Source of the DNA: a virus
Taxonomy: Duplodnaviria > Caudoviricetes
IMG/VR virus record: IMGVR_UViG_3300033143_004027
Location: 1 to 59,081 of that record
Strand: one strand, 5' to 3'
DNA: 59,081 nucleotides
The position numbers were made by a program, and so were the translations under genes. Under the pieces are notes generated by a model that made no database searches, was not told the DNA's origin, and worked only from the letters and a program-made list of their open reading frames with translations. Positions within the stretch are counted from its first letter, which is position 1. Each line of letters starts with the position of its first letter. Shown piece by piece: positions 1 through 59,081 of the stretch.

Positions 1-150
1 CCCTGGGGTGTACCTCCTCTCCATCTACGTCTTTCTCTACCTCTACCTCTACTTCTTGGTGTACCCTTGGGGTGTACCCTATTGGGTCTACCCTATTGGG
101 TCTACCCCTGGGGTCTACCCTATTGGGTGTACCCTTGGGGTGTACCTCCA
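1..150. repeat. Iteron array GGGT(G/C)TACCC, putative replication origin within the initiator gene
   Basis: Quasi-palindromic 10-mers every 13-14 bp flanking a pyrimidine-rich (plus strand) spacer; array continues at 58931-58980. Confidence 0.75.
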
Positions 151-583
151 GGCCGTATCTATCTGGCGAGTGCATCGGGTGGGGGTGCTCGGCCAGAAAC
201 TCATCAAGCGAGGTGGGGTGGTTGACAGCCCAGTCGGGAGGCGCCGGAACTTTTGACCTGCCAACCATACCCCACTTCGTAGACTGATATTCAAAATGAT
301 TACATATTACCAGATAGTGTTCACCATCGACCTCGTAGCGTTCAATTAGATTATGCTCCTCCAGCAGAGCCAGCGCGGCCTCAAACTCGGTTTCGCCCTC
401 CGTTGCCAATGGGAATGTCTTTAGGCGTATCGCCCACGGGTCAGCAGCTAACCTACCATAATCATCGGCGGCAGCTATAATACGAAAGTATAGTTCACCG
501 GCGAAGTGCGATTGTGAACTGACCTTGCTGAAGTTTGCAGAGTTGATGATGCTGCGGTGCAACTTGACCCACGGCTTAGGCAT
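1..583 (-). CDS. Phage replication initiator, N-terminal part (continues across the circular junction into 58549-58967)
   Basis: Hand translation from ATG 583: MPKPWVKLHRSIINS...ELYFRIIAAADDYGR...LEEHNLIERYEVDGEHYLVICNHFEYQ, open to the edge; typical initiator N-terminus; missed by the ORF track. Confidence 0.8.
   Translation of the reverse strand, partial: MPKPWVKLHRSIINSANFSKVSSQSHFAGELYFRIIAAADDYGRLAADPWAIRLKTFPLATEGETEFEAALALLEEHNLIERYEVDGEHYLVICNHFEYQSTKWGMVGRSKVPAPPDWAVNHPTSLDEFLAEHPHPMHSPDRYGLEVHPKGTPNRVDPRGRPNRVDPIGYTPRVHQEVEVEVEKDVDGEEVHPR
4..114. repeat. Terminal direct repeat (circular assembly overlap), copy 1
   Basis: 111 bp identical to 58968-59078; the initiator ORF reads in frame across the join. 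Confidence 0.9.
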
Positions 584-600
584 ATCATTTCACCAGTTTC

Positions 601-628
601 ATTATACACATTGTAGCACAAAAGTCAA
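601..628 (-). promoter_or_regulatory. Sigma70-type promoter for the initiator gene
   Basis: TTGACT-16 nt-TATAAT, 17 nt upstream of ATG 583. Confidence 0.65.
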
Positions 629-642
629 GGCTGCGCCTCAAG

Positions 643-855
643 CTACTCAAACTCCTCCCGCAGCAGACACAGGATTACTTCGGCCTCAACACCACGTAAA
701 TTAGCCGGATAGTGTTCAAATTCATTCGCAAATAGCTCTATTCGTTGTTGCACAATCTCCAGCACGCGGGCAAGGGGGACGAGGTGCTCGCCGGTTGTGT
801 CTGTCGCATTGCCTCTTCGTATGTGGCCCTCTGTCGGCCCCCAGATTTCGCTCAT
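643..855 (-). CDS. Hypothetical protein (cassette-like small gene)
   Basis: 70 aa, AAAGGAG RBS. Confidence 0.6.
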   Translation of the reverse strand: MSEIWGPTEGHIRRGNATDTTGEHLVPLARVLEIVQQRIELFANEFEHYPANLRGVEAEVILCLLREEFE

Positions 856-979
856 ATCCGTCTCCTTTCAGAATATGGCGCGGCCCGAGGAAGGGCACAT
901 TGCCCCTTTCGGCGCTATACAGTTTTCCCAGACTGGCGCTGGGTTTAGAGTTAACCGCCCCAGACCGCGCCATTTCAAG

Positions 980-1132
980 CTACTCGGCCAAGTGTTCTAA
1001 TTCGTATTTCAGGTTGCTATACATCTCCAGCGCATCCTCTTCTGTGAGCTTGCCTTTCCGTATTGCCTCGGTGATGATTAGCATAACAGCGAACTCGGCT
1101 GTTTCCAACAATATCTTCCTCTTTTCGCTCAT
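980..1132 (-). CDS. Hypothetical protein (cassette-like small gene)
   Basis: MSEKRK start after AAAGGAG RBS; leader shared with the 643-855 gene. Confidence 0.6.
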   Translation of the reverse strand: MSEKRKILLETAEFAVMLIITEAIRKGKLTEEDALEMYSNLKYELEHLAE

Positions 1133-1288
1133 TCTGTCTCCTTTCAGAATATGACGCGGCCACGGCTGCACGGTTTTCAGGCCTTTTGCCTCGCGTATTC
1201 AGACGCTTAGCTGCTATTCACGCTTGTGGGAAATACCTCATACAAGTCGTGGCAGCCTCTGTAAACATACCGCAGGCCACGCCTCAAG

Positions 1289-1447
1289 CTACTCGCCCTC
1301 GTCTTCAAGTATTGTAAGTTCGTCTACGAGTACTGCAAGTGTTGCCTCTATTGCCCACAAAATTGTAGCGCAATCGGCGGTCGGGACTTCTTGTGCACTG
1401 CGTAGTCCAACAGCTTCTATGATGCGTTCTTTGGCAGTCATCTCCAT
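1289..1447 (-). CDS. Hypothetical protein (MEMTAKERII...EDEGE)
   Basis: Hand translation; AAAGGAG RBS; below the ORF-track cutoff. Confidence 0.55.
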   Translation of the reverse strand: MEMTAKERIIEAVGLRSAQEVPTADCATILWAIEATLAVLVDELTILEDEGE

Positions 1448-1477
1448 CTCCTTTCACAACAGAATATCGGGCCGCGC

Positions 1478-1687
1478 TTATTGTGTGTTGGCTATCGCAT
1501 TAACTATCTCTCGAGCAATCTTTCGAGCTTTTCGGGCATCGGCAGCCGACGAAAAGATGTAGCCATTGGCCGCTTCTACCACACCGTTTATCTCAAGTTC
1601 ATAATTGAGGTACTTATCCTCAATATGCCGTTTGGGAGCATCGGCGTTCCAAACAATATGAATTTCCATTTTTCCATCTCCTTTCAC
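1478..1687 (-). CDS. Hypothetical protein
   Basis: ORF with AAAGGAG RBS; true start probably MEIHIV. Confidence 0.55.
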   Translation of the reverse strand: MKGDGKMEIHIVWNADAPKRHIEDKYLNYELEINGVVEAANGYIFSSAADARKARKIAREIVNAIANTQ

Positions 1688-1741
1688 AACAGTATCACCC
1701 TTGCGCTTGCTGCATCATTGCCCATACACAGTGCACTCCAG

Positions 1742-1993
1742 CTATTGTAAGATTGGTATGCTAGGTGGTTCCTCAATCTCGCCCGTGCCACGACAAAGGG
1801 GGCATATCTGGCGGACGGGATAGCAACCTGCGCCACCACACCTCGGGCAGATCTCGCTGTAACCTTCTACATCAAGGTCGCCAGTTTCGGGGTTCATTGC
1901 GGCTACTCGCCCATAACCCTCACAATACGAACAGGTCTCTTGATATTCCACTTCTCCACTGCCGCCACAGGTTGGGCATTCAATCATTTTCAT
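1742..1993 (-). CDS. DnaJ-type CxxCxGxG zinc-finger protein
   Basis: Four CxxCxGxG repeats. Confidence 0.75.
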   Translation of the reverse strand: MKMIECPTCGGSGEVEYQETCSYCEGYGRVAAMNPETGDLDVEGYSEICPRCGGAGCYPVRQICPLCRGTGEIEEPPSIPILQ

Positions 1994-2003
1994 AATGCCT
2001 CTC

Positions 2004-2672
2004 CTAAAATAGGTATATGTTCCTTACCCACGACTGGTCGCGCAGAGCCTTTGTTGGTGGTCGGTGCAGAAGGCACCTGTCAATCCAGACATCAGCGGGC
2101 TTGCGCTTGCTACTATAGGCTTCAGGGTGTTGGGCACGGTGCCGGTTCTTTCTACTGCCGGTATCAAACACTTGGCGTAACTCATACCCAGCAGGCAGGT
2201 CAATCAACACCCACGTCCCCCAGGGCTGGTCAAGCATAGCTGCTACCCGTGACGATACCTTGCGACCGCTGGCGGTCGTGTGATTGACACCTGGCTCTCC
2301 TGGCCAATAATTCGTAATCCAGGCCAGCTTCCTCGTCGGCGTCACGGTCAGCAGTTTCTTGTAGCCTTGCTGCTGCCAGGCTTCCAATTCGCCAAACTCA
2401 CCATTCAATGCCTTCTTCGCCACTTGACGACAGACAGCAATACTCGTAATTTCTTTACTTGTATCGCCGCCCTTTGTCAAGTCGGCGGGCAACTCAGCGG
2501 CATTGCAAGGAATTACTACTGTAAGTAAAAGGACAAGCCAGACTATAAATGCCAGAAATGCGATATGCTTCAATCGGGGAAGGTTGCGCCATAGTAGCCA
2601 CTGTATCCCACATACGAACGAAACAAGCACTATTACAAATACGGTAGTTCTTAGTATGGCTATAATCATCAC
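2004..2672 (-). CDS. Membrane-anchored 3D-domain (cell-wall hydrolase-like) protein
   Basis: Two N-terminal hydrophobic segments; TTASG...VAA...PWGT.V....DTG...ID motif of 3D domains. Confidence 0.6.
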   Translation of the reverse strand: MMIIAILRTTVFVIVLVSFVCGIQWLLWRNLPRLKHIAFLAFIVWLVLLLTVVIPCNAAELPADLTKGGDTSKEITSIAVCRQVAKKALNGEFGELEAWQQQGYKKLLTVTPTRKLAWITNYWPGEPGVNHTTASGRKVSSRVAAMLDQPWGTWVLIDLPAGYELRQVFDTGSRKNRHRAQHPEAYSSKRKPADVWIDRCLLHRPPTKALRDQSWVRNIYLF

Positions 2673-4582
2673 CGCGTCCTTTCATCGGCAGCTACTCTAT
2701 CAAGCGGCCCACTGTACGGCCAATCTGGTTGCCAAACATCATAAGGCCTTGGGTATTTTACGAGGCCACATTTCCTGCAATAAACGATTACCTCAAGCGG
2801 ATTGCCTATCTGACGCCGAGATACCCATTCGTGGTCGCAGATAGCCTGTTCGTAAGTCGGCATTATTCTGTCCTTTCTTCGGCAGGGTAATCGGGAGTCT
2901 CATCGTTGGCCTCATTCCTTGACACCTTATCTGTAGTAGCATCATAAATATAAGGGCAGATTCTACATCGACAGGTTGCTTTCTCGATTAGCGTTTCACA
3001 ATGAATCATTTCCCGATTACCCCAATCTATCGACATATCAGTATTGTCTATTGGGGTTGTAACATTATAGACTTCCAACGCTTCGATTTTAACCTCATAT
3101 CCACACTGGTCGCATATCAATGCTCTAGGACTCTGCCAAGCCATCATCATCGCGTCCTTTCGGTATCGGATACTTTATGAAGCCGCGCCTTCGGCAGTAA
3201 ATGCACTGAAAGCATAGTGCTGAGTTCTGATAAGAACTGCTCGCGCTCGCTTCGTTTTACTGGTCTGTAGTAGCCGCACTTGCAACAATACAAGCCGCCG
3301 TCAGGGTGAACAATGAGGTAATGGTTACATTCTGGGCAATCTGGCTTCATCGTCCCGTCCTTTCTGCGGCAGGCTAAGAAGGAGGCTCATCAGCGGCATC
3401 CTCGCGAGTATGGATTAGCCAACGCAATTGCTCGACATCATATATGCCCCCGTCTTCCCCTTCGGTATGTATCTCATAAAGGTTTAGTAGGCGTACAGCA
3501 AGCACAAGCATCTCCTCCAACTCGGCAACGCGGTCGCGGATGGCCTGTAGCTCATCTCTCGTTATCCAGGTGGAAGGGACACTGTGCCCTAATTGCTTGG
3601 AGGAGAAAGGCCCTCGTGGGTAGCATTGAGCTATTTTCTCGTCTAATAGTCTAATCAGCTTGTTCACGCTCGGCCTCCTCGCGGGCTTCATATTGCTCTC
3701 TAATCTCATCTTCACTCATTGCCCTGTCAGATAGTACAATATCACTAATTGTTCCCTGCATTGTTTGGCAATTAACTAGTGCTACATATACCTCGTGGTA
3801 TTCATCCTTGAGTTTGGCAATGATGCGCTCCAGCTTGTCAGCGCGGTCGGCCCACATATCGAGCAGAGGTTTGCTTATCACCCCGCCCTTTGTGGCTCGT
3901 ATCCATTCACTCAGAGTCCCGTACATCTGCCTCCTCCTTCGCCGACCCGTCCAGCAGAGCGATGATTTGTGTAATGCGGTTGCGGTCTGGCAGAGATAAG
4001 CGGTATTGTTCTGGGCGTGGGGCAAGTTGGTCTCGCGAGTCAATACAATAAGGCTGGGCGAGGTGCTCATCCCGCAGATAGGTCAACATACCAATCGCCG
4101 CGTCCCGCGCCCGTGCCATCTGGGCATAATCTTGGCGGAGAAGGTCGGTGGTCAGTTGCAATATCTGGCGGGCATTGCGGAGCTTGTCGCGCTCAAACTC
4201 CATCATCTCGTTCTTATTGTAGGCTAACGCCCTATCTGCCATCGCCAGCATCCCGTCAACCTTATCCAGCTTCTCAATATGGTCTTGCATCTGCTCATTC
4301 ATTGGTGGCCTCCGCTTCTGGAATAGATATTGTGCTGCCGTCTTGTCGGCAAAGAGTATTGCAGTTATGACAAAAGACCTCTACCCGCCCCTCCTCTTTG
4401 CCGCGCTCAAACCATAACGCCGGATACCCCAACCACGCCCACTTCCTACGACAATACCGCCACCGCCCACAGTCGCAAGTTGCCTCTGCTTCTCTATCGC
4501 GGCGATAGTCTGTTTCTAGCATTGACAGCCTTCCCGCCATATTGTCTACTTGGTCAATCAATTCCTTCTGCCACTTCTTCAT
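2669..4582 (-). CDS. Run of small hypothetical early genes (2669-2863, 2863-3150, 3147-3350, 3374-~3715, 3651-~3923, 3907-4302, 4295-4582), several Zn-ribbon-like
   Basis: Tightly packed or overlapping minus-strand ORFs with RBSs; CxxC pairs in several. Confidence 0.55.
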
Positions 4583-5747
4583 TGGTGGCCTCCTTGATAA
4601 TTCCGAGTTTTGGTTTTGCTTTCTTCTCTATCAGGTGCGAAAACATTCTGTCAATCAATTCGGGTTCCCGCTCACCGCTCAGTGGCCTGGCTTTCGCGGC
4701 GGCCTTCTTGATTTTGGCATTGTCAAACTTAAGCAGGCCTTGCTCCATTGCCTGATAAGCAAGTTCTTCGTAGGGTTCGTCTGATATTAGTGCCTCCAGA
4801 AGCTCTATGTCGGCCATTGGGTTTGACCGGCGGCTCGGCAACTGGTACTCAACCTCGCCGTGGGGGTAATGCCAGCCCCACTGACCGCTTTCTGTATCTA
4901 TTGGCCCCCTAAGCTCACAATCTTCCTGCAATTGCGCCCGCAGCCGCTTGTAGGCCGCCTGGTGGTATTCATACGCGCCTATCATATCCAGTCTATCGGC
5001 ATTCGTCTTCAACTGGTCAATTGGGCGTATCCTGCGGTCGCGGTACGGACAAACCGTGGTGAGGAATGGACAGAAGTTGCAGTGGCTCCCAGGCTTCGCG
5101 GGGAACCTTGTAGCCGACTTGACCTGCTCAACCAATAGCTCTAACCAATCCCAGCTCAAATCCTTCGGGCCGACATACCACTCGACGAGGTTCTCTTCGT
5201 AAACAGGATTGATTTCTGGGTAAAGTAATTGCAGCCGAAACTTGGCATCGGGTTCGCCGACGACTTCCCGCCAGGCCAAGGCATAGGCAAGCAACTGATG
5301 CGACGGTCGGTCCGTGTCGGCGGCAACGAACCCGCTCTTGTAATCAAGGATTATCCAGCGCTTGGTAACGGGGTCATATTGCACCAGGTCAATCTTGCCA
5401 TTGAATATATCACCGCCTGGCATATCAACCTCAAACCACCGCTCAACCGACTCGTCAGCATAGACTAAATCGTGACGGAAGGTTAGTGCGTCGGCCAACC
5501 ATTCTAAGACTCGTTGCAAACGCGGGTCATCTTCACCAGCGGCCATTGCCATTGCATAATCGTGGTCGCGGCTGACCTTGTTTCGGTAGCAGTGTAGCGT
5601 ATATTGCTCAATTGCTTCGTGCAGTCGGCTGCCAAACTCAAAGCCAGGGACAATCTCTTCGGGTTTCTCAAGGATGTACTTAAACTCAAAGGCGGCGGGG
5701 CATTGTCTGAACATTCGCAGGCGGCTGAATGAGAACGTGTTAGTCAT
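4554..5747 (-). CDS. PD-(D/E)XK RecB/Cas4-like exonuclease
   Basis: SFSRL..F..CP, GSRLHEAIE, GKIDLV...ILDYKSG, QLLAYA, C-terminal CNFCP...C. Confidence 0.85.
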   Translation of the reverse strand: MTNTFSFSRLRMFRQCPAAFEFKYILEKPEEIVPGFEFGSRLHEAIEQYTLHCYRNKVSRDHDYAMAMAAGEDDPRLQRVLEWLADALTFRHDLVYADESVERWFEVDMPGGDIFNGKIDLVQYDPVTKRWIILDYKSGFVAADTDRPSHQLLAYALAWREVVGEPDAKFRLQLLYPEINPVYEENLVEWYVGPKDLSWDWLELLVEQVKSATRFPAKPGSHCNFCPFLTTVCPYRDRRIRPIDQLKTNADRLDMIGAYEYHQAAYKRLRAQLQEDCELRGPIDTESGQWGWHYPHGEVEYQLPSRRSNPMADIELLEALISDEPYEELAYQAMEQGLLKFDNAKIKKAAAKARPLSGEREPELIDRMFSHLIEKKAKPKLGIIKEATNEEVAEGID

Positions 5748-5974
5748 TGTGACCTCTTCTTAACCCAGCGATTGGTTAGCATATGGTAGCCAAGGAAAAG
5801 CCACATACATTGTGCCCAAGTTAATGCGGGCAGGCCGAGGCCGTCTTGAATGGCGGCCCAAGCCCACCATAGTACCAATGTGCGCAGGACAAATATAAGG
5901 ATGGCGGCAATAAACTCAGCTATTGTGTCTTTGATCTTGTTGCTCACCCTCGTCGCCCTCCTTAAACCAATCAC
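5744..5974 (-). CDS. Small membrane protein
   Basis: Two hydrophobic segments. Confidence 0.5.
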   Translation of the reverse strand: MIGLRRATRVSNKIKDTIAEFIAAILIFVLRTLVLWWAWAAIQDGLGLPALTWAQCMWLFLGYHMLTNRWVKKRSQ

Positions 5975-6176
5975 GGATTCGTCTGATTATGAGCGTGGCC
6001 TCGCGATGCCGGTGCATTGCAAGCTCGCCAGGATTGTAATGGTCAAGTGCGCGCAGAGTATCAATCCGCTCCCCAATGAGATGTTCAACGATTTCTAGAG
6101 GCACCCAAAGCTCCCCGTCCGGCACCGCCCCAATATCCCATAGTCTTACAGAAAAGACACGGCCGACCATATCCAT
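5916..6176 (-). CDS. Hypothetical protein
   Basis: Translationally coupled to the RecT stop. Confidence 0.5.
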   Translation of the reverse strand: MDMVGRVFSVRLWDIGAVPDGELWVPLEIVEHLIGERIDTLRALDHYNPGELAMHRHREATLIIRRIRDWFKEGDEGEQQDQRHNS

Positions 6177-7003
6177 TACTCATCGCCCCCCAAGTCCAAT
6201 CGTTCTATACTGCCTTTGGGCGGTTGGTCGTATTCGTCTGGCTGGCTATCCTCCAGTGCATCAACTTGTTCCTGCCACTCGGCCAGCAGATTGCCAATAT
6301 GCTCCGGCCCCGCCTTGTTAATTTCGGTTCGTATCTTGGCAGCCGAATAGCCAAGCAGGTCACCAAGTTCATTGGCTTCGGCAATCAGGTCTTCGCCAAT
6401 CCCGGGGGCCGCCTCCTCACCGTCTTCAATTTCCATCTCAACTGACGGAACAAAGACGGCACCGTTCTCGCTAACCTCTACTGGCGCACCCAATTCCTCG
6501 GGCAAGTATAGCCCACCGATAACATCAGGGAAGACAATACGGGCACAAGCTGCTATTGCCCGCCACCTGCACATAATTCGCGGGTAGCCCTGCCAGGGCC
6601 CCTTCGTCAGCAGGCCGGCAGTAGTGGCGTCTTTCATTGTGAAGACCTCACGGTGAGTTACATCTATGTCCGACCGGTGCATTGTCACCGCCCAGCCCTG
6701 CTTGTCTGGCTCTTCCGCGCGGATAGCCTCAAACTCAATTCCCGCGCATTTACCGGAGTTGTATATTAGCCCCAGCATTGCCTCGCCTTCCAGCGTTACT
6801 CGCCCGTTGACTACATACATACTGGCAAGGGCCTCCGTCGGCGGGATGCCCAGCTCGTGCCCCTTCTGCATCACAAGGATGACCTGCTCGGTAGTCATAC
6901 CCTTCGGAACGAGTTTGGCTTCTATCACCATATCGGCCAACTTCTGTTTCGCGGCCAATGCCTCGTCAGTCGTATACGCCTGCAACTTCTCACTCTCGCT
7001 CAT
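6176..7003 (-). CDS. recT: RecT/Redbeta-like single-strand annealing protein
   Basis: GHELGIPP.EAL..MYVVNGR, AGLLTKGPWQGYPRIM..WRA, FPDVIGGLYLPEEL; adjacent to the exonuclease. Confidence 0.8.
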   Translation of the reverse strand: MSESEKLQAYTTDEALAAKQKLADMVIEAKLVPKGMTTEQVILVMQKGHELGIPPTEALASMYVVNGRVTLEGEAMLGLIYNSGKCAGIEFEAIRAEEPDKQGWAVTMHRSDIDVTHREVFTMKDATTAGLLTKGPWQGYPRIMCRWRAIAACARIVFPDVIGGLYLPEELGAPVEVSENGAVFVPSVEMEIEDGEEAAPGIGEDLIAEANELGDLLGYSAAKIRTEINKAGPEHIGNLLAEWQEQVDALEDSQPDEYDQPPKGSIERLDLGGDE

Positions 7004-7068
7004 CTTGATTGCCTCCCTCCCGTTTAATGTCCTCAACAAAAGTATACCCAACCAGCGGGCAACTAAAC

Positions 7069-7332
7069 CTACTCCCGCGACTCATCCATCAACGTCTTCT
7101 TGGTTACTTGTGGGCCTGGGCTATTGGCCTGTTGCATAACCCGATTGATTTCGCCGACCACCAAACTGTGATAGTAGTCAGCCCTTCGCCGGTCCTTGCT
7201 CGCCACCATCATCAGCGACATAATCAGGGCTATAGCAATAAGCCAAGTAATGACAGCCAGGACTATCACCCAGCCCGAAATCACGAATGGGCCTGCGGGC
7301 AACACGGATTGTAGCCATTCTACGGGGTTCAT
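7069..7332 (-). CDS. Small membrane protein
   Basis: Long hydrophobic segment. Confidence 0.5.
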   Translation of the reverse strand: MNPVEWLQSVLPAGPFVISGWVIVLAVITWLIAIALIMSLMMVASKDRRRADYYHSLVVGEINRVMQQANSPGPQVTKKTLMDESRE

Positions 7333-7700
7333 TTTGTCTCATCCTCTGGTCGTTGTACTACTCGGAAGTGATTACACCACATCATCTTCGGCACTTCACC
7401 GTAGAAGTCTTTCAGGACCTGCTCCAGCAACTCCCACGGCGCGTACTGACCCGTCGCCCTGAAGCCATCCGCGTGAGCAAACTCATCAGTCAGAAACTCC
7501 TCGCGCCGCATTTTTACCCAGCCGTGAAACTGAATGATAATGCCCGTCCGCTTGCCGTTGACGGTCACTTCTTTCAGTCCGTGGCAGCGTCGCTTCCGTA
7601 GTGTATGCACCTTCTCGCCGCTTAGTATCAGCGGGATAGGGTCATACCCAAACTGAGGCATCGGCGTCATTGCGATTGTGGGCAACAGCTTACTCATCAT
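7329..7700 (-). CDS. ASCH-domain protein
   Basis: ILSGEKVHTLRK (GxKxxTxR) and TDEFAHADGF motifs. Confidence 0.7.
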   Translation of the reverse strand: MMSKLLPTIAMTPMPQFGYDPIPLILSGEKVHTLRKRRCHGLKEVTVNGKRTGIIIQFHGWVKMRREEFLTDEFAHADGFRATGQYAPWELLEQVLKDFYGEVPKMMWCNHFRVVQRPEDETK

Positions 7701-9922
7701 CAGTCCTCCCTTCGGCCTGTTCTTCGAGTTCGCGGCGGTGGTTCAGCGCTATCGAGATGGCGTGGTTGATGCCCCTTCGATAGCTGGCGACTACCCCCGC
7801 CGGCTCGGCGGCACGCAACAGAGCAAGTAGGTAGTCGCATTCGTCAATCCGCACCTCGCGCTCCGCCTTCCGCAGCAACTCGGCATCGTGGCGAACGCCC
7901 TTGATTACAGCATCGGCGAGGGCTTGATTGTCCTGTGCCTTCCGAGCCAATGAATACCGAACCTGGTCGATATCATCAGCCATTCCTGGCTGGTCACACT
8001 CCCGCATTATTGCAGCGGCCAGTTGGAGATATTGGCACTTGGCTTTGTCCACTGCTTTGCTTATCGCAGCTTGCATTTCGGCTATCAATTCTTTGCTCAT
8101 TGTGGGGCCTCCTCGGGTGGCTCGTAGCCTTCACGCTCGTCTTCTGGCAGGTGCCGGTCTGTGTACCACAGCACAAACTCTACCGCATCGTCAAGCGCAG
8201 CCTCCTGGCCCTCCCAGAACTTAGCGGCAGCCTGGTCTCCCGCCCTATACATCGCAACCTCAGCGTTGATGGTGCTACGGGCGCGTCTGCCCAGTATGTC
8301 GGCTACATACCTCAGCGCGGCGATTACTTCCTCTTTGTGTACGACTTCTGTGCTAACACCTGGTATAAGCATTATCATCGTCCCTCCTTAGTCTCTGTCT
8401 GGTAGGTACGCTTCGCAGGCCCTCATACGCACCTGCTCAGATAGCGATAGCCAGGCGAGGGCAGGAGACTTGTAGTCATAGTCAGAAGCACATATCCTGC
8501 CCGCCCGAGCATCAGCTATGCGCATCAGGTCTGCCCAACAATCTATCTCCCGCTCGGACAATATGAAGCGGGGCACAAGTACCTCCACAATATCCTCAGC
8601 CTCGGGTTCGGCGGTCGCGGCCAATACCTCAGCATACTTCCGAATATCGTCAACTCGCTGGTTCATTGTTGCAATCTCTCCATTCGCTGGCTGTCATTTC
8701 GTCTGCTGCTTTGTAAATAAATCCCCGTCCATTACAGCGCGAACAGCAATCACAAGCGCGTCCGAACGGGTAAATTGCGCGGTAGCTATAGCCTCTGCCA
8801 CTACAGGCGCTACAGCGTACCCGATATTTGGTGCGCATCACTCATCCTCCTTATCGTCACTCGCTGGTTCATTGTTGGCACCCTTCTTTTGTGCTCTGAC
8901 AAAAGTATCTATATCGTACCCCGCTGGATTGGTCTCTCCGTTGTCCAACATAATCGTGCAAACCCTATCACGAGCAGCATCCATTTTATTGACAATGGGA
9001 GTTCCGCCTGTAGCCTCACAATACCATCCTTGGCTCAACATAGGACATTCAGGAATGGTCTTTCCCTCGTAATTGACATACTCAAAACAACTAGCACGAG
9101 GCAGGGCAAGTTCTTTGTCACGGTCACGCATTACTCGCTCTCCTTATACTCGCTTGCTGGTTCATTGTCGGTGTCCTCGTCATCTGTCTTAATCCTCCAG
9201 GCAATTTCCGCTCCGTGAGAACTCCCGTGAATATCAATCGGTGTATGCCCTGCGTATTGCCTGGCCTTTATTAGACGTTGCTCGGCTACTTGCCGGTCGT
9301 CGGTTATGCCACCCCAGACATAGGACGGAGGGCTTTCACCAATCTGCCCAATTACCCGATAGTGAGCCATCACTCATCCTCCTTATACTCGCCAATCTCC
9401 AGAACCCGCATCCTGCCAGGCGGCGGGAAGCCGAGGGCGGAGAGGTCAGTCTGCTTATAGTAGCCCATAAATATACGCTGGCCGCTTGAATGAAACCATC
9501 GCTGCTTCCTCTTATAGTATCTTGGCTTGACCCGCCACAAGTGACAAACACAATCAGTTATAATGGCGGGGTCAGTAGATGCTACACTAGTCGTCAGATA
9601 CAGTTTCATCATCGCTGCCTCCCTTTCAATAATGCCAGGCCTATTGTTGCATCTCGCTAACTGGTACCGACACCTCGCTGCCACTTTCTATACCTACAAA
9701 CTTTTCGTATAGCCAGCCCCAAGCCGCCGTGCCCCAGACCTCGCCCGTACTCTTGTGGATTTCCCAAGGCAATTCTGGGCGTCGGCCAGTGGCTTGTGCC
9801 AAGAGCTTCTGTGCAGCCGATAGCGAGTAGACAACCCCGCCCCACTGGAAGGGTCGGTTCTTACCATTAGGAGCATAGGCGTGATGCTCCACAACATACT
9901 TTTCGGTTTCATCCGGTTTCAT
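7690..9922 (-). CDS. Run of small hypothetical early genes (7690-8100, 8097-8378, 8388-8666, 8650-8841 DnaJ-like Zn finger, 8838-9131, 9131-9373, 9370-~9612, 9641-9922)
   Basis: Contiguous coupled ORFs with GGAGG RBSs. Confidence 0.55.
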
Positions 9923-9981
9923 TGTTGCCTCCCTTTCATCTGCCTATTGGTATGATACCCAACTTAACTGTGTATAAACTT

Positions 9982-10010
9982 ATTATAACTTATTTTGCGG
10001 CCCCTGTCAA
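9982..10010 (-). promoter_or_regulatory. Perfect consensus sigma70 promoter (early)
   Basis: TTGACA-17 nt-TATAAT in an AT-rich intergenic region. Confidence 0.85.
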
Positions 10011-10072
10011 GCGTCATCTTCTCGCAACGTCTTCGCAGTCGCTTTCTGTATTCATAAGTGCACCAATTTAGA

Positions 10073-10908
10073 TCACTGATTGCGGGCAGCCTCCACTAAT
10101 TCTGCAATTCGGCTCTCTTCCGCCATGATCCAACCATCCCAAAGACCTCGCATCGTTTCCGCGCGGGAGCAGGTCTGCAGATAGTTCCCGACAGCCTCAA
10201 GCAATTCGCCCGTTGCCTCTATGCCATTTATTCTTATCGGTTCGCCGACAGCACAGGTTACAGTTATATTCACCAGCGCACCTCCTGGGAGGATTTGTCA
10301 ATGGGGCAGGCAGATCCATAGTTTACCGCAACTTCTCTATCAAGCTCCGCCAGGCCTTCGGTGTTACCCACAAACCAGATATGGTACAGATGGTCAGTAG
10401 AATGCAAAGCGCGATGGTCATTGTGAGCCTCCCTTATCATCCTCACAGTACATCTCTACCTGCAGTTGAACTTCGCGGAATACCCCCGCTACCGTGCTCG
10501 CCTCACCCGCTGACGGTATTAGGTCAGAGCCATCATCAACTATACAAGTCCAGCGATATTCCTGATAATCTTCCCCTGGTACGCGCTTGCTGATTTGTAT
10601 CTTCGCTATTGGGTTGCCCATTGTCTTGCCTCCCTTCCCATAGTAACAACCCGCGCCCGCGCCCGAAGACGCAAGTGCCGACCGTTAGCGCAGATTATCT
10701 TCAATGATAGTTGCATCGGGAATGTCCTCATAACGCAGCCCGTTCTCTACATCCCTAGATGCAGCAAGAAGGGCTGGGTTGCAGTCTACTATATTGTCCA
10801 ACAACATCACTGCCCGCTTGTAAACCGCCCCGTCATTTACCTGGGCCTGCAATCTGGCGACATCAGCATTCAGTTTAGCTATTAGCCAGTTTCTTCCTAT
10901 ATTGCTCA
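10073..10908 (-). CDS. Small hypothetical genes (10073-10273, 10418-10621, 10685-~10908)
   Basis: ORFs preceded by GGAGG RBS. Confidence 0.5.
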
Positions 10909-10953
10909 TTCTTCTCACCTCCCGTGGTTGTCTTACATCTATAGCGTACCCAC

Positions 10954-10982
10954 AGCATAACACATATCAAACCTTTTGTCAA
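10954..10982 (-). promoter_or_regulatory. Sigma70-type promoter
   Basis: TTGACA-17 nt-TATGCT with a TG extension. Confidence 0.7.
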
Positions 10983-11614
10983 GGGCTATTTTCCAATAGC
11001 GACCAATTGTCCTTGTATTCAGCCCATTTGCCCGAGTAGGATGATGCTATCGGTATAGCAATTTGAGTGAGTGATCCGACTGCGCTGGCGGGGATAATAT
11101 AGTGATGTGCTTCCCCGGCCATACCAATACAATGAAGAACGTCACACCGGCTGGACATCTCCTGCCCGTTGTGCAGGGCAAAGTAAAATCGCCCCGGCGG
11201 CTTACCTATGTTAGATCCCTTAACATCAACGCGGATGCCATTTACTACATAGTCAAATACGCAGAGCCAGGGCATCCAAACAACTTTAGCCCCTCGCTGA
11301 CCGTAGGCGGCCAGGGCCAACCTCTCGAAGTTGCCATCGGGTTGACGGCGCTGGCGATGGGTTTTGTCGCCTCGCTGTTGCTCAAGTTGCGCCAGCCCGG
11401 CGCACGCACTATGGTATTTGTGTTGGCGCCCCCACTCAAATGTCATTGCTCGCCCACAATAATGACAAGGGATATGAATGTCAATACCCGATAGCAGGTC
11501 AAGCCGTTGATATATACGTGTGGCTTTGACATTCAATTTGTTGGCAATTTGAGCCGGACGGTATCCGGCCTCTAATAGTTCTACAAGTAGTTGTTTCTGC
11601 TCTTGTGTTATCAT
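10979..11614 (-). CDS. HTH plus PD-(D/E)XK endonuclease (homing-endonuclease-like)
   Basis: N-terminal HTH (QIANKLNV), CxxC, then FE...FDYVVNGIRVDVKGS. Confidence 0.65.
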   Translation of the reverse strand: MITQEQKQLLVELLEAGYRPAQIANKLNVKATRIYQRLDLLSGIDIHIPCHYCGRAMTFEWGRQHKYHSACAGLAQLEQQRGDKTHRQRRQPDGNFERLALAAYGQRGAKVVWMPWLCVFDYVVNGIRVDVKGSNIGKPPGRFYFALHNGQEMSSRCDVLHCIGMAGEAHHYIIPASAVGSLTQIAIPIASSYSGKWAEYKDNWSLLENSP

Positions 11615-11831
11615 AATACCCAAGCTGAAAGTTTCTTCTGCAACCCCAAAAGTTCCTTCCGCGACTCCCGCGCTTTCCGCTCGCAACCCAGCCCCTCCAA
11701 CACGCGAATGTTCTTCTTGAGCAAGCGGATGCGATGCGGTGTCGGGAGCAAGTAGCCGGTTGTCCGGTATGTTCGCTTTGCCATTATGGTTCTAATCTAC
11801 CCAGTGGCGGCGGTGATTAAACCCAGGCACG

Positions 11832-11883
11832 AAAAAAGGCCCGCCCCTCGGTCGGGAGGCCTTCCACAAACCGAAGGGCGGGC
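11832..11883 (-). terminator. Intrinsic terminator after the lysis cassette
   Basis: GCCCGCCCTTCGGT...ACCGAGGGGCGGGC stem followed by CTTTTTT. Confidence 0.7.
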
Positions 11884-11939
11884 AAGTCCCGACAGGAAGG
11901 GGGATTAACCTGTCGGGGGGATATGGGCAGTAAGTCCCC

Positions 11940-12068
11940 CTATTCAACCACAGCCGACAGCAACCAGTAGGCGAAGCCGCCAAGTGCGAAGCCAACAAAG
12001 AAACCGGCCCCGTGCCTCTGCACGAAGCCGGCTATTGAACGCCGGACATAGTTACCGACGGGGCTCAC
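11940..12068 (-). CDS. 42-aa membrane peptide at the end of the lysis cassette
   Basis: GTGA overlap with the upstream stop; MSPVGNYVRRSIAGFVQRHGAGFFVGFALGGFAYWLLSAVVE. Confidence 0.45.
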   Translation of the reverse strand: MSPVGNYVRRSIAGFVQRHGAGFFVGFALGGFAYWLLSAVVE

Positions 12069-12448
12069 AGGTCAAGCTCCACGGCCTGCCGGAAGTAGAC
12101 AGTCCAGAGTGCGGAGTCTCCGACATCATCATAACCGACTCCGAAGCGCTTGTTGGTGCCGAAGAGCTTATAGCTGAAACCCGCCCCCCAGGCATTCTGG
12201 TCGGGGCGAATCCGCCAGATGTCGCAATAAAACGGCTTGCCGACGAGGTGCACCAAATCATAGCTAGCGAAGGGTTTGACCATTAGGGTTGGGTTGCCCT
12301 CCAGCGTGAGCATAAAGCCAGCCGACACCTCATCGGGGATTGCCGGCTTCAGTATATTGCCAATCTCGTCAAAGATGCTATCGGCCTGTGTGGCCTGCAC
12401 CACTAAAAGTAGTAGGCCGACCACAATAAGGGGTATTAGTTTCTTCAT
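12065..12448 (-). CDS. Secreted, beta-strand-rich (OMP-like) protein in the lysis cassette
   Basis: Signal peptide MKKLIPLIVVGLLLLVVQATQA; amphipathic strands WGAGFSYK, FGVGYD. Confidence 0.5.
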   Translation of the reverse strand: MKKLIPLIVVGLLLLVVQATQADSIFDEIGNILKPAIPDEVSAGFMLTLEGNPTLMVKPFASYDLVHLVGKPFYCDIWRIRPDQNAWGAGFSYKLFGTNKRFGVGYDDVGDSALWTVYFRQAVELDL

Positions 12449-12452
12449 ACAA

Positions 12453-12722
12453 TCACTCCTTTCGTTTAGTCACTTGTTGGATTAGCCACTTGTAGACGCC
12501 TTCTGCCGAGGCAATGATGCCAGCAGCGTAAGCAAGGACTTCCGCAATACCAATATCGGCCTGCCCTTGTAGCGCTATGTATGCCAGTACTAAGGCTGCC
12601 ACCGCCACCACCAGGCGAATAATAGTTTGCTTGCCAGCCAGCGGAATACCTGCCAGCTTGAGCCCCTGTACCGCAAGTGCAACACCACTGCCCATTACAA
12701 TAATCAGCCATATCTCGTTCAT
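12453..12722 (-). CDS. Holin
   Basis: 89 aa, three TM segments, basic C-terminus, directly after the endolysin. Confidence 0.75.
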   Translation of the reverse strand: MNEIWLIIVMGSGVALAVQGLKLAGIPLAGKQTIIRLVVAVAALVLAYIALQGQADIGIAEVLAYAAGIIASAEGVYKWLIQQVTKRKE

Positions 12723-12738
12723 CGGTTTCCCCCTTTCG

Positions 12739-13485
12739 TTATTGATAGAATAGATTCCACATATACTCCTTGAGCCGCTTCAACATTATAGCCACTTGTT
12801 CGCGCGTCACAAATTCCTTCCCGTGAAAAAGGCCATCATCAAAGACGGTCATCAAACGCTCCGCCAGTACCCAGTCAACAGCCTCCTGTGCCCAGGGTGA
12901 AATATCGGCCTGCTCGCTGCTTGCTGGTTGTCCTATCGCTGCTCGTGCTTTATCTATAATAGCCACCTCCGCATCAGACAGTCCACCTTCCAATACTTTC
13001 ACGGTTAGCTCGGTTGCCTCGTAGTGCATCGGGTCTTTGAATGAACTCCAGTCGCCCCCCCAGGCAAAACCCCAGGCATTGAAGAATGGAGCCAGGCTAT
13101 GCAACGACGGCGCTATATCCGCTGGCTTGCATCGGTAGTTTGTTCGCCCCCGCTTCTCATCGCCACCACTGCCGTCAGCAAAGTGATGAACATTCAAGTC
13201 AATGGCAATTGCCCAGGCGTGCGGACTCCACGAGCCGCCTCGCCGTGTCTGCCGACAGTTATATGTGCCACCATAATCAGAGCGGTCAACCAGGCTGGAT
13301 TTCCCTGCATCGGCTATGGCTGTCAACACGGCCTCAAGCTGGTCGGCGATGCGCTGGTGAACATAAACCTTCTCTAGGATGGGGACGGGTTTTACAACGA
13401 GCTTAGCACCACCGCAATGTTGTCCAAACCAGTGTGGCACTTGACTGCGGGGCAACGGTTTGATCAGTCCGTTCTTGATTGGCAC
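12739..13485 (-). CDS. Endolysin: M15 peptidase plus C-terminal SLH domain
   Basis: R...WSPHAWAIAID, DPMHYE; ISPWAQEAVDW...G.F...TREQVA. Confidence 0.85.
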   Translation of the reverse strand: MPIKNGLIKPLPRSQVPHWFGQHCGGAKLVVKPVPILEKVYVHQRIADQLEAVLTAIADAGKSSLVDRSDYGGTYNCRQTRRGGSWSPHAWAIAIDLNVHHFADGSGGDEKRGRTNYRCKPADIAPSLHSLAPFFNAWGFAWGGDWSSFKDPMHYEATELTVKVLEGGLSDAEVAIIDKARAAIGQPASSEQADISPWAQEAVDWVLAERLMTVFDDGLFHGKEFVTREQVAIMLKRLKEYMWNLFYQ

Positions 13486-13490
13486 GACAG

Positions 13491-13769
13491 CTACAATACC
13501 CCCTCATTGCGTGACGTTTCGTCTGACGGCGTTTCCGTGCTTCCCTTAAGTAATCCCTCGGCTAGGATATTCAGGGCCGTTGCTGCCCCCCACAGCGCAT
13601 TAGCGTCGTCACTTAAACCGGGGGGCGGTCCGTCTTTGGCGGCATTGCGAACAGCGGCCATAATCTCCGCGCGATGCCTATTGATATAGCCTGGTAGTAA
13701 CCGTGCCATATCGCCGTTAAAGGCCCGCCGCAATTCATCTATTGTCTCATAATGATTATCAATCATCAT
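13491..13769 (-). CDS. Hypothetical protein
   Basis: ORF upstream of the endolysin; start approximate. Confidence 0.45.
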   Translation of the reverse strand: MMIDNHYETIDELRRAFNGDMARLLPGYINRHRAEIMAAVRNAAKDGPPPGLSDDANALWGAATALNILAEGLLKGSTETPSDETSRNEGVL

Positions 13770-14247
13770 TATTGCCCGTACACTCCATTGTGCTGGCTGG
13801 AATATATCCCGAAGAACAAGCATCTGCAAGTTCCGTGGCTATTCGGTTGTATTCCTTCTCCATATTATACGGAACAGGCTGACCATCCGCAGTTGTAGCA
13901 GACCCAACAATGTCCTTCTCGTCGCATCCGGGCCCCGCACTCCGGGCAGCGATTCTCCGCTCGATTAGCCCTTCCAGCACTGCCAGCAGCATAAATATCA
14001 TTTTGAAATCCCCGCTGTTGTCGCCATTCTCGAACACGTACTTGGTCAGGTATTGCCACTCGTCGTCTCCTTCTTCCCGCGCCTGGCGGAGCAGGTCAAA
14101 ACCTGGCCTATCCCAATCTTGGGCGGTGTCTTTGTGTTTGCGTTGTCCATCGTTGAACCGTTGCGACTTGCGGTGCAGGCTGGCGGGTGTCAGGCCCGAG
14201 GCTCGCCCCAACCCCTCCATATAGAATAGAAACTCTGCGTCATTCAT
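13759..14247 (-). CDS. Possible all-alpha NTP pyrophosphohydrolase (MazG-like) protein
   Basis: R...G..KH...QAREE.DD...YL pattern; weak. Confidence 0.35.
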   Translation of the reverse strand: MNDAEFLFYMEGLGRASGLTPASLHRKSQRFNDGQRKHKDTAQDWDRPGFDLLRQAREEGDDEWQYLTKYVFENGDNSGDFKMIFMLLAVLEGLIERRIAARSAGPGCDEKDIVGSATTADGQPVPYNMEKEYNRIATELADACSSGYIPASTMECTGNNDD

Positions 14248-14402
14248 CGGTCTCCCCCTGCTTCTCTTCGGCAATCTTATTGGCCGCAAGTATGAACCAC
14301 ATTGTAGCGCAATTCTGACAGCAGAATGGTAGCGAGGGCAAATCCATATCTATGCTCCAGCGAAGAGCGGTCGGCTTGCCGCATTGCAGGCAGGGCAGCT
14401 CC

Positions 14403-14837
14403 TCAGGCATCTGTCTCCCCCTTTATGAATACTTGCTTGAACTGATGTGCCGGCATCGCCACCATCTGACCGTGAAAGTCAAAGTAGCAGATGGCGTTTT
14501 CGACCTGACTACCCGTCGGCTTGTAGACAACGACCTCCCAGGGCTTGGTCTTTTCACAATAATCATCCCTCGCCCAAACCTTCTGCGTTGCTACAAATAG
14601 CTGGTAGTGCGCATTCTCAAGCAGCGACCATATCCCCTTCGGCCCCGCTCGCCATTTCCAGCTTTTGACCTCGCAAACAATCAACTGACCGTCGAAGCCA
14701 AGGCCAGAGCAATCCCACAATTCCTTCCAATCGCGAATGCTGCCCTGTTCATCAGGTTCGGTATCAGGCCAGAAGTAACGGGCAACCTCCGACTCTACCC
14801 GCTTACTGCGTTGTAAGATGCTAAGTTTGGTCGCCAT
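14403..14837 (-). CDS. PD-(D/E)XK nuclease (Holliday-junction-resolvase-like)
   Basis: KRVESEVARY, D...VCEVKS. Confidence 0.55.
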   Translation of the reverse strand: MATKLSILQRSKRVESEVARYFWPDTEPDEQGSIRDWKELWDCSGLGFDGQLIVCEVKSWKWRAGPKGIWSLLENAHYQLFVATQKVWARDDYCEKTKPWEVVVYKPTGSQVENAICYFDFHGQMVAMPAHQFKQVFIKGETDA

Positions 14838-14847
14838 CGGAATCCCC

Positions 14848-15096
14848 CTATCTTGATAAGATAATCCCTTCACAGTCAGCCCTGGCCTTCTCGCCGTCAA
14901 AAAATGCAACCTCGTGGCGGCCCTCCCACCACTCGTCCTCCGAGTTGACGTTCTTCCTGATTAAACGCTTGACGATATGTGCGGCTACCAACGAGTCAAC
15001 CCCGCCTTCGTATCCATCAACAAAAACTTCCATATCATCAGGATATTCAGCAAGTATGTCACACAACTCTTTGATGGTCAAACCGTTTTCAGCCAT
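14848..15096 (-). CDS. Hypothetical protein
   Basis: LTIKEL..IL..YP.DMEV.V.GYEGG, a common phage family pattern. Confidence 0.55.
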   Translation of the reverse strand: MAENGLTIKELCDILAEYPDDMEVFVDGYEGGVDSLVAAHIVKRLIRKNVNSEDEWWEGRHEVAFFDGEKARADCEGIILSR

Positions 15097-16144
15097 CGGA
15101 GTCCCCCTTATGTCCTCGCAGGTAAGTCAGGTAATCAACCCCGCCATAGAAGTCCAGTGTCACCCAAAACTTGCGCTCGTCGGGCCAGAGAATAATCACC
15201 GGCACCGACACATAATCCAGCGGGTTGACTGTCTCGTAACCCAGCGACCGACCGTAACTGTCGCGAACCTTGAAAGTTCCAGCCCGAACAAAGACTCCCC
15301 ATCGCCCTTGCTCGTTGGCATAGCTAATAGCCGGTTCGTGCTTGTCGCCGGTGATGCTTATATCAAACGGGCCGTGCTCGCGAAAGAGACGCTTGGCACC
15401 AGCGGTAGCATCGTAAATACTATTGCCCCGAAACTTGTGCCACATACCGATAGAATAGGGCTGCTCACCGACAATGAGGTTGAGTTTGCCACCAGGCCCG
15501 AGGAAAACGGCCTCGCCCTTTCGGGCAAGATATTCGGCGGTATCAAAGTCGCTCACCCGCGTCTCAAAGTATTCGTGCTGCCCGCCGGTATTAGCCAGCA
15601 ACTTCGGTGCCCAGCGTGTCCATATCCAACGGGCAAGTTGCTTCTGATAGCGAGGGCGGACAATCTGCTCATAGCGACCCGACTCGTGGGATAATGCCAC
15701 GAAGTTGTCAACCGAGTCCCCGTTGTCGCAGACAAAGAGGCCAGGGGTTTCAATAATGCGGTTGATGACATTGCCGAGGAGCCGGTGATTAGTGCCAGCA
15801 TTGCCGATGTGCTGGTCGGAGGTTACGGCTATGCCGATGGGGAGTTCCGTGTCTATGGTAATATCAGCTTCATACTGCTCTATATCTGCTTGCTGGAGAA
15901 GTTCACCATAGGCGCAGACCTCTTCAAAGAGGTCGCCCTCCCAACCGTCGGGCGGGCGCTTGAGGTTCGTGATTTCTGCGGAGGGTTCGTCGGAGGCTTC
16001 GTCAATGAGACGCGCAGCCTTGAATGCCCTGCCCCAGCTACCACCCCACTTGGCACCGATAGCGGTAACAGCAGCACGCCGACTACCGTGGACAGCGACC
16101 AACTCGCGCAACTGGTACGCAGTAAAGTCCGATGGTTTTAACAT
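15089..16144 (-). CDS. Calcineurin-like metallophosphoesterase
   Basis: SDQHIG, GDSVD, GQHE, GDKH motifs. Confidence 0.8.
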   Translation of the reverse strand: MLKPSDFTAYQLRELVAVHGSRRAAVTAIGAKWGGSWGRAFKAARLIDEASDEPSAEITNLKRPPDGWEGDLFEEVCAYGELLQQADIEQYEADITIDTELPIGIAVTSDQHIGNAGTNHRLLGNVINRIIETPGLFVCDNGDSVDNFVALSHESGRYEQIVRPRYQKQLARWIWTRWAPKLLANTGGQHEYFETRVSDFDTAEYLARKGEAVFLGPGGKLNLIVGEQPYSIGMWHKFRGNSIYDATAGAKRLFREHGPFDISITGDKHEPAISYANEQGRWGVFVRAGTFKVRDSYGRSLGYETVNPLDYVSVPVIILWPDERKFWVTLDFYGGVDYLTYLRGHKGDSDG

Positions 16145-16194
16145 TGATTCCCCCTTATTAGAATTAGAATACCCTGCGTAGACAGCGATTAAAC

Positions 16195-16470
16195 CTATCG
16201 CGCCAGAAGCGTATCCAACTTTCTATTCATCTCACGCAAGTCTGCTCGCAACAAATCAAGTTGCTTCTCTGTCCGCTGTTGGTCTTGCCGCGCATCTGTC
16301 TTCGTCTGATATGTCTGCGCGGCCTCGATGCGTGGCAGGGCCGACCTTGCCTGGAAGGATACTGCGCCCCAGGCGGCGGCCCCTGTAATAAAGAGGCCAA
16401 TAACTATCGGTAGTAACCATTTCGGAATTGTAACGCCGCCATTTCCATTGTTCTCGAAAAGTGGCATCAT
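16195..16470 (-). CDS. Single-TM coiled-coil protein (holin/XhlA-like)
   Basis: One TM segment followed by a coiled coil, at the end of the tail module. Confidence 0.5.
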   Translation of the reverse strand: MMPLFENNGNGGVTIPKWLLPIVIGLFITGAAAWGAVSFQARSALPRIEAAQTYQTKTDARQDQQRTEKQLDLLRADLREMNRKLDTLLAR

Positions 16471-16477
16471 TAGTCTC

Positions 16478-16813
16478 CTAAGGTACTGCTCGAATATCAA
16501 GGTGAAACTTGTCAATAAATGTATGATTTGTGCTCGTCGAGTATCTCCACTCTACGGTATGCAAGTCGGCGGAGATGGAGCCCGCGGTGCCGTCCAGTGT
16601 ATAGCGCAAGTACACGCCGTCAATATCGAAGTCAGCGTCAGAGTCCGTTATTGGGCCGACGCGGACAGTCCCGCTGCTATCGTATAGTGTGAAGGTGCCC
16701 GTGGATATAGTGAACGCCGACGAGTCCCGCTCCAATACCTGGTTTTCCAAGTCGCGGCGTTCGCCTATGTAAAATGGGTCAGCGTATTCTTTTATGTCTT
16801 CGGGTTCACTCAC
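16478..16813 (-). CDS. Virion-associated Ig-like small protein
   Basis: Beta-rich; tail module context. Confidence 0.45.
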   Translation of the reverse strand: MSEPEDIKEYADPFYIGERRDLENQVLERDSSAFTISTGTFTLYDSSGTVRVGPITDSDADFDIDGVYLRYTLDGTAGSISADLHTVEWRYSTSTNHTFIDKFHLDIRAVP

Positions 16814-18213
16814 GATGTCGGTTTCCCTCCGAACTTTTCAATAACAGGGTAGCCTTCGAGGAGCTTGTCAAGTGGCTTGCCCTTGAGCAGTTTGACGACA
16901 GGGTAGCCCTCTAAGTAGACACGGAGGAACGTCTGCAGGGCAGTACTACCGCCGAGGAATATGATTTCGCCGCCATTGGCAACTACTGCCGAGACTGCTT
17001 CTCTTTCACCGCCGTTGAATACTGCAAGGCCACCACCGGCTAACCGTGCAACGACCGCCTCCATTTCACCGCCCAGGAATATAGCGAGGCCGCCGTTGGC
17101 GTGGCTATAGGCCGCTGTCGTCGGCACCTCGCTCCCCACCGTCCAGAACGCGTCGTTATCGTTCTGGCAGTTGTAGGTTGTGGCTATCCAGTCGGCAGAG
17201 CGGTCGGTACTAGCTATTGCTATCTCGTCAGCCGAGCCGTCATAATAATAGTCATCATGGGCTCCCGCCCGCCCCAGAGACAGGTAATAGGTATCACTGT
17301 TAGGCATATCTGCTGCGATGCTATCTGTATTATCAAGGCTACCATCTAAATAGAACAATACTGCATCTGTTGTCTCGTTAAATGTAATTACAACCTGCTT
17401 CCAAGTACCCGTGCCTATGTCAGTTGACGCAGTTGCTTCTCGCCAAGTACCATCGTTGAATAGGAACGTTGGTATATTTGTATTACTTGCATACGGCCCC
17501 AGCACCATACCATAGCTACAAGGACTGAGTGTACTGCGTTTTCCAAAAACCCAGAATGTATTATTAACTCCCGACAAAGACTCTGGCTTCAGCCAAGCTG
17601 AAAGTGTTATTGCCCCCGTGATTTCCAGCGAAACATCATTTCCGCAAGCAATATAGTCACTGCTCCCGGATTCAAAGTCCTGGCCCAGTCCCACCTTTCC
17701 CGTCTTGCCTGCCGCACTAACCTCATCATCCCCATCATTGCCATTGTCAGACAGGTCTTTGTAAACATCCGCAGTCCCCGTACCTGCCGCGCTTTCGTGC
17801 AGCCCATAACGAGCGGCCCACCCATCCGCGTTCAGGTACACAGTCTGCTGCTGGTCGGTGGTGCCGTTGTCGCGGTAGTAAAGTCGCAGGACTGTATCGG
17901 CAGCCGAGGCCACCGACGGAACGAGAATATGGCAGACCAGTAGCCGCGAACCGTCCGCAGCGTTATACTCAACCGTCGTATGCTTGAGCTGAGTGCTGCC
18001 ATCATTGAGCGTTATCGCAATATCCTTCGTGTAGTCAACAACGGTCGTAAATATATTGGCCGCGCCGCCCTCGTAATTGACGCTGTTCGCCTGGTCAATA
18101 ACCAGCACAGCAGGGAAGCCAGACTCGCCACCGTCGGGCATACCAGCGGGAACTTGAGCAGAATTGATTGTTATCGGACAGTAAGCCGACCAGTCCGACT
18201 CGGTGAAGGCCAT
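16810..18213 (-). CDS. DUF2341 plus LamG/ConA-like lectin tail protein (receptor-binding candidate)
   Basis: ITINSAQV...F P.LV...LRLYY; ITLSAWLKP, WKQVVITF, YLDG, G..DEI.I, RSADWI. Confidence 0.75.
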   Translation of the reverse strand: MAFTESDWSAYCPITINSAQVPAGMPDGGESGFPAVLVIDQANSVNYEGGAANIFTTVVDYTKDIAITLNDGSTQLKHTTVEYNAADGSRLLVCHILVPSVASAADTVLRLYYRDNGTTDQQQTVYLNADGWAARYGLHESAAGTGTADVYKDLSDNGNDGDDEVSAAGKTGKVGLGQDFESGSSDYIACGNDVSLEITGAITLSAWLKPESLSGVNNTFWVFGKRSTLSPCSYGMVLGPYASNTNIPTFLFNDGTWREATASTDIGTGTWKQVVITFNETTDAVLFYLDGSLDNTDSIAADMPNSDTYYLSLGRAGAHDDYYYDGSADEIAIASTDRSADWIATTYNCQNDNDAFWTVGSEVPTTAAYSHANGGLAIFLGGEMEAVVARLAGGGLAVFNGGEREAVSAVVANGGEIIFLGGSTALQTFLRVYLEGYPVVKLLKGKPLDKLLEGYPVIEKFGGKPTS

Positions 18214-18216
18214 TGG

Positions 18217-18432
18217 CTACCCCTTGAATGTTTCTTTGAGTTCCGCGATTATAGCGGCCCGTAACTGGCCCGCTGCTTTCGTGGCCGCACTATTGTCAAG
18301 CTGAGCAACGACGGCCTTCAGTTGCGTGACCGCTCCCTGCGCCTGGTCTTTTAGATTGCCAATATCCTTCTTCACTTGTCCCTCATCCAGGTCAGTCAGG
18401 ACTTCCTGCAAAGTCATATCTGCTATTGCCAT
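18217..18432 (-). CDS. Hypothetical protein
   Basis: GGAGG RBS. Confidence 0.5.
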   Translation of the reverse strand: MAIADMTLQEVLTDLDEGQVKKDIGNLKDQAQGAVTQLKAVVAQLDNSAATKAAGQLRAAIIAELKETFKG

Positions 18433-18444
18433 CTTACTGCCTCC

Positions 18445-18888
18445 TTACTTCAGTTGCAGGTATGCCGTCAGCGTAAGCGAGTCGCCATCGTTTATTGTTC
18501 GTTCGGGGCTTATGTCGCCGGACGCATAAAGGTTAGCCGAGCCGCCGAGTTCACCAGGAATTGCTTCGTCCGTCAGGAACCACCTATTGACAGTTCCCAT
18601 ATTATTGCCAGAGGCCGTAAATGTGACGGGAGTCATAGCAGCCTGCCAGGACGGACTGGTGGGCGTTATAGTGAAGTCTATCGGGCTGGCGGCCAATAGC
18701 TGCCGCGAATAACCGCTTTCCGTACCATACGGTTCGCCCAGAATATCTGATACGCGGTCGGACTCCACCAGTGTGTCACTGGCAAGGCCCAAGGCGAAAG
18801 TGGTCGCTGGGCTCTGCTCGCCGCTGAATAATATCTGTAGGGCGGCAGACTCACCGCTGTCGTGGAAAATGAAAGGCATCTGTCTCAA
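18445..18888 (-). CDS. Tail fibre-associated protein
   Basis: GYSRQ...VTFTASG...L.A.G....RTINDGDSL pattern. Confidence 0.6.
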   Translation of the reverse strand: MRQMPFIFHDSGESAALQILFSGEQSPATTFALGLASDTLVESDRVSDILGEPYGTESGYSRQLLAASPIDFTITPTSPSWQAAMTPVTFTASGNNMGTVNRWFLTDEAIPGELGGSANLYASGDISPERTINDGDSLTLTAYLQLK

Positions 18889-18914
18889 CTCCTATATGAA
18901 GGGATTGCTCTGGT

Positions 18915-19541
18915 TTAGCACTCGTGAAACTCTACTTCAACTGCTACCGTTCGCGTCGCGCCCGCCTTGTTGACCATCTGCAGCAGGTAGCTGTTGCCGG
19001 CTTCTAATATCCAGTTGCCCGCATCTGTGCTGCCTGCGCGCGCCGCCTGCGAACCCATTACGCCGCTAAGCAGCGTGTTGTCGGTGTCGGCGGAAGTATC
19101 AATGCCTGTAACCTGTGTGTACATGGTAGCGCCAAACTGCCCGTCGCCCTGGTTATTTTGGTTCTTGCTAACAATAAGTAGCTCGGTGCCGCCGTGGGCA
19201 ATGGAAGAAGACATAGCGTACATATCAAAGTTCCACTGTCCCTCGGATTGCATTCGGAAGCCCATGTGCATATCGTTAGTGGCGTCGGGAATAATCATCA
19301 GCGTGGCGCTGCCGTCATCCACAATATCATCATAGCGGTGTGAGGCAATGCCCAACATACCACTGTTCGCCAATACATGGGGATACTCAATAGTTGCCAA
19401 CCCTGACGCCACGACCGCCACCATCTCGCTGTCGCCGCTAATCCTGGTCCGTGCACTGCCGTTGCTGTCTATATCCAAGGCATTATATGCACTGCCACCG
19501 CGTATATGAACACCGGGTACGTATCTGTCTCCTGCTGCCAT
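18915..19541 (-). CDS. Putative virion structural protein
   Basis: Beta-rich, ends in WILEAGNSYLL; tail module. Confidence 0.5.
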   Translation of the reverse strand: MAAGDRYVPGVHIRGGSAYNALDIDSNGSARTRISGDSEMVAVVASGLATIEYPHVLANSGMLGIASHRYDDIVDDGSATLMIIPDATNDMHMGFRMQSEGQWNFDMYAMSSSIAHGGTELLIVSKNQNNQGDGQFGATMYTQVTGIDTSADTDNTLLSGVMGSQAARAGSTDAGNWILEAGNSYLLQMVNKAGATRTVAVEVEFHEC

Positions 19542-19595
19542 GATAAACCGTCCTTAAACGAGAATTGGTTTCTCAATTCCCCCATTATGTATGCA

Positions 19596-19625
19596 AGAAA
19601 AAGGCCCCGCGAAAGCGAGGCCGAG
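19596..19625 (-). terminator. Intrinsic terminator
   Basis: GGCCTCGC-TTTC-GCGGGGCC followed by TTTTTCTT. Confidence 0.7.
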
Positions 19626-19661
19626 TATGTACACCTTATTGTATGAGTCTTGGGTCTGTCG

Positions 19662-19922
19662 CTATTCTATTGGTGTTTTGACCACACGCCCACGGTGCGC
19701 GGTATCAGATAGCGTAAACTCGCCGCCCTGTGTAATGCCATAGTTGTGGCTCCCGTCAAGTTTCGGCAAGCCGTGGCCAACCGCAATTTCTGTGCACCGC
19801 TCGCTGACTGCATTGTTCAATTTGGCCAGCTCTAATTCTGCCTGAGTCAGTTGTCGCTGTAAGTTGCTCAGTTCTGTCTGCTCTTGAACGGTGGCCAAGT
19901 AGCCAGTGCGAATAGTTGCCAT
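19662..19922 (-). CDS. Hypothetical coiled-coil protein
   Basis: AAGGGGG RBS before MATIRT. Confidence 0.5.
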   Translation of the reverse strand: MATIRTGYLATVQEQTELSNLQRQLTQAELELAKLNNAVSERCTEIAVGHGLPKLDGSHNYGITQGGEFTLSDTAHRGRVVKTPIE

Positions 19923-19983
19923 TAGCTTCCCCCTTTGATTGCTAATTTTAATAATGATACCCACTGCGGATGGCAATTAAACC

Positions 19984-21063
19984 CTATGCCCAAGATGCCC
20001 CTGATAAATCGCTTGAGATTGTCTGGAGGTCATCCGAAGTATCTGTATAGGCAAGGTAGACATTCCCGCCCGCCTGCACCCAACCGTCCCCAGTCTGGTT
20101 TCCAGTAACACCCATATCAATCTCAGTTTCCACATCGTAGCTGCTACCATTCCAGCGCAGAAGATTGAGCTTCAGGTTATTGCTGCTGTCCTTACAAACT
20201 ATCATCACATCTCGGCTCGCGGGAAGTGGTATTGCTGCTGGGTCTGTCCTGTCGGCTCTGATTAGCACGGGTGCACTCCAGGTGTCATTGTCATAATAGA
20301 TATACTGGCAATCACCGTCAAGGTCAAAGGCCACATAGCGGCGGCCACCAGGTTGGAGCCAGGCAGTATGATTAGGCACGCCCTCGGCAAGTATTACCTC
20401 ATCATCACCATCGGTTTCACGCCGCTCATATAGATTGTCTGCTGATGCCGAATAGACCCAAACGGGGCTACCCACCTCCGCCTCCAGTGCCGCCACAGTA
20501 ACGGGCAGTGTCCACTCGACATAAAGTTGAGGCCCGTAGCTGCCATAGTCATGGCTGTAGAACTCAGATGCTTCGGGTTGGGTGCTACCACTATAGAGAC
20601 TAAAGCCCATATAAGCAGGTGGCGAATAGTCTTCTAGATTAACATACCACTGGATAGAATCAGTAAGGGGGATAACCCCCAGCCCGTGTTGCCAGTAACT
20701 ATTTATGGGTGTCCAGTCGGGGAGGCCTGCCGAGTCGTAATGTCCCTCCTCGAAATCGGAGAAGTCTGTTGGGCGTGGGTAATTTGCGGTTGTAAGTTCA
20801 AGGCGTGTTCCAGAATAAACTGTAATAAACTGGGGCAGTTTTTCATTCCCTTGGGCGGGCACCAGCCGGAGGCGGGCATCGGTTATAGTTGCGTTAGCAG
20901 GAACGGAAATCTGAAAGCGCCCAGACATTCCCCAACTACTACCCATAAAGATATATTCACACCTGATAGTTGTATCGTCAACGGGGAGCCAAGTATCCAT
21001 CGGCGTTGCCCGCCAACCCCTGTCATCATTTCCGCTTAGAATATTATAGGTTGCGCTTGGCAC
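19984..21063 (-). CDS. Tail protein with a DNRLRE-like N-domain and beta-propeller-like C-domain
   Basis: RF.ISVPANATITDARLRL ... PQLYVEW. Confidence 0.55.
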   Translation of the reverse strand: MPSATYNILSGNDDRGWRATPMDTWLPVDDTTIRCEYIFMGSSWGMSGRFQISVPANATITDARLRLVPAQGNEKLPQFITVYSGTRLELTTANYPRPTDFSDFEEGHYDSAGLPDWTPINSYWQHGLGVIPLTDSIQWYVNLEDYSPPAYMGFSLYSGSTQPEASEFYSHDYGSYGPQLYVEWTLPVTVAALEAEVGSPVWVYSASADNLYERRETDGDDEVILAEGVPNHTAWLQPGGRRYVAFDLDGDCQYIYYDNDTWSAPVLIRADRTDPAAIPLPASRDVMIVCKDSSNNLKLNLLRWNGSSYDVETEIDMGVTGNQTGDGWVQAGGNVYLAYTDTSDDLQTISSDLSGASWA

Positions 21064-21123
21064 TGCCTCCCCCCATCGGGCCCTGCCCTGTATTTGCTAT
21101 TTGAATATTTGGCATAAGTATTC

Positions 21124-22041
21124 CTATAGGACGCGGGGTTCCCGTGCGGGCCTTGCCCCCAGCTTGTAAACATTCTTTTCGGGCTGCCAGCGAACGGTGT
21201 AGTATTCTCCACCCGTCACATAAACATCGCGCAGGGGCGGCAGGTAGTTATCATCCCAATACGTTACAAGCCCATCCCCCATACACGACCAGCAGGTGCC
21301 GTGTTCCCATCCCAAGTACGGCAGCGGGTAATCGCAAGGATTAGGGTCAATGCCAGTGCCATTGCAAACGGAGCAAACCTTGTCTTTTACCAAGAATGGC
21401 AGCGCACCTACTGCAATTTTGCTCAGCAAATTACCAGATAAATCATATTGCCATATCTGTGTCGGTCGGCGATAACGGACGCCCGACAGCACTACCCGAA
21501 GAACCCCGCCGGCAAAGTCCATGCCCCACTTGTGGCAATCGTAGTGTCCGGTGTCTGCGTCAATAGTTGCTTGCCACGCGCCCCCCGTTGTGAACCTGCC
21601 GATATAAGCCTTGGTCTCCGATGTTAGCCATAGGTGGCTACCATCCCAAGCAAGCCCAGTCGGAAACGGTAGAAACTCTTCGGGAATAGCCCAGCCCGCA
21701 AGTTCGCTTCCAGTTGTTGCAAACTGCCGTACCATTTGCCCGCATGAGTCTACTACCCAAAGATGTGTCCCGTCCCAAGCAATGTCCTGTATGCAACCAT
21801 TCACAACCTGCCATTGTACCGCCACATCGCCCGATGCACCGAGTCCATAGACGGTGCCACCAAAGGCCGTCCATAAATAGCCCCCGCCGAGACAGACATA
21901 TTGCAATTGGCGAGCCACGGTAGTGTGGTCGGCCTCTATCATCTCCACCTCGGGTACTGGCCAGTGGACGGTTGGCCACGGCTCAGCAACTGCCAGGCTA
22001 CCAGTTGCCAGCAACACTAAAACACAAATTAGCTTCTTCAT
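21124..22041 (-). CDS. Secreted beta-propeller (YncE/glutaminyl-cyclase-like) with an inserted CxxCxGxG Zn finger
   Basis: Signal peptide; repeated IAWDGTHLWV / LAWDGSHLWL; CSVCNGTG...CWSCMGDG. Confidence 0.6.
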   Translation of the reverse strand: MKKLICVLVLLATGSLAVAEPWPTVHWPVPEVEMIEADHTTVARQLQYVCLGGGYLWTAFGGTVYGLGASGDVAVQWQVVNGCIQDIAWDGTHLWVVDSCGQMVRQFATTGSELAGWAIPEEFLPFPTGLAWDGSHLWLTSETKAYIGRFTTGGAWQATIDADTGHYDCHKWGMDFAGGVLRVVLSGVRYRRPTQIWQYDLSGNLLSKIAVGALPFLVKDKVCSVCNGTGIDPNPCDYPLPYLGWEHGTCWSCMGDGLVTYWDDNYLPPLRDVYVTGGEYYTVRWQPEKNVYKLGARPAREPRVL

Positions 22042-22094
22042 CTTACTTGCCTCCGTGAGTTCTGGATTGGCACTTTCCAACAGTATACCCAGAC

Positions 22095-22349
22095 TCACGA
22101 TGATTTAACCTTCCCTCGCACCCAGTCCCACTCTGTTGTTGACTGCCCGCCGCCACGAAGCGTTATTGCCATCTCGCCACCCTCAAAGATTATGACGCCG
22201 CCCTCGCCGACATCGTGGTAAGGGCCAGTTACTGCTTGCCCACCGACAAAGATGATAGTGCCACCGTCGTTATGCCAATAAGGCATAATCTGCTCGCCGC
22301 CTGCAAAGACCGCAAGCCCCCCGTCAGCGTGGCTATAAGAGGCCATCAC
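22095..22349 (-). CDS. Small Gly-rich repeat protein
   Basis: Three GGxxxFxGG repeats. Confidence 0.55.
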   Translation of the reverse strand: MMASYSHADGGLAVFAGGEQIMPYWHNDGGTIIFVGGQAVTGPYHDVGEGGVIIFEGGEMAITLRGGGQSTTEWDWVRGKVKSS

Positions 22350-22999
22350 TAACCCCCCACATAGGAACCGAAGCTGAACTGCTGCTTCACCGTTGGGTTC
22401 ATATAAGTGCCAGTCTGCCGAATATCACCGTCAATAAATAGCTGGCAACCATCTCCTCGCCCGACGAGCTTGACGCGCCGCCACGTTGTCATATTGATAG
22501 CCACATTGTCCTCGCCGTCTATGTTCACGCCGTCTGAACGCAACCAGGCGGTGTACTGCCGAGTCCCGTCAAAGATGCTCATAGCCGCGCCACGGTTTGC
22601 CCCGCTGCCACCGACGGACACACGAACCCGCGCCTCAAGTATACTGCCAGTTGCGTTATCTAATGTGGCCTGTATTGGCGAAGAATAGTACAGGTGCTCG
22701 TCATCAGTGTCATCGGTTATAGTGAACACATCACCGTCGCTGGAATGTGCCACGGTTCCCGAAAGCGTCTCTGCCCACGTGGGGGAGTCGGCGTCAGGGT
22801 CAACATCGCCCTTGTAGTAGACAAGCCACATATCGTCAATGAAGAACTTGTCGGCAGAGGCGGGTGTGCTGTCTATCAGTTCGCTCAGAAACTCGGCGCC
22901 CACTGCTTGCCGCGTGGTCAAGTCATATACCAGGACAGCCCTGCGTTCACCGGCGGCGCGGCGGAAAACCTTGATAAACCTATCGCTGGCTATGCTCAC
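22349..22999 (-). CDS. Minor tail protein (lectin-like C-domain)
   Basis: Tail module; WRRVKLV...LFIDG. Confidence 0.55.
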   Translation of the reverse strand: MSIASDRFIKVFRRAAGERRAVLVYDLTTRQAVGAEFLSELIDSTPASADKFFIDDMWLVYYKGDVDPDADSPTWAETLSGTVAHSSDGDVFTITDDTDDEHLYYSSPIQATLDNATGSILEARVRVSVGGSGANRGAAMSIFDGTRQYTAWLRSDGVNIDGEDNVAINMTTWRRVKLVGRGDGCQLFIDGDIRQTGTYMNPTVKQQFSFGSYVGG

Positions 23000-23363
23000 G
23001 GTTTAGTCTCCAGTGACGGATAACATCCGTGTCATTGTGTTGTGTGCTAATCTCTAAGATTCGCGCAGTTCGTCTACTCAATCCAATTACCAGATGGGGC
23101 ACCCCACGGTGCAGGCGTCTACGATCCCCTTCGTCTAAACGTATTGCGCGCGCCCAGTACCCCCCAGTCCCCACAATCAGTATTATACTGCCCTGCAATA
23201 CAATGAAGGTCTCATCTTTGACGCGGTGCTCGTGATAACTACCCCCCTTAGAATGTTCGACCTCCAGAATCTTCGCACAGTATAAGTCAGTATTTACAAG
23301 CCACAATTCGCGCCCCCACGTTTTATCTACCCGCCGGAATGCCATAGTCTCCCAATCTATCAT
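22980..23363 (-). CDS. Cupin, sugar-phosphate-isomerase-like
   Basis: KTWGRELW..N...YCAKIL...SYHEH..KDETF...H...EIST. Confidence 0.75.
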   Translation of the reverse strand: MIDWETMAFRRVDKTWGRELWLVNTDLYCAKILEVEHSKGGSYHEHRVKDETFIVLQGSIILIVGTGGYWARAIRLDEGDRRRLHRGVPHLVIGLSRRTARILEISTQHNDTDVIRHWRLNREHSQR

Positions 23364-25417
23364 ACTCGCTCCAACCTCAGTTGCAGGCGGGCCTCTGGTT
23401 CCCACTTGTGGCCAATGCCTACAATCTCAAAGGTGCCGCCGTCCATAACCACAGACTGCATCAGGTCAAGGCTTGTATTCCAGTCGGTCTCCACATCGTA
23501 TTGCAGTTGCGGGGTGCCGTGACGGTCAACAATTATGTCCAGTGCGTCCTCGACTTGCGCCTCGGTACGCAGATTTGTGTCAACCACTATCAGCATCTTC
23601 TCGTAGCCAAGATAGTTGCTGTAGGAGGCATCGTTGACTGAGTTCCCGTCGTAGTGGACGGCTACCACGGTGTCACCGCGAATATCACGCCCGATGACTG
23701 TGATATAGTTGAAGTATTCCTCTTCATTGCGAAACTGGCGGGCGTTGATATATCTTAGCTCGTTGGCCCCCGCGCTATAGGGAACCAGCGTTATACCCGA
23801 GGCGGTCAATGCCCCAGACTCGTAGTGTATATGCCCGTCCTTATCGGCCCACAATTCGTAGCCCGAAACCTGCTTACTGATATACTCAATTGCCTCGCGA
23901 ATAAACTGACCGTCGCGCCACTGGAAGTTCGGCCTTTCACAGCCAATGGCCTCTGGCAATGTCAAGTCGGTGGACGCCACCGGGCAAGTAAAGTCGGTGT
24001 CAGCCAGCCCCGCCCGCTTGAGCAACCGTGAAACGAAGGCAGTGTGCAATTCCCCATCGCCAATGTAGCTGTCGGACAGCGGGACCTCCAGGCGGCTCAG
24101 CGTATCTCGTCCATTAAGCAGCAGCGCACTCATACCGCTCTGTTCTTCGGGCAGTTCGCGGTTCTGTAAGTAGCCGCTCCAGACAGTGGTGCCTGCCTCG
24201 GAAATGTTAGCCGCCATCCGCATTGTGGTCTTGATGCCGTCCATACGACCGTCGCGATTGTAAAGGTTCACACTGGCAGTCCGCCGCCCGCGCTTGGCTG
24301 CGTTCAAGTCCAGGCCCAACAAGTTTCCGCCCGGCGTTATCTGCGTCGCCGTCGGTGTATGGGTTTCGGTGGTTGGCTCAATGTCAAACTGCATCCAGTA
24401 AATCTCTGGTGACATTTCCCCATCGCAGCCACTGAACGTTATCTTCGGCGAAAACTCCCGGAATGCGGTGGCAGGCGGGCTGGATATATTGTTGCCCGCA
24501 GCATCAACTATTGTATAGCTGACACCAAAAGAATGACCCGCCCGTGGAGTGCCCAGCCCATAGTTCGCAACCGACCACTCGCCGTCGTATTCCCAGGGCA
24601 GCGATTGCAGCGGCAGCGTGATAAAGCCGTCCGTCTTGAATGTCATATACCGATAGCCGAAGTAGAATGCCCCCGAAGAGACGGACAGGGTAACCTTGCT
24701 CGTCGGGCATATTGTCCGAACGGTATAGGCCCCGTCTTCGCTCACCGTTGGCTCGTCGTCAATATACATAATCGGCTCATAGTTCATAGCCTGAATATGC
24801 AATAGCTGCTGGTTGGTAGGGTAAATCGTTAGGCGCAGATGCTTATTGAAGATATTATCTACCGATGGCCCGTTGGCCACGTGCTGCCAGTTATCCTCTT
24901 CTTCACCGATAGCCATATTGCGGTACAGGTGAATACTACCATTGTACAGAAACCTCAGGAAGTACCTGTCACAAAATTGCAGGTCGGCAAACCAGGCAGT
25001 GTCATAAACCTCCAACAAGTATAGGTCAACAAAGCACGGCTGGTTATCCTCTGGGTCAAAAGTGCTTGTCAGTGTACACGCCATCGCGCTGGGGTTCTGC
25101 TGTAATATAGCCTTGCCTGGCGCACCCCAGATGCCAGAAACCTCTACATAGCTTGCCCCCGTACCGCCCTGTGTCCACTCGGCAAGTTGCGCTTCCGTTG
25201 GTTCAAGCTCATATATCGGCTCCAATGTTATAAGTTGGGTGGATGTCAGCAGGCCGCTTTGCCTATCCTTCTTTCCATCCCAGAGCCACAGATTCTCGCC
25301 ACCCCTGCGTCCCTGCCATAGCCCTGGTTCGTTCGGATACCAGCGCCGCGTGAAGCCAGGTTGCTTCAGACGGTTATCGGGAGTATTGAGCCAGACTGTG
25401 GGTTTATGAGATGGCAT
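23360..25417 (-). CDS. Tail tip / baseplate hub protein
   Basis: 685 aa after the tape measure gene; NYITVIG hub-like C-terminal half. Confidence 0.65.
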   Translation of the reverse strand: MPSHKPTVWLNTPDNRLKQPGFTRRWYPNEPGLWQGRRGGENLWLWDGKKDRQSGLLTSTQLITLEPIYELEPTEAQLAEWTQGGTGASYVEVSGIWGAPGKAILQQNPSAMACTLTSTFDPEDNQPCFVDLYLLEVYDTAWFADLQFCDRYFLRFLYNGSIHLYRNMAIGEEEDNWQHVANGPSVDNIFNKHLRLTIYPTNQQLLHIQAMNYEPIMYIDDEPTVSEDGAYTVRTICPTSKVTLSVSSGAFYFGYRYMTFKTDGFITLPLQSLPWEYDGEWSVANYGLGTPRAGHSFGVSYTIVDAAGNNISSPPATAFREFSPKITFSGCDGEMSPEIYWMQFDIEPTTETHTPTATQITPGGNLLGLDLNAAKRGRRTASVNLYNRDGRMDGIKTTMRMAANISEAGTTVWSGYLQNRELPEEQSGMSALLLNGRDTLSRLEVPLSDSYIGDGELHTAFVSRLLKRAGLADTDFTCPVASTDLTLPEAIGCERPNFQWRDGQFIREAIEYISKQVSGYELWADKDGHIHYESGALTASGITLVPYSAGANELRYINARQFRNEEEYFNYITVIGRDIRGDTVVAVHYDGNSVNDASYSNYLGYEKMLIVVDTNLRTEAQVEDALDIIVDRHGTPQLQYDVETDWNTSLDLMQSVVMDGGTFEIVGIGHKWEPEARLQLRLERV

Positions 25418-25423
25418 AATTAT

Positions 25424-25540
25424 TTACAGTAGTGATGTAATAAATACATAGGTAAAATGCCCAACCAGTGCCGCCAGGAAGATTATCACTACAATTCCCA
25501 CCCAAAACCCAATTGTCGGCGAGCCGTTCTCGTTATCCAT
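25424..25540 (-). CDS. 38-aa single-TM peptide
   Basis: MDNENGSPTIGFWVGIVVIIFLAALVGHFTYVFITSLL; GGGG RBS. Confidence 0.5.
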   Translation of the reverse strand: MDNENGSPTIGFWVGIVVIIFLAALVGHFTYVFITSLL

Positions 25541-25556
25541 TTAATTCCCCGCCCCC

Positions 25557-27923
25557 CTAATAAGACAGGGCGGGCAATTGTTGTACGCCTTCTGTCAGAA
25601 CATCAGTAAGGTGGTTAGTTATTGCCCGTTTGCCCTCTTCGTTGAGTCCGGCTATGTCAACTACTACGCGGATTTCGTTAGTGCCGACGGCACGGACAGC
25701 TCCAGCACCTATTCCCTGACGCAGGCCTGCACCAGAAACGCGGCCAATAGCCTCCTGGATGCCGCGCCCAAGGGTTCCGCCGATAACCGCCTGAATTGCA
25801 TCGCGAACAGAGTCGCCCTTCTTTATTAGCCTGTCATAATCGCGGGCGGCCTTCAGGCGTTCGCGGTCGGCTTCTTTCCAGGCCCTTTCTTGCATTCGGA
25901 TGATTTCTTTGCGGTATGCCTGTTCGGCTTCCAGTATTGCCACCTGGGCACGTTCGGTTTCTCGCAGAGCATCCCCCACTGCACGAGCAGCCTTGACTTC
26001 ATCCTCCTCAAATGCCGCCGCGATGCCCGTAGCCTTAGCTATGGCCTCGGCAAATACTGCCGCCTGCTGGCGATATTCAATTTCTAAGAGAAGTTGTGAA
26101 AGCCTATCATCTGTAAGTGCCCTTGCCCGACGGTAGCCAATTTCAAGCTGTTCTTCGCCGCTCCGTAATTTCTCAATGTAAAGATTGGCACGCTCAAGAG
26201 CCACTGCTACAGCGTCAACTTCATCACTGGGAGGTAGTACGGGCGGAACTGCAATAGCGGCCAATTCTTCGGCTTCGGGTGCTGGGACATCCTTCAGCAT
26301 CTCTCCGCGCAGAGCCTTAATGGATGCAAAGGCTGCTTTCATAACCTTGGTTATAACAGCGTGCCAGCGCACTGTCCGTTGGCCGGCTTCCTCAAGGATG
26401 GCAATAGCTGTCTTGCCATATTCTAATGCCTTCCGAGGACTCCAAAGAAGATTAGCGGCGGCAGCCACCAGGTAAAAGTGGGCGCGGACTGTTTCCAGTA
26501 TTTCGATAAAGGAGAGCAGTGCTTCTGCCGCCAGCCCAATACCCTTGAGTATTGCAACTGCCATATCCAGTACGGCGTCCTTGCTATCATCAGCAGCAGT
26601 ATCTGCATCCTCCAGGCTTTTCTTGTATTCATCAATACCAGCCTTGAGCGCCCTGCCAGCCAGCGTTGCCGCATCAACAACATCCTTCGCCAAATATTGA
26701 GTAAGTCCACCAATACTTACCCGCAGGTTCTCCCACTCAGCAGCGAGCTTATCGATAGAACCCGCTAGGCTGTTCATCGCTATATCGGCTTGTTCCTGGG
26801 CCTTGCCGGTTTCACGAATCTGGCTATCCAGTTCATCCCAAACCTCAACCCCGCCCTGTAAGATTTGCGTCCATACCAATGCGCGGGCACCGAAGACCTC
26901 GGTTGCAGATGCTGCATCCCATTGAGCTTGCGACAAATATTCAATTAGTTCGCGGGGCTTGCTAAGTAATGATGCTGCTACCTCCCACTCAAGGCCCAAT
27001 CTCTTCATTGCGTCACGCGCTTTGTCTCCGCCCTGGGCTAGTTGTATAAGCCCCATACGGAATGCCGTACCCGCCTGGGTGCCGCGCAAGCCAACATTAT
27101 AGAATTGACCCAGCACGTTCAGTATATCATAGAAGCCCCAGCCAAACTGTCGGCCAGCCGAAGCCGCATAAATCATTGCATTTTGCAGTTTATCAAAGCT
27201 CGCCATTGTAACTGCGTTTACTGCCGCGAAACCGTCCACTACAGCAGCGGACTTATCGGTTTCAATGCCGAGTGCCTTCATTGTCGAAACAAGCAATCCG
27301 GTGGCAGCATCCAAATCCGCATTGAGTGCTGCCGCGAGCAATGCCGCCGGCCCCAATGTATCCAAGGCCTCCTCCGTGCTCAGGCCGGCGCTATACAAGA
27401 ACCATAAACCCTCGCCCGCCGAGGTTGCCCCGAAGCCCAACGCGGCGAGTTCGTCCAAAGGCAGACTATCGCGCAGGTCAGAGATTTCCTCTTCAGTGAG
27501 GCCAGCCACAGATGCGGCCTTGCGCAAAGCGTCCTCAGCATCGCGGGCGGCCTTGGTAACATCTATTAATCCCGCTGCTGCCCCACCAGCCGCCGCCAGT
27601 GTCGCTGCCGCCAGGGCCGCAAATGCAGCAGCGGCCAACAAAACCCCCGCCGTCAATGCTGCAATAGTTATAGTCAATGGTGAAACAACGGCCTCCAAGC
27701 CAACCGTAGCCGTGGTGGCCGCACTTTCCGCCGCCGCCATTTCCCCGGCACTGCCGGCAGCCAGCTTTTGGCCACCGGCTAACTGTACAGAGGCGACGCT
27801 AGTGCCCAACTCAGACAGCCCCAGCTCCTTAACCGACGCGGAACTACTACGCATCGCGGCCCGGTAGGCACTGTGCCCAGTCGCCATAATAATTGTTTGT
27901 AGCCTGTCTACCTGGGTAGCCAT
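25557..27923 (-). CDS. Tape measure protein (TP901-type)
   Basis: Ala-rich helical; L.SAG, GLRGTQAGTAFR, EVFGARA motifs; follows the tail chaperones. Confidence 0.9.
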   Translation of the reverse strand: MATQVDRLQTIIMATGHSAYRAAMRSSSASVKELGLSELGTSVASVQLAGGQKLAAGSAGEMAAAESAATTATVGLEAVVSPLTITIAALTAGVLLAAAAFAALAAATLAAAGGAAAGLIDVTKAARDAEDALRKAASVAGLTEEEISDLRDSLPLDELAALGFGATSAGEGLWFLYSAGLSTEEALDTLGPAALLAAALNADLDAATGLLVSTMKALGIETDKSAAVVDGFAAVNAVTMASFDKLQNAMIYAASAGRQFGWGFYDILNVLGQFYNVGLRGTQAGTAFRMGLIQLAQGGDKARDAMKRLGLEWEVAASLLSKPRELIEYLSQAQWDAASATEVFGARALVWTQILQGGVEVWDELDSQIRETGKAQEQADIAMNSLAGSIDKLAAEWENLRVSIGGLTQYLAKDVVDAATLAGRALKAGIDEYKKSLEDADTAADDSKDAVLDMAVAILKGIGLAAEALLSFIEILETVRAHFYLVAAAANLLWSPRKALEYGKTAIAILEEAGQRTVRWHAVITKVMKAAFASIKALRGEMLKDVPAPEAEELAAIAVPPVLPPSDEVDAVAVALERANLYIEKLRSGEEQLEIGYRRARALTDDRLSQLLLEIEYRQQAAVFAEAIAKATGIAAAFEEDEVKAARAVGDALRETERAQVAILEAEQAYRKEIIRMQERAWKEADRERLKAARDYDRLIKKGDSVRDAIQAVIGGTLGRGIQEAIGRVSGAGLRQGIGAGAVRAVGTNEIRVVVDIAGLNEEGKRAITNHLTDVLTEGVQQLPALSY

Positions 27924-27929
27924 TGGTTC

Positions 27930-28187
27930 CTACTTGTGCGTGAGTTGGTGTAGGATTTGCGGGTCCTTGAACTTTTTGCCACAGACATCGCAGGTCACTT
28001 CCAGATTATCACGCAACCACTCGTCGCGGCAGGATGGACAGAGGTGTGGCTTCTCCAGTTCCTCAAGTGCAGCCAATTCTGCGTAGGCAACTGGCAGCAC
28101 GGGAACCTCTGATGGTAAACGGTGCAGATACTTGACACACAATCTTAACTCGTTAAATCGTCTTGTATCTGCTCGTAGACTTTTTTT
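27930..28187 (-). CDS. Tail assembly chaperone, -1 frameshift extension (gpGT-like)
   Basis: -1 frame is open from the A7 run through LCVKYLHRLPSE. Confidence 0.7.
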   Translation of the reverse strand, partial: KKSLRADTRRFNELRLCVKYLHRLPSEVPVLPVAYAELAALEELEKPHLCPSCRDEWLRDNLEVTCDVCGKKFKDPQILHQLTHK

Positions 28188-28588
28188 GCCAGCTCAACCT
28201 CAATGTCAGTCGCACCGCTGAGTTCCTTTATCTTTTCAACAATGCGCTCGATGGTCCCACCGTCTGCCTTATCCAATTCAAAGAGCCACTGTTGGTAGTC
28301 GAACTTCGGCTCTACCACACCCAGCGCAAGCCACGCCGCACACTCACCGAGCTTAAACTGTTCCTCGCGGTCTTCGCCCTTTGCGCTCATAGCCGCCTTG
28401 TACCGCAGACCCTTGAATGCCTGGTAGTCCTTCGCACTGAGGCTCTGCACGCGACAACCTTCAACAACAGCGGTTTGCCGCCGGCTGCGAAGCTGTTGGA
28501 GGAAGTCGTCACCAGAAAGCACGGTATCTTCGGCAACCACTTCCTCTTCAGCAACTTCGGGTTCCTGCTTGTCCTTGTCTTCGTTCAT
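28145..28588 (-). CDS. Tail assembly chaperone (gpG-like)
   Basis: Between the tail tube and TMP genes; GVVEPK, I.ELSG. Confidence 0.75.
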   Translation of the reverse strand: MNEDKDKQEPEVAEEEVVAEDTVLSGDDFLQQLRSRRQTAVVEGCRVQSLSAKDYQAFKGLRYKAAMSAKGEDREEQFKLGECAAWLALGVVEPKFDYQQWLFELDKADGGTIERIVEKIKELSGATDIEVELAKKVYEQIQDDLTS

Positions 28589-28610
28589 CGGGTTTCCCCC
28601 TTTCTAATTG

Positions 28611-29006
28611 TTAGCTGAATGCCCAGGTGCCAGTGCCTTGGAAGCTCCAAGACTCTTCGTTGGGGTCATTGCTGACGGAAACGCCCACAGTAGTTAGATA
28701 GCCACTACCGCTGAATGTCCCACCGTCAAACAGGTTGGCCTGGAAACCTATCGGCGTCTCGTTGATTGAGTGCTGGGCACGAAGCAACTCGGCGCTGCCC
28801 GAACCAACCAGGTTAGTGCCGCTGGCCGTCCAGCCTATGTGTCTGTTAGAATAATGCTTGACATCATCCTTGACGGCAGTATGCTCCACATTGTCGGTTG
28901 TAAACTCAATGTTACAACCCGTGAAGCGGGCCAGGTAATCGTAAGTATCTATCTTGAAAAGCGTCCCGTCTTTGCCAATGATGCTATTGGATGGCATACT
29001 GCTCAA
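28611..29006 (-). CDS. Tail tube protein (paralogue 2)
   Basis: W..SG...FSGSGYLT...SFQGTG. Confidence 0.7.
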   Translation of the reverse strand: MSSMPSNSIIGKDGTLFKIDTYDYLARFTGCNIEFTTDNVEHTAVKDDVKHYSNRHIGWTASGTNLVGSGSAELLRAQHSINETPIGFQANLFDGGTFSGSGYLTTVGVSVSNDPNEESWSFQGTGTWAFS

Positions 29007-29012
29007 CCTCCA

Positions 29013-29405
29013 TTATGAAGTGGTGTAGGCGCCGGTGGCGCGGAATACGAAAGACTCGACATTGGCACCGTCGCCCACCGCTACCTCTGACGAAGTGATA
29101 TATCCGTCGGCGGCTATAGTGCCGCCGTCTACTAAATTGCAAACTACGGTTACTGCTACTGGACTGGGTGGTGTGAGGCCTCGGAAAACCTCGGCATATC
29201 CTGCCGATGGTACGAAACTGCTGCTGCTGATTTCTAACCCTAAACGCGTCGGCTCAATATACTCGTAGTCATCTTGCGGGCCGTGGCGTTCGACAACGGT
29301 TTGCCTCTGGCGCACCGTGCAGTCAGTAAAGTAGCCAAGGTAATTGTTGCCGTCTACCGTATAAACCGTTCCATCCTTGCCTATGCGGACATTACCGCCG
29401 GACAT
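29013..29405 (-). CDS. Tail tube protein (paralogue 1)
   Basis: Colinear homologue of 28611-29006. Confidence 0.65.
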   Translation of the reverse strand: MSGGNVRIGKDGTVYTVDGNNYLGYFTDCTVRQRQTVVERHGPQDDYEYIEPTRLGLEISSSSFVPSAGYAEVFRGLTPPSPVAVTVVCNLVDGGTIAADGYITSSEVAVGDGANVESFVFRATGAYTTS

Positions 29406-29870
29406 TTACAAACCCCCCATAATAGCGGGCCGATAAGCCTTGCCCCGCGCCGCCTTGATGTTCTGGTTGCGCTCTGATTTTGTGCGCTTGAGGGCTTCCT
29501 TTAATATGGGGCGCTCTATCATATATTTAGTGCCCAGCATAAACCTTGCATACTTGGCTGCGTTCCAGATAGTGCCCTGGGCCTTGTTGGTGCCAACAAT
29601 AAAGTTCCAGTGCCAAGAGCGGTGAAACTTGCCGAGTTGCTTATTGATTATGTGCGCGGCTACTGGCAAGCGACCAGGGCGGCGGCGAGCATACGGGTGG
29701 CCCATTCGGCGCAGGTCGGCTAATGAAGCGAACCGCCGCTGCGAGAATTGACGGGCCTTCGTGTAGACGGCCTTCGTGTTCTTCTTGGTGGCGGCAGAGA
29801 TTTCCTTCAGATATTTCTCGCCCCGCCGTTCCATACCGACGGCCAATCTGTTAGCGTTGGAAGTTATCAT
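29406..29870 (-). CDS. Neck / tail completion protein (HK97 gp10-like)
   Basis: Basic; YARFM.GTKYM..RP.L. Confidence 0.7.
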   Translation of the reverse strand: MITSNANRLAVGMERRGEKYLKEISAATKKNTKAVYTKARQFSQRRFASLADLRRMGHPYARRRPGRLPVAAHIINKQLGKFHRSWHWNFIVGTNKAQGTIWNAAKYARFMLGTKYMIERPILKEALKRTKSERNQNIKAARGKAYRPAIMGGL

Positions 29871-30361
29871 TAAGGTTCGGCTTCGTAGTACGTCAGCACA
29901 AACTCAGCAGAATAAGCAAGCAAGCCCATATCGCCCATGTCCTCAATCAGTTCGTGGTCAACGCCTGCGCTAACAAGGCGCCGATTGGTAACAATAACAC
30001 CGCCCAGTTTGTGGCCAGTGTCCATAATGTTAGATACCATATCCTCGCCGACGAGCCGCATCAATTGGTACGGATTAGCCGACGCTGCACCGGTGGCGCG
30101 AATGTGGCTTGTCTTTATGACCGCCGTGACCACAACGGACAGGTCAAGCTGCGTAAAGGTAACACCGTCAGTGCCTTCGGTGACGGCGGGCGTAAAGATA
30201 AGTAGCGGGTAGTCGGTAGTTTCGTCCAGCAGCGTAAGGACGGGGCCTTCGGGCTTGCCAACCCAAGTATGGGTGGTAGTGCCATCAGTTGCAGAAGCCC
30301 CTGCCGCTGTCCGCAATTCGTCAAGGATTGCTTTGGTGGAGAATGACCAGGCCATTACCAT
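29870..30361 (-). CDS. Tail terminator-like protein
   Basis: Position, size and YP motif. Confidence 0.5.
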   Translation of the reverse strand: MVMAWSFSTKAILDELRTAAGASATDGTTTHTWVGKPEGPVLTLLDETTDYPLLIFTPAVTEGTDGVTFTQLDLSVVVTAVIKTSHIRATGAASANPYQLMRLVGEDMVSNIMDTGHKLGGVIVTNRRLVSAGVDHELIEDMGDMGLLAYSAEFVLTYYEAEP

Positions 30362-30546
30362 TCATCCTCTACCGAGCACTTAAATAGTAGATATAGTCCA
30401 TGTCCTGCCAGCCACACAATAGTCATTAGTGCTAACAGCGATATTGGCCCATAGCACCAATGTAGGCCAGCCTCAGTTGCCGCATATCCAAATAGGGCGG
30501 CAATGAGACCTACCAGCGGCACAAAGCACAACACGATTTTAGTCAT
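30355..30546 (-). CDS. Small two-TM membrane protein
   Basis: Hydrophobic 63 aa with AAGGGGG RBS. Confidence 0.5.
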   Translation of the reverse strand: MTKIVLCFVPLVGLIAALFGYAATEAGLHWCYGPISLLALMTIVWLAGHGLYLLFKCSVEDEW

Positions 30547-30572
30547 AGTATTTCCCCCTTGTTCAGATTGTA

Positions 30573-30962
30573 CTACTGTATTGCCTTCCGTTCAACCAGC
30601 ACTTCAATATGGTTGTCGCTGCCCCTAAACGATTCGGTGGTCGGCGGGTCTTGGACAACCCAAATCACATCAATACCTTGGTCGTTAGTTATCGTAATCT
30701 GGTCGCCCTTCTCTATGTCGGTAGCCCTGCCGTCGGTTGCCAGCGGCAAGAAAAGCCTCTGCACATTGCGCTCCAGCGGCCCAACAGCAAACATATCATC
30801 ACTAACACGCAAGGGTACGAGTAGGCAGTTGACTGCCCGTTGAATACCGACCAAGCCCCAAGTGGCAAACTCCATTTGGAGGTCGGCGTCGTAAGATACT
30901 GCCGACCGTTCAATCCGACAGGTCTGTGTCATTATGTTTTCGATGCGGTCGGTGGTTGCCAT
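30573..30962 (-). CDS. Head closure / stopper protein
   Basis: CRIER...DIEKGD.I...HIEV. Confidence 0.65.
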   Translation of the reverse strand: MATTDRIENIMTQTCRIERSAVSYDADLQMEFATWGLVGIQRAVNCLLVPLRVSDDMFAVGPLERNVQRLFLPLATDGRATDIEKGDQITITNDQGIDVIWVVQDPPTTESFRGSDNHIEVLVERKAIQ

Positions 30963-30965
30963 AAA

Positions 30966-32294
30966 TTAGCCCTCAATCGGTTTTCCACCCATTACAAGCA
31001 ACCCCTTGTGTTTCGCTTCTATATCGCGCCACGCCTTCTCCTTGCGGGCCGCCCGCAAGTCTTTCTGTTTAATACCCAGGACCTTCGCACACTCTGGCCA
31101 GTTCAGCTTGCGTTGATAACGCAAGTCCTCCAACGTGGTAGCGACTCGATAGGATGCAGAGTCAACGGCCACTTCGTGAACCGCCTGCGCCACAGCCTCC
31201 GGCTTAATGCCTGCCATCATATCACAGACCGGTTTGCCACAAGGCAAGGCCTCACCGTGCTGCACGTGTGTAAAGCAATCATCGCAACTGTGTATCTGCC
31301 CGTCCTTGTCCTTGAACTTCGGCCCTTCGGGGTACGGTATCTGCAACGGGCGAATTGATGGCAGGTTAGTGCCACGGATTTCGTAGGGAAACAATCCGTA
31401 CAATCCTACACTCGGAATGCCTAATGCGCCCGCCAGGTGTAGTGGCCCACTATCAGCACCGACGAATACATCACAGGTCTTCATCGCCACAGCCAATGCC
31501 CGCATATTCGGCGTATGCCCGCTATAATCAATCATATTCCGTGGTGGCGGTAGCCAGTATTGGGTGCCCAGGATTTGGGTGCCCCACTGCGGCGCCTCTC
31601 CAGCCCCCCCGAACAAGACTATCTCAAAGTCTGCTATCAGTGCCTTAATCAATGCATTCCAGTAGGGCAGCGGCCAGATTCGTGCTGGTGAAGCCTGTCC
31701 AATATGAAGGCCGACGCGGGGCAGTTGCTTGTCGGGCAGGTAAACAAGCCGTTCCTCGCCTGGCAATATCACATAGTCGGGTTGTGCGTCGGCAGGAACC
31801 TCAACGCCCATTGCCCGCGCAAGGAGTAAATGCAACGGTGTTCCTGGGTTATGGCACCGCGGGCAAGTAGTTGCATTGGGGCCACTGATAACGCCTTCTA
31901 TATCAAAGACCGCCTCGTAGCTTTCCACCCAGGCCTTGGCAGGGAAATCTGGCCCTACTTGCCCGATGTAATCAAGCCCCAACCACTCCTCGCCAGTCTT
32001 AACCGAGCAAACATCTACCTGGCAGCCCGCCCGCCGAGCCACCTCCCGCAGCCCAATAGTCATTTGTATCCGGTCGCCCATCCCGCCCCCACCGATAAAG
32101 AGCAAACTACTGACCTTGCCGCCATCCCATTCGTTGGAGTAGGTATAGGGGCCTGCCGCCATTTCCTTCTTTAGTTCATCAGTAATGAAACGGGCCGAGT
32201 TGTATATGGCGTTATAGGTAAGATAAGAACCATTTTGGCGCAATGCACTGTCAAGTAGCTTAATGGGCCGGTGCATCGGGCGAAACTCTATCAC
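30966..32294 (-). CDS. Glycosyltransferase family 9 (heptosyltransferase-like)
   Basis: GGMGD, R.WP...W, VFVGADSGPLHLAGALGIPSVGLYG; GTG start after AGGGGG RBS. Confidence 0.9.
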   Translation of the reverse strand: MIEFRPMHRPIKLLDSALRQNGSYLTYNAIYNSARFITDELKKEMAAGPYTYSNEWDGGKVSSLLFIGGGGMGDRIQMTIGLREVARRAGCQVDVCSVKTGEEWLGLDYIGQVGPDFPAKAWVESYEAVFDIEGVISGPNATTCPRCHNPGTPLHLLLARAMGVEVPADAQPDYVILPGEERLVYLPDKQLPRVGLHIGQASPARIWPLPYWNALIKALIADFEIVLFGGAGEAPQWGTQILGTQYWLPPPRNMIDYSGHTPNMRALAVAMKTCDVFVGADSGPLHLAGALGIPSVGLYGLFPYEIRGTNLPSIRPLQIPYPEGPKFKDKDGQIHSCDDCFTHVQHGEALPCGKPVCDMMAGIKPEAVAQAVHEVAVDSASYRVATTLEDLRYQRKLNWPECAKVLGIKQKDLRAARKEKAWRDIEAKHKGLLVMGGKPIEG

Positions 32295-32308
32295 TTCAAT
32301 TCCCCCTG

Positions 32309-32707
32309 TTAGTCTTCTGTCAGTCTGCGCCGCGACTCTGCTTGTGGTGTCCAGTCTATCGCGGCAACGCCCCAATACGGTGCTGGCTTCTTCGCCAGCG
32401 CAAAGTTGTCCATTGCAAAATAATCATTGGCCATCTCCCGCATCTTCTTGGCCACGTCACGGCGGTCGCCCTTCCACGCTCCTACGCTAACACTCTCGTC
32501 CTCGCGCGCCAACCCCGCCGCCCACGTCAAAAGAGCAAGGCCAGCAGCGGCCCGTAATTTGCCGCTGCCGGCCTCGGTTATGAATATATTGATTTCGGCA
32601 TCTTTGAACTTAGCGTTGCTCACTTCGGTGTCCTGTATGTACAGGCGCACCTTGCCGACATTGGTACTGGGGTCGTATGTGGATTCTGGAGCAGCCACTA
32701 AGTTCAC
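32309..32707 (-). CDS. Head-tail adaptor protein
   Basis: TY.P.T.VGKVRLYI.DT....F.D.EI..F; follows the MCP. Confidence 0.7.
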   Translation of the reverse strand: MNLVAAPESTYDPSTNVGKVRLYIQDTEVSNAKFKDAEINIFITEAGSGKLRAAAGLALLTWAAGLAREDESVSVGAWKGDRRDVAKKMREMANDYFAMDNFALAKKPAPYWGVAAIDWTPQAESRRRLTED

Positions 32708-32727
32708 CTACCTAATCAATCTGGTTC

Positions 32728-33888
32728 TTACGTGGTATCGTCAACCTTCAAGATGCCGCGCCGGCTAACTGCATAAACATCAAAGTCATGCCGGATTTTG
32801 TAAGTGATACCATCGGCAGCTTGTAGGTCTTTTCCGGTCTCATCTTGCTGGAAGAGTTCGGGCCGGTCGCGCCCATTAAGGAAACCAACCTCAATGGTTG
32901 GGAACTCCAACGGGTCGGCGGCCAGATACCAGTCTACGGGACTGGTCAGCTCTTCCAGGTAAACCGGAGTCAGGCTGGCAACTGGAGCGGTCGTATCGGG
33001 TTCCAGGGTGGTTGTCGTGGCACCCGCAATCATCCGCACCCCAGCATTTACTCCGCAAAGCCGCTCGGCGGTATATTGCAACTCGGGCGGCACAATCAGG
33101 TACTTAGGCCGCAGATTCATAATACGTCCCTGCGGTGTAGGCAGATTGGCGAAGTAGTGCATATAGGTTATCAAGTTCGTGTAGTTCAACGGTGCAGCCG
33201 CTGAATACATATTGATACACGAACCCGCAGGAGCCGTTGTGTTAAACAGGCGGCTACCATCACGCATTACCATACCAGAGGTGCTTGTAGATGCGCCAGC
33301 CTCCAGGCAATTGGCAACGTGTTTATTGATGGTGCGCTTCATCGCGGCACCCAGAACAGATGGAATAGCCTGCAATGCCCGCTGGTCATCATTGAAGAGC
33401 ATCTGCCGTGTATACCGGAATAGAATACCATACGTCTCTATTTCTGCATACTCGTACTCTTCTTCGATGCGAGCATCGTCGTAGCCGTGCCCCTCCGGCA
33501 CCATAGGAATAGTACCCGAGGATGTACGGGCTGCCTGCTGCTCATCTACCAGCAAGTCTTCCAGTACGGCCACGTTCTGCCGACGAAAGTTGTTGAACGT
33601 GGCGGGACGGAACGGGATGCGCCAGTTTTCCGAGACGCTATCAAAGGCCTTGTAGAGGTGCGTATCAACGCTCCCACCGAGAATAACTGGCAGGTCGTCG
33701 TCTACCATAGCCTCCTGTACCCGTTCGTGCTGCATACGACAGGCCTCAGCAACGCGGCCTTCCGACACTAATTGTACATAGCGGTTCCATACTGCTTTGT
33801 CCTTCGGTATGTAAGACTCTACTATGTTATCGACGGAGGTAAATCCGCCGAAGAAACTATCGTTTACTTTCGGAATGTAATTCGGCAT
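32728..33888 (-). CDS. Major capsid protein (HK97 fold, Mu gpT-like)
   Basis: TYG..F..TRQ...NDD, PKYLIVPPEL, WYLAADP...IEVGFLNG...P, YKIRHDF. Confidence 0.9.
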   Translation of the reverse strand: MPNYIPKVNDSFFGGFTSVDNIVESYIPKDKAVWNRYVQLVSEGRVAEACRMQHERVQEAMVDDDLPVILGGSVDTHLYKAFDSVSENWRIPFRPATFNNFRRQNVAVLEDLLVDEQQAARTSSGTIPMVPEGHGYDDARIEEEYEYAEIETYGILFRYTRQMLFNDDQRALQAIPSVLGAAMKRTINKHVANCLEAGASTSTSGMVMRDGSRLFNTTAPAGSCINMYSAAAPLNYTNLITYMHYFANLPTPQGRIMNLRPKYLIVPPELQYTAERLCGVNAGVRMIAGATTTTLEPDTTAPVASLTPVYLEELTSPVDWYLAADPLEFPTIEVGFLNGRDRPELFQQDETGKDLQAADGITYKIRHDFDVYAVSRRGILKVDDTT

Positions 33889-33899
33889 TTTTAACCTCC

Positions 33900-34376
33900 T
33901 TAATCAAGGTCCTCGTTGAGTTCGCCTGTCCCCATACCATTGGTAAATATAGCCTTGATATGACAGCGGCTATATCCCTTATCGGTAGCATTGTACGCAG
34001 TGGAAGCTGCGGGGTCGTAGTCCACCACAACACCACAGGCGAGCTTGCCACTCACGTACGGGGTAACGGCGTGGTCTGCCAATACTGTCACCTGGTCGCC
34101 TAGCGATAGGTCGCCACTACAGTAACACTCGAAAATGTCCTCCGAAACGATAACAACCGGAGGCTCATCGGTATCAGTTGCCTTAGCAGAGGCGGCGGGG
34201 ATGTTCTTGACTACACCCCAAACAGCACCGCCCAGCGGCGCGTTTTCTATCAAGTTGGATGTAAGTCCGACAGGGGTGAATGTCGTAGGCGGGGCAGTTG
34301 AACCGTAGTCCATCTTAACGGTCAAGTCCTGCCCGCGCAACCACTTCCACGGGTAGTCGTCGGTAATTTCGGCCAT
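33900..34376 (-). CDS. Head decoration / cement protein
   Basis: Between the scaffold and MCP genes. Confidence 0.55.
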   Translation of the reverse strand: MAEITDDYPWKWLRGQDLTVKMDYGSTAPPTTFTPVGLTSNLIENAPLGGAVWGVVKNIPAASAKATDTDEPPVVIVSEDIFECYCSGDLSLGDQVTVLADHAVTPYVSGKLACGVVVDYDPAASTAYNATDKGYSRCHIKAIFTNGMGTGELNEDLD

Positions 34377-34388
34377 TTGTTACACCTC

Positions 34389-34940
34389 CTACTTCTCTTC
34401 TGGTTTTACTCCTGCTGCCCTGGCAATATCTGCACGGACTTCCTCGGGCGTGAGTGCGGCCGGCGCCTCTGCTTCACTAATAACGCCGGGGGTGCCGGGC
34501 AACCTTACGGATTCGGCGATGGCCTTTTCGTGTTCGGCCACTGCCTTGATTTCTGCGTCTACAGTTTCAACGAACTTCGCTTTGTCGTCGGGCGCGGCAT
34601 CCGTGAACTGTCGCTTCACCATCTGCTTGCCAAGGTCGGTTATATTGGCCTCGGCCAATGCCGCCTGCACTACTTCGCGGGCATCAGCCTGCCGCTCGCG
34701 CATCTCGACAGCGGCCAGGCGAGCTTCGATTTCAGTTGTCTTTGATTCGGTTACTGCTGCCTCTTCTGGCTCGACTTCAGCAGCGGCCTCTTCGGCGGCT
34801 GCGGCGCTCTCTTGGATTTCCGCTTCCAACTCCTCGATGCGCTCATCGAACCCTGCGAGGACTTTATCGCTATATGCCTTCAACACGTCCGCCGGGCAAT
34901 TAGCTTCCAGCAATTCCAGTGTTACATCCGGCCACTCCAT
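34389..34940 (-). CDS. Capsid scaffolding protein
   Basis: Acidic Ala/Glu coiled coil upstream of the decoration and MCP genes. Confidence 0.65.
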   Translation of the reverse strand: MEWPDVTLELLEANCPADVLKAYSDKVLAGFDERIEELEAEIQESAAAAEEAAAEVEPEEAAVTESKTTEIEARLAAVEMRERQADAREVVQAALAEANITDLGKQMVKRQFTDAAPDDKAKFVETVDAEIKAVAEHEKAIAESVRLPGTPGVISEAEAPAALTPEEVRADIARAAGVKPEEK

Positions 34941-34988
34941 AGTTTTCAACTCCTTGTGAGTGGTATATGTAAAGTAAATATGATACAG

Positions 34989-35048
34989 CAAAAACCCCGC
35001 CAACTCGTCCAGCGCGGGGCAAACAAAAAGCCCGCCGAAGCGGGCTTA
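34989..35048 (-). terminator. Two tandem intrinsic terminators
   Basis: AAGCCCGC-TTCG-GCGGGCTT-TTTGTTT and CCCCGC...GCGGGG-TTTTT. Confidence 0.7.
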
Positions 35049-35088
35049 GTGTGTCGGGTTTATTTAACCACTGTACGGCCTGCCGCTG

Positions 35089-35613
35089 CTAAATCGGCTC
35101 ATCATCGTTCCGTTTGAGTTCCGTCTGGATGGCATTAGCAACGGCTTTCATTATGGCAATGGGCAAGCAACAAAGCTCCCAGGCCTTATCACCTTCGCGG
35201 TGCTCTATACTCACTTCGCCTGCCTTGCGCTGAATAACCAGGTCGCCGGAGCGGTCTGACCGGCCTTCCCGCCCATCGTAATGCACCATGTACTTTTCCG
35301 CACTATCTGCGTTATCCTTGGCTGCTTTCAATATGCTTTCCGCAAGCCCTGTCCAAACACGCACGGTGGGGCTGAATTGCCGCTGCCATTTTAATATACG
35401 CAGAGTGCGGGGAATGTTCTCTGGGGGCGTTCCCTCGGCAATTCTTTTTTCATCGGTTATCTTCTGTGTTAGCGTTTTCGGCGGGGCCTTCAGCATTATG
35501 ATATTGCCGGCTACCTTGTCAAAGATAAAGTAACCGCTGTTGTCCTCGCCGGCATCAAACTCTACTCGTGTATCTGGCCAGTAGTCATTAGCTTTGTAGG
35601 TCTTGTGGCTCAT
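35089..35613 (-). CDS. Hypothetical protein inserted in the head module
   Basis: AAGGGGG RBS; followed by terminators. Confidence 0.55.
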   Translation of the reverse strand: MSHKTYKANDYWPDTRVEFDAGEDNSGYFIFDKVAGNIIMLKAPPKTLTQKITDEKRIAEGTPPENIPRTLRILKWQRQFSPTVRVWTGLAESILKAAKDNADSAEKYMVHYDGREGRSDRSGDLVIQRKAGEVSIEHREGDKAWELCCLPIAIMKAVANAIQTELKRNDDEPI

Positions 35614-35635
35614 TGGGTTCCCCCTTATAGTTTGA

Positions 35636-37063
35636 TTATACTTCGCCAACTGCACCAAAGGCCGTCGGGTTTGCTACGAAATCAACTTGACACTTGCCGC
35701 TTAGTTTTGTCGGCACCTGGATTGTGCGCCCGTGATAGTCTTCAACATCAAAGTCATAATGGCCGCCCTCCCAAAGCACACTCAGGCCAGCAGCCCCAGA
35801 GTTCCGTATTGTCTCATTGCCAAAGACAGAAACCACATAATCGGCGGCCTCATTATTGTCAAGTAATACAATGTCACCGACAACTGACTCGGTGGCCTTA
35901 TCATAACGTGGGTTACGGGTATGGCCAGCCAGCGCACGAAGGCTGCGCGGCTCGCCAGGGGCGGGATGGTCAATGTAACAAAGTGAACCATCAAAAGCAT
36001 CCAAGTGAGCCTCCAGAACCTCCGGTTTCCACCGGCGCGTCTTGGGCTTGTTTAGCCCCGCCTTGATAAATGTGCAGTTGCGCAGAATGCGCTCGTCGCC
36101 CTGCTGCCACGAAGCAACCTCAGAAAGTGCCTCGGCGGGCAGCACATAGGACTCCTGCATCGCTTCGGGTGCAGGCGCCTCTTCTCTCTTGGCGGATGTC
36201 GCCATCAGAGCCTCTTTGCGTCGCCCCACGTCTGCCTTCAGCCTGTCAATCTTGATGCCCCAAATCGCTTCAGATAATCGCCGATATAGCTTGGTGCCCA
36301 TGTCTGTCTCCTTCAATACCCATTTGGGCGTTGCTTTCTTGAATGCTTTCTTTACTGCTCCCCAGGCATATTGGGCGCGGCGCTTTTCTGGCCAGCCCTT
36401 CTTCTCGGCGGCATTATAAGCATTACGCCAAATTGTTTGAGCGCGAGCAGGCAGGGAGTTCCGGACGCTCTTGGGGAGTTCAGAGTTGCGGGCGTATGGT
36501 TCCGAAAGGCGGTCAATGCTAATAGCGGATTCGCGAATGCTGCGCGGCATTTTGTCGGCACCAACGCCAAGTTTGCGGTAGGCTGCCCGTATTTTAGCCT
36601 TCACCGCCGCGACTTTGTTGGCTGGTATTTGCACACGTCGTCCGCGAAAACCCCCAGCCGAGAATGCAGCGGCTGCTCTACCCAATTGCCGGACAGTAAC
36701 CTTACCGGGTGTCTCCTCCAACCGAATTTTCCAGGTGCTGGGCTTCTCGCGATCTGGAACATAAGCGTATGCCCGGGCAGAGAACCGGAGCCCTCCCTCT
36801 GTCTTGAACGCGGCTTCCTGCAAGCGGATATATGACCACAACTCAGCTTCGGCGGTACGCTTGGCTATAGCCTTTGCCCTTGTCATTAGATTGGCCTTGA
36901 CTGGCGCAGACAAGTTACTGCTCGCAATATCTGTTAGGGCACTCTCTACGAGTGCACCGTCAATCTCGCCGTCGCTATTCTTGTACGGAAAGAGCCGCTT
37001 GCGTGCATATAGAAAAGAACTATCGGGCAGGTCATTGATAAACTTTGTACTCCAAACAGTCAT
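35636..37063 (-). CDS. Prohead protease-like protein with N-terminal accessory domains including ChaB
   Basis: ELPKSVRNSLPARAQTIWRNAYNAA...AWGAVK (ChaB); C-domain YIDH, GLS, VDFVANP. Confidence 0.75.
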   Translation of the reverse strand: MTVWSTKFINDLPDSSFLYARKRLFPYKNSDGEIDGALVESALTDIASSNLSAPVKANLMTRAKAIAKRTAEAELWSYIRLQEAAFKTEGGLRFSARAYAYVPDREKPSTWKIRLEETPGKVTVRQLGRAAAAFSAGGFRGRRVQIPANKVAAVKAKIRAAYRKLGVGADKMPRSIRESAISIDRLSEPYARNSELPKSVRNSLPARAQTIWRNAYNAAEKKGWPEKRRAQYAWGAVKKAFKKATPKWVLKETDMGTKLYRRLSEAIWGIKIDRLKADVGRRKEALMATSAKREEAPAPEAMQESYVLPAEALSEVASWQQGDERILRNCTFIKAGLNKPKTRRWKPEVLEAHLDAFDGSLCYIDHPAPGEPRSLRALAGHTRNPRYDKATESVVGDIVLLDNNEAADYVVSVFGNETIRNSGAAGLSVLWEGGHYDFDVEDYHGRTIQVPTKLSGKCQVDFVANPTAFGAVGEV

Positions 37064-37194
37064 CGAGGGTCACATCCTATTTTCGTACTGGCAATGCGCT
37101 CCCCCTGTATAATACCGATTGCTGTGCCCACAAGGCCCGTAGGCGGAAAGTTTGCTATAATATGAGGTATAGTGAAGGGCAGAAAAGAAATGGC

Positions 37195-37584
37195 CTAGAA
37201 CGGCTTATTTTCCATTCGTAACTTGAGCAATGCCCCACAGATAGAATCTATTGCCCGCTCATTATGGCCAACATATAGGTCTTTAGCCAATGTGGCTGCT
37301 GGCTCGGAGAGCCGCCTGCGCGTTTCCGTAACAACATCGTCTGTATCAGTCAAAACTATATGGAGCAATTCATGTATGATACTGCCAATAATTGCCTTAT
37401 CCTCGCGATCGCGGGCAATCGTGACAATAGCCCGTCGCGTATAGAAGCGTGTCCGCACATTGGCCGTGTCATCATCGTCGTTAATTTTTTCGGCCTCAAT
37501 ACACTTAACCTCAATAACCCAGTCTTGTAGCCGTAGGAGTTTCTGCCAGTACACAACCTCCCGCTCTATCTGCTTCTTTGTCAA
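37195..37584 (-). CDS. HEXXH zinc metallopeptidase-like protein
   Basis: WQKLLRL.DW, IIHELLH. Confidence 0.7.
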   Translation of the reverse strand: MTKKQIEREVVYWQKLLRLQDWVIEVKCIEAEKINDDDDTANVRTRFYTRRAIVTIARDREDKAIIGSIIHELLHIVLTDTDDVVTETRRRLSEPAATLAKDLYVGHNERAIDSICGALLKLRMENKPF

Positions 37585-37620
37585 CTGTTATCCCCCTTCT
37601 ATTTTGTGAGGCGGGCTGCA

Positions 37621-38697
37621 TTACATTGTCAATTCCGTAAAGCCCAGCGCCTTGAGCTGGGCACCATTAACATTGGCGTTCTCAAATCCCTCCACATCAC
37701 CCCAGAAAGTACCGCCGCTCAGGTAGCCGTGCAACCTTGGTGGAGGCCACACACTCCCCTCCTGAGCCACAATGACTTGCTCCTGGCCACGGGCAAGTAA
37801 TCTATTTTCCCGGTCATACTTACCCCCTGGGACTAGCGTCATCGCACAAAGGCAAATATGGACACCGTTGACTGCATTGACAATTTGCCGCAACCGGCCC
37901 GGCAGCAATGGGTTGTAGCAGTCGTAAATTATCATCCAGTCCATAGTGCCGTAAAACGGTCTGCCGCCAGCCTGCAATACGAGCGGTGCTGTTTCTGCAA
38001 CAAACTCGCAGGCCAGATGTATGCTGTGGGGTAAGTCTATCTCCGCCTTGTGCCCCAAGTAATCAACTACCATTATCGGGCTGCCCATCGTTATGGGCTG
38101 GCCGTCTTCGTCTTCCTCAACGGGGCGGATCTTCTGGAACATTAGCTCGCAGCCGTTGTTGCCCAGCAGGATGCCCTTGACACGTGGCGCAATCTCCTGA
38201 ATCAGCGCCACGAACTTGCCATAATCCGGCAACTTTCGCTGAGGCCAAACTGACGGTGTTGGCCCAGCGAGTGAACCGTAATAAAGCGGAACCCAAACTA
38301 TGTCGTTGGGGCCCACTGCATCTGCTACCCATTCCCATTCCTCAAAGACTGGATCGTGGTCGGGTTCGACTGGCATAATAATACGGCCCGGTAGCCAATC
38401 TTTATTTGCGGGCCAGTATTCATAATTCTCGCCTGGATACCACTCACACCATTTATAGGCAGGGTGTGTTGATGCCTGTAGTGCGAGAAACCTTTTCTCG
38501 CCGGTGAAAGCACCTTCTTGCCCCCAGGCCTCAGCGTGGGGATTATACTTTACCTCCTTGGTGTTCATCCGATTAGGTCTATGAGAATAGCCCCACGGGC
38601 GTTTGCAGTTTGCGTGGGCAAAAGCCTCCTCGGCGGTAGAAATATCTTTACCACCAGCGCCTTCGGGCAGCTTATACTTGTGAATCGCTTCACTCAC
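37621..38697 (-). CDS. Hypothetical protein (358 aa)
   Basis: Long ORF coupled to the upstream gene. Confidence 0.65.
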   Translation of the reverse strand: MSEAIHKYKLPEGAGGKDISTAEEAFAHANCKRPWGYSHRPNRMNTKEVKYNPHAEAWGQEGAFTGEKRFLALQASTHPAYKWCEWYPGENYEYWPANKDWLPGRIIMPVEPDHDPVFEEWEWVADAVGPNDIVWVPLYYGSLAGPTPSVWPQRKLPDYGKFVALIQEIAPRVKGILLGNNGCELMFQKIRPVEEDEDGQPITMGSPIMVVDYLGHKAEIDLPHSIHLACEFVAETAPLVLQAGGRPFYGTMDWMIIYDCYNPLLPGRLRQIVNAVNGVHICLCAMTLVPGGKYDRENRLLARGQEQVIVAQEGSVWPPPRLHGYLSGGTFWGDVEGFENANVNGAQLKALGFTELTM

Positions 38698-39267
38698 TGT
38701 GTATTACACCCACAAACTAATATATGCTTTGGCATCAGCCCGAGGTTATCGTCGAAACCAATCTCTTGCCAGGGGAACTCATAGTGAAGCATCTGACCGT
38801 TTGCGTATGTGGCGTGACCAATAAGTGGGACATTCTCACCATCGCCGCTGACCCAGCCGCCCGTGTACCATTCGTGTACCTTAGCAAATTGCTGATAAGG
38901 CAACCCGCAATTCGGGCACTTCTTCGGCTTGCGCTTAAACGGCCACTTCATCGCTTCCCCCTGTTACTGCGTTTGCAATAGTAGCCAATTGTTCGACCCT
39001 AACCCCCAATTTCTTTACTTGTTCTGCCCACCAATCTTCACCCCATAAGCCTATAAGTTCCTGTTCCATTTGTGTGCGCCCGCTACGGCTTTCATGCCAA
39101 TAGCGATGCCAGTTGACATCGTGAAAGCGTAAGCACCCGCAAACCGGAATATCACCAGTGATTTCTTGCTCCATTTCGGCATAGCGCTTTTGTGCGAGTG
39201 TCATATATCCGCCCGCGCCCAGGCTTTCGTATCGTTTAGTGGTGAGAGGTTCCTGGTTCATCATCAA
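38694..39267 (-). CDS. Two hypothetical proteins (38694-38951, 38935-39267)
   Basis: Coupled ORFs with RBSs. Confidence 0.5.
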
Positions 39268-39274
39268 TCCCCCC

Positions 39275-39766
39275 TTAGTTGTTGTACTTGAAACCCAGCT
39301 TTTCGTAGAGATTGCGGGCGGCCTGGTAAAAGTCGTTGCTGCCCGTGCCGAGCTTGATGCGAGTTACTCCCCGCCCGACAAGGACGGCTATCACCGCCGC
39401 GCAAACCCCAAAGCCGAATCCCCGTCGGCGGTGGTCGGGCCGCACTGCAATGGCGCTCATGTGTGCCCAGGTAGGGTCAGTATCGGTTTGCCAACCATGG
39501 GCGGTGGCTACGGGCTGTTCTTCATCGTCTACGATAATCCGCGAAACGCATCCAGCCCCCCCGCGCCCCAACCCCTGGGCTACTTTCTGGCTTACCGCCG
39601 GAACGACAGCACCAAATGCGGGGCTGCACGACATCAAACATTTCACGCATCCCGCATTGTCGCTCGGTTTATACTCTCGAAGCGTATATCCCTCAGGAGG
39701 CGACCATTCTGGAATTGCAGCGGCGGCCTCAGCAGTGAGAATCATGGGTATGCTTTCGTATGTCAC
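39275..39766 (-). CDS. GNAT N-acetyltransferase
   Basis: IAVRPDHRRRGFG motif A; ARNLYEKLGF; GTGA coupling to the upstream gene. Confidence 0.9.
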   Translation of the reverse strand: MTYESIPMILTAEAAAAIPEWSPPEGYTLREYKPSDNAGCVKCLMSCSPAFGAVVPAVSQKVAQGLGRGGAGCVSRIIVDDEEQPVATAHGWQTDTDPTWAHMSAIAVRPDHRRRGFGFGVCAAVIAVLVGRGVTRIKLGTGSNDFYQAARNLYEKLGFKYNN

Positions 39767-40800
39767 CGCTTCGCCTTCTTCTTCGGCGGCTTGAGCTGCC
39801 CCGTCTCCAGGAACCGCCGCCAATCGGCTTCGTCAATTATAGCATCGGAGCGTACCGCATCCACAAAACTGGCTGGCGAAGCATTATCGCTACGCAGAAC
39901 ATCTTGATGCGTTGTGCTGCTATTCGCGTTGATTGGCTCCGAACTTATTATATGCTCAAACATATAGGCATCAAGGCCCTCGCGGTCAACACCAGCGTCA
40001 ATGGCATCGCTAATAAGAATCTGGGGGCAGTCCTGCTCTTGGCCGGCGAGACCCAGACAGTTAGACGATGATAGTGGTAATACATTACCATTCAACGACC
40101 GGCCCCGAATCGTCGGAATCGTATAGTGGGTAGGAACCTGCCAGCCGGTTGCGAATGCCAGGCGGTATGCGTGTTCACCAAACTGTCCTACTATCGTTGA
40201 GAGGTCTTCGCCGTCAATTGCCATATTCCGACCCGTTAGCATCTCGTCTACTGCCCAGCTCAATACAATCCACGGGTGCGTGATGTGAGTTTGGGAACCC
40301 GCCCCGCCGATTCGAGTGGCTATATACTCTGACTCTACATCTACTATTTGTTTTTCTCCAAACGGCAGTGGCCACTGCCCAAACTGCTCCTCAAATCCGA
40401 ATATGCTGTAATAGTGTTGCGTGAGGGTATTATCGCTTTGCCATTTGACGCCCATCTGCCGCTCTTCGGGAAATGGCCAGTTGAATCCCTGGGCACGCAG
40501 CTCTTCTTCACTGCTGGGGCCGAGGCCATAATGATTGAGACAGCGAATCAATTCGTCGCCCCAATACTCAAATGATGGCCGTAGGTCATTGGGTGCTTTC
40601 TCGCCCACGGGTTCCCGCGCCGTGGGCAATCCAAGCATCGCCAACAGGTCGTCAATTATAATGACGAAAGTGCCGCCAGTGCGCTCGACAAGTGTGTGTA
40701 TAAGCCAGGCAATTGTGTAGTGCGAAAGCAATGTCGGCCCTGAGGGCGTCGGGACCATAGTCCCGTGTACCCTCTTGGGCGTCAATATCTTGTTACTCAC
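39763..40800 (-). CDS. Glutamyl-tRNA-synthetase (GluRS/GluQ)-like catalytic domain with degenerate motifs
   Basis: VPTPSG, GGTFVIIIDD, QSD, AVDE..TG.N.AIDGEDL, GWQVP....P.I are colinear with class Ib GluRS. Confidence 0.65.
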   Translation of the reverse strand: MSNKILTPKRVHGTMVPTPSGPTLLSHYTIAWLIHTLVERTGGTFVIIIDDLLAMLGLPTAREPVGEKAPNDLRPSFEYWGDELIRCLNHYGLGPSSEEELRAQGFNWPFPEERQMGVKWQSDNTLTQHYYSIFGFEEQFGQWPLPFGEKQIVDVESEYIATRIGGAGSQTHITHPWIVLSWAVDEMLTGRNMAIDGEDLSTIVGQFGEHAYRLAFATGWQVPTHYTIPTIRGRSLNGNVLPLSSSNCLGLAGQEQDCPQILISDAIDAGVDREGLDAYMFEHIISSEPINANSSTTHQDVLRSDNASPASFVDAVRSDAIIDEADWRRFLETGQLKPPKKKAKR

Positions 40801-42602
40801 TTCGTTTCCCCCTTCAGTCTTAGTATTTCTTCGGCTACATCCCTCCGCAACTCATCCAGGTTGCCTTCGTATATTCGCTCTGGGTCTTGCGCCTTCAACC
40901 ACGCCTCGCCTCCCGCTGCTATCAGCGTAGCGATGTAGCGCGAGTCATCGTACCCTTCCCGGTATGCCTCCCAGGATATGGTATCCAATACTCCACGGTC
41001 GCCACGTCTTACGAAATCACCACTACCTACTCGCCCGTGAATACCAGCATAGCTCCACGGCATTGTGCCGTCTATGTTGGAAAGCCACATACCGAAACCG
41101 CGAGTGCGACGATGGTCGTCGGGCAAGGGCCAGCAACCCCACGGGTCCATATATGTGAAGAGCCGTTTGCCCCGTTCGTGGACACCCTTTATCATATCCT
41201 GCCATTCAGGTGTTAGCGTTGATTCGGGATGCCAGTGCGCGTGTTTATCAGGCGCAAGCAGAACGGCCTTGGCGGTAGCAGTATGCTGTTGCCTATCCGC
41301 CTTTCCACTATCGGGTGGTTGTACAATAGCTGTATCTAATACATCTCCGACTAATTCCGCAAAGTTGGGTGGGCAGGCTACCCAGACAAAACCGCCCGCC
41401 TCCTCGACACTCTTCATAGCTTCGTGTTCAGAGCGCAGCTTTTCTCCGCCCCACTCGTCGCCAGCGGCAAAGCCAACTCGCCCATATCCGCGCGCCGTCG
41501 CCCAGGCCTGTATCTCTCTTGCCGCTTCTGTGTTCCGCTCGTAGTCCCCTTCGCCCAGACCGGTGGCAATCCTAACCGCACCGTCCCCAATGAACAGCTC
41601 GCCTCGTGGCAGGCCAGCCGCCTCACGCAGGTGCAAGTAAGCCTCTAACTTGCTAAAGTCTAACGACCCATCAGGGTTCCGACCAACCTGCTCGTATATA
41701 TTCGGGTTTGTACACCCGTGCGCCAGCATATTCTCAAGCTCAAGCACCATCTGCGTTTCTGTTATTGGGCCGTACCGTTGCCGGAAGGCCTCAGAACTTT
41801 CAGGGGAATCCAGCATCGAAGCATAGTATATGCTATATGTTTCGCGTGGCGGAAGGAGCTTGATGTTCGGCACCCAGACATTCAGCCTGAGCGTCTGCGC
41901 GGGTGCATTGCTAGGCACAATCCGAAGCGTTGCGGTGTAGTTAGCTGGCTGCACATCTTCGGGAATGTGTACTGTTATCCAGAACTGCTCGCACTTACTA
42001 ATATCTACCGGACGTAGCCCTTTTGTATCTATCAACTTCTTGAGCATCCGATTCTGTGGTGCGTGGAGAGTTCGCCATTCTTCTATGGTTTCGGGGTAGT
42101 TACCCCAGTCGGGAATGATGCCGCCCTCGCTTGCAGAAACATATCGCTCCTCTGGCATATTAGCATAGTAGTCGGGCACTTCTTCGACTACCGTTAGCAT
42201 ATCGGGGTCGTGCACAAGAACGCAGGGCGTGACGGCGTTGCCAATTCCTTGCACACCGGCAACCTGCCACTCTGCTAACCGTATATCTACCGCGCTGGCT
42301 GCTATTGTGGCATTGCCTCCACCATCAAAATAGTCCCCCACCAATTTGCTGCAAGCCATTCTTACATTGTCAAGGTGCTCATCAGTCGCCGTCTGAATCA
42401 CGAAGCTCGCTGGTTCATACTCGCCAGGCGCGGCCATAATACTAATGGTGTCGCCCTTCTGGCAACTTGTCGGCAGCGGTTCGTCAAGCACCAATACGTG
42501 ATTGGTTATGGGCGGGTCAATTATATAAATCTCGTAGGCGCCTGCACCCGCAGGAAACAACAATGGCAGTATGAACGCTATAACATAAATCGGTTTCATC
42601 AC
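40797..42602 (-). CDS. Secreted GH123/DUF4091-like glycoside-hydrolase-type protein
   Basis: Signal peptide; PGEYEPASF, FWITVHIP....P..Y, GDE, WEAYREGYDD.RY..TL. Confidence 0.65.
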   Translation of the reverse strand: MMKPIYVIAFILPLLFPAGAGAYEIYIIDPPITNHVLVLDEPLPTSCQKGDTISIMAAPGEYEPASFVIQTATDEHLDNVRMACSKLVGDYFDGGGNATIAASAVDIRLAEWQVAGVQGIGNAVTPCVLVHDPDMLTVVEEVPDYYANMPEERYVSASEGGIIPDWGNYPETIEEWRTLHAPQNRMLKKLIDTKGLRPVDISKCEQFWITVHIPEDVQPANYTATLRIVPSNAPAQTLRLNVWVPNIKLLPPRETYSIYYASMLDSPESSEAFRQRYGPITETQMVLELENMLAHGCTNPNIYEQVGRNPDGSLDFSKLEAYLHLREAAGLPRGELFIGDGAVRIATGLGEGDYERNTEAAREIQAWATARGYGRVGFAAGDEWGGEKLRSEHEAMKSVEEAGGFVWVACPPNFAELVGDVLDTAIVQPPDSGKADRQQHTATAKAVLLAPDKHAHWHPESTLTPEWQDMIKGVHERGKRLFTYMDPWGCWPLPDDHRRTRGFGMWLSNIDGTMPWSYAGIHGRVGSGDFVRRGDRGVLDTISWEAYREGYDDSRYIATLIAAGGEAWLKAQDPERIYEGNLDELRRDVAEEILRLKGETK

Positions 42603-42693
42603 TGTATCTCCTGGTGTAGTGTATGGTATGATTAGTAGCTTGGCCTGCCCCCGCCGCTAGACGAGGGCAAGCCCATTACAGCCCGACAGATTG

Positions 42694-43452
42694 CTATGGC
42701 TTTGGCGTCAAGTTCCACATCGTCCAGGAGGCATTGTCGCCCGCCCAGAGGACGCCCTTGTCCACCATGGATGCGTGACCATCCACCCAGGCAACTCCGC
42801 ATTTCTTGCCGCCAGCGTGCCGAAAAGCAGGCCGATAAACGCTGGGGTATGAAACGAAATATGACCCACCATAATTGTAGCATTCACTAAACATTACAAA
42901 GTTCGTCGGTGACCCAATCTCGCCTTCCCACGCCAGGGTTATGCCTTCGTTCTGGCCATAGCTCATATACTTCTCCATCTCCGTGTCAATACCATAGAGG
43001 CTATTTGTGTACGGCCCGCCACGTGGCTCCATATCGTTCTTCCAATCGGGGCAAACTATAATGCGCGACTGGCTAAGGTTGTCTGCTGTGCCCACATAGT
43101 TTGCACCCTGCTGTGTACCAGCGAAGTAAGGTCGGACGCTGCCCCCGTGAAGTTCAATAGTCTCAGGCGCACCGTCCGGTCGGATGCAGTAAAACCACGG
43201 ATTCCAGCCATCCAAGTTGAACGTTGGAAACCGGTCGTTGTAGTCGGCCACATACATCTTTACGGCCAGAGCGAGCTGCTTAATATTACTTAGGCAGGTC
43301 GTCTGCCGCGCCATTGCCCTGGCCTTGGCAAAGACTGGGAACAGAATTGCTGCCAGGATAGCAATAATCGCTATCACCACCAGCAGCTCTATCAGCGTGA
43401 AACCCTTGTGACCAGTTGTCAATGTGCTCTTAAGCCTCTTGTGTTTCTTCAT
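42694..43452 (-). CDS. Prepilin-type N-methylation / DUF1559 (H-X9-DG) protein
   Basis: [40 protein letters not shown]; C-terminal RH-x9-DGHA. Confidence 0.9.
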
Positions 43453-43492
43453 TAGTTACTCCTTGTATTGGTGTAATTCTCCCCACACGCAG

Positions 43493-43526
43493 GAAGCCCG
43501 ACTGCTGTGCGTACCAGTCGGGCTTC
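43493..43526. promoter_or_regulatory. 12-bp perfect inverted repeat upstream of the DUF1559 gene
   Basis: GAAGCCCGACTG-10 nt-CAGTCGGGCTTC. Confidence 0.5.
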
Positions 43527-43678
43527 TCTGTAGGGAGGGTCTGCGTCGGTTGCGTTAGTTGTTAGTGTATACCACCTCCGTCAAATTGTATGGTGTTGGT
43601 GCAGTTCCCCCTTGTTTTCAGAACAAAATCCACCGCGCCTCCCCCTTTCAATCAAAGCATACCCACTGGCGGAGGCGG

Positions 43679-43942
43679 TTAAACCTTAGTATCAAAGTCC
43701 TGCTGTATTCGGGTGCCCATACCACGAAGTTGCCAGCAATCCCCAGGGCCTATATCGTGGGTTATCTCCTGCCCCCAGGCACTCGCTAAGCCCACCCCAT
43801 CCACCTTGCGCTGCTTCTTTCGCATCCTAAGCCTGCCTCCCCAGCGCCTCCAGAGCCAATAACCAAATCGGTTTAGCAGGCCGCCATCAGTATCCGGCTC
43901 AAGGAACTCTACCCAGACCTCCCAAAGCACTTCGTCGGCCAT
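43679..43942 (-). CDS. Hypothetical protein
   Basis: ORF track. Confidence 0.4.
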   Translation of the reverse strand: MADEVLWEVWVEFLEPDTDGGLLNRFGYWLWRRWGGRLRMRKKQRKVDGVGLASAWGQEITHDIGPGDCWQLRGMGTRIQQDFDTKV

Positions 43943-43944
43943 CG

Positions 43945-44061
43945 CTATCGCCGTCTACTCCGTCCGCGCCCCGCGCTGCGAGTTGTCTTACACCCACCGC
44001 GCCCTCGGTTGGCTCTCGTTCCACGCCCGCTGCCATCTCGTTTAGGAACTCCTCGTGCCAT
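43945..44061 (-). CDS. 38-aa Arg/Gly-rich basic peptide
   Basis: MARGVPKRDGSGRGTRANRGRGGCKTTRSAGRGRSRRR; TAATG coupling to the minor head gene. Confidence 0.55.
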   Translation of the reverse strand: MARGVPKRDGSGRGTRANRGRGGCKTTRSAGRGRSRRR

Positions 44062-44903
44062 TAGTCTGTCGCCCTTCCTCTTTGTGTAAATACCTTCTTC
44101 TGCTCGGTGCGCCGCCCTCGCCAGCCGCCCTTCCTGACCCGCATCTTCTTGACCTTAGTGAGGGCCTTACCGCCAACAGGTGTTCGGGCCGAGCCATCCC
44201 ACAGCCGAACCTCGCCATCCTCTACTTGTCGCTTGGCGTTGCGCATCACATCGGGGTCAACATGCCACTCCTGCGTCCATTCGCAGGCACAGTTTGGATG
44301 AGCCGACGCCCCCAGCGTGGTAGACTGCCGAATGGTATATGGGTTGCCACTGGCTATGCCAATGCAAATATCGCAAGTACGGTCACCGAGGTTCTGGAAG
44401 TACATCACGCGGGACTTGTCAACGTCAACAAGTTTCTGCGTGTCGCTACCACTATGGGCAAGTATATCTGTCTGTGCGCGGAATTTAGCCTCCTGCCGTA
44501 CGAGCTGGTCAAGTTGCTTGGCCTTATATTCAACAAACTTAGCGCGGGCAGCCTTGCGCTCGGCAAATGGTAGCTTTGCTATCCTGTCGCGCTCTTTTGC
44601 GAATGTGCGCTTGAGGCTCTTTGCCATCACACGGGAAGTGCGTTGTAGCTCCCGTTGCTTCCAAGCGGCCCGTAGCTTGAAGTCGCCACCGCCCAATGCC
44701 CGCGAGAACGCCGTAGCCTCGTGATTATACAGTGTGGTCAGTTGCCGATTGATTGCGCGGGCAAGGGCTTTGTCGTCCCGCGCCCCACGCAATAGCTGGT
44801 AGTGGCTGCCCCACTCGCGCCGCCTCGGAGCGAACGGGCCCACAAACTCGGACAGGCGTTCCCAAGGAACAGCATAGTGAGGTTGGAAGGGATTAATTGC
44901 CAT
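44061..44903 (-). CDS. Minor head / head morphogenesis protein (SPP1 gp7/MuF-like)
   Basis: DRTCDIC...HPNCAC. Confidence 0.75.
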   Translation of the reverse strand: MAINPFQPHYAVPWERLSEFVGPFAPRRREWGSHYQLLRGARDDKALARAINRQLTTLYNHEATAFSRALGGGDFKLRAAWKQRELQRTSRVMAKSLKRTFAKERDRIAKLPFAERKAARAKFVEYKAKQLDQLVRQEAKFRAQTDILAHSGSDTQKLVDVDKSRVMYFQNLGDRTCDICIGIASGNPYTIRQSTTLGASAHPNCACEWTQEWHVDPDVMRNAKRQVEDGEVRLWDGSARTPVGGKALTKVKKMRVRKGGWRGRRTEQKKVFTQRGRATD

Positions 44904-44905
44904 TT

Positions 44906-45347
44906 CTAATCAACTATTCTGTGGCCGTAGCTCCGCACGACCTTGCGCCAGCCCTCAAATGCCCGTCCCAGAACGCTGGGCCGATGGTAGGGAGAAAAGC
45001 GATATAGCACACTACCATTGCGCTCTTCGAACACACCATCCATTCTGGGGCCTATTGATTCGCTGCTCCATTTGTCCCACGCTTCGCGCAGTCTTTCAAT
45101 TGTTAGTGGCGGCATTTCTACTCCCCCTTGGCTTATAATTCTCGCACAACTCGTCCTTGACCCAGGCGGTGATGATGAAGAAACTTGTGTCGGCCTCCAT
45201 TAATCTTACTTCTACTGCATCGTCGTGGTATGGTCTCAACGAGTTGTCGCGCAGGTATTTGGCTGCTGCGTTGCGTATGGGTATTGTCTTGTCAAAAACC
45301 GAGGAAGGAACCACAACTTTAACCTGATAGTAAACGTCTGGTGGCAT
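44906..45347 (-). CDS. Two small hypothetical proteins (44906-45115, 45096-45347)
   Basis: AAGGGG RBSs. Confidence 0.45.
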
Positions 45348-45849
45348 TACTTTCCCCCTTGAGTATATCGCTCGTCGAATAGTTGCCTACCAGCGGCAGG
45401 AACCGAATATCCGCGCCACAGGCCTCCAGTGCTTCGCGCTCGCCCGCATCCATATTATCCAGTGTATAGTCTCCACCCTTGACATAGACATCGGGCTTGA
45501 CGGTGTTGATTAGTTCGGTACAGCACGGGGAGTCGTAGATTACAATAAAGTCAACGCTTTCCAATGCGCTGAGCATTGTGGCTCGCTCCAACTCATTGAA
45601 CACTGGGCGGCCCTCGCCCTTGAGTTGACGAACCGACTCGTCACTGTTCAAGCCTACAACAAGCAGGTCGCCCTCAGCCCGCGCCGCCTCCAGGTGCAGA
45701 ATGTGGCCAGGGTGCAGTACGTCAAAGCAGCCATTGGTGAAAACTATCTTAACGCGCCACGGCGATGGTGCGGGGCGAAGTCCCCGCTGAACATCCCTGT
45801 GTGCGCAGATACTACCTATGTCACTAACCAGCTTGCGTGGATTTAGTAT
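45319..45849 (-). CDS. HldE/RfaE domain II-like sugar-1-phosphate adenylyl/cytidylyltransferase
   Basis: In-frame extension above the ORF-track start gives [15 protein letters not shown]...[21 protein letters not shown]...YVKGGDY...STS; probable ATA start. Confidence 0.85.
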
Positions 45850-45896
45850 CTGCTATTCCCCCTTAAACGCCACCCTATACCACTGTCGATTGCCCA

Positions 45897-46133
45897 TCAG
45901 TAGCCATCTATGTAGTCATCCCCAACTACCGCAAGCCCGTAATGTCCATTTTCATCCCGCCCGCGAATAATTGTAGAGTGTGCGGACTCTGCCAATTCAA
46001 GCAATTGTGCAAATGTCAAATCTATACAGGTGGCGCCACCTTCTATCTCATAGGAACGGGGAAGTTTGCCTATATCAGGGCTTGTGTCAGAGATTCCAAA
46101 TGTAACTATTTGCTCACGCCTTATTCCGCTCAT
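45897..46133 (-). CDS. Hypothetical protein
   Basis: AAGGGGG RBS. Confidence 0.45.
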   Translation of the reverse strand: MSGIRREQIVTFGISDTSPDIGKLPRSYEIEGGATCIDLTFAQLLELAESAHSTIIRGRDENGHYGLAVVGDDYIDGY

Positions 46134-46146
46134 TGCTGCTCCCCCC

Positions 46147-47628
46147 TTACCACCCAGACTCTTCTGCGCGTTCCTCCTCCAGTACCGTCGGCTCGGCCTC
46201 CTCCGCCGCCATCTCCTCCTCTCGGGCCTGCAATTCCCCAGCTATGTCATCGAAGCCGAGCAAGTCAAGTACAGATGATACTGCCTGTGCATCTGTCAAC
46301 AGACCACTATCATAACCCTCTATAATGAGCTTGCCCGCCTCGCTGATGTCCTGCCTGGCAATGCGGGGGGCGGGTATGTCATATTGGGCATCTTTAATGC
46401 CTGCCCGCGCCAGAGCAAAGTCAACCAGTTTGCGATAGGCGTCAATCCAGATAGACTGATATGCCCGCATATGAACCAGCGTCGGCCTGTCCATGGTGTG
46501 CGCCGTCGCAAGCCCTGCATTGTCTGGGTCACCCGAATAGTGCAGTGGTATGCCCAGGCCCACGACGCCAGCCATGTGAAACATCCGGCTATTGGTTTCC
46601 GCCTCCCCTGCCCGCGAAGAAGCCCTGTTCACGGACAATTCAGCCTGTGCATTCAGAAAGTTTATCTGGGCAGCAATATTCTCGTTGGCCTCCCCGTCGG
46701 CCCACTGGCCGCGGTCACGTACCTCATCGCGAAGGGTGTCAATGGCCTCGCTGCTGGCATCTACCTTGAGCACATTCATCAGCGCCGCTGTTGCCGCGCT
46801 GACAGTACCCTGGTCTTCGGCGGTCCTTTTGTGGAGCGTAAACCACGGCAAACTCACCGCCGGTTCTGGCCAACCAAAACCACCAGCGTCAATTGCATTT
46901 ATACTAATGTGCAGAAGATGGGCGCCCTTCTCGGCCTTGTTGCCGAGCCTATCATGAAGTGGGTCATTGGCTTCCTCCGTATTGAATATGTCACGATAGA
47001 AGACGACCTTCTTTGTGCCCTTCTCCCGCCAGTTGTTTTCTGTGTCATCCCACTCCAGGTCGGGAATGTGGCACTTATAGTACAATACCCGTGTGAGGTC
47101 GAATGGGTCAATGATGGGTTGTATTACATATTTAGCGGGCATATAGCGAACGGCGGTGCGCTTGTCGCCTTCGGCCCCGCCGCGCAGTATGGCAAAGTAG
47201 TCACCATCAACCAATAGCTGATTAGACGCCCTGTGCTGGGCAACCGTGGAAAACAATGCACTCTGGTTGTCCTGTGCCCACCAGAAGTCATCAATGGCCG
47301 CCTGTACCGCTGGGCGTTTGTCTTTACTGACCGGCCCGTCAATGCCTTGCTCAAAACAGAACTCCGTCATCAGCCGCAGCGCGCCCTTGATAAAGACGTT
47401 ACCGCGTTGGAACTGATAACGACAATTGTCACGGACAACCTGGCGATCCTCTGCCTTCCGCTCCTGCGATAACCGCGTCCAACCGACATCCTCTTTGAGC
47501 CGCTCTATTTCGCGGCTAGACTCTTTCAATTGAAGCCGAGTGTTGTAGAGGTCACCGTTAAGGCGGGAAAGCTCCCCGCCGGTTGCGGCATCGGCAAGTC
47601 TTTTCAGCGAACGTTGTAATAGTCTCAT
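46147..47628 (-). CDS. Portal protein
   Basis: Directly after TerL; LLVDGDYF, GIP.HY.GD..NA.LATA; start may be 47682. Confidence 0.85.
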   Translation of the reverse strand: MRLLQRSLKRLADAATGGELSRLNGDLYNTRLQLKESSREIERLKEDVGWTRLSQERKAEDRQVVRDNCRYQFQRGNVFIKGALRLMTEFCFEQGIDGPVSKDKRPAVQAAIDDFWWAQDNQSALFSTVAQHRASNQLLVDGDYFAILRGGAEGDKRTAVRYMPAKYVIQPIIDPFDLTRVLYYKCHIPDLEWDDTENNWREKGTKKVVFYRDIFNTEEANDPLHDRLGNKAEKGAHLLHISINAIDAGGFGWPEPAVSLPWFTLHKRTAEDQGTVSAATAALMNVLKVDASSEAIDTLRDEVRDRGQWADGEANENIAAQINFLNAQAELSVNRASSRAGEAETNSRMFHMAGVVGLGIPLHYSGDPDNAGLATAHTMDRPTLVHMRAYQSIWIDAYRKLVDFALARAGIKDAQYDIPAPRIARQDISEAGKLIIEGYDSGLLTDAQAVSSVLDLLGFDDIAGELQAREEEMAAEEAEPTVLEEERAEESGW

Positions 47629-47725
47629 AATCGCGTAATAAGGCGTTCCTCGGTCTGGGTGGGGGTAGGTTATATCACCCAATAGAAACGCGCCCAGAGG
47701 CCGTCAGGCGCGATGGTCGGCTATT

Positions 47726-50074
47726 CTAAAGACGGACGGGTTCCACAAGCCGGATACGGGCCTTCTTGCGTACGGGTTCTGTAAGTGCAGCATATGCCCC
47801 GCTGAGTGCGTCAACCTGGTCATCGTGCATCCCGTGTGGAAAATCGTCAACCTCGTCTAAGAATGCTTGATTCCACTCGCCGCGCAAGAGTTTGAGGTTG
47901 CCTGCCTCGGCGGCGATGGCGGCACCCTCTGCCCGCATAACCTTATCACCAGTCACGCGGTCACCCTTGAAGTTGTAACCTATCAGTAAGCGGCTATAGG
48001 CATCAATCGTATCTACCCCGCTGCTGCCTGGTTCCTGTTCCATACGCTGGCGAACATCCTTACCGTCGGCTCGCACTTGTGCTAAGATGTTCTCGGCATT
48101 TACACCAGGCGTCCCCCGAAACCGCCGAACGTGCTTCACGAAGAACATTCTACCCTGCTGCCCAAGCAACAATCCGACCGTCCAGTCACCCTTCTCTGTC
48201 GCCCCTCTATCCCAGTAACGAACATACCTTATGCCTTCGGTTGGCACCTTGTCAACAATCTCAAACCATTCGCGCCGGAAGAGTCCCCCCTCGCGGACGG
48301 TGGGGTTCTGCTGGTAGAGTGCCGCCCACCAGTAGCCGCCTATGGTATCCTTGATTTCCAATAGTCTCTCAAGCGGAAACCGCTCTGGCCAGAGGGCCTC
48401 ACCCACTGCGCGGCCCAACTCGTCTTCTTCTTCGGCTATGGCGGGAAAGTTAATAACCTCAAAGTGCTCATCTGTCTGGTCAATAATGCGCCCAGGCAGG
48501 TCGTCTTTATTCCAGCGCGTTGTGATTATGACGACAGCACCGCCTGGCTCTAACCGGCTATATGCTGTCGAACGATACCAGTCCCATTGCTTCTCACGAA
48601 TGGTAAGTGAGTTGGCTTCCTCGGCGTTCTTGGTGGGGTCGTCAATAAGTAGCACATTCGCGCCACGCCCCGTAACCGCACCACCAACGCCCGCCGTATA
48701 CATACCCCCATCATACCCGTCAAGCTGCCACTCACCCCGCGCAGATACATCGCCGCGAACCGTGACATCGGACAAGCCCCGCTCATAAGCATCCCGCAAT
48801 GAGTCACGAACCCTCATCCCCCAACTTGCAGCAAAGTTGGCCTCGTAGCTGGCCAATATTATGCGCTTCTCTGGAAAGGTGCTCAGATACCAAACGGGAA
48901 ACCAATGGCTGCACATCTCGCTGTTGCAGGTTGGCGCCATACCCTTGCCCGCAAGAAACTGGTGAGACGATGCGGCCACTTCAATACATACCGTATCCGC
49001 GCGTCCCGCCTCTTCAATTGTCAAATAATGATTTGGGCTTCTGCGGGGCTCAATACAGCGGGCTGCCTTGCGCGGCAAGCTGGCGGCATTGGGCATATAA
49101 AACAAGACCCGATATTTAGGCCCGCAGTCAGTACCATAAAGTGTTGCGCGCCCCTTTATCAAAGAAGCCTTATAGCCAAGACTGACAACAAGTTCGCGCA
49201 CACCATTGGCCAAGGCTATTTCTGTACTACAAAACTCTATCTGCCCGCCCGGGGATACATATCCATCAGTATCAATAAGACCCTGCAACAACGATAATCG
49301 CTGGCCTGGGCTTGCCCGCAGGTAACAGGCTGGTACATGCTTATTACCCAGCAGGTTGGCACGACGCAATAAAACCTGCAACCCCAAAACGCCAAAGGTA
49401 TCGGCAGTCGCCCTGTCGCTGGTCTTAAATGCTTCTGCAATACGTTGCCGAATATGCGCGCCGTCTTCGCCGATAGCAGTGATGCTGGCCTGTGTGGAAC
49501 TTCCATCCCCCAGCCAAACCCCAAGTGTATACGGGTCAATGGGAAGTTCGCGGACTGGCAGGTCTAATCCGTCGTGCTTGTCTACCATAACCCTGCGAGG
49601 TGATGTGCGCCCCGCAAGCTTTTCGGTAGTCCAGCGCGTCCGGCGGTTGGGATACTTTCTGTCGGCGCGTACCATCCAATCGTGTTCTGCGTCGGCTATC
49701 AATTCCTCACCACTATCAAGCTTGACACGGAACACAGGACGGTCTTTCCAAACAGGAGATTTGCCTGTTACAACAGTCGGCTTACCCCGCTCGTCAAATA
49801 CAAAGTCACCGACCTCAATATCCCCAATGCAAGACCAGCCATCGGGCGTCGGTATCGGCGTATCAAGAGCCAGGGCCTTTCCGTGCCTTGGTGGCATTGT
49901 CACAAGCAGCCGAGGGCACTTACCGTATGCTACATCTATCAGCTTTTGATTTAACAGCTTGAGGTGTGGCGGGCGTTGCCAGCGGCCATTAGTCAGCGTG
50001 ATTGCCAGCATCGCCGGCGTGGCTCTCGACAAGTCTGTCCTCAAGTTGTTCAACAAGTTCTCTGGTAGGCTCAT
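47726..50074 (-). CDS. terL: Terminase large subunit containing an intein
   Basis: PPRHGK|S Walker A, VTGRGANVLLIDDP.K Walker B, YQQ.P, HDDQVDALSGA. Confidence 0.95.
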   Translation of the reverse strand: MSLPENLLNNLRTDLSRATPAMLAITLTNGRWQRPPHLKLLNQKLIDVAYGKCPRLLVTMPPRHGKALALDTPIPTPDGWSCIGDIEVGDFVFDERGKPTVVTGKSPVWKDRPVFRVKLDSGEELIADAEHDWMVRADRKYPNRRTRWTTEKLAGRTSPRRVMVDKHDGLDLPVRELPIDPYTLGVWLGDGSSTQASITAIGEDGAHIRQRIAEAFKTSDRATADTFGVLGLQVLLRRANLLGNKHVPACYLRASPGQRLSLLQGLIDTDGYVSPGGQIEFCSTEIALANGVRELVVSLGYKASLIKGRATLYGTDCGPKYRVLFYMPNAASLPRKAARCIEPRRSPNHYLTIEEAGRADTVCIEVAASSHQFLAGKGMAPTCNSEMCSHWFPVWYLSTFPEKRIILASYEANFAASWGMRVRDSLRDAYERGLSDVTVRGDVSARGEWQLDGYDGGMYTAGVGGAVTGRGANVLLIDDPTKNAEEANSLTIREKQWDWYRSTAYSRLEPGGAVVIITTRWNKDDLPGRIIDQTDEHFEVINFPAIAEEEDELGRAVGEALWPERFPLERLLEIKDTIGGYWWAALYQQNPTVREGGLFRREWFEIVDKVPTEGIRYVRYWDRGATEKGDWTVGLLLGQQGRMFFVKHVRRFRGTPGVNAENILAQVRADGKDVRQRMEQEPGSSGVDTIDAYSRLLIGYNFKGDRVTGDKVMRAEGAAIAAEAGNLKLLRGEWNQAFLDEVDDFPHGMHDDQVDALSGAYAALTEPVRKKARIRLVEPVRL
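48923..49876 (-). mobile_element. Class-3-type intein with LAGLIDADG endonuclease (318 aa) in the TerL P-loop
   Basis: Starts ALALDTPIPTPDGW; ADAEHDW; LGVWLGDG; LLQGLIDTDG; TVCIEV; ends PTCN|S. Confidence 0.9.
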
Positions 50075-50420
50075 CGGTGAGGTCTATTCCGCCGCTGTGC
50101 TTGACGTTGACTGTCTGCTCAACCACCTTGTCCACGCGGTTCAATATCTCTTTGCAGGCAGCTATGCGGGCAGATTCAGTATTAGCACCCCTGAGACTCG
50201 CTGCATCCAAAAGTCCCTGCCAGGCGGCGGGGAATGCTTCAGCCTTAATCTCCTCAACCACGTCAAGTGCCACCTTGCGCCAGCGTTCGGTCTTGCGGGC
50301 GCGGAACAAAGTCATGCGGTTGGTCTTTAATTCGGCGGCTATAGAATCCCAGTACTTGTTGTCTATAATGCGCAGGCGAACCGCCGCGGCAATTTGTTCA
50401 TCGGTTAATCTGGTATCCAT
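49989..50420 (-). CDS. terS: Terminase small subunit
   Basis: N-terminal HTH, ARIAA.KEIL.R; immediately upstream of TerL. Confidence 0.7.
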   Translation of the reverse strand: MDTRLTDEQIAAAVRLRIIDNKYWDSIAAELKTNRMTLFRARKTERWRKVALDVVEEIKAEAFPAAWQGLLDAASLRGANTESARIAACKEILNRVDKVVEQTVNVKHSGGIDLTDEPTRELVEQLEDRLVESHAGDAGNHAD

Positions 50421-50667
50421 AATGTAACACTGTGCAACACAGCCCCACCAAGCCCCCCTGCGCGAAAGGAAGGGCCTTCTGGGGCGATTGTAGGCGGGTT
50501 GTATCTTGCCCTTGGGGAGTTAATGACAAGATACTCACCCCCAGCTAGTCAGCCATACCCCAAGAAGCTCCTGCTGGTAGGCTTTACCCAAAGGTAAGGT
50601 AGGGGCAGCACCATCACGCACTGCCCCCTGCAGACGATAGAACCTGCTGTGCCGACACAATAGCCAA

Positions 50668-50748
50668 TGGTGGAGGCGGAGGGTATCGAACCCTCATCCA
50701 GAGGAGGGCACTTCGGCCCCCGCCACTGTCGAAACCTTTCTCGCCCCC
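50668..50748 (-). ncRNA. Miniature tmRNA-like RNA (tRNA-like domain only, no tag ORF)
   Basis: GGGGGCG-AGAAAGGTTTCGA-CAGTGGCGGGGGCCGAAGTGCCCTCCTCTG-GAT-GAGGG-TTCGATA-CCCTC-CGCCTCC-A-CCA: G3.U70 acceptor stem, tmRNA-type D-loop, T-arm, encoded CCA. Confidence 0.85.
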
Positions 50749-50749
50749 G

Positions 50750-51208
50750 TCAGAACTCAGTTCTTGCGTGAACCTTCATCTCATCAATTACGCCCTTCTT
50801 AAACCAATCAAACTGGACAAAGCCATCACCAAACTCTTTATGAATGTAGGTATGGAGTACGCTATTGCAGGGGGTCTGGAATGCTTGGGCCTTAGCGCTA
50901 CCTGGTGTAAATAATGAGAAGGCTCGCATCTCGTTGGTCACGTTCTCCCCAGTTAAATACTCGACGCCCCACCAGTCGGCCCGCAGTGAGAGGTTCAAGT
51001 GATTGGAGGCCTCCCCGTTGAGCTTGAATTGCCTTGCACCCAGCATTAGTTTGACACCGCCCAGGTCTTTCGTCAGGCGTTGCGTCATATCTGATAAGTC
51101 GGCAAGCGAGTGTAACCTTACATCTAATTGCCAGCCCTTGGCCTGTGTAGCAGTGCAGACACTTAGCAATAATACTATACAGATTGGCACGACAACCCAG
51201 AACTTCAT
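50750..51208 (-). CDS. Secreted beta-rich protein, OMP-like (terminal Phe)
   Basis: Signal peptide ending TQA; amphipathic strands; C-terminus MKVHARTEF. Confidence 0.5.
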   Translation of the reverse strand: MKFWVVVPICIVLLLSVCTATQAKGWQLDVRLHSLADLSDMTQRLTKDLGGVKLMLGARQFKLNGEASNHLNLSLRADWWGVEYLTGENVTNEMRAFSLFTPGSAKAQAFQTPCNSVLHTYIHKEFGDGFVQFDWFKKGVIDEMKVHARTEF

Positions 51209-51313
51209 TCTAACTCATCTCTTACGGAGCGCGCGCTCCTGGTAGCCTCAACGGTCGAGTTCGGCAGCTATTGTGCATTGCCTACTTAGCCCATAGGGGT
51301 CAGCGCGAAGAGG

Positions 51314-51613
51314 CTAAATTGTTATTACATTGTCGGGCAGGTCACTTGTCAGCCCATAGTTATCGCAGTGGTATAGGAAGTCCTTCTTGATTGCTTTAAC
51401 GGCGGCCCGCACCTGGTTGCGTCCGCAGGCGATTGCATATCGGCGGAGGTCTTGCGGCGGAATGTGCTCGCCCTTCAGTAGGCCTTGCCACGCGCCGACC
51501 CTTGCTTCTTGCAGCATATCGTCATACTCAATGCGCGAGTTGTCGCCGCTGGCTTCGCGGGCAATGTGCTGGAGCGTAGTGTCTATGTCGGCTAATAACT
51601 GCTCCTTGTTCAT
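51314..51613 (-). CDS. Stand-alone sigma70 region-2-like protein
   Basis: YDDMLQEARVGAWQGL...LRRYAIACGRNQVRAAVK. Confidence 0.65.
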   Translation of the reverse strand: MNKEQLLADIDTTLQHIAREASGDNSRIEYDDMLQEARVGAWQGLLKGEHIPPQDLRRYAIACGRNQVRAAVKAIKKDFLYHCDNYGLTSDLPDNVITI

Positions 51614-51651
51614 AGTCTTCCAACACCTTCCAAGTGTTGTGCGGGGTGATA

Positions 51652-52035
51652 TTATAACTTGCAGCCCAGAAACTTCTTTAGCTTGTCCGTCTTGCGCTCT
51701 ATCGTCTGATTGATATTCGGTTGGCTACAGCCCAGTTTGCCTGCTATCTCCTCCTGCGTCTTCCCCTCCAGGTAGTACATATCAAGCAGCCGCCGGCCCT
51801 TTCTTGACAATGATGCCCAAGCCCGCTGAAAGTCGGCCCGTGTGGTCATAATGTTTATGTCGGCAGGATAGTTGCGTGCTATACTGGTAGCGCCAAGGTG
51901 CGGCGGCCATTCGGTACTTGACCTTCCCCACAATGCCAGCTCGTTAAGTAGCCAGCGGTTTCGCAGGCAAAGCTCAACTAATTCTGGCGTCCACTCATCA
52001 TCGCTGAAACTGGGCCGCTGCCATTCTTCTCTCAC
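51652..52035 (-). CDS. Sigma70 region-4-like HTH protein
   Basis: LSRKGRRLLDMYYLEGKTQEEIAGKLGCSQPNI; AGGAGG RBS before GTG. Confidence 0.75.
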   Translation of the reverse strand: MREEWQRPSFSDDEWTPELVELCLRNRWLLNELALWGRSSTEWPPHLGATSIARNYPADINIMTTRADFQRAWASLSRKGRRLLDMYYLEGKTQEEIAGKLGCSQPNINQTIERKTDKLKKFLGCKL

Positions 52036-52060
52036 TGTTGCACCTCCTAAGGCGCTTACA

Positions 52061-52106
52061 CAAAACAAAAGCCGGCCACAAGGCGCTCCTGCGCCTGCAA
52101 CCGGCT
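52061..52106 (-). terminator. Probable intrinsic terminator after the methyltransferases
   Basis: AGCCGG...CCGGCT stem followed by TTTGTTTTG. Confidence 0.55.
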
Positions 52107-52138
52107 ACCTCTCTGGGCTTGCCGTGCTTATTCGGTTG

Positions 52139-53551
52139 TTAGTCTATCAGCTTGTGCTGCTTCTGGCGCGTGGCCTTCTCTAATCGCTTACACTGCATCT
52201 CGCAGTATTCTGCTGAAAGCTCAATTCCAATATAATTGCGGTCTTCTTCGATGCAGACGATGCCAGTAGTGCCCGCTCCAGCGAAGGGGTCAAGGACAGT
52301 GCCAGTCTCTGTTTCTGCCTCCTCACAAGTGCAAGCCGGTTGCCAGCCAATGGTGTGATAAGCCCACTCAAACTGTTCTCCTGTCCGCGAAAAGCCCCCG
52401 CCAACATTATAATACTTGTCCCTGTTCTCAACAGCATCGTGGACTTTCCCCTTAGCCATCTTGTGAGAACGGACATTCGTCTTCTCTTTCTCCACAATCC
52501 GCGCCCACGGCTTCCCGCACTCCACGCAGACCTTCGGCGGGCAGCCAGCGCGGATGGGCTTCCTAATCAAGTCTGGTGGGTACACTGCGAAGTGCGCTTC
52601 GGGGAACGGTGCAGTCGGTATAATCCAGCAGTCGCCAGGGTTCTTGCCGAGGGGATGGAAGGCGTCACCCTCTCCTGGTTCTGGAGCCTGTCGCGCTCCC
52701 GATAGCCGTGGATTATCGCTTGTCTTTCGTCGAGCAGGCCCTCCAACAGGATGCCGTGACATCCGTTTGTCTTGTCTGTCTTTGCTCTTATTGCCAGGCG
52801 GTCTATCTAAAGCAGTATGCGCCTCCCTCACCGCGTCCAGATCAAACCAGTATCGCGCCGATTTGGTGAAGAAGAATATGTGCTCCCACGAACACGAGAA
52901 GCGGTCTTTGACTGAGGACGGCATCGCATTAGGCTTGTGCCAGCAGATGTCGTTGCGGAGCCACCAGCCCCGCTCCTGCATCCCGATGGCGAACCGTGCA
53001 GGCATCATCATCAGGTTCTTCGGCTTGAGCCACTGACCGCCTTCGGGGGCGTTCCAGGCTGGTCGCTTCACTCCTTTAGCGTCTTTGGGCTGATTTACGG
53101 GGGCTCCACCAAAGTAAGTATCCCCCATATTAACCCAACACGTCCCCGTCGGCTTCAACACGCACTTAACCTCGTCAAAGATTTTCCACAGATGCTCAAG
53201 GTAAAGGGAGGGGTGCGGCTCCAAGCCGAGCTGACCATACCAGGCCCCGCACTTCTGGCAAGTGGCGTGCTTATACTCCTTCGGCTCTGTATGGCTCTGT
53301 TCAATAACAGAGTGAGGCCCTTGCTTGACAGCAGCATCTGACTGCTTGACCTCGGTAGTTACCCAATCGTGGTCGCAGTCATCATCCCCGCCGAAGATAG
53401 TAGCAGTCCCTTCGCCATAATCTCGCAAGCCCCAGTACGGCGGCGAAGTCATCACACAGTCAATGCTGTCAGCAGACATATCGGCCAGCACCGACAGCGC
53501 GTCACCCTGCCGAACCTCCCAGCTAAACCTGTCGGATATGAACTTGTTCAC
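52139..53551 (-). CDS. Amino (N4-C/N6-A) DNA methyltransferase, beta class
   Basis: TSPPYW, WHKPNAMPSSVKDR, HFAVYP, VLDPFAGAGTT. Confidence 0.92.
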   Translation of the reverse strand: MNKFISDRFSWEVRQGDALSVLADMSADSIDCVMTSPPYWGLRDYGEGTATIFGGDDDCDHDWVTTEVKQSDAAVKQGPHSVIEQSHTEPKEYKHATCQKCGAWYGQLGLEPHPSLYLEHLWKIFDEVKCVLKPTGTCWVNMGDTYFGGAPVNQPKDAKGVKRPAWNAPEGGQWLKPKNLMMMPARFAIGMQERGWWLRNDICWHKPNAMPSSVKDRFSCSWEHIFFFTKSARYWFDLDAVREAHTALDRPPGNKSKDRQDKRMSRHPVGGPARRKTSDNPRLSGARQAPEPGEGDAFHPLGKNPGDCWIIPTAPFPEAHFAVYPPDLIRKPIRAGCPPKVCVECGKPWARIVEKEKTNVRSHKMAKGKVHDAVENRDKYYNVGGGFSRTGEQFEWAYHTIGWQPACTCEEAETETGTVLDPFAGAGTTGIVCIEEDRNYIGIELSAEYCEMQCKRLEKATRQKQHKLID

Positions 53552-53742
53552 TCTATCAGCTTCTTCTCTTGTCGTTTTCTGCTCGGATACTTAAAGCCGC
53601 CAATCTCGGTGATTATACCATCCCGCTGCTTAATGGTCAAGTCCCCGTAGCCGTGCTCGCACCAACGGGCGATATGCTTTATCTTGTCGCCGGACTGTCG
53701 GCTGAGCCAGTCTGTGACTCGCTGAAGGTTGTCGGCCATCAC
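53548..53742 (-). CDS. Small hypothetical protein
   Basis: Coupled between the two MTases. Confidence 0.5.
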   Translation of the reverse strand: MMADNLQRVTDWLSRQSGDKIKHIARWCEHGYGDLTIKQRDGIITEIGGFKYPSRKRQEKKLIE

Positions 53743-55703
53743 AACTCCAATCTCTGCTGTTCGTCTTTAGCTAACATCTGTTCGCTTTTCGCGAACGCCG
53801 TTCTCGCCTCGGCAATCTCTACATAATGAGCATCCTGGTCTATGCCGATATATTGCCAGCCACCGTGAATAGCTGCCACCAGGCTGCTACCGCTGCCGAC
53901 GAATGGGTCGAGCATCAGTCCACCAGGAGGGCAGCCCAGCGCCAACAGCCAACCAAAGAGGGCAACGGGCTTACAGGTAGGATGAGTGTTCTGCTGTGCT
54001 TCTACGGGCCCCATCGGTTTTCCTGAGCCCCCAGTCCAATCTGATTGTGCCAGGACAAGTGGCCGACCACCTTGAGCGGGGAATTCTTGCAGCCCCGCGT
54101 TCTTCTCTTTTTTGCTTGGCTTCGTCACGCATATCAGCCCTGCCTTAGCCTGCGCCACCCAATCCTCGTCAAAGCCATTCGCCTCTGCCCAACGGTCAAG
54201 GTCGTAATAGCGATTGTCCGCGCCCATAGCACCGCCGCCGCTGATTAGGTTCGCGGGGAAGCGACCTTCAGGTTTCCAGTTCATATTAGCATCACCAGCC
54301 TTTGCACCGCCAATAGCTATATCGGGTGGTGTTACTTGCCGAGTTACTTGCCCAAAGTCTATATTCTCTTCCCCAAACGGCATCCGTCCCGCATCTATGT
54401 TATAGCCACCGACGCCCCACTTTTTCACATTCTCGCGAATAGGCTTCTCCGACATCGGCTTACGAGCACAAATCACGAACTCGTATGCTGGCTTTAGAGC
54501 GCAAGATTTATAGCCTGCCCAAGTTTTGGCATCGTCAGTGGAAGGGGCGGTGATAGTATTCTGGCCCGAAACCCCAAAGACTCCCGTCTCGGTTGTATTT
54601 GTGCATTCCCATCTCTTGCCGCGCCGCCCATCAGTCACATCTGGCAATTCATATTCCCCCACCTTCACCCTCACGCCAGGCGGCAGGGAAAGGTCTGGCA
54701 CAGGTAGCCGTCGTTCGGGAGCAACTTGTTCTTCGGTAATCCCCATTTGTGCAATAGTTTCATCGTCTGCGCGCCTTAATAATTTAATATTTGTCTGCTG
54801 AAGCATATAGTGATAAGCATTAGACGAGTGCGGCTTCCACGCCTCCAGCTTCTCCTGCTCAGACAGCGGCTCCCAGAAGCGCGAGACGAGGGCGGAGAGG
54901 AGGTTGGTGCCTTCGGTGGAACCTGTTCTGCTGGCTAACGGCCCCCCCTCCCATCCGAAGTCAGCAGTTCGCCCATCACCATACTGCCCATTCACCGCCG
55001 CGCTCGTGGCCTTGCGAACGTGTGCCAGCGTCAACTCGTCCATATAGCCCTCAACAAAGGCCCAGGTGATGCGCTTGCACTCAGGACAGTCTATCTTAAG
55101 TTTGGCGAACTCCTTGTGCTTGTGCTCCCATGGACACTTAATCTTTGTGTACTTATCGGCAACCCATTCGCGGAAGGCAGCCTTGTCGAAGTCTTTGCCG
55201 ATGTCAAGGGCCTTCGGGAAGCCAGAATTATAGCACCATAGGATGGGTTGCAAACTGACGTCAAATCCTGCCATCTCAAGTGCGGCACACTGACGCCAGA
55301 GACAATCTGAACGCGCAGGTGCCATCACAAAGGCAAGCCCGCCAGGTTTCAGAATGCGAAGGCACTCTCGCCAAATAGGAACGAAGAAATCTACAATACC
55401 TCCCGCTGACTGCCGAGGCAACTTCTTGAAACCCTTTTCCTTCTCGTATGCCCCCTGTGGACTGACTATCTCATTCAGCTTCTCAAAGGCGCCATCTCCC
55501 TGAGTTTCCACCTTCATCCCAGGGGACATCCAACCCACTGTCTGTGATTGGGTGGGAGGCTTAGCATTGAATGAGTCCCAGTCTTTTGACATGAAGCCTA
55601 TGCCATAAGGCGGGTCGGTAGCAATACAGTCAATACTCTCGTCGGCTATCAACTTGAGCTTCTCTGCACTATCGCCACAGATTATCTGGTTGGGTTCGGT
55701 CAT
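53739..55703 (-). CDS. Amino DNA methyltransferase (DPPY) with large insertions
   Basis: TDPPYG, SGFPK, LKPAYE, GRFPAN, HPTCKP, LDPFVGSGS. Confidence 0.92.
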   Translation of the reverse strand: MTEPNQIICGDSAEKLKLIADESIDCIATDPPYGIGFMSKDWDSFNAKPPTQSQTVGWMSPGMKVETQGDGAFEKLNEIVSPQGAYEKEKGFKKLPRQSAGGIVDFFVPIWRECLRILKPGGLAFVMAPARSDCLWRQCAALEMAGFDVSLQPILWCYNSGFPKALDIGKDFDKAAFREWVADKYTKIKCPWEHKHKEFAKLKIDCPECKRITWAFVEGYMDELTLAHVRKATSAAVNGQYGDGRTADFGWEGGPLASRTGSTEGTNLLSALVSRFWEPLSEQEKLEAWKPHSSNAYHYMLQQTNIKLLRRADDETIAQMGITEEQVAPERRLPVPDLSLPPGVRVKVGEYELPDVTDGRRGKRWECTNTTETGVFGVSGQNTITAPSTDDAKTWAGYKSCALKPAYEFVICARKPMSEKPIRENVKKWGVGGYNIDAGRMPFGEENIDFGQVTRQVTPPDIAIGGAKAGDANMNWKPEGRFPANLISGGGAMGADNRYYDLDRWAEANGFDEDWVAQAKAGLICVTKPSKKEKNAGLQEFPAQGGRPLVLAQSDWTGGSGKPMGPVEAQQNTHPTCKPVALFGWLLALGCPPGGLMLDPFVGSGSSLVAAIHGGWQYIGIDQDAHYVEIAEARTAFAKSEQMLAKDEQQRLEL

Positions 55704-55818
55704 TTGCGCCGGCTCCTATCAAAAAAGATGCGATAAATAAAGCTGGCAAATAGTATCAATGCCAAGCCCACAACAACACCAGCGATATGCCAAAGGGCAA
55801 ACTGTAATACCGGCGGCA

Positions 55819-56076
55819 TCACCCATACCTCCTTTTCAGTATCAGCACCGCGCTCGTCACTACGATGGCTATTGAGTTACTTACAATAAACACCCATTCG
55901 CCGATAGCAATGGCACGGATTAGGTAGCAGATAACCGCCAGCAGAAGCAGCCGGTAAGTCCAGACAGCTACATCGCCACTGCTCTTCGTGCGCCAGATAC
56001 GATAGGCCTGAGGCACATTTACCCAGACGCCGATAGAGACACCGAGCCAACCCACCCACTCAGTCCATTGCATCAT
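55819..56076 (-). CDS. SemiSWEET / PQ-loop membrane transporter
   Basis: Three TM segments; VPQAYRIWRTKSSGDV...FIVSN. Confidence 0.8.
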   Translation of the reverse strand: MMQWTEWVGWLGVSIGVWVNVPQAYRIWRTKSSGDVAVWTYRLLLLAVICYLIRAIAIGEWVFIVSNSIAIVVTSAVLILKRRYG

Positions 56077-56196
56077 TAGACTCCTTCTCGGTAAAGTGCT
56101 TACCACAATTTCCACATTGCTTTACCTTGCGCTTATCGAAACACCAAGTTCCGCAGCGAGGGCAACGATAGGCTTTGGTCTTACTGCGCTTTTGGT

Positions 56197-56916
56197 TCAT
56201 TTCAGATAAACAGCTAAGTCCTCCTTGAACGTAAATCGCACGGGTAGGCCGCTGAGCAGGCTGTGTGCCTCGCATGCGAACCCTGCCCAGTCTATGGTCT
56301 TGGCGTGGGGGTGATAGTTCAGCTTGCCGACGCGGATTTCATTGCAGAAAGGATGGGCATATTCAATCAACTCAAGCGCCTGTTCGGGTTCAATAACTGG
56401 TTCTACTGAGAGCCAGGTTGGTATGCCACGCTTATGTGCTACCTTAATGGGCCATAGTCGTTCACCCGCCGGGCTAGCTCCAGGTTCCCATTGCCGACGC
56501 AAGTCATCATCCATCCAGCAAGAGGAGACAGCCATCGTACCCCGCCCTTCCGCCAACAAGTCCAGGTCTCTTAGTGCCCGGCTGCCCCCCTTTGTCAATA
56601 CCGTGAATGCCACATCATTCTCGACGAATATCTCAATGGCCTTGCGGGTGAACCCATCCTCGTGCGGCTGGTATGGGTCGCAAGTAAAGCAGAGTAGCAC
56701 CGAACGTGGGTCACCGCTGAACTCAGCGACCTGCTTGCGCAAGGCCTCCAATACCCCCTGACGGGGTGGTGCAACTATGTGAAAGTCCTCTCTGCTTTTG
56801 TGAATTGTCGGCGGGACATAGCAGTATTTACAACCGTGTGAACAAGTTAGCCAAAGATTACAGGCCAGTGGTGCATATTCCCACGCCCTACCCTTCGGTT
56901 CATAGATTGGTTTCAC
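56197..56916 (-). CDS. Radical SAM protein (SPL-like)
   Basis: CSHGCKYC, CDPYQ, LTK, EPGA....R, SVEPVI. Confidence 0.85.
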   Translation of the reverse strand: MKPIYEPKGRAWEYAPLACNLWLTCSHGCKYCYVPPTIHKSREDFHIVAPPRQGVLEALRKQVAEFSGDPRSVLLCFTCDPYQPHEDGFTRKAIEIFVENDVAFTVLTKGGSRALRDLDLLAEGRGTMAVSSCWMDDDLRRQWEPGASPAGERLWPIKVAHKRGIPTWLSVEPVIEPEQALELIEYAHPFCNEIRVGKLNYHPHAKTIDWAGFACEAHSLLSGLPVRFTFKEDLAVYLK

Positions 56917-57202
56917 TTTGCTGGCCTCCTATATTCCAGTAGTCTCTCTTGCTTCTTCCTCATCCCCGCCTTCGCCGCCCGCAAGTGCCAGGACGGTTGC
57001 CGGTTTACCTGCGCTTGCAATATCAACTCATCCAACCATACATCAAGCTCATTTCTATCCATTGGCTATCATCCTATCTCGTTTAATACCACAATGCCCG
57101 CTGGTTGCGTGAAAACGGCCACTCACGCGATTTCTGCGTGTTGGGCGGGTATTACCCTACCCCGCCATATCTTTTGCTCTACGGGCCCCACAGCGCATTC
57201 TA

Positions 57203-58549
57203 TCAAAACCTTATCGCGTCGGATGTACCGTTTTCATATTTGCTCTCCAACTCGCTAAACCTGCCTGAGGCCCAGTCGGCCCTCAATTCCCACGGTAATA
57301 TCATCGGCCCATATCTCTTGTGCGTGTTGATTAACCGGATGGAATCATGCATCCGTGCCTGCGCCGCCGGCAGGTCTTCATCTGCCGGCCCGCGCTCAAT
57401 CTCCCACACCAAGCTCGCCGCGTGTTGTGCTTCACTTGAGTAGAATGTCTTATGGTCTTCACCACTTATCTGGCTGGCCGTTATAAATGGCATACCAGTG
57501 AGGGAATTGGTTGCTAATATCATCGCCAGGGCGGCCTTGATTTCTTCGGTGCGACCACGTGCCCCTGGGTCTACCATTAACTGCAAGTAATCAATGTAAA
57601 CTGCCTCAGGCTTGGGGTCGTCACTATACCAGTGCGCCAGCACATCGGCTTGTATTTCCTGCACAGTGGTCAGGGTCGTGCTCATAATAATGGGTAGGGA
57701 TGCCAGGTCAGACATTGCCTGAGCTATGGCCTCGGCTTGCTGTGGTGTCTGTTGTGCCGCCCCACCAGCGTCTAAGAGCTTCGCCGGCACTCGTGCCAAG
57801 TATGCCACTGCGTGCTGGAGCCAGCGCGTCTTGTTACCCTCTAACACATAGACTAATACGGGGATGCCAGCGCTGGCTGTCTCCAGTATGGACTGCCTGA
57901 GCAACCGTGTCTTACCATACTTCTCCCGTGCCTTGAACACGACGAACTCCCAATTAGCAAAGCCACCCACTATTCTATCCAGCGACGGGAGGCCCAACCG
58001 CGCCCCCCGCACCTCCTTCGGTTGCTGCATAATCCAATTCTGCCACTCCCAATAATCATCATACTCTACTGATAGCGGCATTGCCATTCCTGTGCCGGTA
58101 GTCCTCGCCCGCACCGCGAAGAGTCGGTCGGCTATCATAGCGATAGTTTCGTTGGCCGCCGCCTGGTCATAGGCGGCACCTGTCAGCTTCTCGCCCAGTG
58201 CAGCCAGTTGACGCAGGATGCTTGCCTCAGCTACTATGCCAGCATACCGCTTGATGTGTTCGGCGGTAAATGGCTTGGCCAGCAGCGCCACCAGATACTC
58301 AGCGCTAATATCTTTGAGCTTGCCCTGCCGCCGGAGTTCCGCTGAGACGGTAATTAGTTCGACGCCCCTGTTACTCGTCTGACAGGTCTCTATCGCTGAG
58401 AATATCTCCTGGTGCGCGCCCAGCCAGAAGTCCTCGCGGCGCAGTATAGCAAGCCCACGCACGGCGGCCTTTGGCGACAACATCATCGCGCCAAGCGTTG
58501 CGGCTTCGGCTTCGAGGTCATGTGGTGGGGTCTTGTCGTCTGGCAGCAT
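57203..58549 (-). CDS. dnaB: DnaB-like replicative helicase
   Basis: PPHDLEAE.A.LG.M, AREKYGKT, IDYLQLM, SQ. Confidence 0.85.
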   Translation of the reverse strand: MLPDDKTPPHDLEAEAATLGAMMLSPKAAVRGLAILRREDFWLGAHQEIFSAIETCQTSNRGVELITVSAELRRQGKLKDISAEYLVALLAKPFTAEHIKRYAGIVAEASILRQLAALGEKLTGAAYDQAAANETIAMIADRLFAVRARTTGTGMAMPLSVEYDDYWEWQNWIMQQPKEVRGARLGLPSLDRIVGGFANWEFVVFKAREKYGKTRLLRQSILETASAGIPVLVYVLEGNKTRWLQHAVAYLARVPAKLLDAGGAAQQTPQQAEAIAQAMSDLASLPIIMSTTLTTVQEIQADVLAHWYSDDPKPEAVYIDYLQLMVDPGARGRTEEIKAALAMILATNSLTGMPFITASQISGEDHKTFYSSEAQHAASLVWEIERGPADEDLPAAQARMHDSIRLINTHKRYGPMILPWELRADWASGRFSELESKYENGTSDAIRF

Positions 58550-58967
58550 TATTCTTCCTCTGCCTTCAAGTGTTTCCTTTGATAGTCAGCCAATTCCCGT
58601 GTGGCGTTTCGTTTCACGGGCGGCGCAGCTTTCCGGTCGTCAATATCCTTCTTCACCTTCACCTGCCGTAGCCAGGCATCTGGGAATGTATCCTCCAGTT
58701 GTGGAGGGTATGCCTGCAATAACTCCCACAAATCAGTTGCGGTCATTGTATCGGTTGCCGAGTTCAACCTATCAAGCCAGAATGTTGACCACTTGACGCG
58801 AAGCTGCTGGTATGTTGCTTTGTCCATAGCCTGCTGCAATAATGCTCGTATGTCGTTGGCGTCATAACCGCTACCAGAATCACACTGCACAATCGGAGGG
58901 ATGTTAGACGAGAAGTCAATCTTTTGGGGCGGTGTACCCCTGGGGTCTACCCTATTGGGTGTACCCT
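58549..58967 (-). CDS. Replication initiator, C-terminal part
   Basis: Frame from the junction reads EEVHPKGTPNRVDPRGTPPQKIDFSSNIPPIVQCDSG into the 58549-58890 ORF. Confidence 0.75.
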
Positions 58968-59078
58968 TGGGGTGTACCTCCTCTCCATCTACGTCTTTCT
59001 CTACCTCTACCTCTACTTCTTGGTGTACCCTTGGGGTGTACCCTATTGGGTCTACCCTATTGGGTCTACCCCTGGGGT
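58968..59078. repeat. Terminal direct repeat, copy 2
   Basis: Identical to 4-114. Confidence 0.9.
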
Positions 59079-59081
59079 GTA

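What the first reader, a model, noticed from the sequence alone, without database searches (positions are those of the whole stretch)
50668..50748. Phage-encoded 81-nt mini-tmRNA: intact tRNA-like domain with the entire mRNA/tag domain removed
Seen: a 7-bp acceptor stem with G3.U70, an A discriminator and encoded CCA. It has the stemless tmRNA D-loop ending GGTTTCGAC, a 3-nt GAT linker and a perfect T-arm (GAGGG/TTCGATA/CCCTC). Between these, helix P2 is closed by a ~30-nt hairpin instead of the ~250-nt pseudoknot and tag region. No tag-like ORF is evident in the flanks, and the gene order is not permuted. Known: these are the AlaRS, EF-Tu and SmpB recognition elements of tmRNA, and tag-less tmRNAs are known mainly from jakobid and oomycete mitochondria. 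Inference: the stems are all intact, so this is unlikely to be a decayed remnant. It could be alanylated and bind host SmpB. It might then act as a decoy that blocks trans-translation, or accept stalled peptides without tagging them for proteolysis, possibly countering host mRNA/tRNA-cleaving defences.
Basis: partly seen in the sequence, partly recalled or inferred. Interest (0 to 1): 0.92.

Follow-up and report, generated by a model that had tools for sequence, protein, structure and literature searches.

The report
Phage mini-tmRNA lacking the tag domain
This phage carries an 81-base RNA gene that keeps only the alanine-accepting, tRNA-like end of the bacterial ribosome-rescue RNA (tmRNA), and the same stripped-down gene turns up in many other phages, so it probably interferes with or replaces the host's rescue-and-tagging system.

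Summary
Rfam's tmRNA model hits 50748..50668 (-) at 60.8 bits (cut-off 47), with all 303 internal model positions deleted.

It is neither an assembly artefact nor a decayed remnant. Of 120 hits, 115 show the same 63-93 nt architecture, and all 115 have G3.U70 and A73. Stems covary strongly. In 17 of 17 carrier virus records the short form is the only hit over the tmRNA cut-off, and none encodes SmpB. In 19 of 115 loci it lies within 500 nt of tRNA genes.

The kind is already in print. Mycobacteriophage DS6A has a "TLD only" tmRNA, proposed to inhibit tmRNA by titrating SmpB (PMC4131195, PMC11915505). The DS6A element shares this family's closing hairpin. This window's element is therefore a new member of a known kind.

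The breadth of the family appears unreported. Unannotated copies sit in cultured Streptomyces and Stenotrophomonas phages.

The likeliest mechanism is inferred, not tested. Host AlaRS charges it, host SmpB and EF-Tu bind it, and it competes with host tmRNA at stalled ribosomes without supplying a tag.

The parts
50668..50748 (-). Whole mini-tmRNA gene (81 nt, TLD-only tmRNA)
   Evidence: Rfam RF00023 at 60.8 bits, E 2.4e-21, model 1-374 with 303 internal positions deleted. Same hit in evalue mode and in the genome search.
50742..50748 (-). Acceptor stem 5' strand GGGGGCG (RNA 1-7), with G3 of the G3.U70 pair
   Evidence: Pairs 7 of 7 with RNA 71-77. In the family, positions 1-3 are invariant and positions 4-7 covary.
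50731..50741 (-). Unpaired D-loop analogue AGAAAGGUUUC (RNA 8-18), no D stem
   Evidence: Aligned to the conserved tmRNA 'GGaUUC' positions in the Rfam alignment.
50697..50730 (-). Helix P2 closed as a hairpin (RNA 19-52). G.A/A.G base, about 9 Watson-Crick pairs, two 1x1 mismatches, GCCGAAGUGC cap
   Evidence: Rfam structure line and MFE fold. The GCCGAAGUGC cap recurs in other members. P2 covaries in the family: 461 of 505 cells are canonical, against 35-43% in slid registers.
50696..50696 (-). Single-nucleotide linker U53 between P2 and the T-arm
   Evidence: Rfam structure line.
50679..50695 (-). T-arm GAGGG / UUCGAUA / CCCUC (RNA 54-70)
   Evidence: The outer two T-stem pairs are canonical in 172 of 172 cells, with 4-5 pair types, in the family.
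50668..50678 (-). Acceptor 3' strand CGCCUCC (RNA 71-77), discriminator A (78), encoded CCA (79-81)
   Evidence: A at the discriminator in 115 of 115 family hits. CCA encoded in 48 of 115.
50750..51208 (-). Upstream 152-aa ORF of unknown function. Its TGA stop lies one base before the RNA's 5' end. Context only, not part of the RNA
   Evidence: ORF list. No Pfam or PHROG family. Hydrophobic signal-peptide-like N-terminus. No relatives found.
50421..50667 (-). 247-nt non-coding spacer between the RNA's CCA end and terS. Strongly structured, no tag-like ORF. Context only
   Evidence: MFE -114 kcal/mol, z -4.09, 0 of 200 shuffles as stable. Three-frame translation shows no tag-like ORF. No Rfam family beyond the sub-threshold RF04321 overlap.

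Best explanation
The element is a phage gene for a TLD-only tmRNA (a 'mini-tmRNA'). It keeps the acceptor stem, D-loop analogue, base of helix P2 and T-arm of tmRNA. A short hairpin replaces the pseudoknots, resume codon and tag ORF.

Shown here:
- It matches the tmRNA model.
- It belongs to a large family, found mostly in viral contigs, whose stems covary.
- The family's alanine identity elements never vary.
- Family members often sit inside phage tRNA arrays.
- Carrier phages encode no SmpB and no full-length tmRNA.

Inferred mechanism:
1. The RNA is cut out of the phage transcript by the host tRNA-processing enzymes. Here the 5' end lies one base after the upstream stop codon.
2. Host AlaRS charges it with alanine through G3.U70 and A73.
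3. Host SmpB binds the D-loop/P2-base elbow, and EF-Tu binds the charged acceptor/T-arm.
4. The complex enters the empty A site of ribosomes stalled on broken mRNAs, in competition with host tmRNA.
5. It can take the nascent chain but offers no resume codon or tag. Stalled products therefore escape SsrA tagging, and host trans-translation is diverted or blocked.

Whether the net effect is inhibition or tag-free rescue is left open.
For: Identity. RF00023 scores 60.8 bits against a cut-off of 47, spanning model 1-374.

Family.
- Of 120 hits (119 loci plus the window), 115 have at least 6 of 7 acceptor pairs, 114 of them 7 of 7. All 115 have G3.U70 and all 115 have discriminator A. There are 78 unique sequences of 63-93 nt.
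- Rfam confirmed the short form at the predicted coordinates in 9 of 9, 14 of 14 and 4 of 4 loci tested.

Selection on the fold, in 86 unique sequences.
- Acceptor positions 4-7 are canonical in 343 of 344 cells, with 4-5 pair types each.
- The outer T-stem pairs are canonical in 172 of 172 cells.
- P2 positions 4-9 are canonical in 461 of 505 cells (91%), against 35-43% in slid registers.

Selection on the fold, in 13 sequences including the window.
- 11 of 20 pairs show compensatory changes.
- 98.5% of cells pair, against 75.7% in shuffles (0 of 500 reach the observed value) and 46-59% when slid.

Charging matters. G1-C72, G2-C71, G3.U70 and A73 never vary, while the neighbouring pairs turn over. 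A single U-to-C change would strengthen the stem, yet it is never seen.

Not an artefact, and no hidden partner.
- In 17 of 17 carrier virus records (9 at least 90% complete, 4 with terminal repeats), exactly one hit exceeds the cut-off. It is 66-89 nt in every case, and no full-length tmRNA is present.
- SmpB is found in 0 of 17 records and not in the window.

tRNA-like handling. In 19 of 115 loci a tRNA gene lies within 500 nt. In the arrays I inspected the tRNAs are on the same strand. In cultured Streptomyces phages the element fills an unannotated gap in a tRNA array.

Kinship to the window.
- L170 has the same first 21 nt and the same acceptor stem, but compensated P2 and T stems.
- L156 is a distant relative of this phage (TerL 40% and radical-SAM protein 47% identity). 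It also carries a mini-tmRNA, with different but paired stems.

Literature.
- A TLD-only RNA accepts peptidyl transfer in vitro (Shimizu and Ueda 2006, as described in PMC3895274, passage read).
- A DS6A-like TLD-only RNA inhibits tmRNA in E. coli (Mao et al. 2009, as cited in PMC4131195 and PMC11915505, passages read). I could not read Mao et al. itself.
Against: - There is no expression, charging or SmpB-binding evidence for this element or for any member found here. No sequencing run could be listed.
- The host of this phage is unknown, so the match to a host SmpB or AlaRS cannot be checked.
[quoted passage not shown] That result fits a passive SmpB sponge as well as my charged-competitor model.
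- The window's P2 has two mismatches in its first six variable pairs, where the family average is 91% paired.
- No sigma-70-type promoter or intrinsic terminator consensus lies nearby.
- The D-loop and T-loop motifs were fixed by my search pattern. Their 'conservation' in the family is therefore not independent evidence.
- After peptidyl transfer a TLD-only RNA gives the ribosome no way to terminate, and carriers encode no release factor or peptidyl-tRNA hydrolase (0 of 18 each). How the complex resolves is unexplained.
Confidence: 0.6

Rival explanations
1. Passive SmpB sponge. The RNA acts only by binding and titrating host SmpB off the ribosome. Aminoacylation is irrelevant, and trans-translation is shut down.
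For: [quoted passage not shown] Carriers encode no SmpB of their own (0 of 17 records, and not in the window).
Against: G3.U70, A73, G1-C72 and G2-C71 are invariant in 115 of 115 hits, while acceptor pairs 4-7 turn over with 4-5 pair types. A pure SmpB ligand would not need the AlaRS identity set. SmpB binds the elbow, not the acceptor end (established structural knowledge, recalled).
Confidence: 0.17
2. A tRNA-like element used for something other than trans-translation. One option is an RNase P/RNase Z 'punctuation' site that cuts the polycistronic transcript just after the upstream ORF. Another is a decoy for a host nuclease or defence sensor that recognises tmRNA or tRNA shapes.
For: The upstream ORF's stop codon ends one base before the RNA's 5' end. 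Members sit among tRNAs, or 106-205 nt downstream of Pistol self-cleaving ribozymes in L034/L087, L064 and L117. Defence proteins with SmpB-like domains exist (PMC11090510, passages).
Against: A processing site would not need invariant alanine identity elements, or the tmRNA-specific stemless D-loop with a G.A/A.G P2 base (86 of 86 and 78 of 86). No recurrent protein neighbour links it to any system: the best neighbour cluster occurs in 6 of 78 loci.
Confidence: 0.1
3. An integration-site relic. The element would be the phage attP core, or a leftover of a host ssrA picked up by imprecise excision, with no function as an RNA.
For: Many phages integrate into ssrA and carry its 3' end (PMC10865867 and PMC9004378, passages). 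In carrier G013 a tyrosine integrase lies about 1 kb from the element. In one Phycisphaerales-labelled assembly the mini and the host tmRNA share the acceptor stem and 3' tail.
Against: An attP needs only the 3' part, but here the 5' strand is present and covaries with it. No Phage_integrase was found in the window, and only 2 of 17 carriers have one. Serine integrases were not searched. DS6A integrates at tRNA-Lys, not at tmRNA (PMC10865867 table passage). In three of four assemblies the mini differs from the host's own TLD.
Confidence: 0.04
4. Assembly artefact. A full-length phage ssrA lost its middle through mis-assembly of the contig.
For: The window is a metagenomic contig. [quoted passage not shown]
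Against: The same architecture occurs in 115 hits from many assemblies. It occurs in 17 of 17 whole records, including 4 with terminal repeats. It also occurs in isolate genomes: DS6A, three Streptomyces phages and a Stenotrophomonas phage. The closing hairpin is a conserved motif, not a random junction.
Confidence: 0.02

Closest known systems
TLD-only tmRNA of Mycobacterium phage DS6A (Hudson, Lau and Williams 2014, PMC4131195; Nawrocki, Petrov and Williams 2025, PMC11915505)
   Same: Phage-encoded, standard (not permuted) order, about 80 nt (83 nt at JN698994 28478-28560), with a complete TLD and no tag ORF. P2 is closed by a short hairpin. The DS6A cap (AAACCGCACGCGG) is the commonest cap motif in the family I collected. 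It is unannotated in GenBank.
   Different: DS6A has a variant D-loop and T-loop (GGUGGUCGAC; GAGUUCGAUUCUC) and scores below the Rfam cut-off (43.2 bits). The window scores 60.8 bits. The window's cap is the GCCGAAGUGC variant, and its P2 is longer and mismatched. DS6A is temperate, with an integrase and attachment at tRNA-Lys. No integrase was found in this window.
Canonical one-piece tmRNA (Rfam RF00023), including full-length phage copies such as Cellulophaga phage Calle_1
   Same: Acceptor stem with G3.U70 and A73, stemless D-loop ...UUCGAC, G.A/A.G base of P2a, and a 5-bp T-arm with a UUCGAnn loop.
   Different: The canonical form is about 350-390 nt, with four pseudoknots, a resume codon and a tag ORF. 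Examples are the Calle_1 hit of 362 nt at 86.6 bits and host copies of 351-395 nt. All of that is absent here.
CDS-less organellar tmRNAs (jakobid and oomycete mitochondria, Rfam RF02544; two roughly 65-bp Mallomonadaceae plastid genes)
   Same: tmRNA reduced to the tRNA-like domain with no tag reading frame. They are retained together with SmpB, which suggests a tag-free role (PMC11915505 passage).
   Different: Mitochondrial genes are usually permuted and organelle-encoded, with a dedicated imported SmpB. This one is in standard order, lies in a phage, and must use the host's SmpB.
Synthetic TLD fragments used in SmpB co-crystal and in-vitro trans-translation studies (Gutmann 2003 and Bessho 2007, recalled; Shimizu and Ueda 2006 via PMC3895274)
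   Same: The same design: acceptor stem, D-loop, T-arm and P2a capped by a small loop. Such RNAs accept peptidyl transfer in vitro (passage). That they bind SmpB is recalled.
   Different: Those are laboratory constructs. This is a natural gene under selection, with a family-specific internal loop and cap hairpin.
Phage-encoded tRNA genes and tRNA arrays
   Same: Similar size, a tRNA-type acceptor and T-arm, the same strand and spacing as tRNAs in arrays, and variable encoding of CCA.
   Different: No D stem, no anticodon arm and no anticodon. ARAGORN does not call it. The Rfam tmRNA model scores it above its cut-off.

Membership tests
tmRNA (Rfam RF00023), tRNA-like domain | Covariance-model score at or above the curated gathering score | tested here: met
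   60.8 bits against 47, E 2.4e-21, model 1-374.
tmRNA (Rfam RF00023), tRNA-like domain | 7-bp acceptor stem with G3.U70, discriminator A73 and a CCA end | tested here: met
   7 of 7 pairs, G3.U, A, and encoded CCA.
tmRNA (Rfam RF00023), tRNA-like domain | Stemless D-loop analogue ending UUCGAC, and tandem G.A/A.G pairs at the base of P2a | tested here: met
   GGUUUCGAC ... GGA aligned to the consensus. G.A in 86 of 86 and A.G in 78 of 86 family sequences.
tmRNA (Rfam RF00023), tRNA-like domain | T-arm of 5 bp with a 7-nt UUCGAnn loop | tested here: met
   GAGGG/UUCGAUA/CCCUC.
tmRNA, full functional molecule | mRNA-like domain: resume codon and tag ORF ending in a stop codon | tested here: not met
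   303 model positions are deleted and only 9 nt remain. No tag-like ORF in the downstream spacer.
tmRNA, full functional molecule | Pseudoknots PK1-PK4 | tested here: not met
   Absent. P2 is closed by a 4-nt loop.
tmRNA, full functional molecule | Alanylation by AlaRS and binding of SmpB and EF-Tu | not testable with these tools
   Inferred only, from invariant identity elements.
Two-piece (permuted) tmRNA (RF04321 and related) | Acceptor 3' piece encoded upstream of the coding piece; score over the cut-off | tested here: not met
   The order is standard. RF04321 reaches 27.9 bits against 47, and only over the T-arm region.
Phage TLD-only (CDS-less, standard-order) tmRNA, type DS6A | Complete TLD, P2 capped by a short hairpin, 60-95 nt in total, no tag ORF, encoded in a virus genome with no full-length tmRNA | tested here: met
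   81 nt. The window is a virus record. This is the only tmRNA hit in the window. The same architecture is seen in DS6A and in 17 of 17 carrier records.
Phage TLD-only (CDS-less, standard-order) tmRNA, type DS6A | Homologues keep the stems through compensatory changes | tested here: met
   11 of 20 pairs are compensatory, and 98.5% of cells pair against 75.7% in shuffles (0 of 500).
Phage TLD-only (CDS-less, standard-order) tmRNA, type DS6A | Inhibits host tmRNA function when expressed | not testable with these tools
   Reported for a DS6A-like RNA in E. coli (Mao 2009, as cited in PMC4131195 and PMC11915505). That paper was not held.
tRNA (RF00005) | D stem, anticodon arm and anticodon | tested here: not met
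   ARAGORN finds no gene. No tRNA hit appears at this site in the Rfam scans, where only the best overlapping clan member is listed.

The most novel reading that the evidence does not exclude
TLD-only tmRNAs are a widespread phage gene family that has gone largely unrecognised. I found at least 86 unique sequences with one narrow pattern. The 2025 curated tmRNA database lists 9 'standard, no CDS' entries in all. ARAGORN-based annotation misses them, and they are unannotated even in cultured Streptomyces and Stenotrophomonas phages.

On this reading the family works in the charged state on the ribosome. Ala-TLD, SmpB and EF-Tu take over stalled ribosomes and add a single alanine instead of the SsrA degron. 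Phage proteins made from damaged mRNAs then escape tagging. With no single-stranded mRNA-like region, the RNA would also offer no target to mRNA-cleaving toxins. This would be a distinct phage strategy for controlling host translation quality control, not merely an SmpB sponge.
Probability: 0.35. Interest if true: 0.8.

Novelty: new member of a known kind. Interest (0 to 1): 0.6.

Why it matters
Trans-translation is the main ribosome-rescue and protein-tagging pathway of bacteria, and it is a drug target. A natural, compact RNA that many unrelated phages carry to engage this pathway would be a ready-made probe or inhibitor of SmpB-tmRNA.

It would also show that phages routinely manipulate ribosome rescue. 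The only published example is a one-line remark about phage DS6A. The family found here includes members in cultured phages of harmless hosts. That makes an old question directly testable: what does a tag-less tmRNA do on a stalled ribosome?

There is a practical point too. ARAGORN-based phage annotation misses these genes, and curators may discard them as internal deletions.

Tried and rejected
Earlier findings and read evidence
- Sequencing runs: none was listed for window:50300-51300, and no RNA holder was listed. Read laying could therefore not be used, and neither mis-assembly nor expression could be tested by reads.

Close kin of this phage
- Megablast of 48000-53000 against phages gave no match.
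- The 152-aa ORF has no relatives in viral contigs and no usable Atlas hit.
- The portal protein gave one 4-kb viral contig that does not reach the element. It gave nothing in metagenome contigs, and only about 23% identity to actinophage portals.
- The host therefore remains unknown. The 'Tepidimicrobium' label of the kin contig L156 is doubtful. That contig has 52% GC, against 38% at that assembly's own tmRNA locus.

Other searches that gave nothing
- blastn of the 81 nt against phages hit only the 3' 34 nt of full-length Cellulophaga phage tmRNAs.
- The 66-nt class had no match in phages.
- The promoter/terminator scan found none.
- Search for a linked protein: no recurrent neighbour by blastp clustering, with the best cluster in 6 of 78 loci. 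No SmpB, no RF-1/ArfB-type domain (0 of 18) and no peptidyl-tRNA hydrolase (0 of 18).
- ARAGORN's long 'tmRNA' calls in L034, L087, L063 and L089 were rejected, because Rfam places only the short form there.

Rows dropped from the family counts
- L076, cut by a contig end.
- L094 and L112, L100 and L107, which have 3-5 of 7 acceptor pairs.
- 29 of 39 genome-contig hits with fewer than 7 pairs, plus L130, which is doubtful (G1.U pair, no GGA).
- 26 of 35 hits of the second viral pattern.

Literature
- Searches found no paper describing a family of phage TLD-only tmRNAs beyond DS6A.
- Mao et al. 2009 is not held and is known to me only through citing passages.
- Supplements are closed. Supplementary Table S2 of PMC11915505 (breakdown of the 9 'standard, no CDS' and 79 phage sequences) and Table S1 of PMC9004378 may list further phage cases that I could not see.
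- No CM of my own was built, and complex prediction, structure prediction and fold search were not used.
Full report
WHAT IS THERE

On the minus strand, 50748..50668 encodes an 81-nt RNA. Rfam's tmRNA model RF00023 matches it end to end (model 1-374) at 60.8 bits, against a gathering score of 47. The E-value is 2.4e-21 for the whole 59-kb window. In that alignment 303 internal consensus positions are replaced by 9 nt. It is the window's only Rfam hit over a gathering score.

The alignment and the MFE fold agree on the structure:
- A 7-bp acceptor stem GGGGGCG/CGCCUCC with G3.U70, discriminator A and an encoded CCA.
- A stemless D-loop analogue ending GGUUUCGAC.
- The tmRNA-specific G.A/A.G base of helix P2.
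- A T-arm GAGGG/UUCGAUA/CCCUC.

P2 (RNA 19-52) is closed by a short hairpin. It carries two 1x1 mismatches.

Folding energy alone is unremarkable (z -1.46). ARAGORN reports no gene. The permuted-tmRNA model reaches only 27.9 bits, over the T-arm region. The 247-nt spacer downstream holds no tag-like ORF. The only correction is that the linker before the T-arm is one base (U53) in the Rfam structure.

SETTING

The window is a linear virus record estimated to be 66% complete. All sizeable genes lie on the minus strand.

In the direction of transcription, the genes upstream of the element are:
- a DnaB-type helicase,
- a radical-SAM protein,
- two DNA methyltransferases,
- two small sigma-like proteins,
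- a 152-aa ORF with a signal-peptide-like N-terminus, whose stop codon ends one base before the RNA.

Downstream come the 247-nt spacer, then terS, an intein-bearing terL and the portal gene.

The window has no SmpB, no Phage_integrase and no tRNA.

IT IS ONE OF MANY

I examined 120 hits, counting the window:
- 115 have at least 6 of 7 acceptor pairs, and 114 of them have 7 of 7.
- All 115 have G3.U70, and all 115 have discriminator A.
- CCA is encoded in 48 of 115.
- There are 78 unique sequences, 63-93 nt long.
- The five others are one hit cut by a contig end and four that are not TLD-like.

The same pattern in 596 Gb of prokaryotic assemblies gave only 39 hits. Nine are clear members, on contigs whose record titles name Phycisphaerales, Lentisphaerae, Acidimicrobiales, Victivallaceae, Streptomyces, Anaerolineae, an 'archaeon' MAG, Tepidimicrobium and Actinomyces. 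One is doubtful and 29 are chance matches in coding DNA.

Two further scans added members. A subclass pattern gave 9 of 9 members in metagenome contigs. A variant D-loop pattern gave 9 members among 35 viral hits.

Rfam confirmed the short form at the predicted coordinates in every locus I submitted: 9 of 9, 14 of 14 and 4 of 4.

THE FOLD IS UNDER SELECTION

I analysed 86 unique sequences, anchored on the fixed motifs:
- Acceptor positions 4-7 are canonical in 343 of 344 cells, with 4-5 pair types each.
- The two variable T-stem pairs are canonical in 172 of 172 cells.
- P2 positions 4-9 are canonical in 461 of 505 cells (91%), using all six pair types. Slid registers give 35-43%.

RNAalifold on 13 sequences, including the window and its nearest relative L170, recovers the acceptor, P2 and T helices. 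11 of 20 pairs show compensatory changes. On that alignment 98.5% of cells pair, against 75.7% in shuffles (0 of 500 reach the observed value) and 46-59% in slid controls.

One caveat applies. The D-loop and T-loop letters were fixed by my patterns, so their constancy is not evidence.

G1-C72, G2-C71, G3.U70 and A73 were not fixed by the pattern, and they never vary. A single U-to-C change would convert the wobble into a stronger pair, and the adjacent pairs have turned over many times. I read this invariance as selection for recognition by AlaRS. This is an inference from the established alanine identity rule.

NOT AN ARTEFACT, A RELIC OR HALF OF A SPLIT GENE

I searched 17 whole carrier records, 9 of them at least 90% complete and 4 with terminal repeats.
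- Each has exactly one hit over the tmRNA cut-off, always 66-89 nt. None has a full-length tmRNA.
- None encodes SmpB.
- None encodes an RF-1/ArfB-type domain or a peptidyl-tRNA hydrolase (0 of 18 each, counting the window).
- Only 2 of 17 encode a tyrosine integrase.

In four of five prokaryotic assemblies that hold a mini, a normal 351-395-nt tmRNA lies on another contig. In three of those four the mini is not a copy of that host's TLD.

Kin of this window's phage also carry the element.
- L156 shares TerL at 40% and the radical-SAM protein at 47% identity. It has a mini-tmRNA with different but paired stems, followed by three tRNAs.
- L170 has the same first 21 nt and the same acceptor stem as the window, but compensated P2 and T stems.

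tRNA-LIKE GENOMIC BEHAVIOUR

In 19 of 115 loci a tRNA gene lies within 500 nt. In the arrays I inspected the tRNAs are on the same strand, often with several to more than twenty tRNAs.

No protein neighbour recurs: the best blastp cluster occurs in 6 of 78 loci. The element therefore behaves as a free-standing RNA gene that moves among unrelated phages.

The P2 cap is a family-specific conserved feature. It consists of P2a, a GAAA-type internal loop and a 3-bp stem with a 4-nt loop. It comes in two main flavours, (G/A)CCGCAYGCGG and GCCGAAGUGC. The window has the second.

WHAT IS KNOWN

- Hudson, Lau and Williams (2014, PMC4131195, passages read) list 'Mycobacterium phage DS6A (TLD only)'. They note that a similar molecule, chargeable or not, strongly inhibits tmRNA, perhaps by titrating SmpB, citing Mao et al. 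2009.
- Nawrocki, Petrov and Williams (2025, PMC11915505, passages read) repeat this. They add two roughly 65-bp plastid genes. Their counts are 9 'standard, no CDS' and 79 bacteriophage sequences among 97,179. Only RefSeq viruses were searched.
- I located the DS6A element at JN698994 28478-28560 (43.2 bits). It is unannotated and carries the family's CCGCACGCGG cap.
- DS6A integrates at tRNA-Lys, not at tmRNA (PMC10865867, table passage).
- Peptidyl transfer to a TLD-only RNA occurs in vitro (Shimizu and Ueda 2006, as described in PMC3895274).
- Large phage surveys annotate tmRNA with ARAGORN (PMC7162821 and PMC9004378, passages). ARAGORN made no correct short call on any member here.
- Six literature searches found no description of a phage TLD-only family. 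Supplements were closed.

CULTURED CARRIERS

blastn with two family members found unannotated copies in several cultured phages:
- Streptomyces phages Shaeky, LuckySocke, GiJojo, pSt2308, BRock, Alone3 and Riptide,
- Stenotrophomonas virus Jojan60.

In Shaeky, LuckySocke and BRock the element fills an unannotated gap inside a tRNA array. In Jojan60 it follows four tRNAs and is overlapped by a 'hypothetical protein' CDS. Rfam scores these four at 57-64.5 bits, with lengths of 81-83 nt.

MECHANISM

Shown:
- Identity as a tmRNA TLD without an mRNA domain.
- Selection on the fold and on the alanine identity set.
- tRNA-like genomic placement.
- Dependence on host factors.

Inferred:
1. Host tRNA-processing enzymes cut the RNA out of the transcript.
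2. Host AlaRS charges it with alanine.
3. Host SmpB and EF-Tu bind it.
4. It enters stalled ribosomes in competition with host tmRNA.
5. It can accept the nascent chain but provides no resume codon. SsrA tagging is therefore diverted or blocked.

The invariant identity elements favour this charged-competitor model over a passive SmpB sponge. The only published experiment, known to me second-hand, reports inhibition regardless of chargeability, so the sponge remains a serious rival.

Two things are not known: whether the outcome for the phage is inhibition of rescue or tag-free rescue, and how the peptidyl-TLD complex is resolved.

VERDICT

The size, diversity and conservation pattern of the family, and its presence unannotated in cultured phages, appear not to be in print. 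They make the function directly testable.

Scores: interest 0.6. Confidence that this is a functional TLD-only tmRNA gene is about 0.9. Confidence in the stated mechanism is about 0.6.

Noticed in passing
window 47726-50074 (-): The large terminase (782 aa) carries an inserted LAGLIDADG-type element that looks like an intein. Pfam LAGLIDADG_3 matches at aa 259-308. The intein-less TerL of kin contig L156 aligns to aa 5-76 and 384-766, which leaves roughly aa 77-383 as the insert.
   Followed up: partly
window 50421-50667 (-): The 247-nt non-coding spacer between the mini-tmRNA and terS is unusually structured (MFE -114 kcal/mol, z -4.09, 0 of 200 shuffles as stable). It matches no Rfam family. 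It could be a terminator plus a packaging or regulatory region.
   Followed up: partly
window 51314-51613 (-) and 51652-52068 (-): Two separate small sigma-like ORFs lie here. The upstream one (138 aa) carries sigma-70 region 4. The downstream one (99 aa) has a weak region 2 match below the Pfam cut-off. The order is the reverse of a normal sigma factor, so this is not a simple frameshift split.
   Followed up: no
window 52139-53551 (-) and 53739-55703 (-): Two adjacent large N6_N4-type DNA methyltransferases (470 and 654 aa). In each, the Pfam domain match is split into two stretches by long inserts.
   Followed up: no
L034 6093-6154 (-), L087 11838-11899 (-), L064 706-767 (+), L117 13481-13542 (+): A Pistol self-cleaving ribozyme (Rfam RF02679, 50.8-51.9 bits) lies 106-205 nt upstream of the mini-tmRNA, on the same strand, in these four viral loci. 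This may be a recurrent pairing of a ribozyme with the tRNA-like gene.
   Followed up: partly
L034 5905-6228, L087 11650-11973, L063 10045-10574, L089 636-1124: ARAGORN calls long (324-530 nt) 'tmRNA' genes that share only the 3' end with the mini-tmRNA. Rfam supports only the 80-83-nt form. Some ARAGORN phage tmRNA annotations may therefore be mis-extended short forms.
   Followed up: partly
L220 1501-1581, L222 1501-1582, L223 1492-1572, L221 1501-1583 (GenBank OR725497, MT701595, KX925554, ON045087): Cultured Streptomyces phages LuckySocke, Shaeky and BRock, and Stenotrophomonas virus Jojan60, carry mini-tmRNAs that GenBank leaves unannotated. In Jojan60 a 'hypothetical protein' CDS overlaps it.
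   Followed up: yes
L072 794-1003 (+): A HEARO RNA (RF02033, 170.6 bits) lies on the same viral locus as a mini-tmRNA, about 5 kb away.
   Followed up: no
L185-L216, about 20 loci: One near-identical sequence of about 85 nt recurs in many large viral contigs. It contains GGATTCGAC and a GGGGTTCGAATCCCC T-arm. It is not a TLD-only tmRNA (5 of 7 acceptor pairs in my register) and is probably a tRNA with a long variable arm.
   Followed up: no
L151 150-231 (+): A contig binned as an 'archaeon' MAG carries a mini-tmRNA (65.9 bits) and a tRNA. It is most likely a mis-binned viral contig. PMC11915505 also suspects misbinning for tmRNAs found in archaeal MAGs.
   Followed up: no
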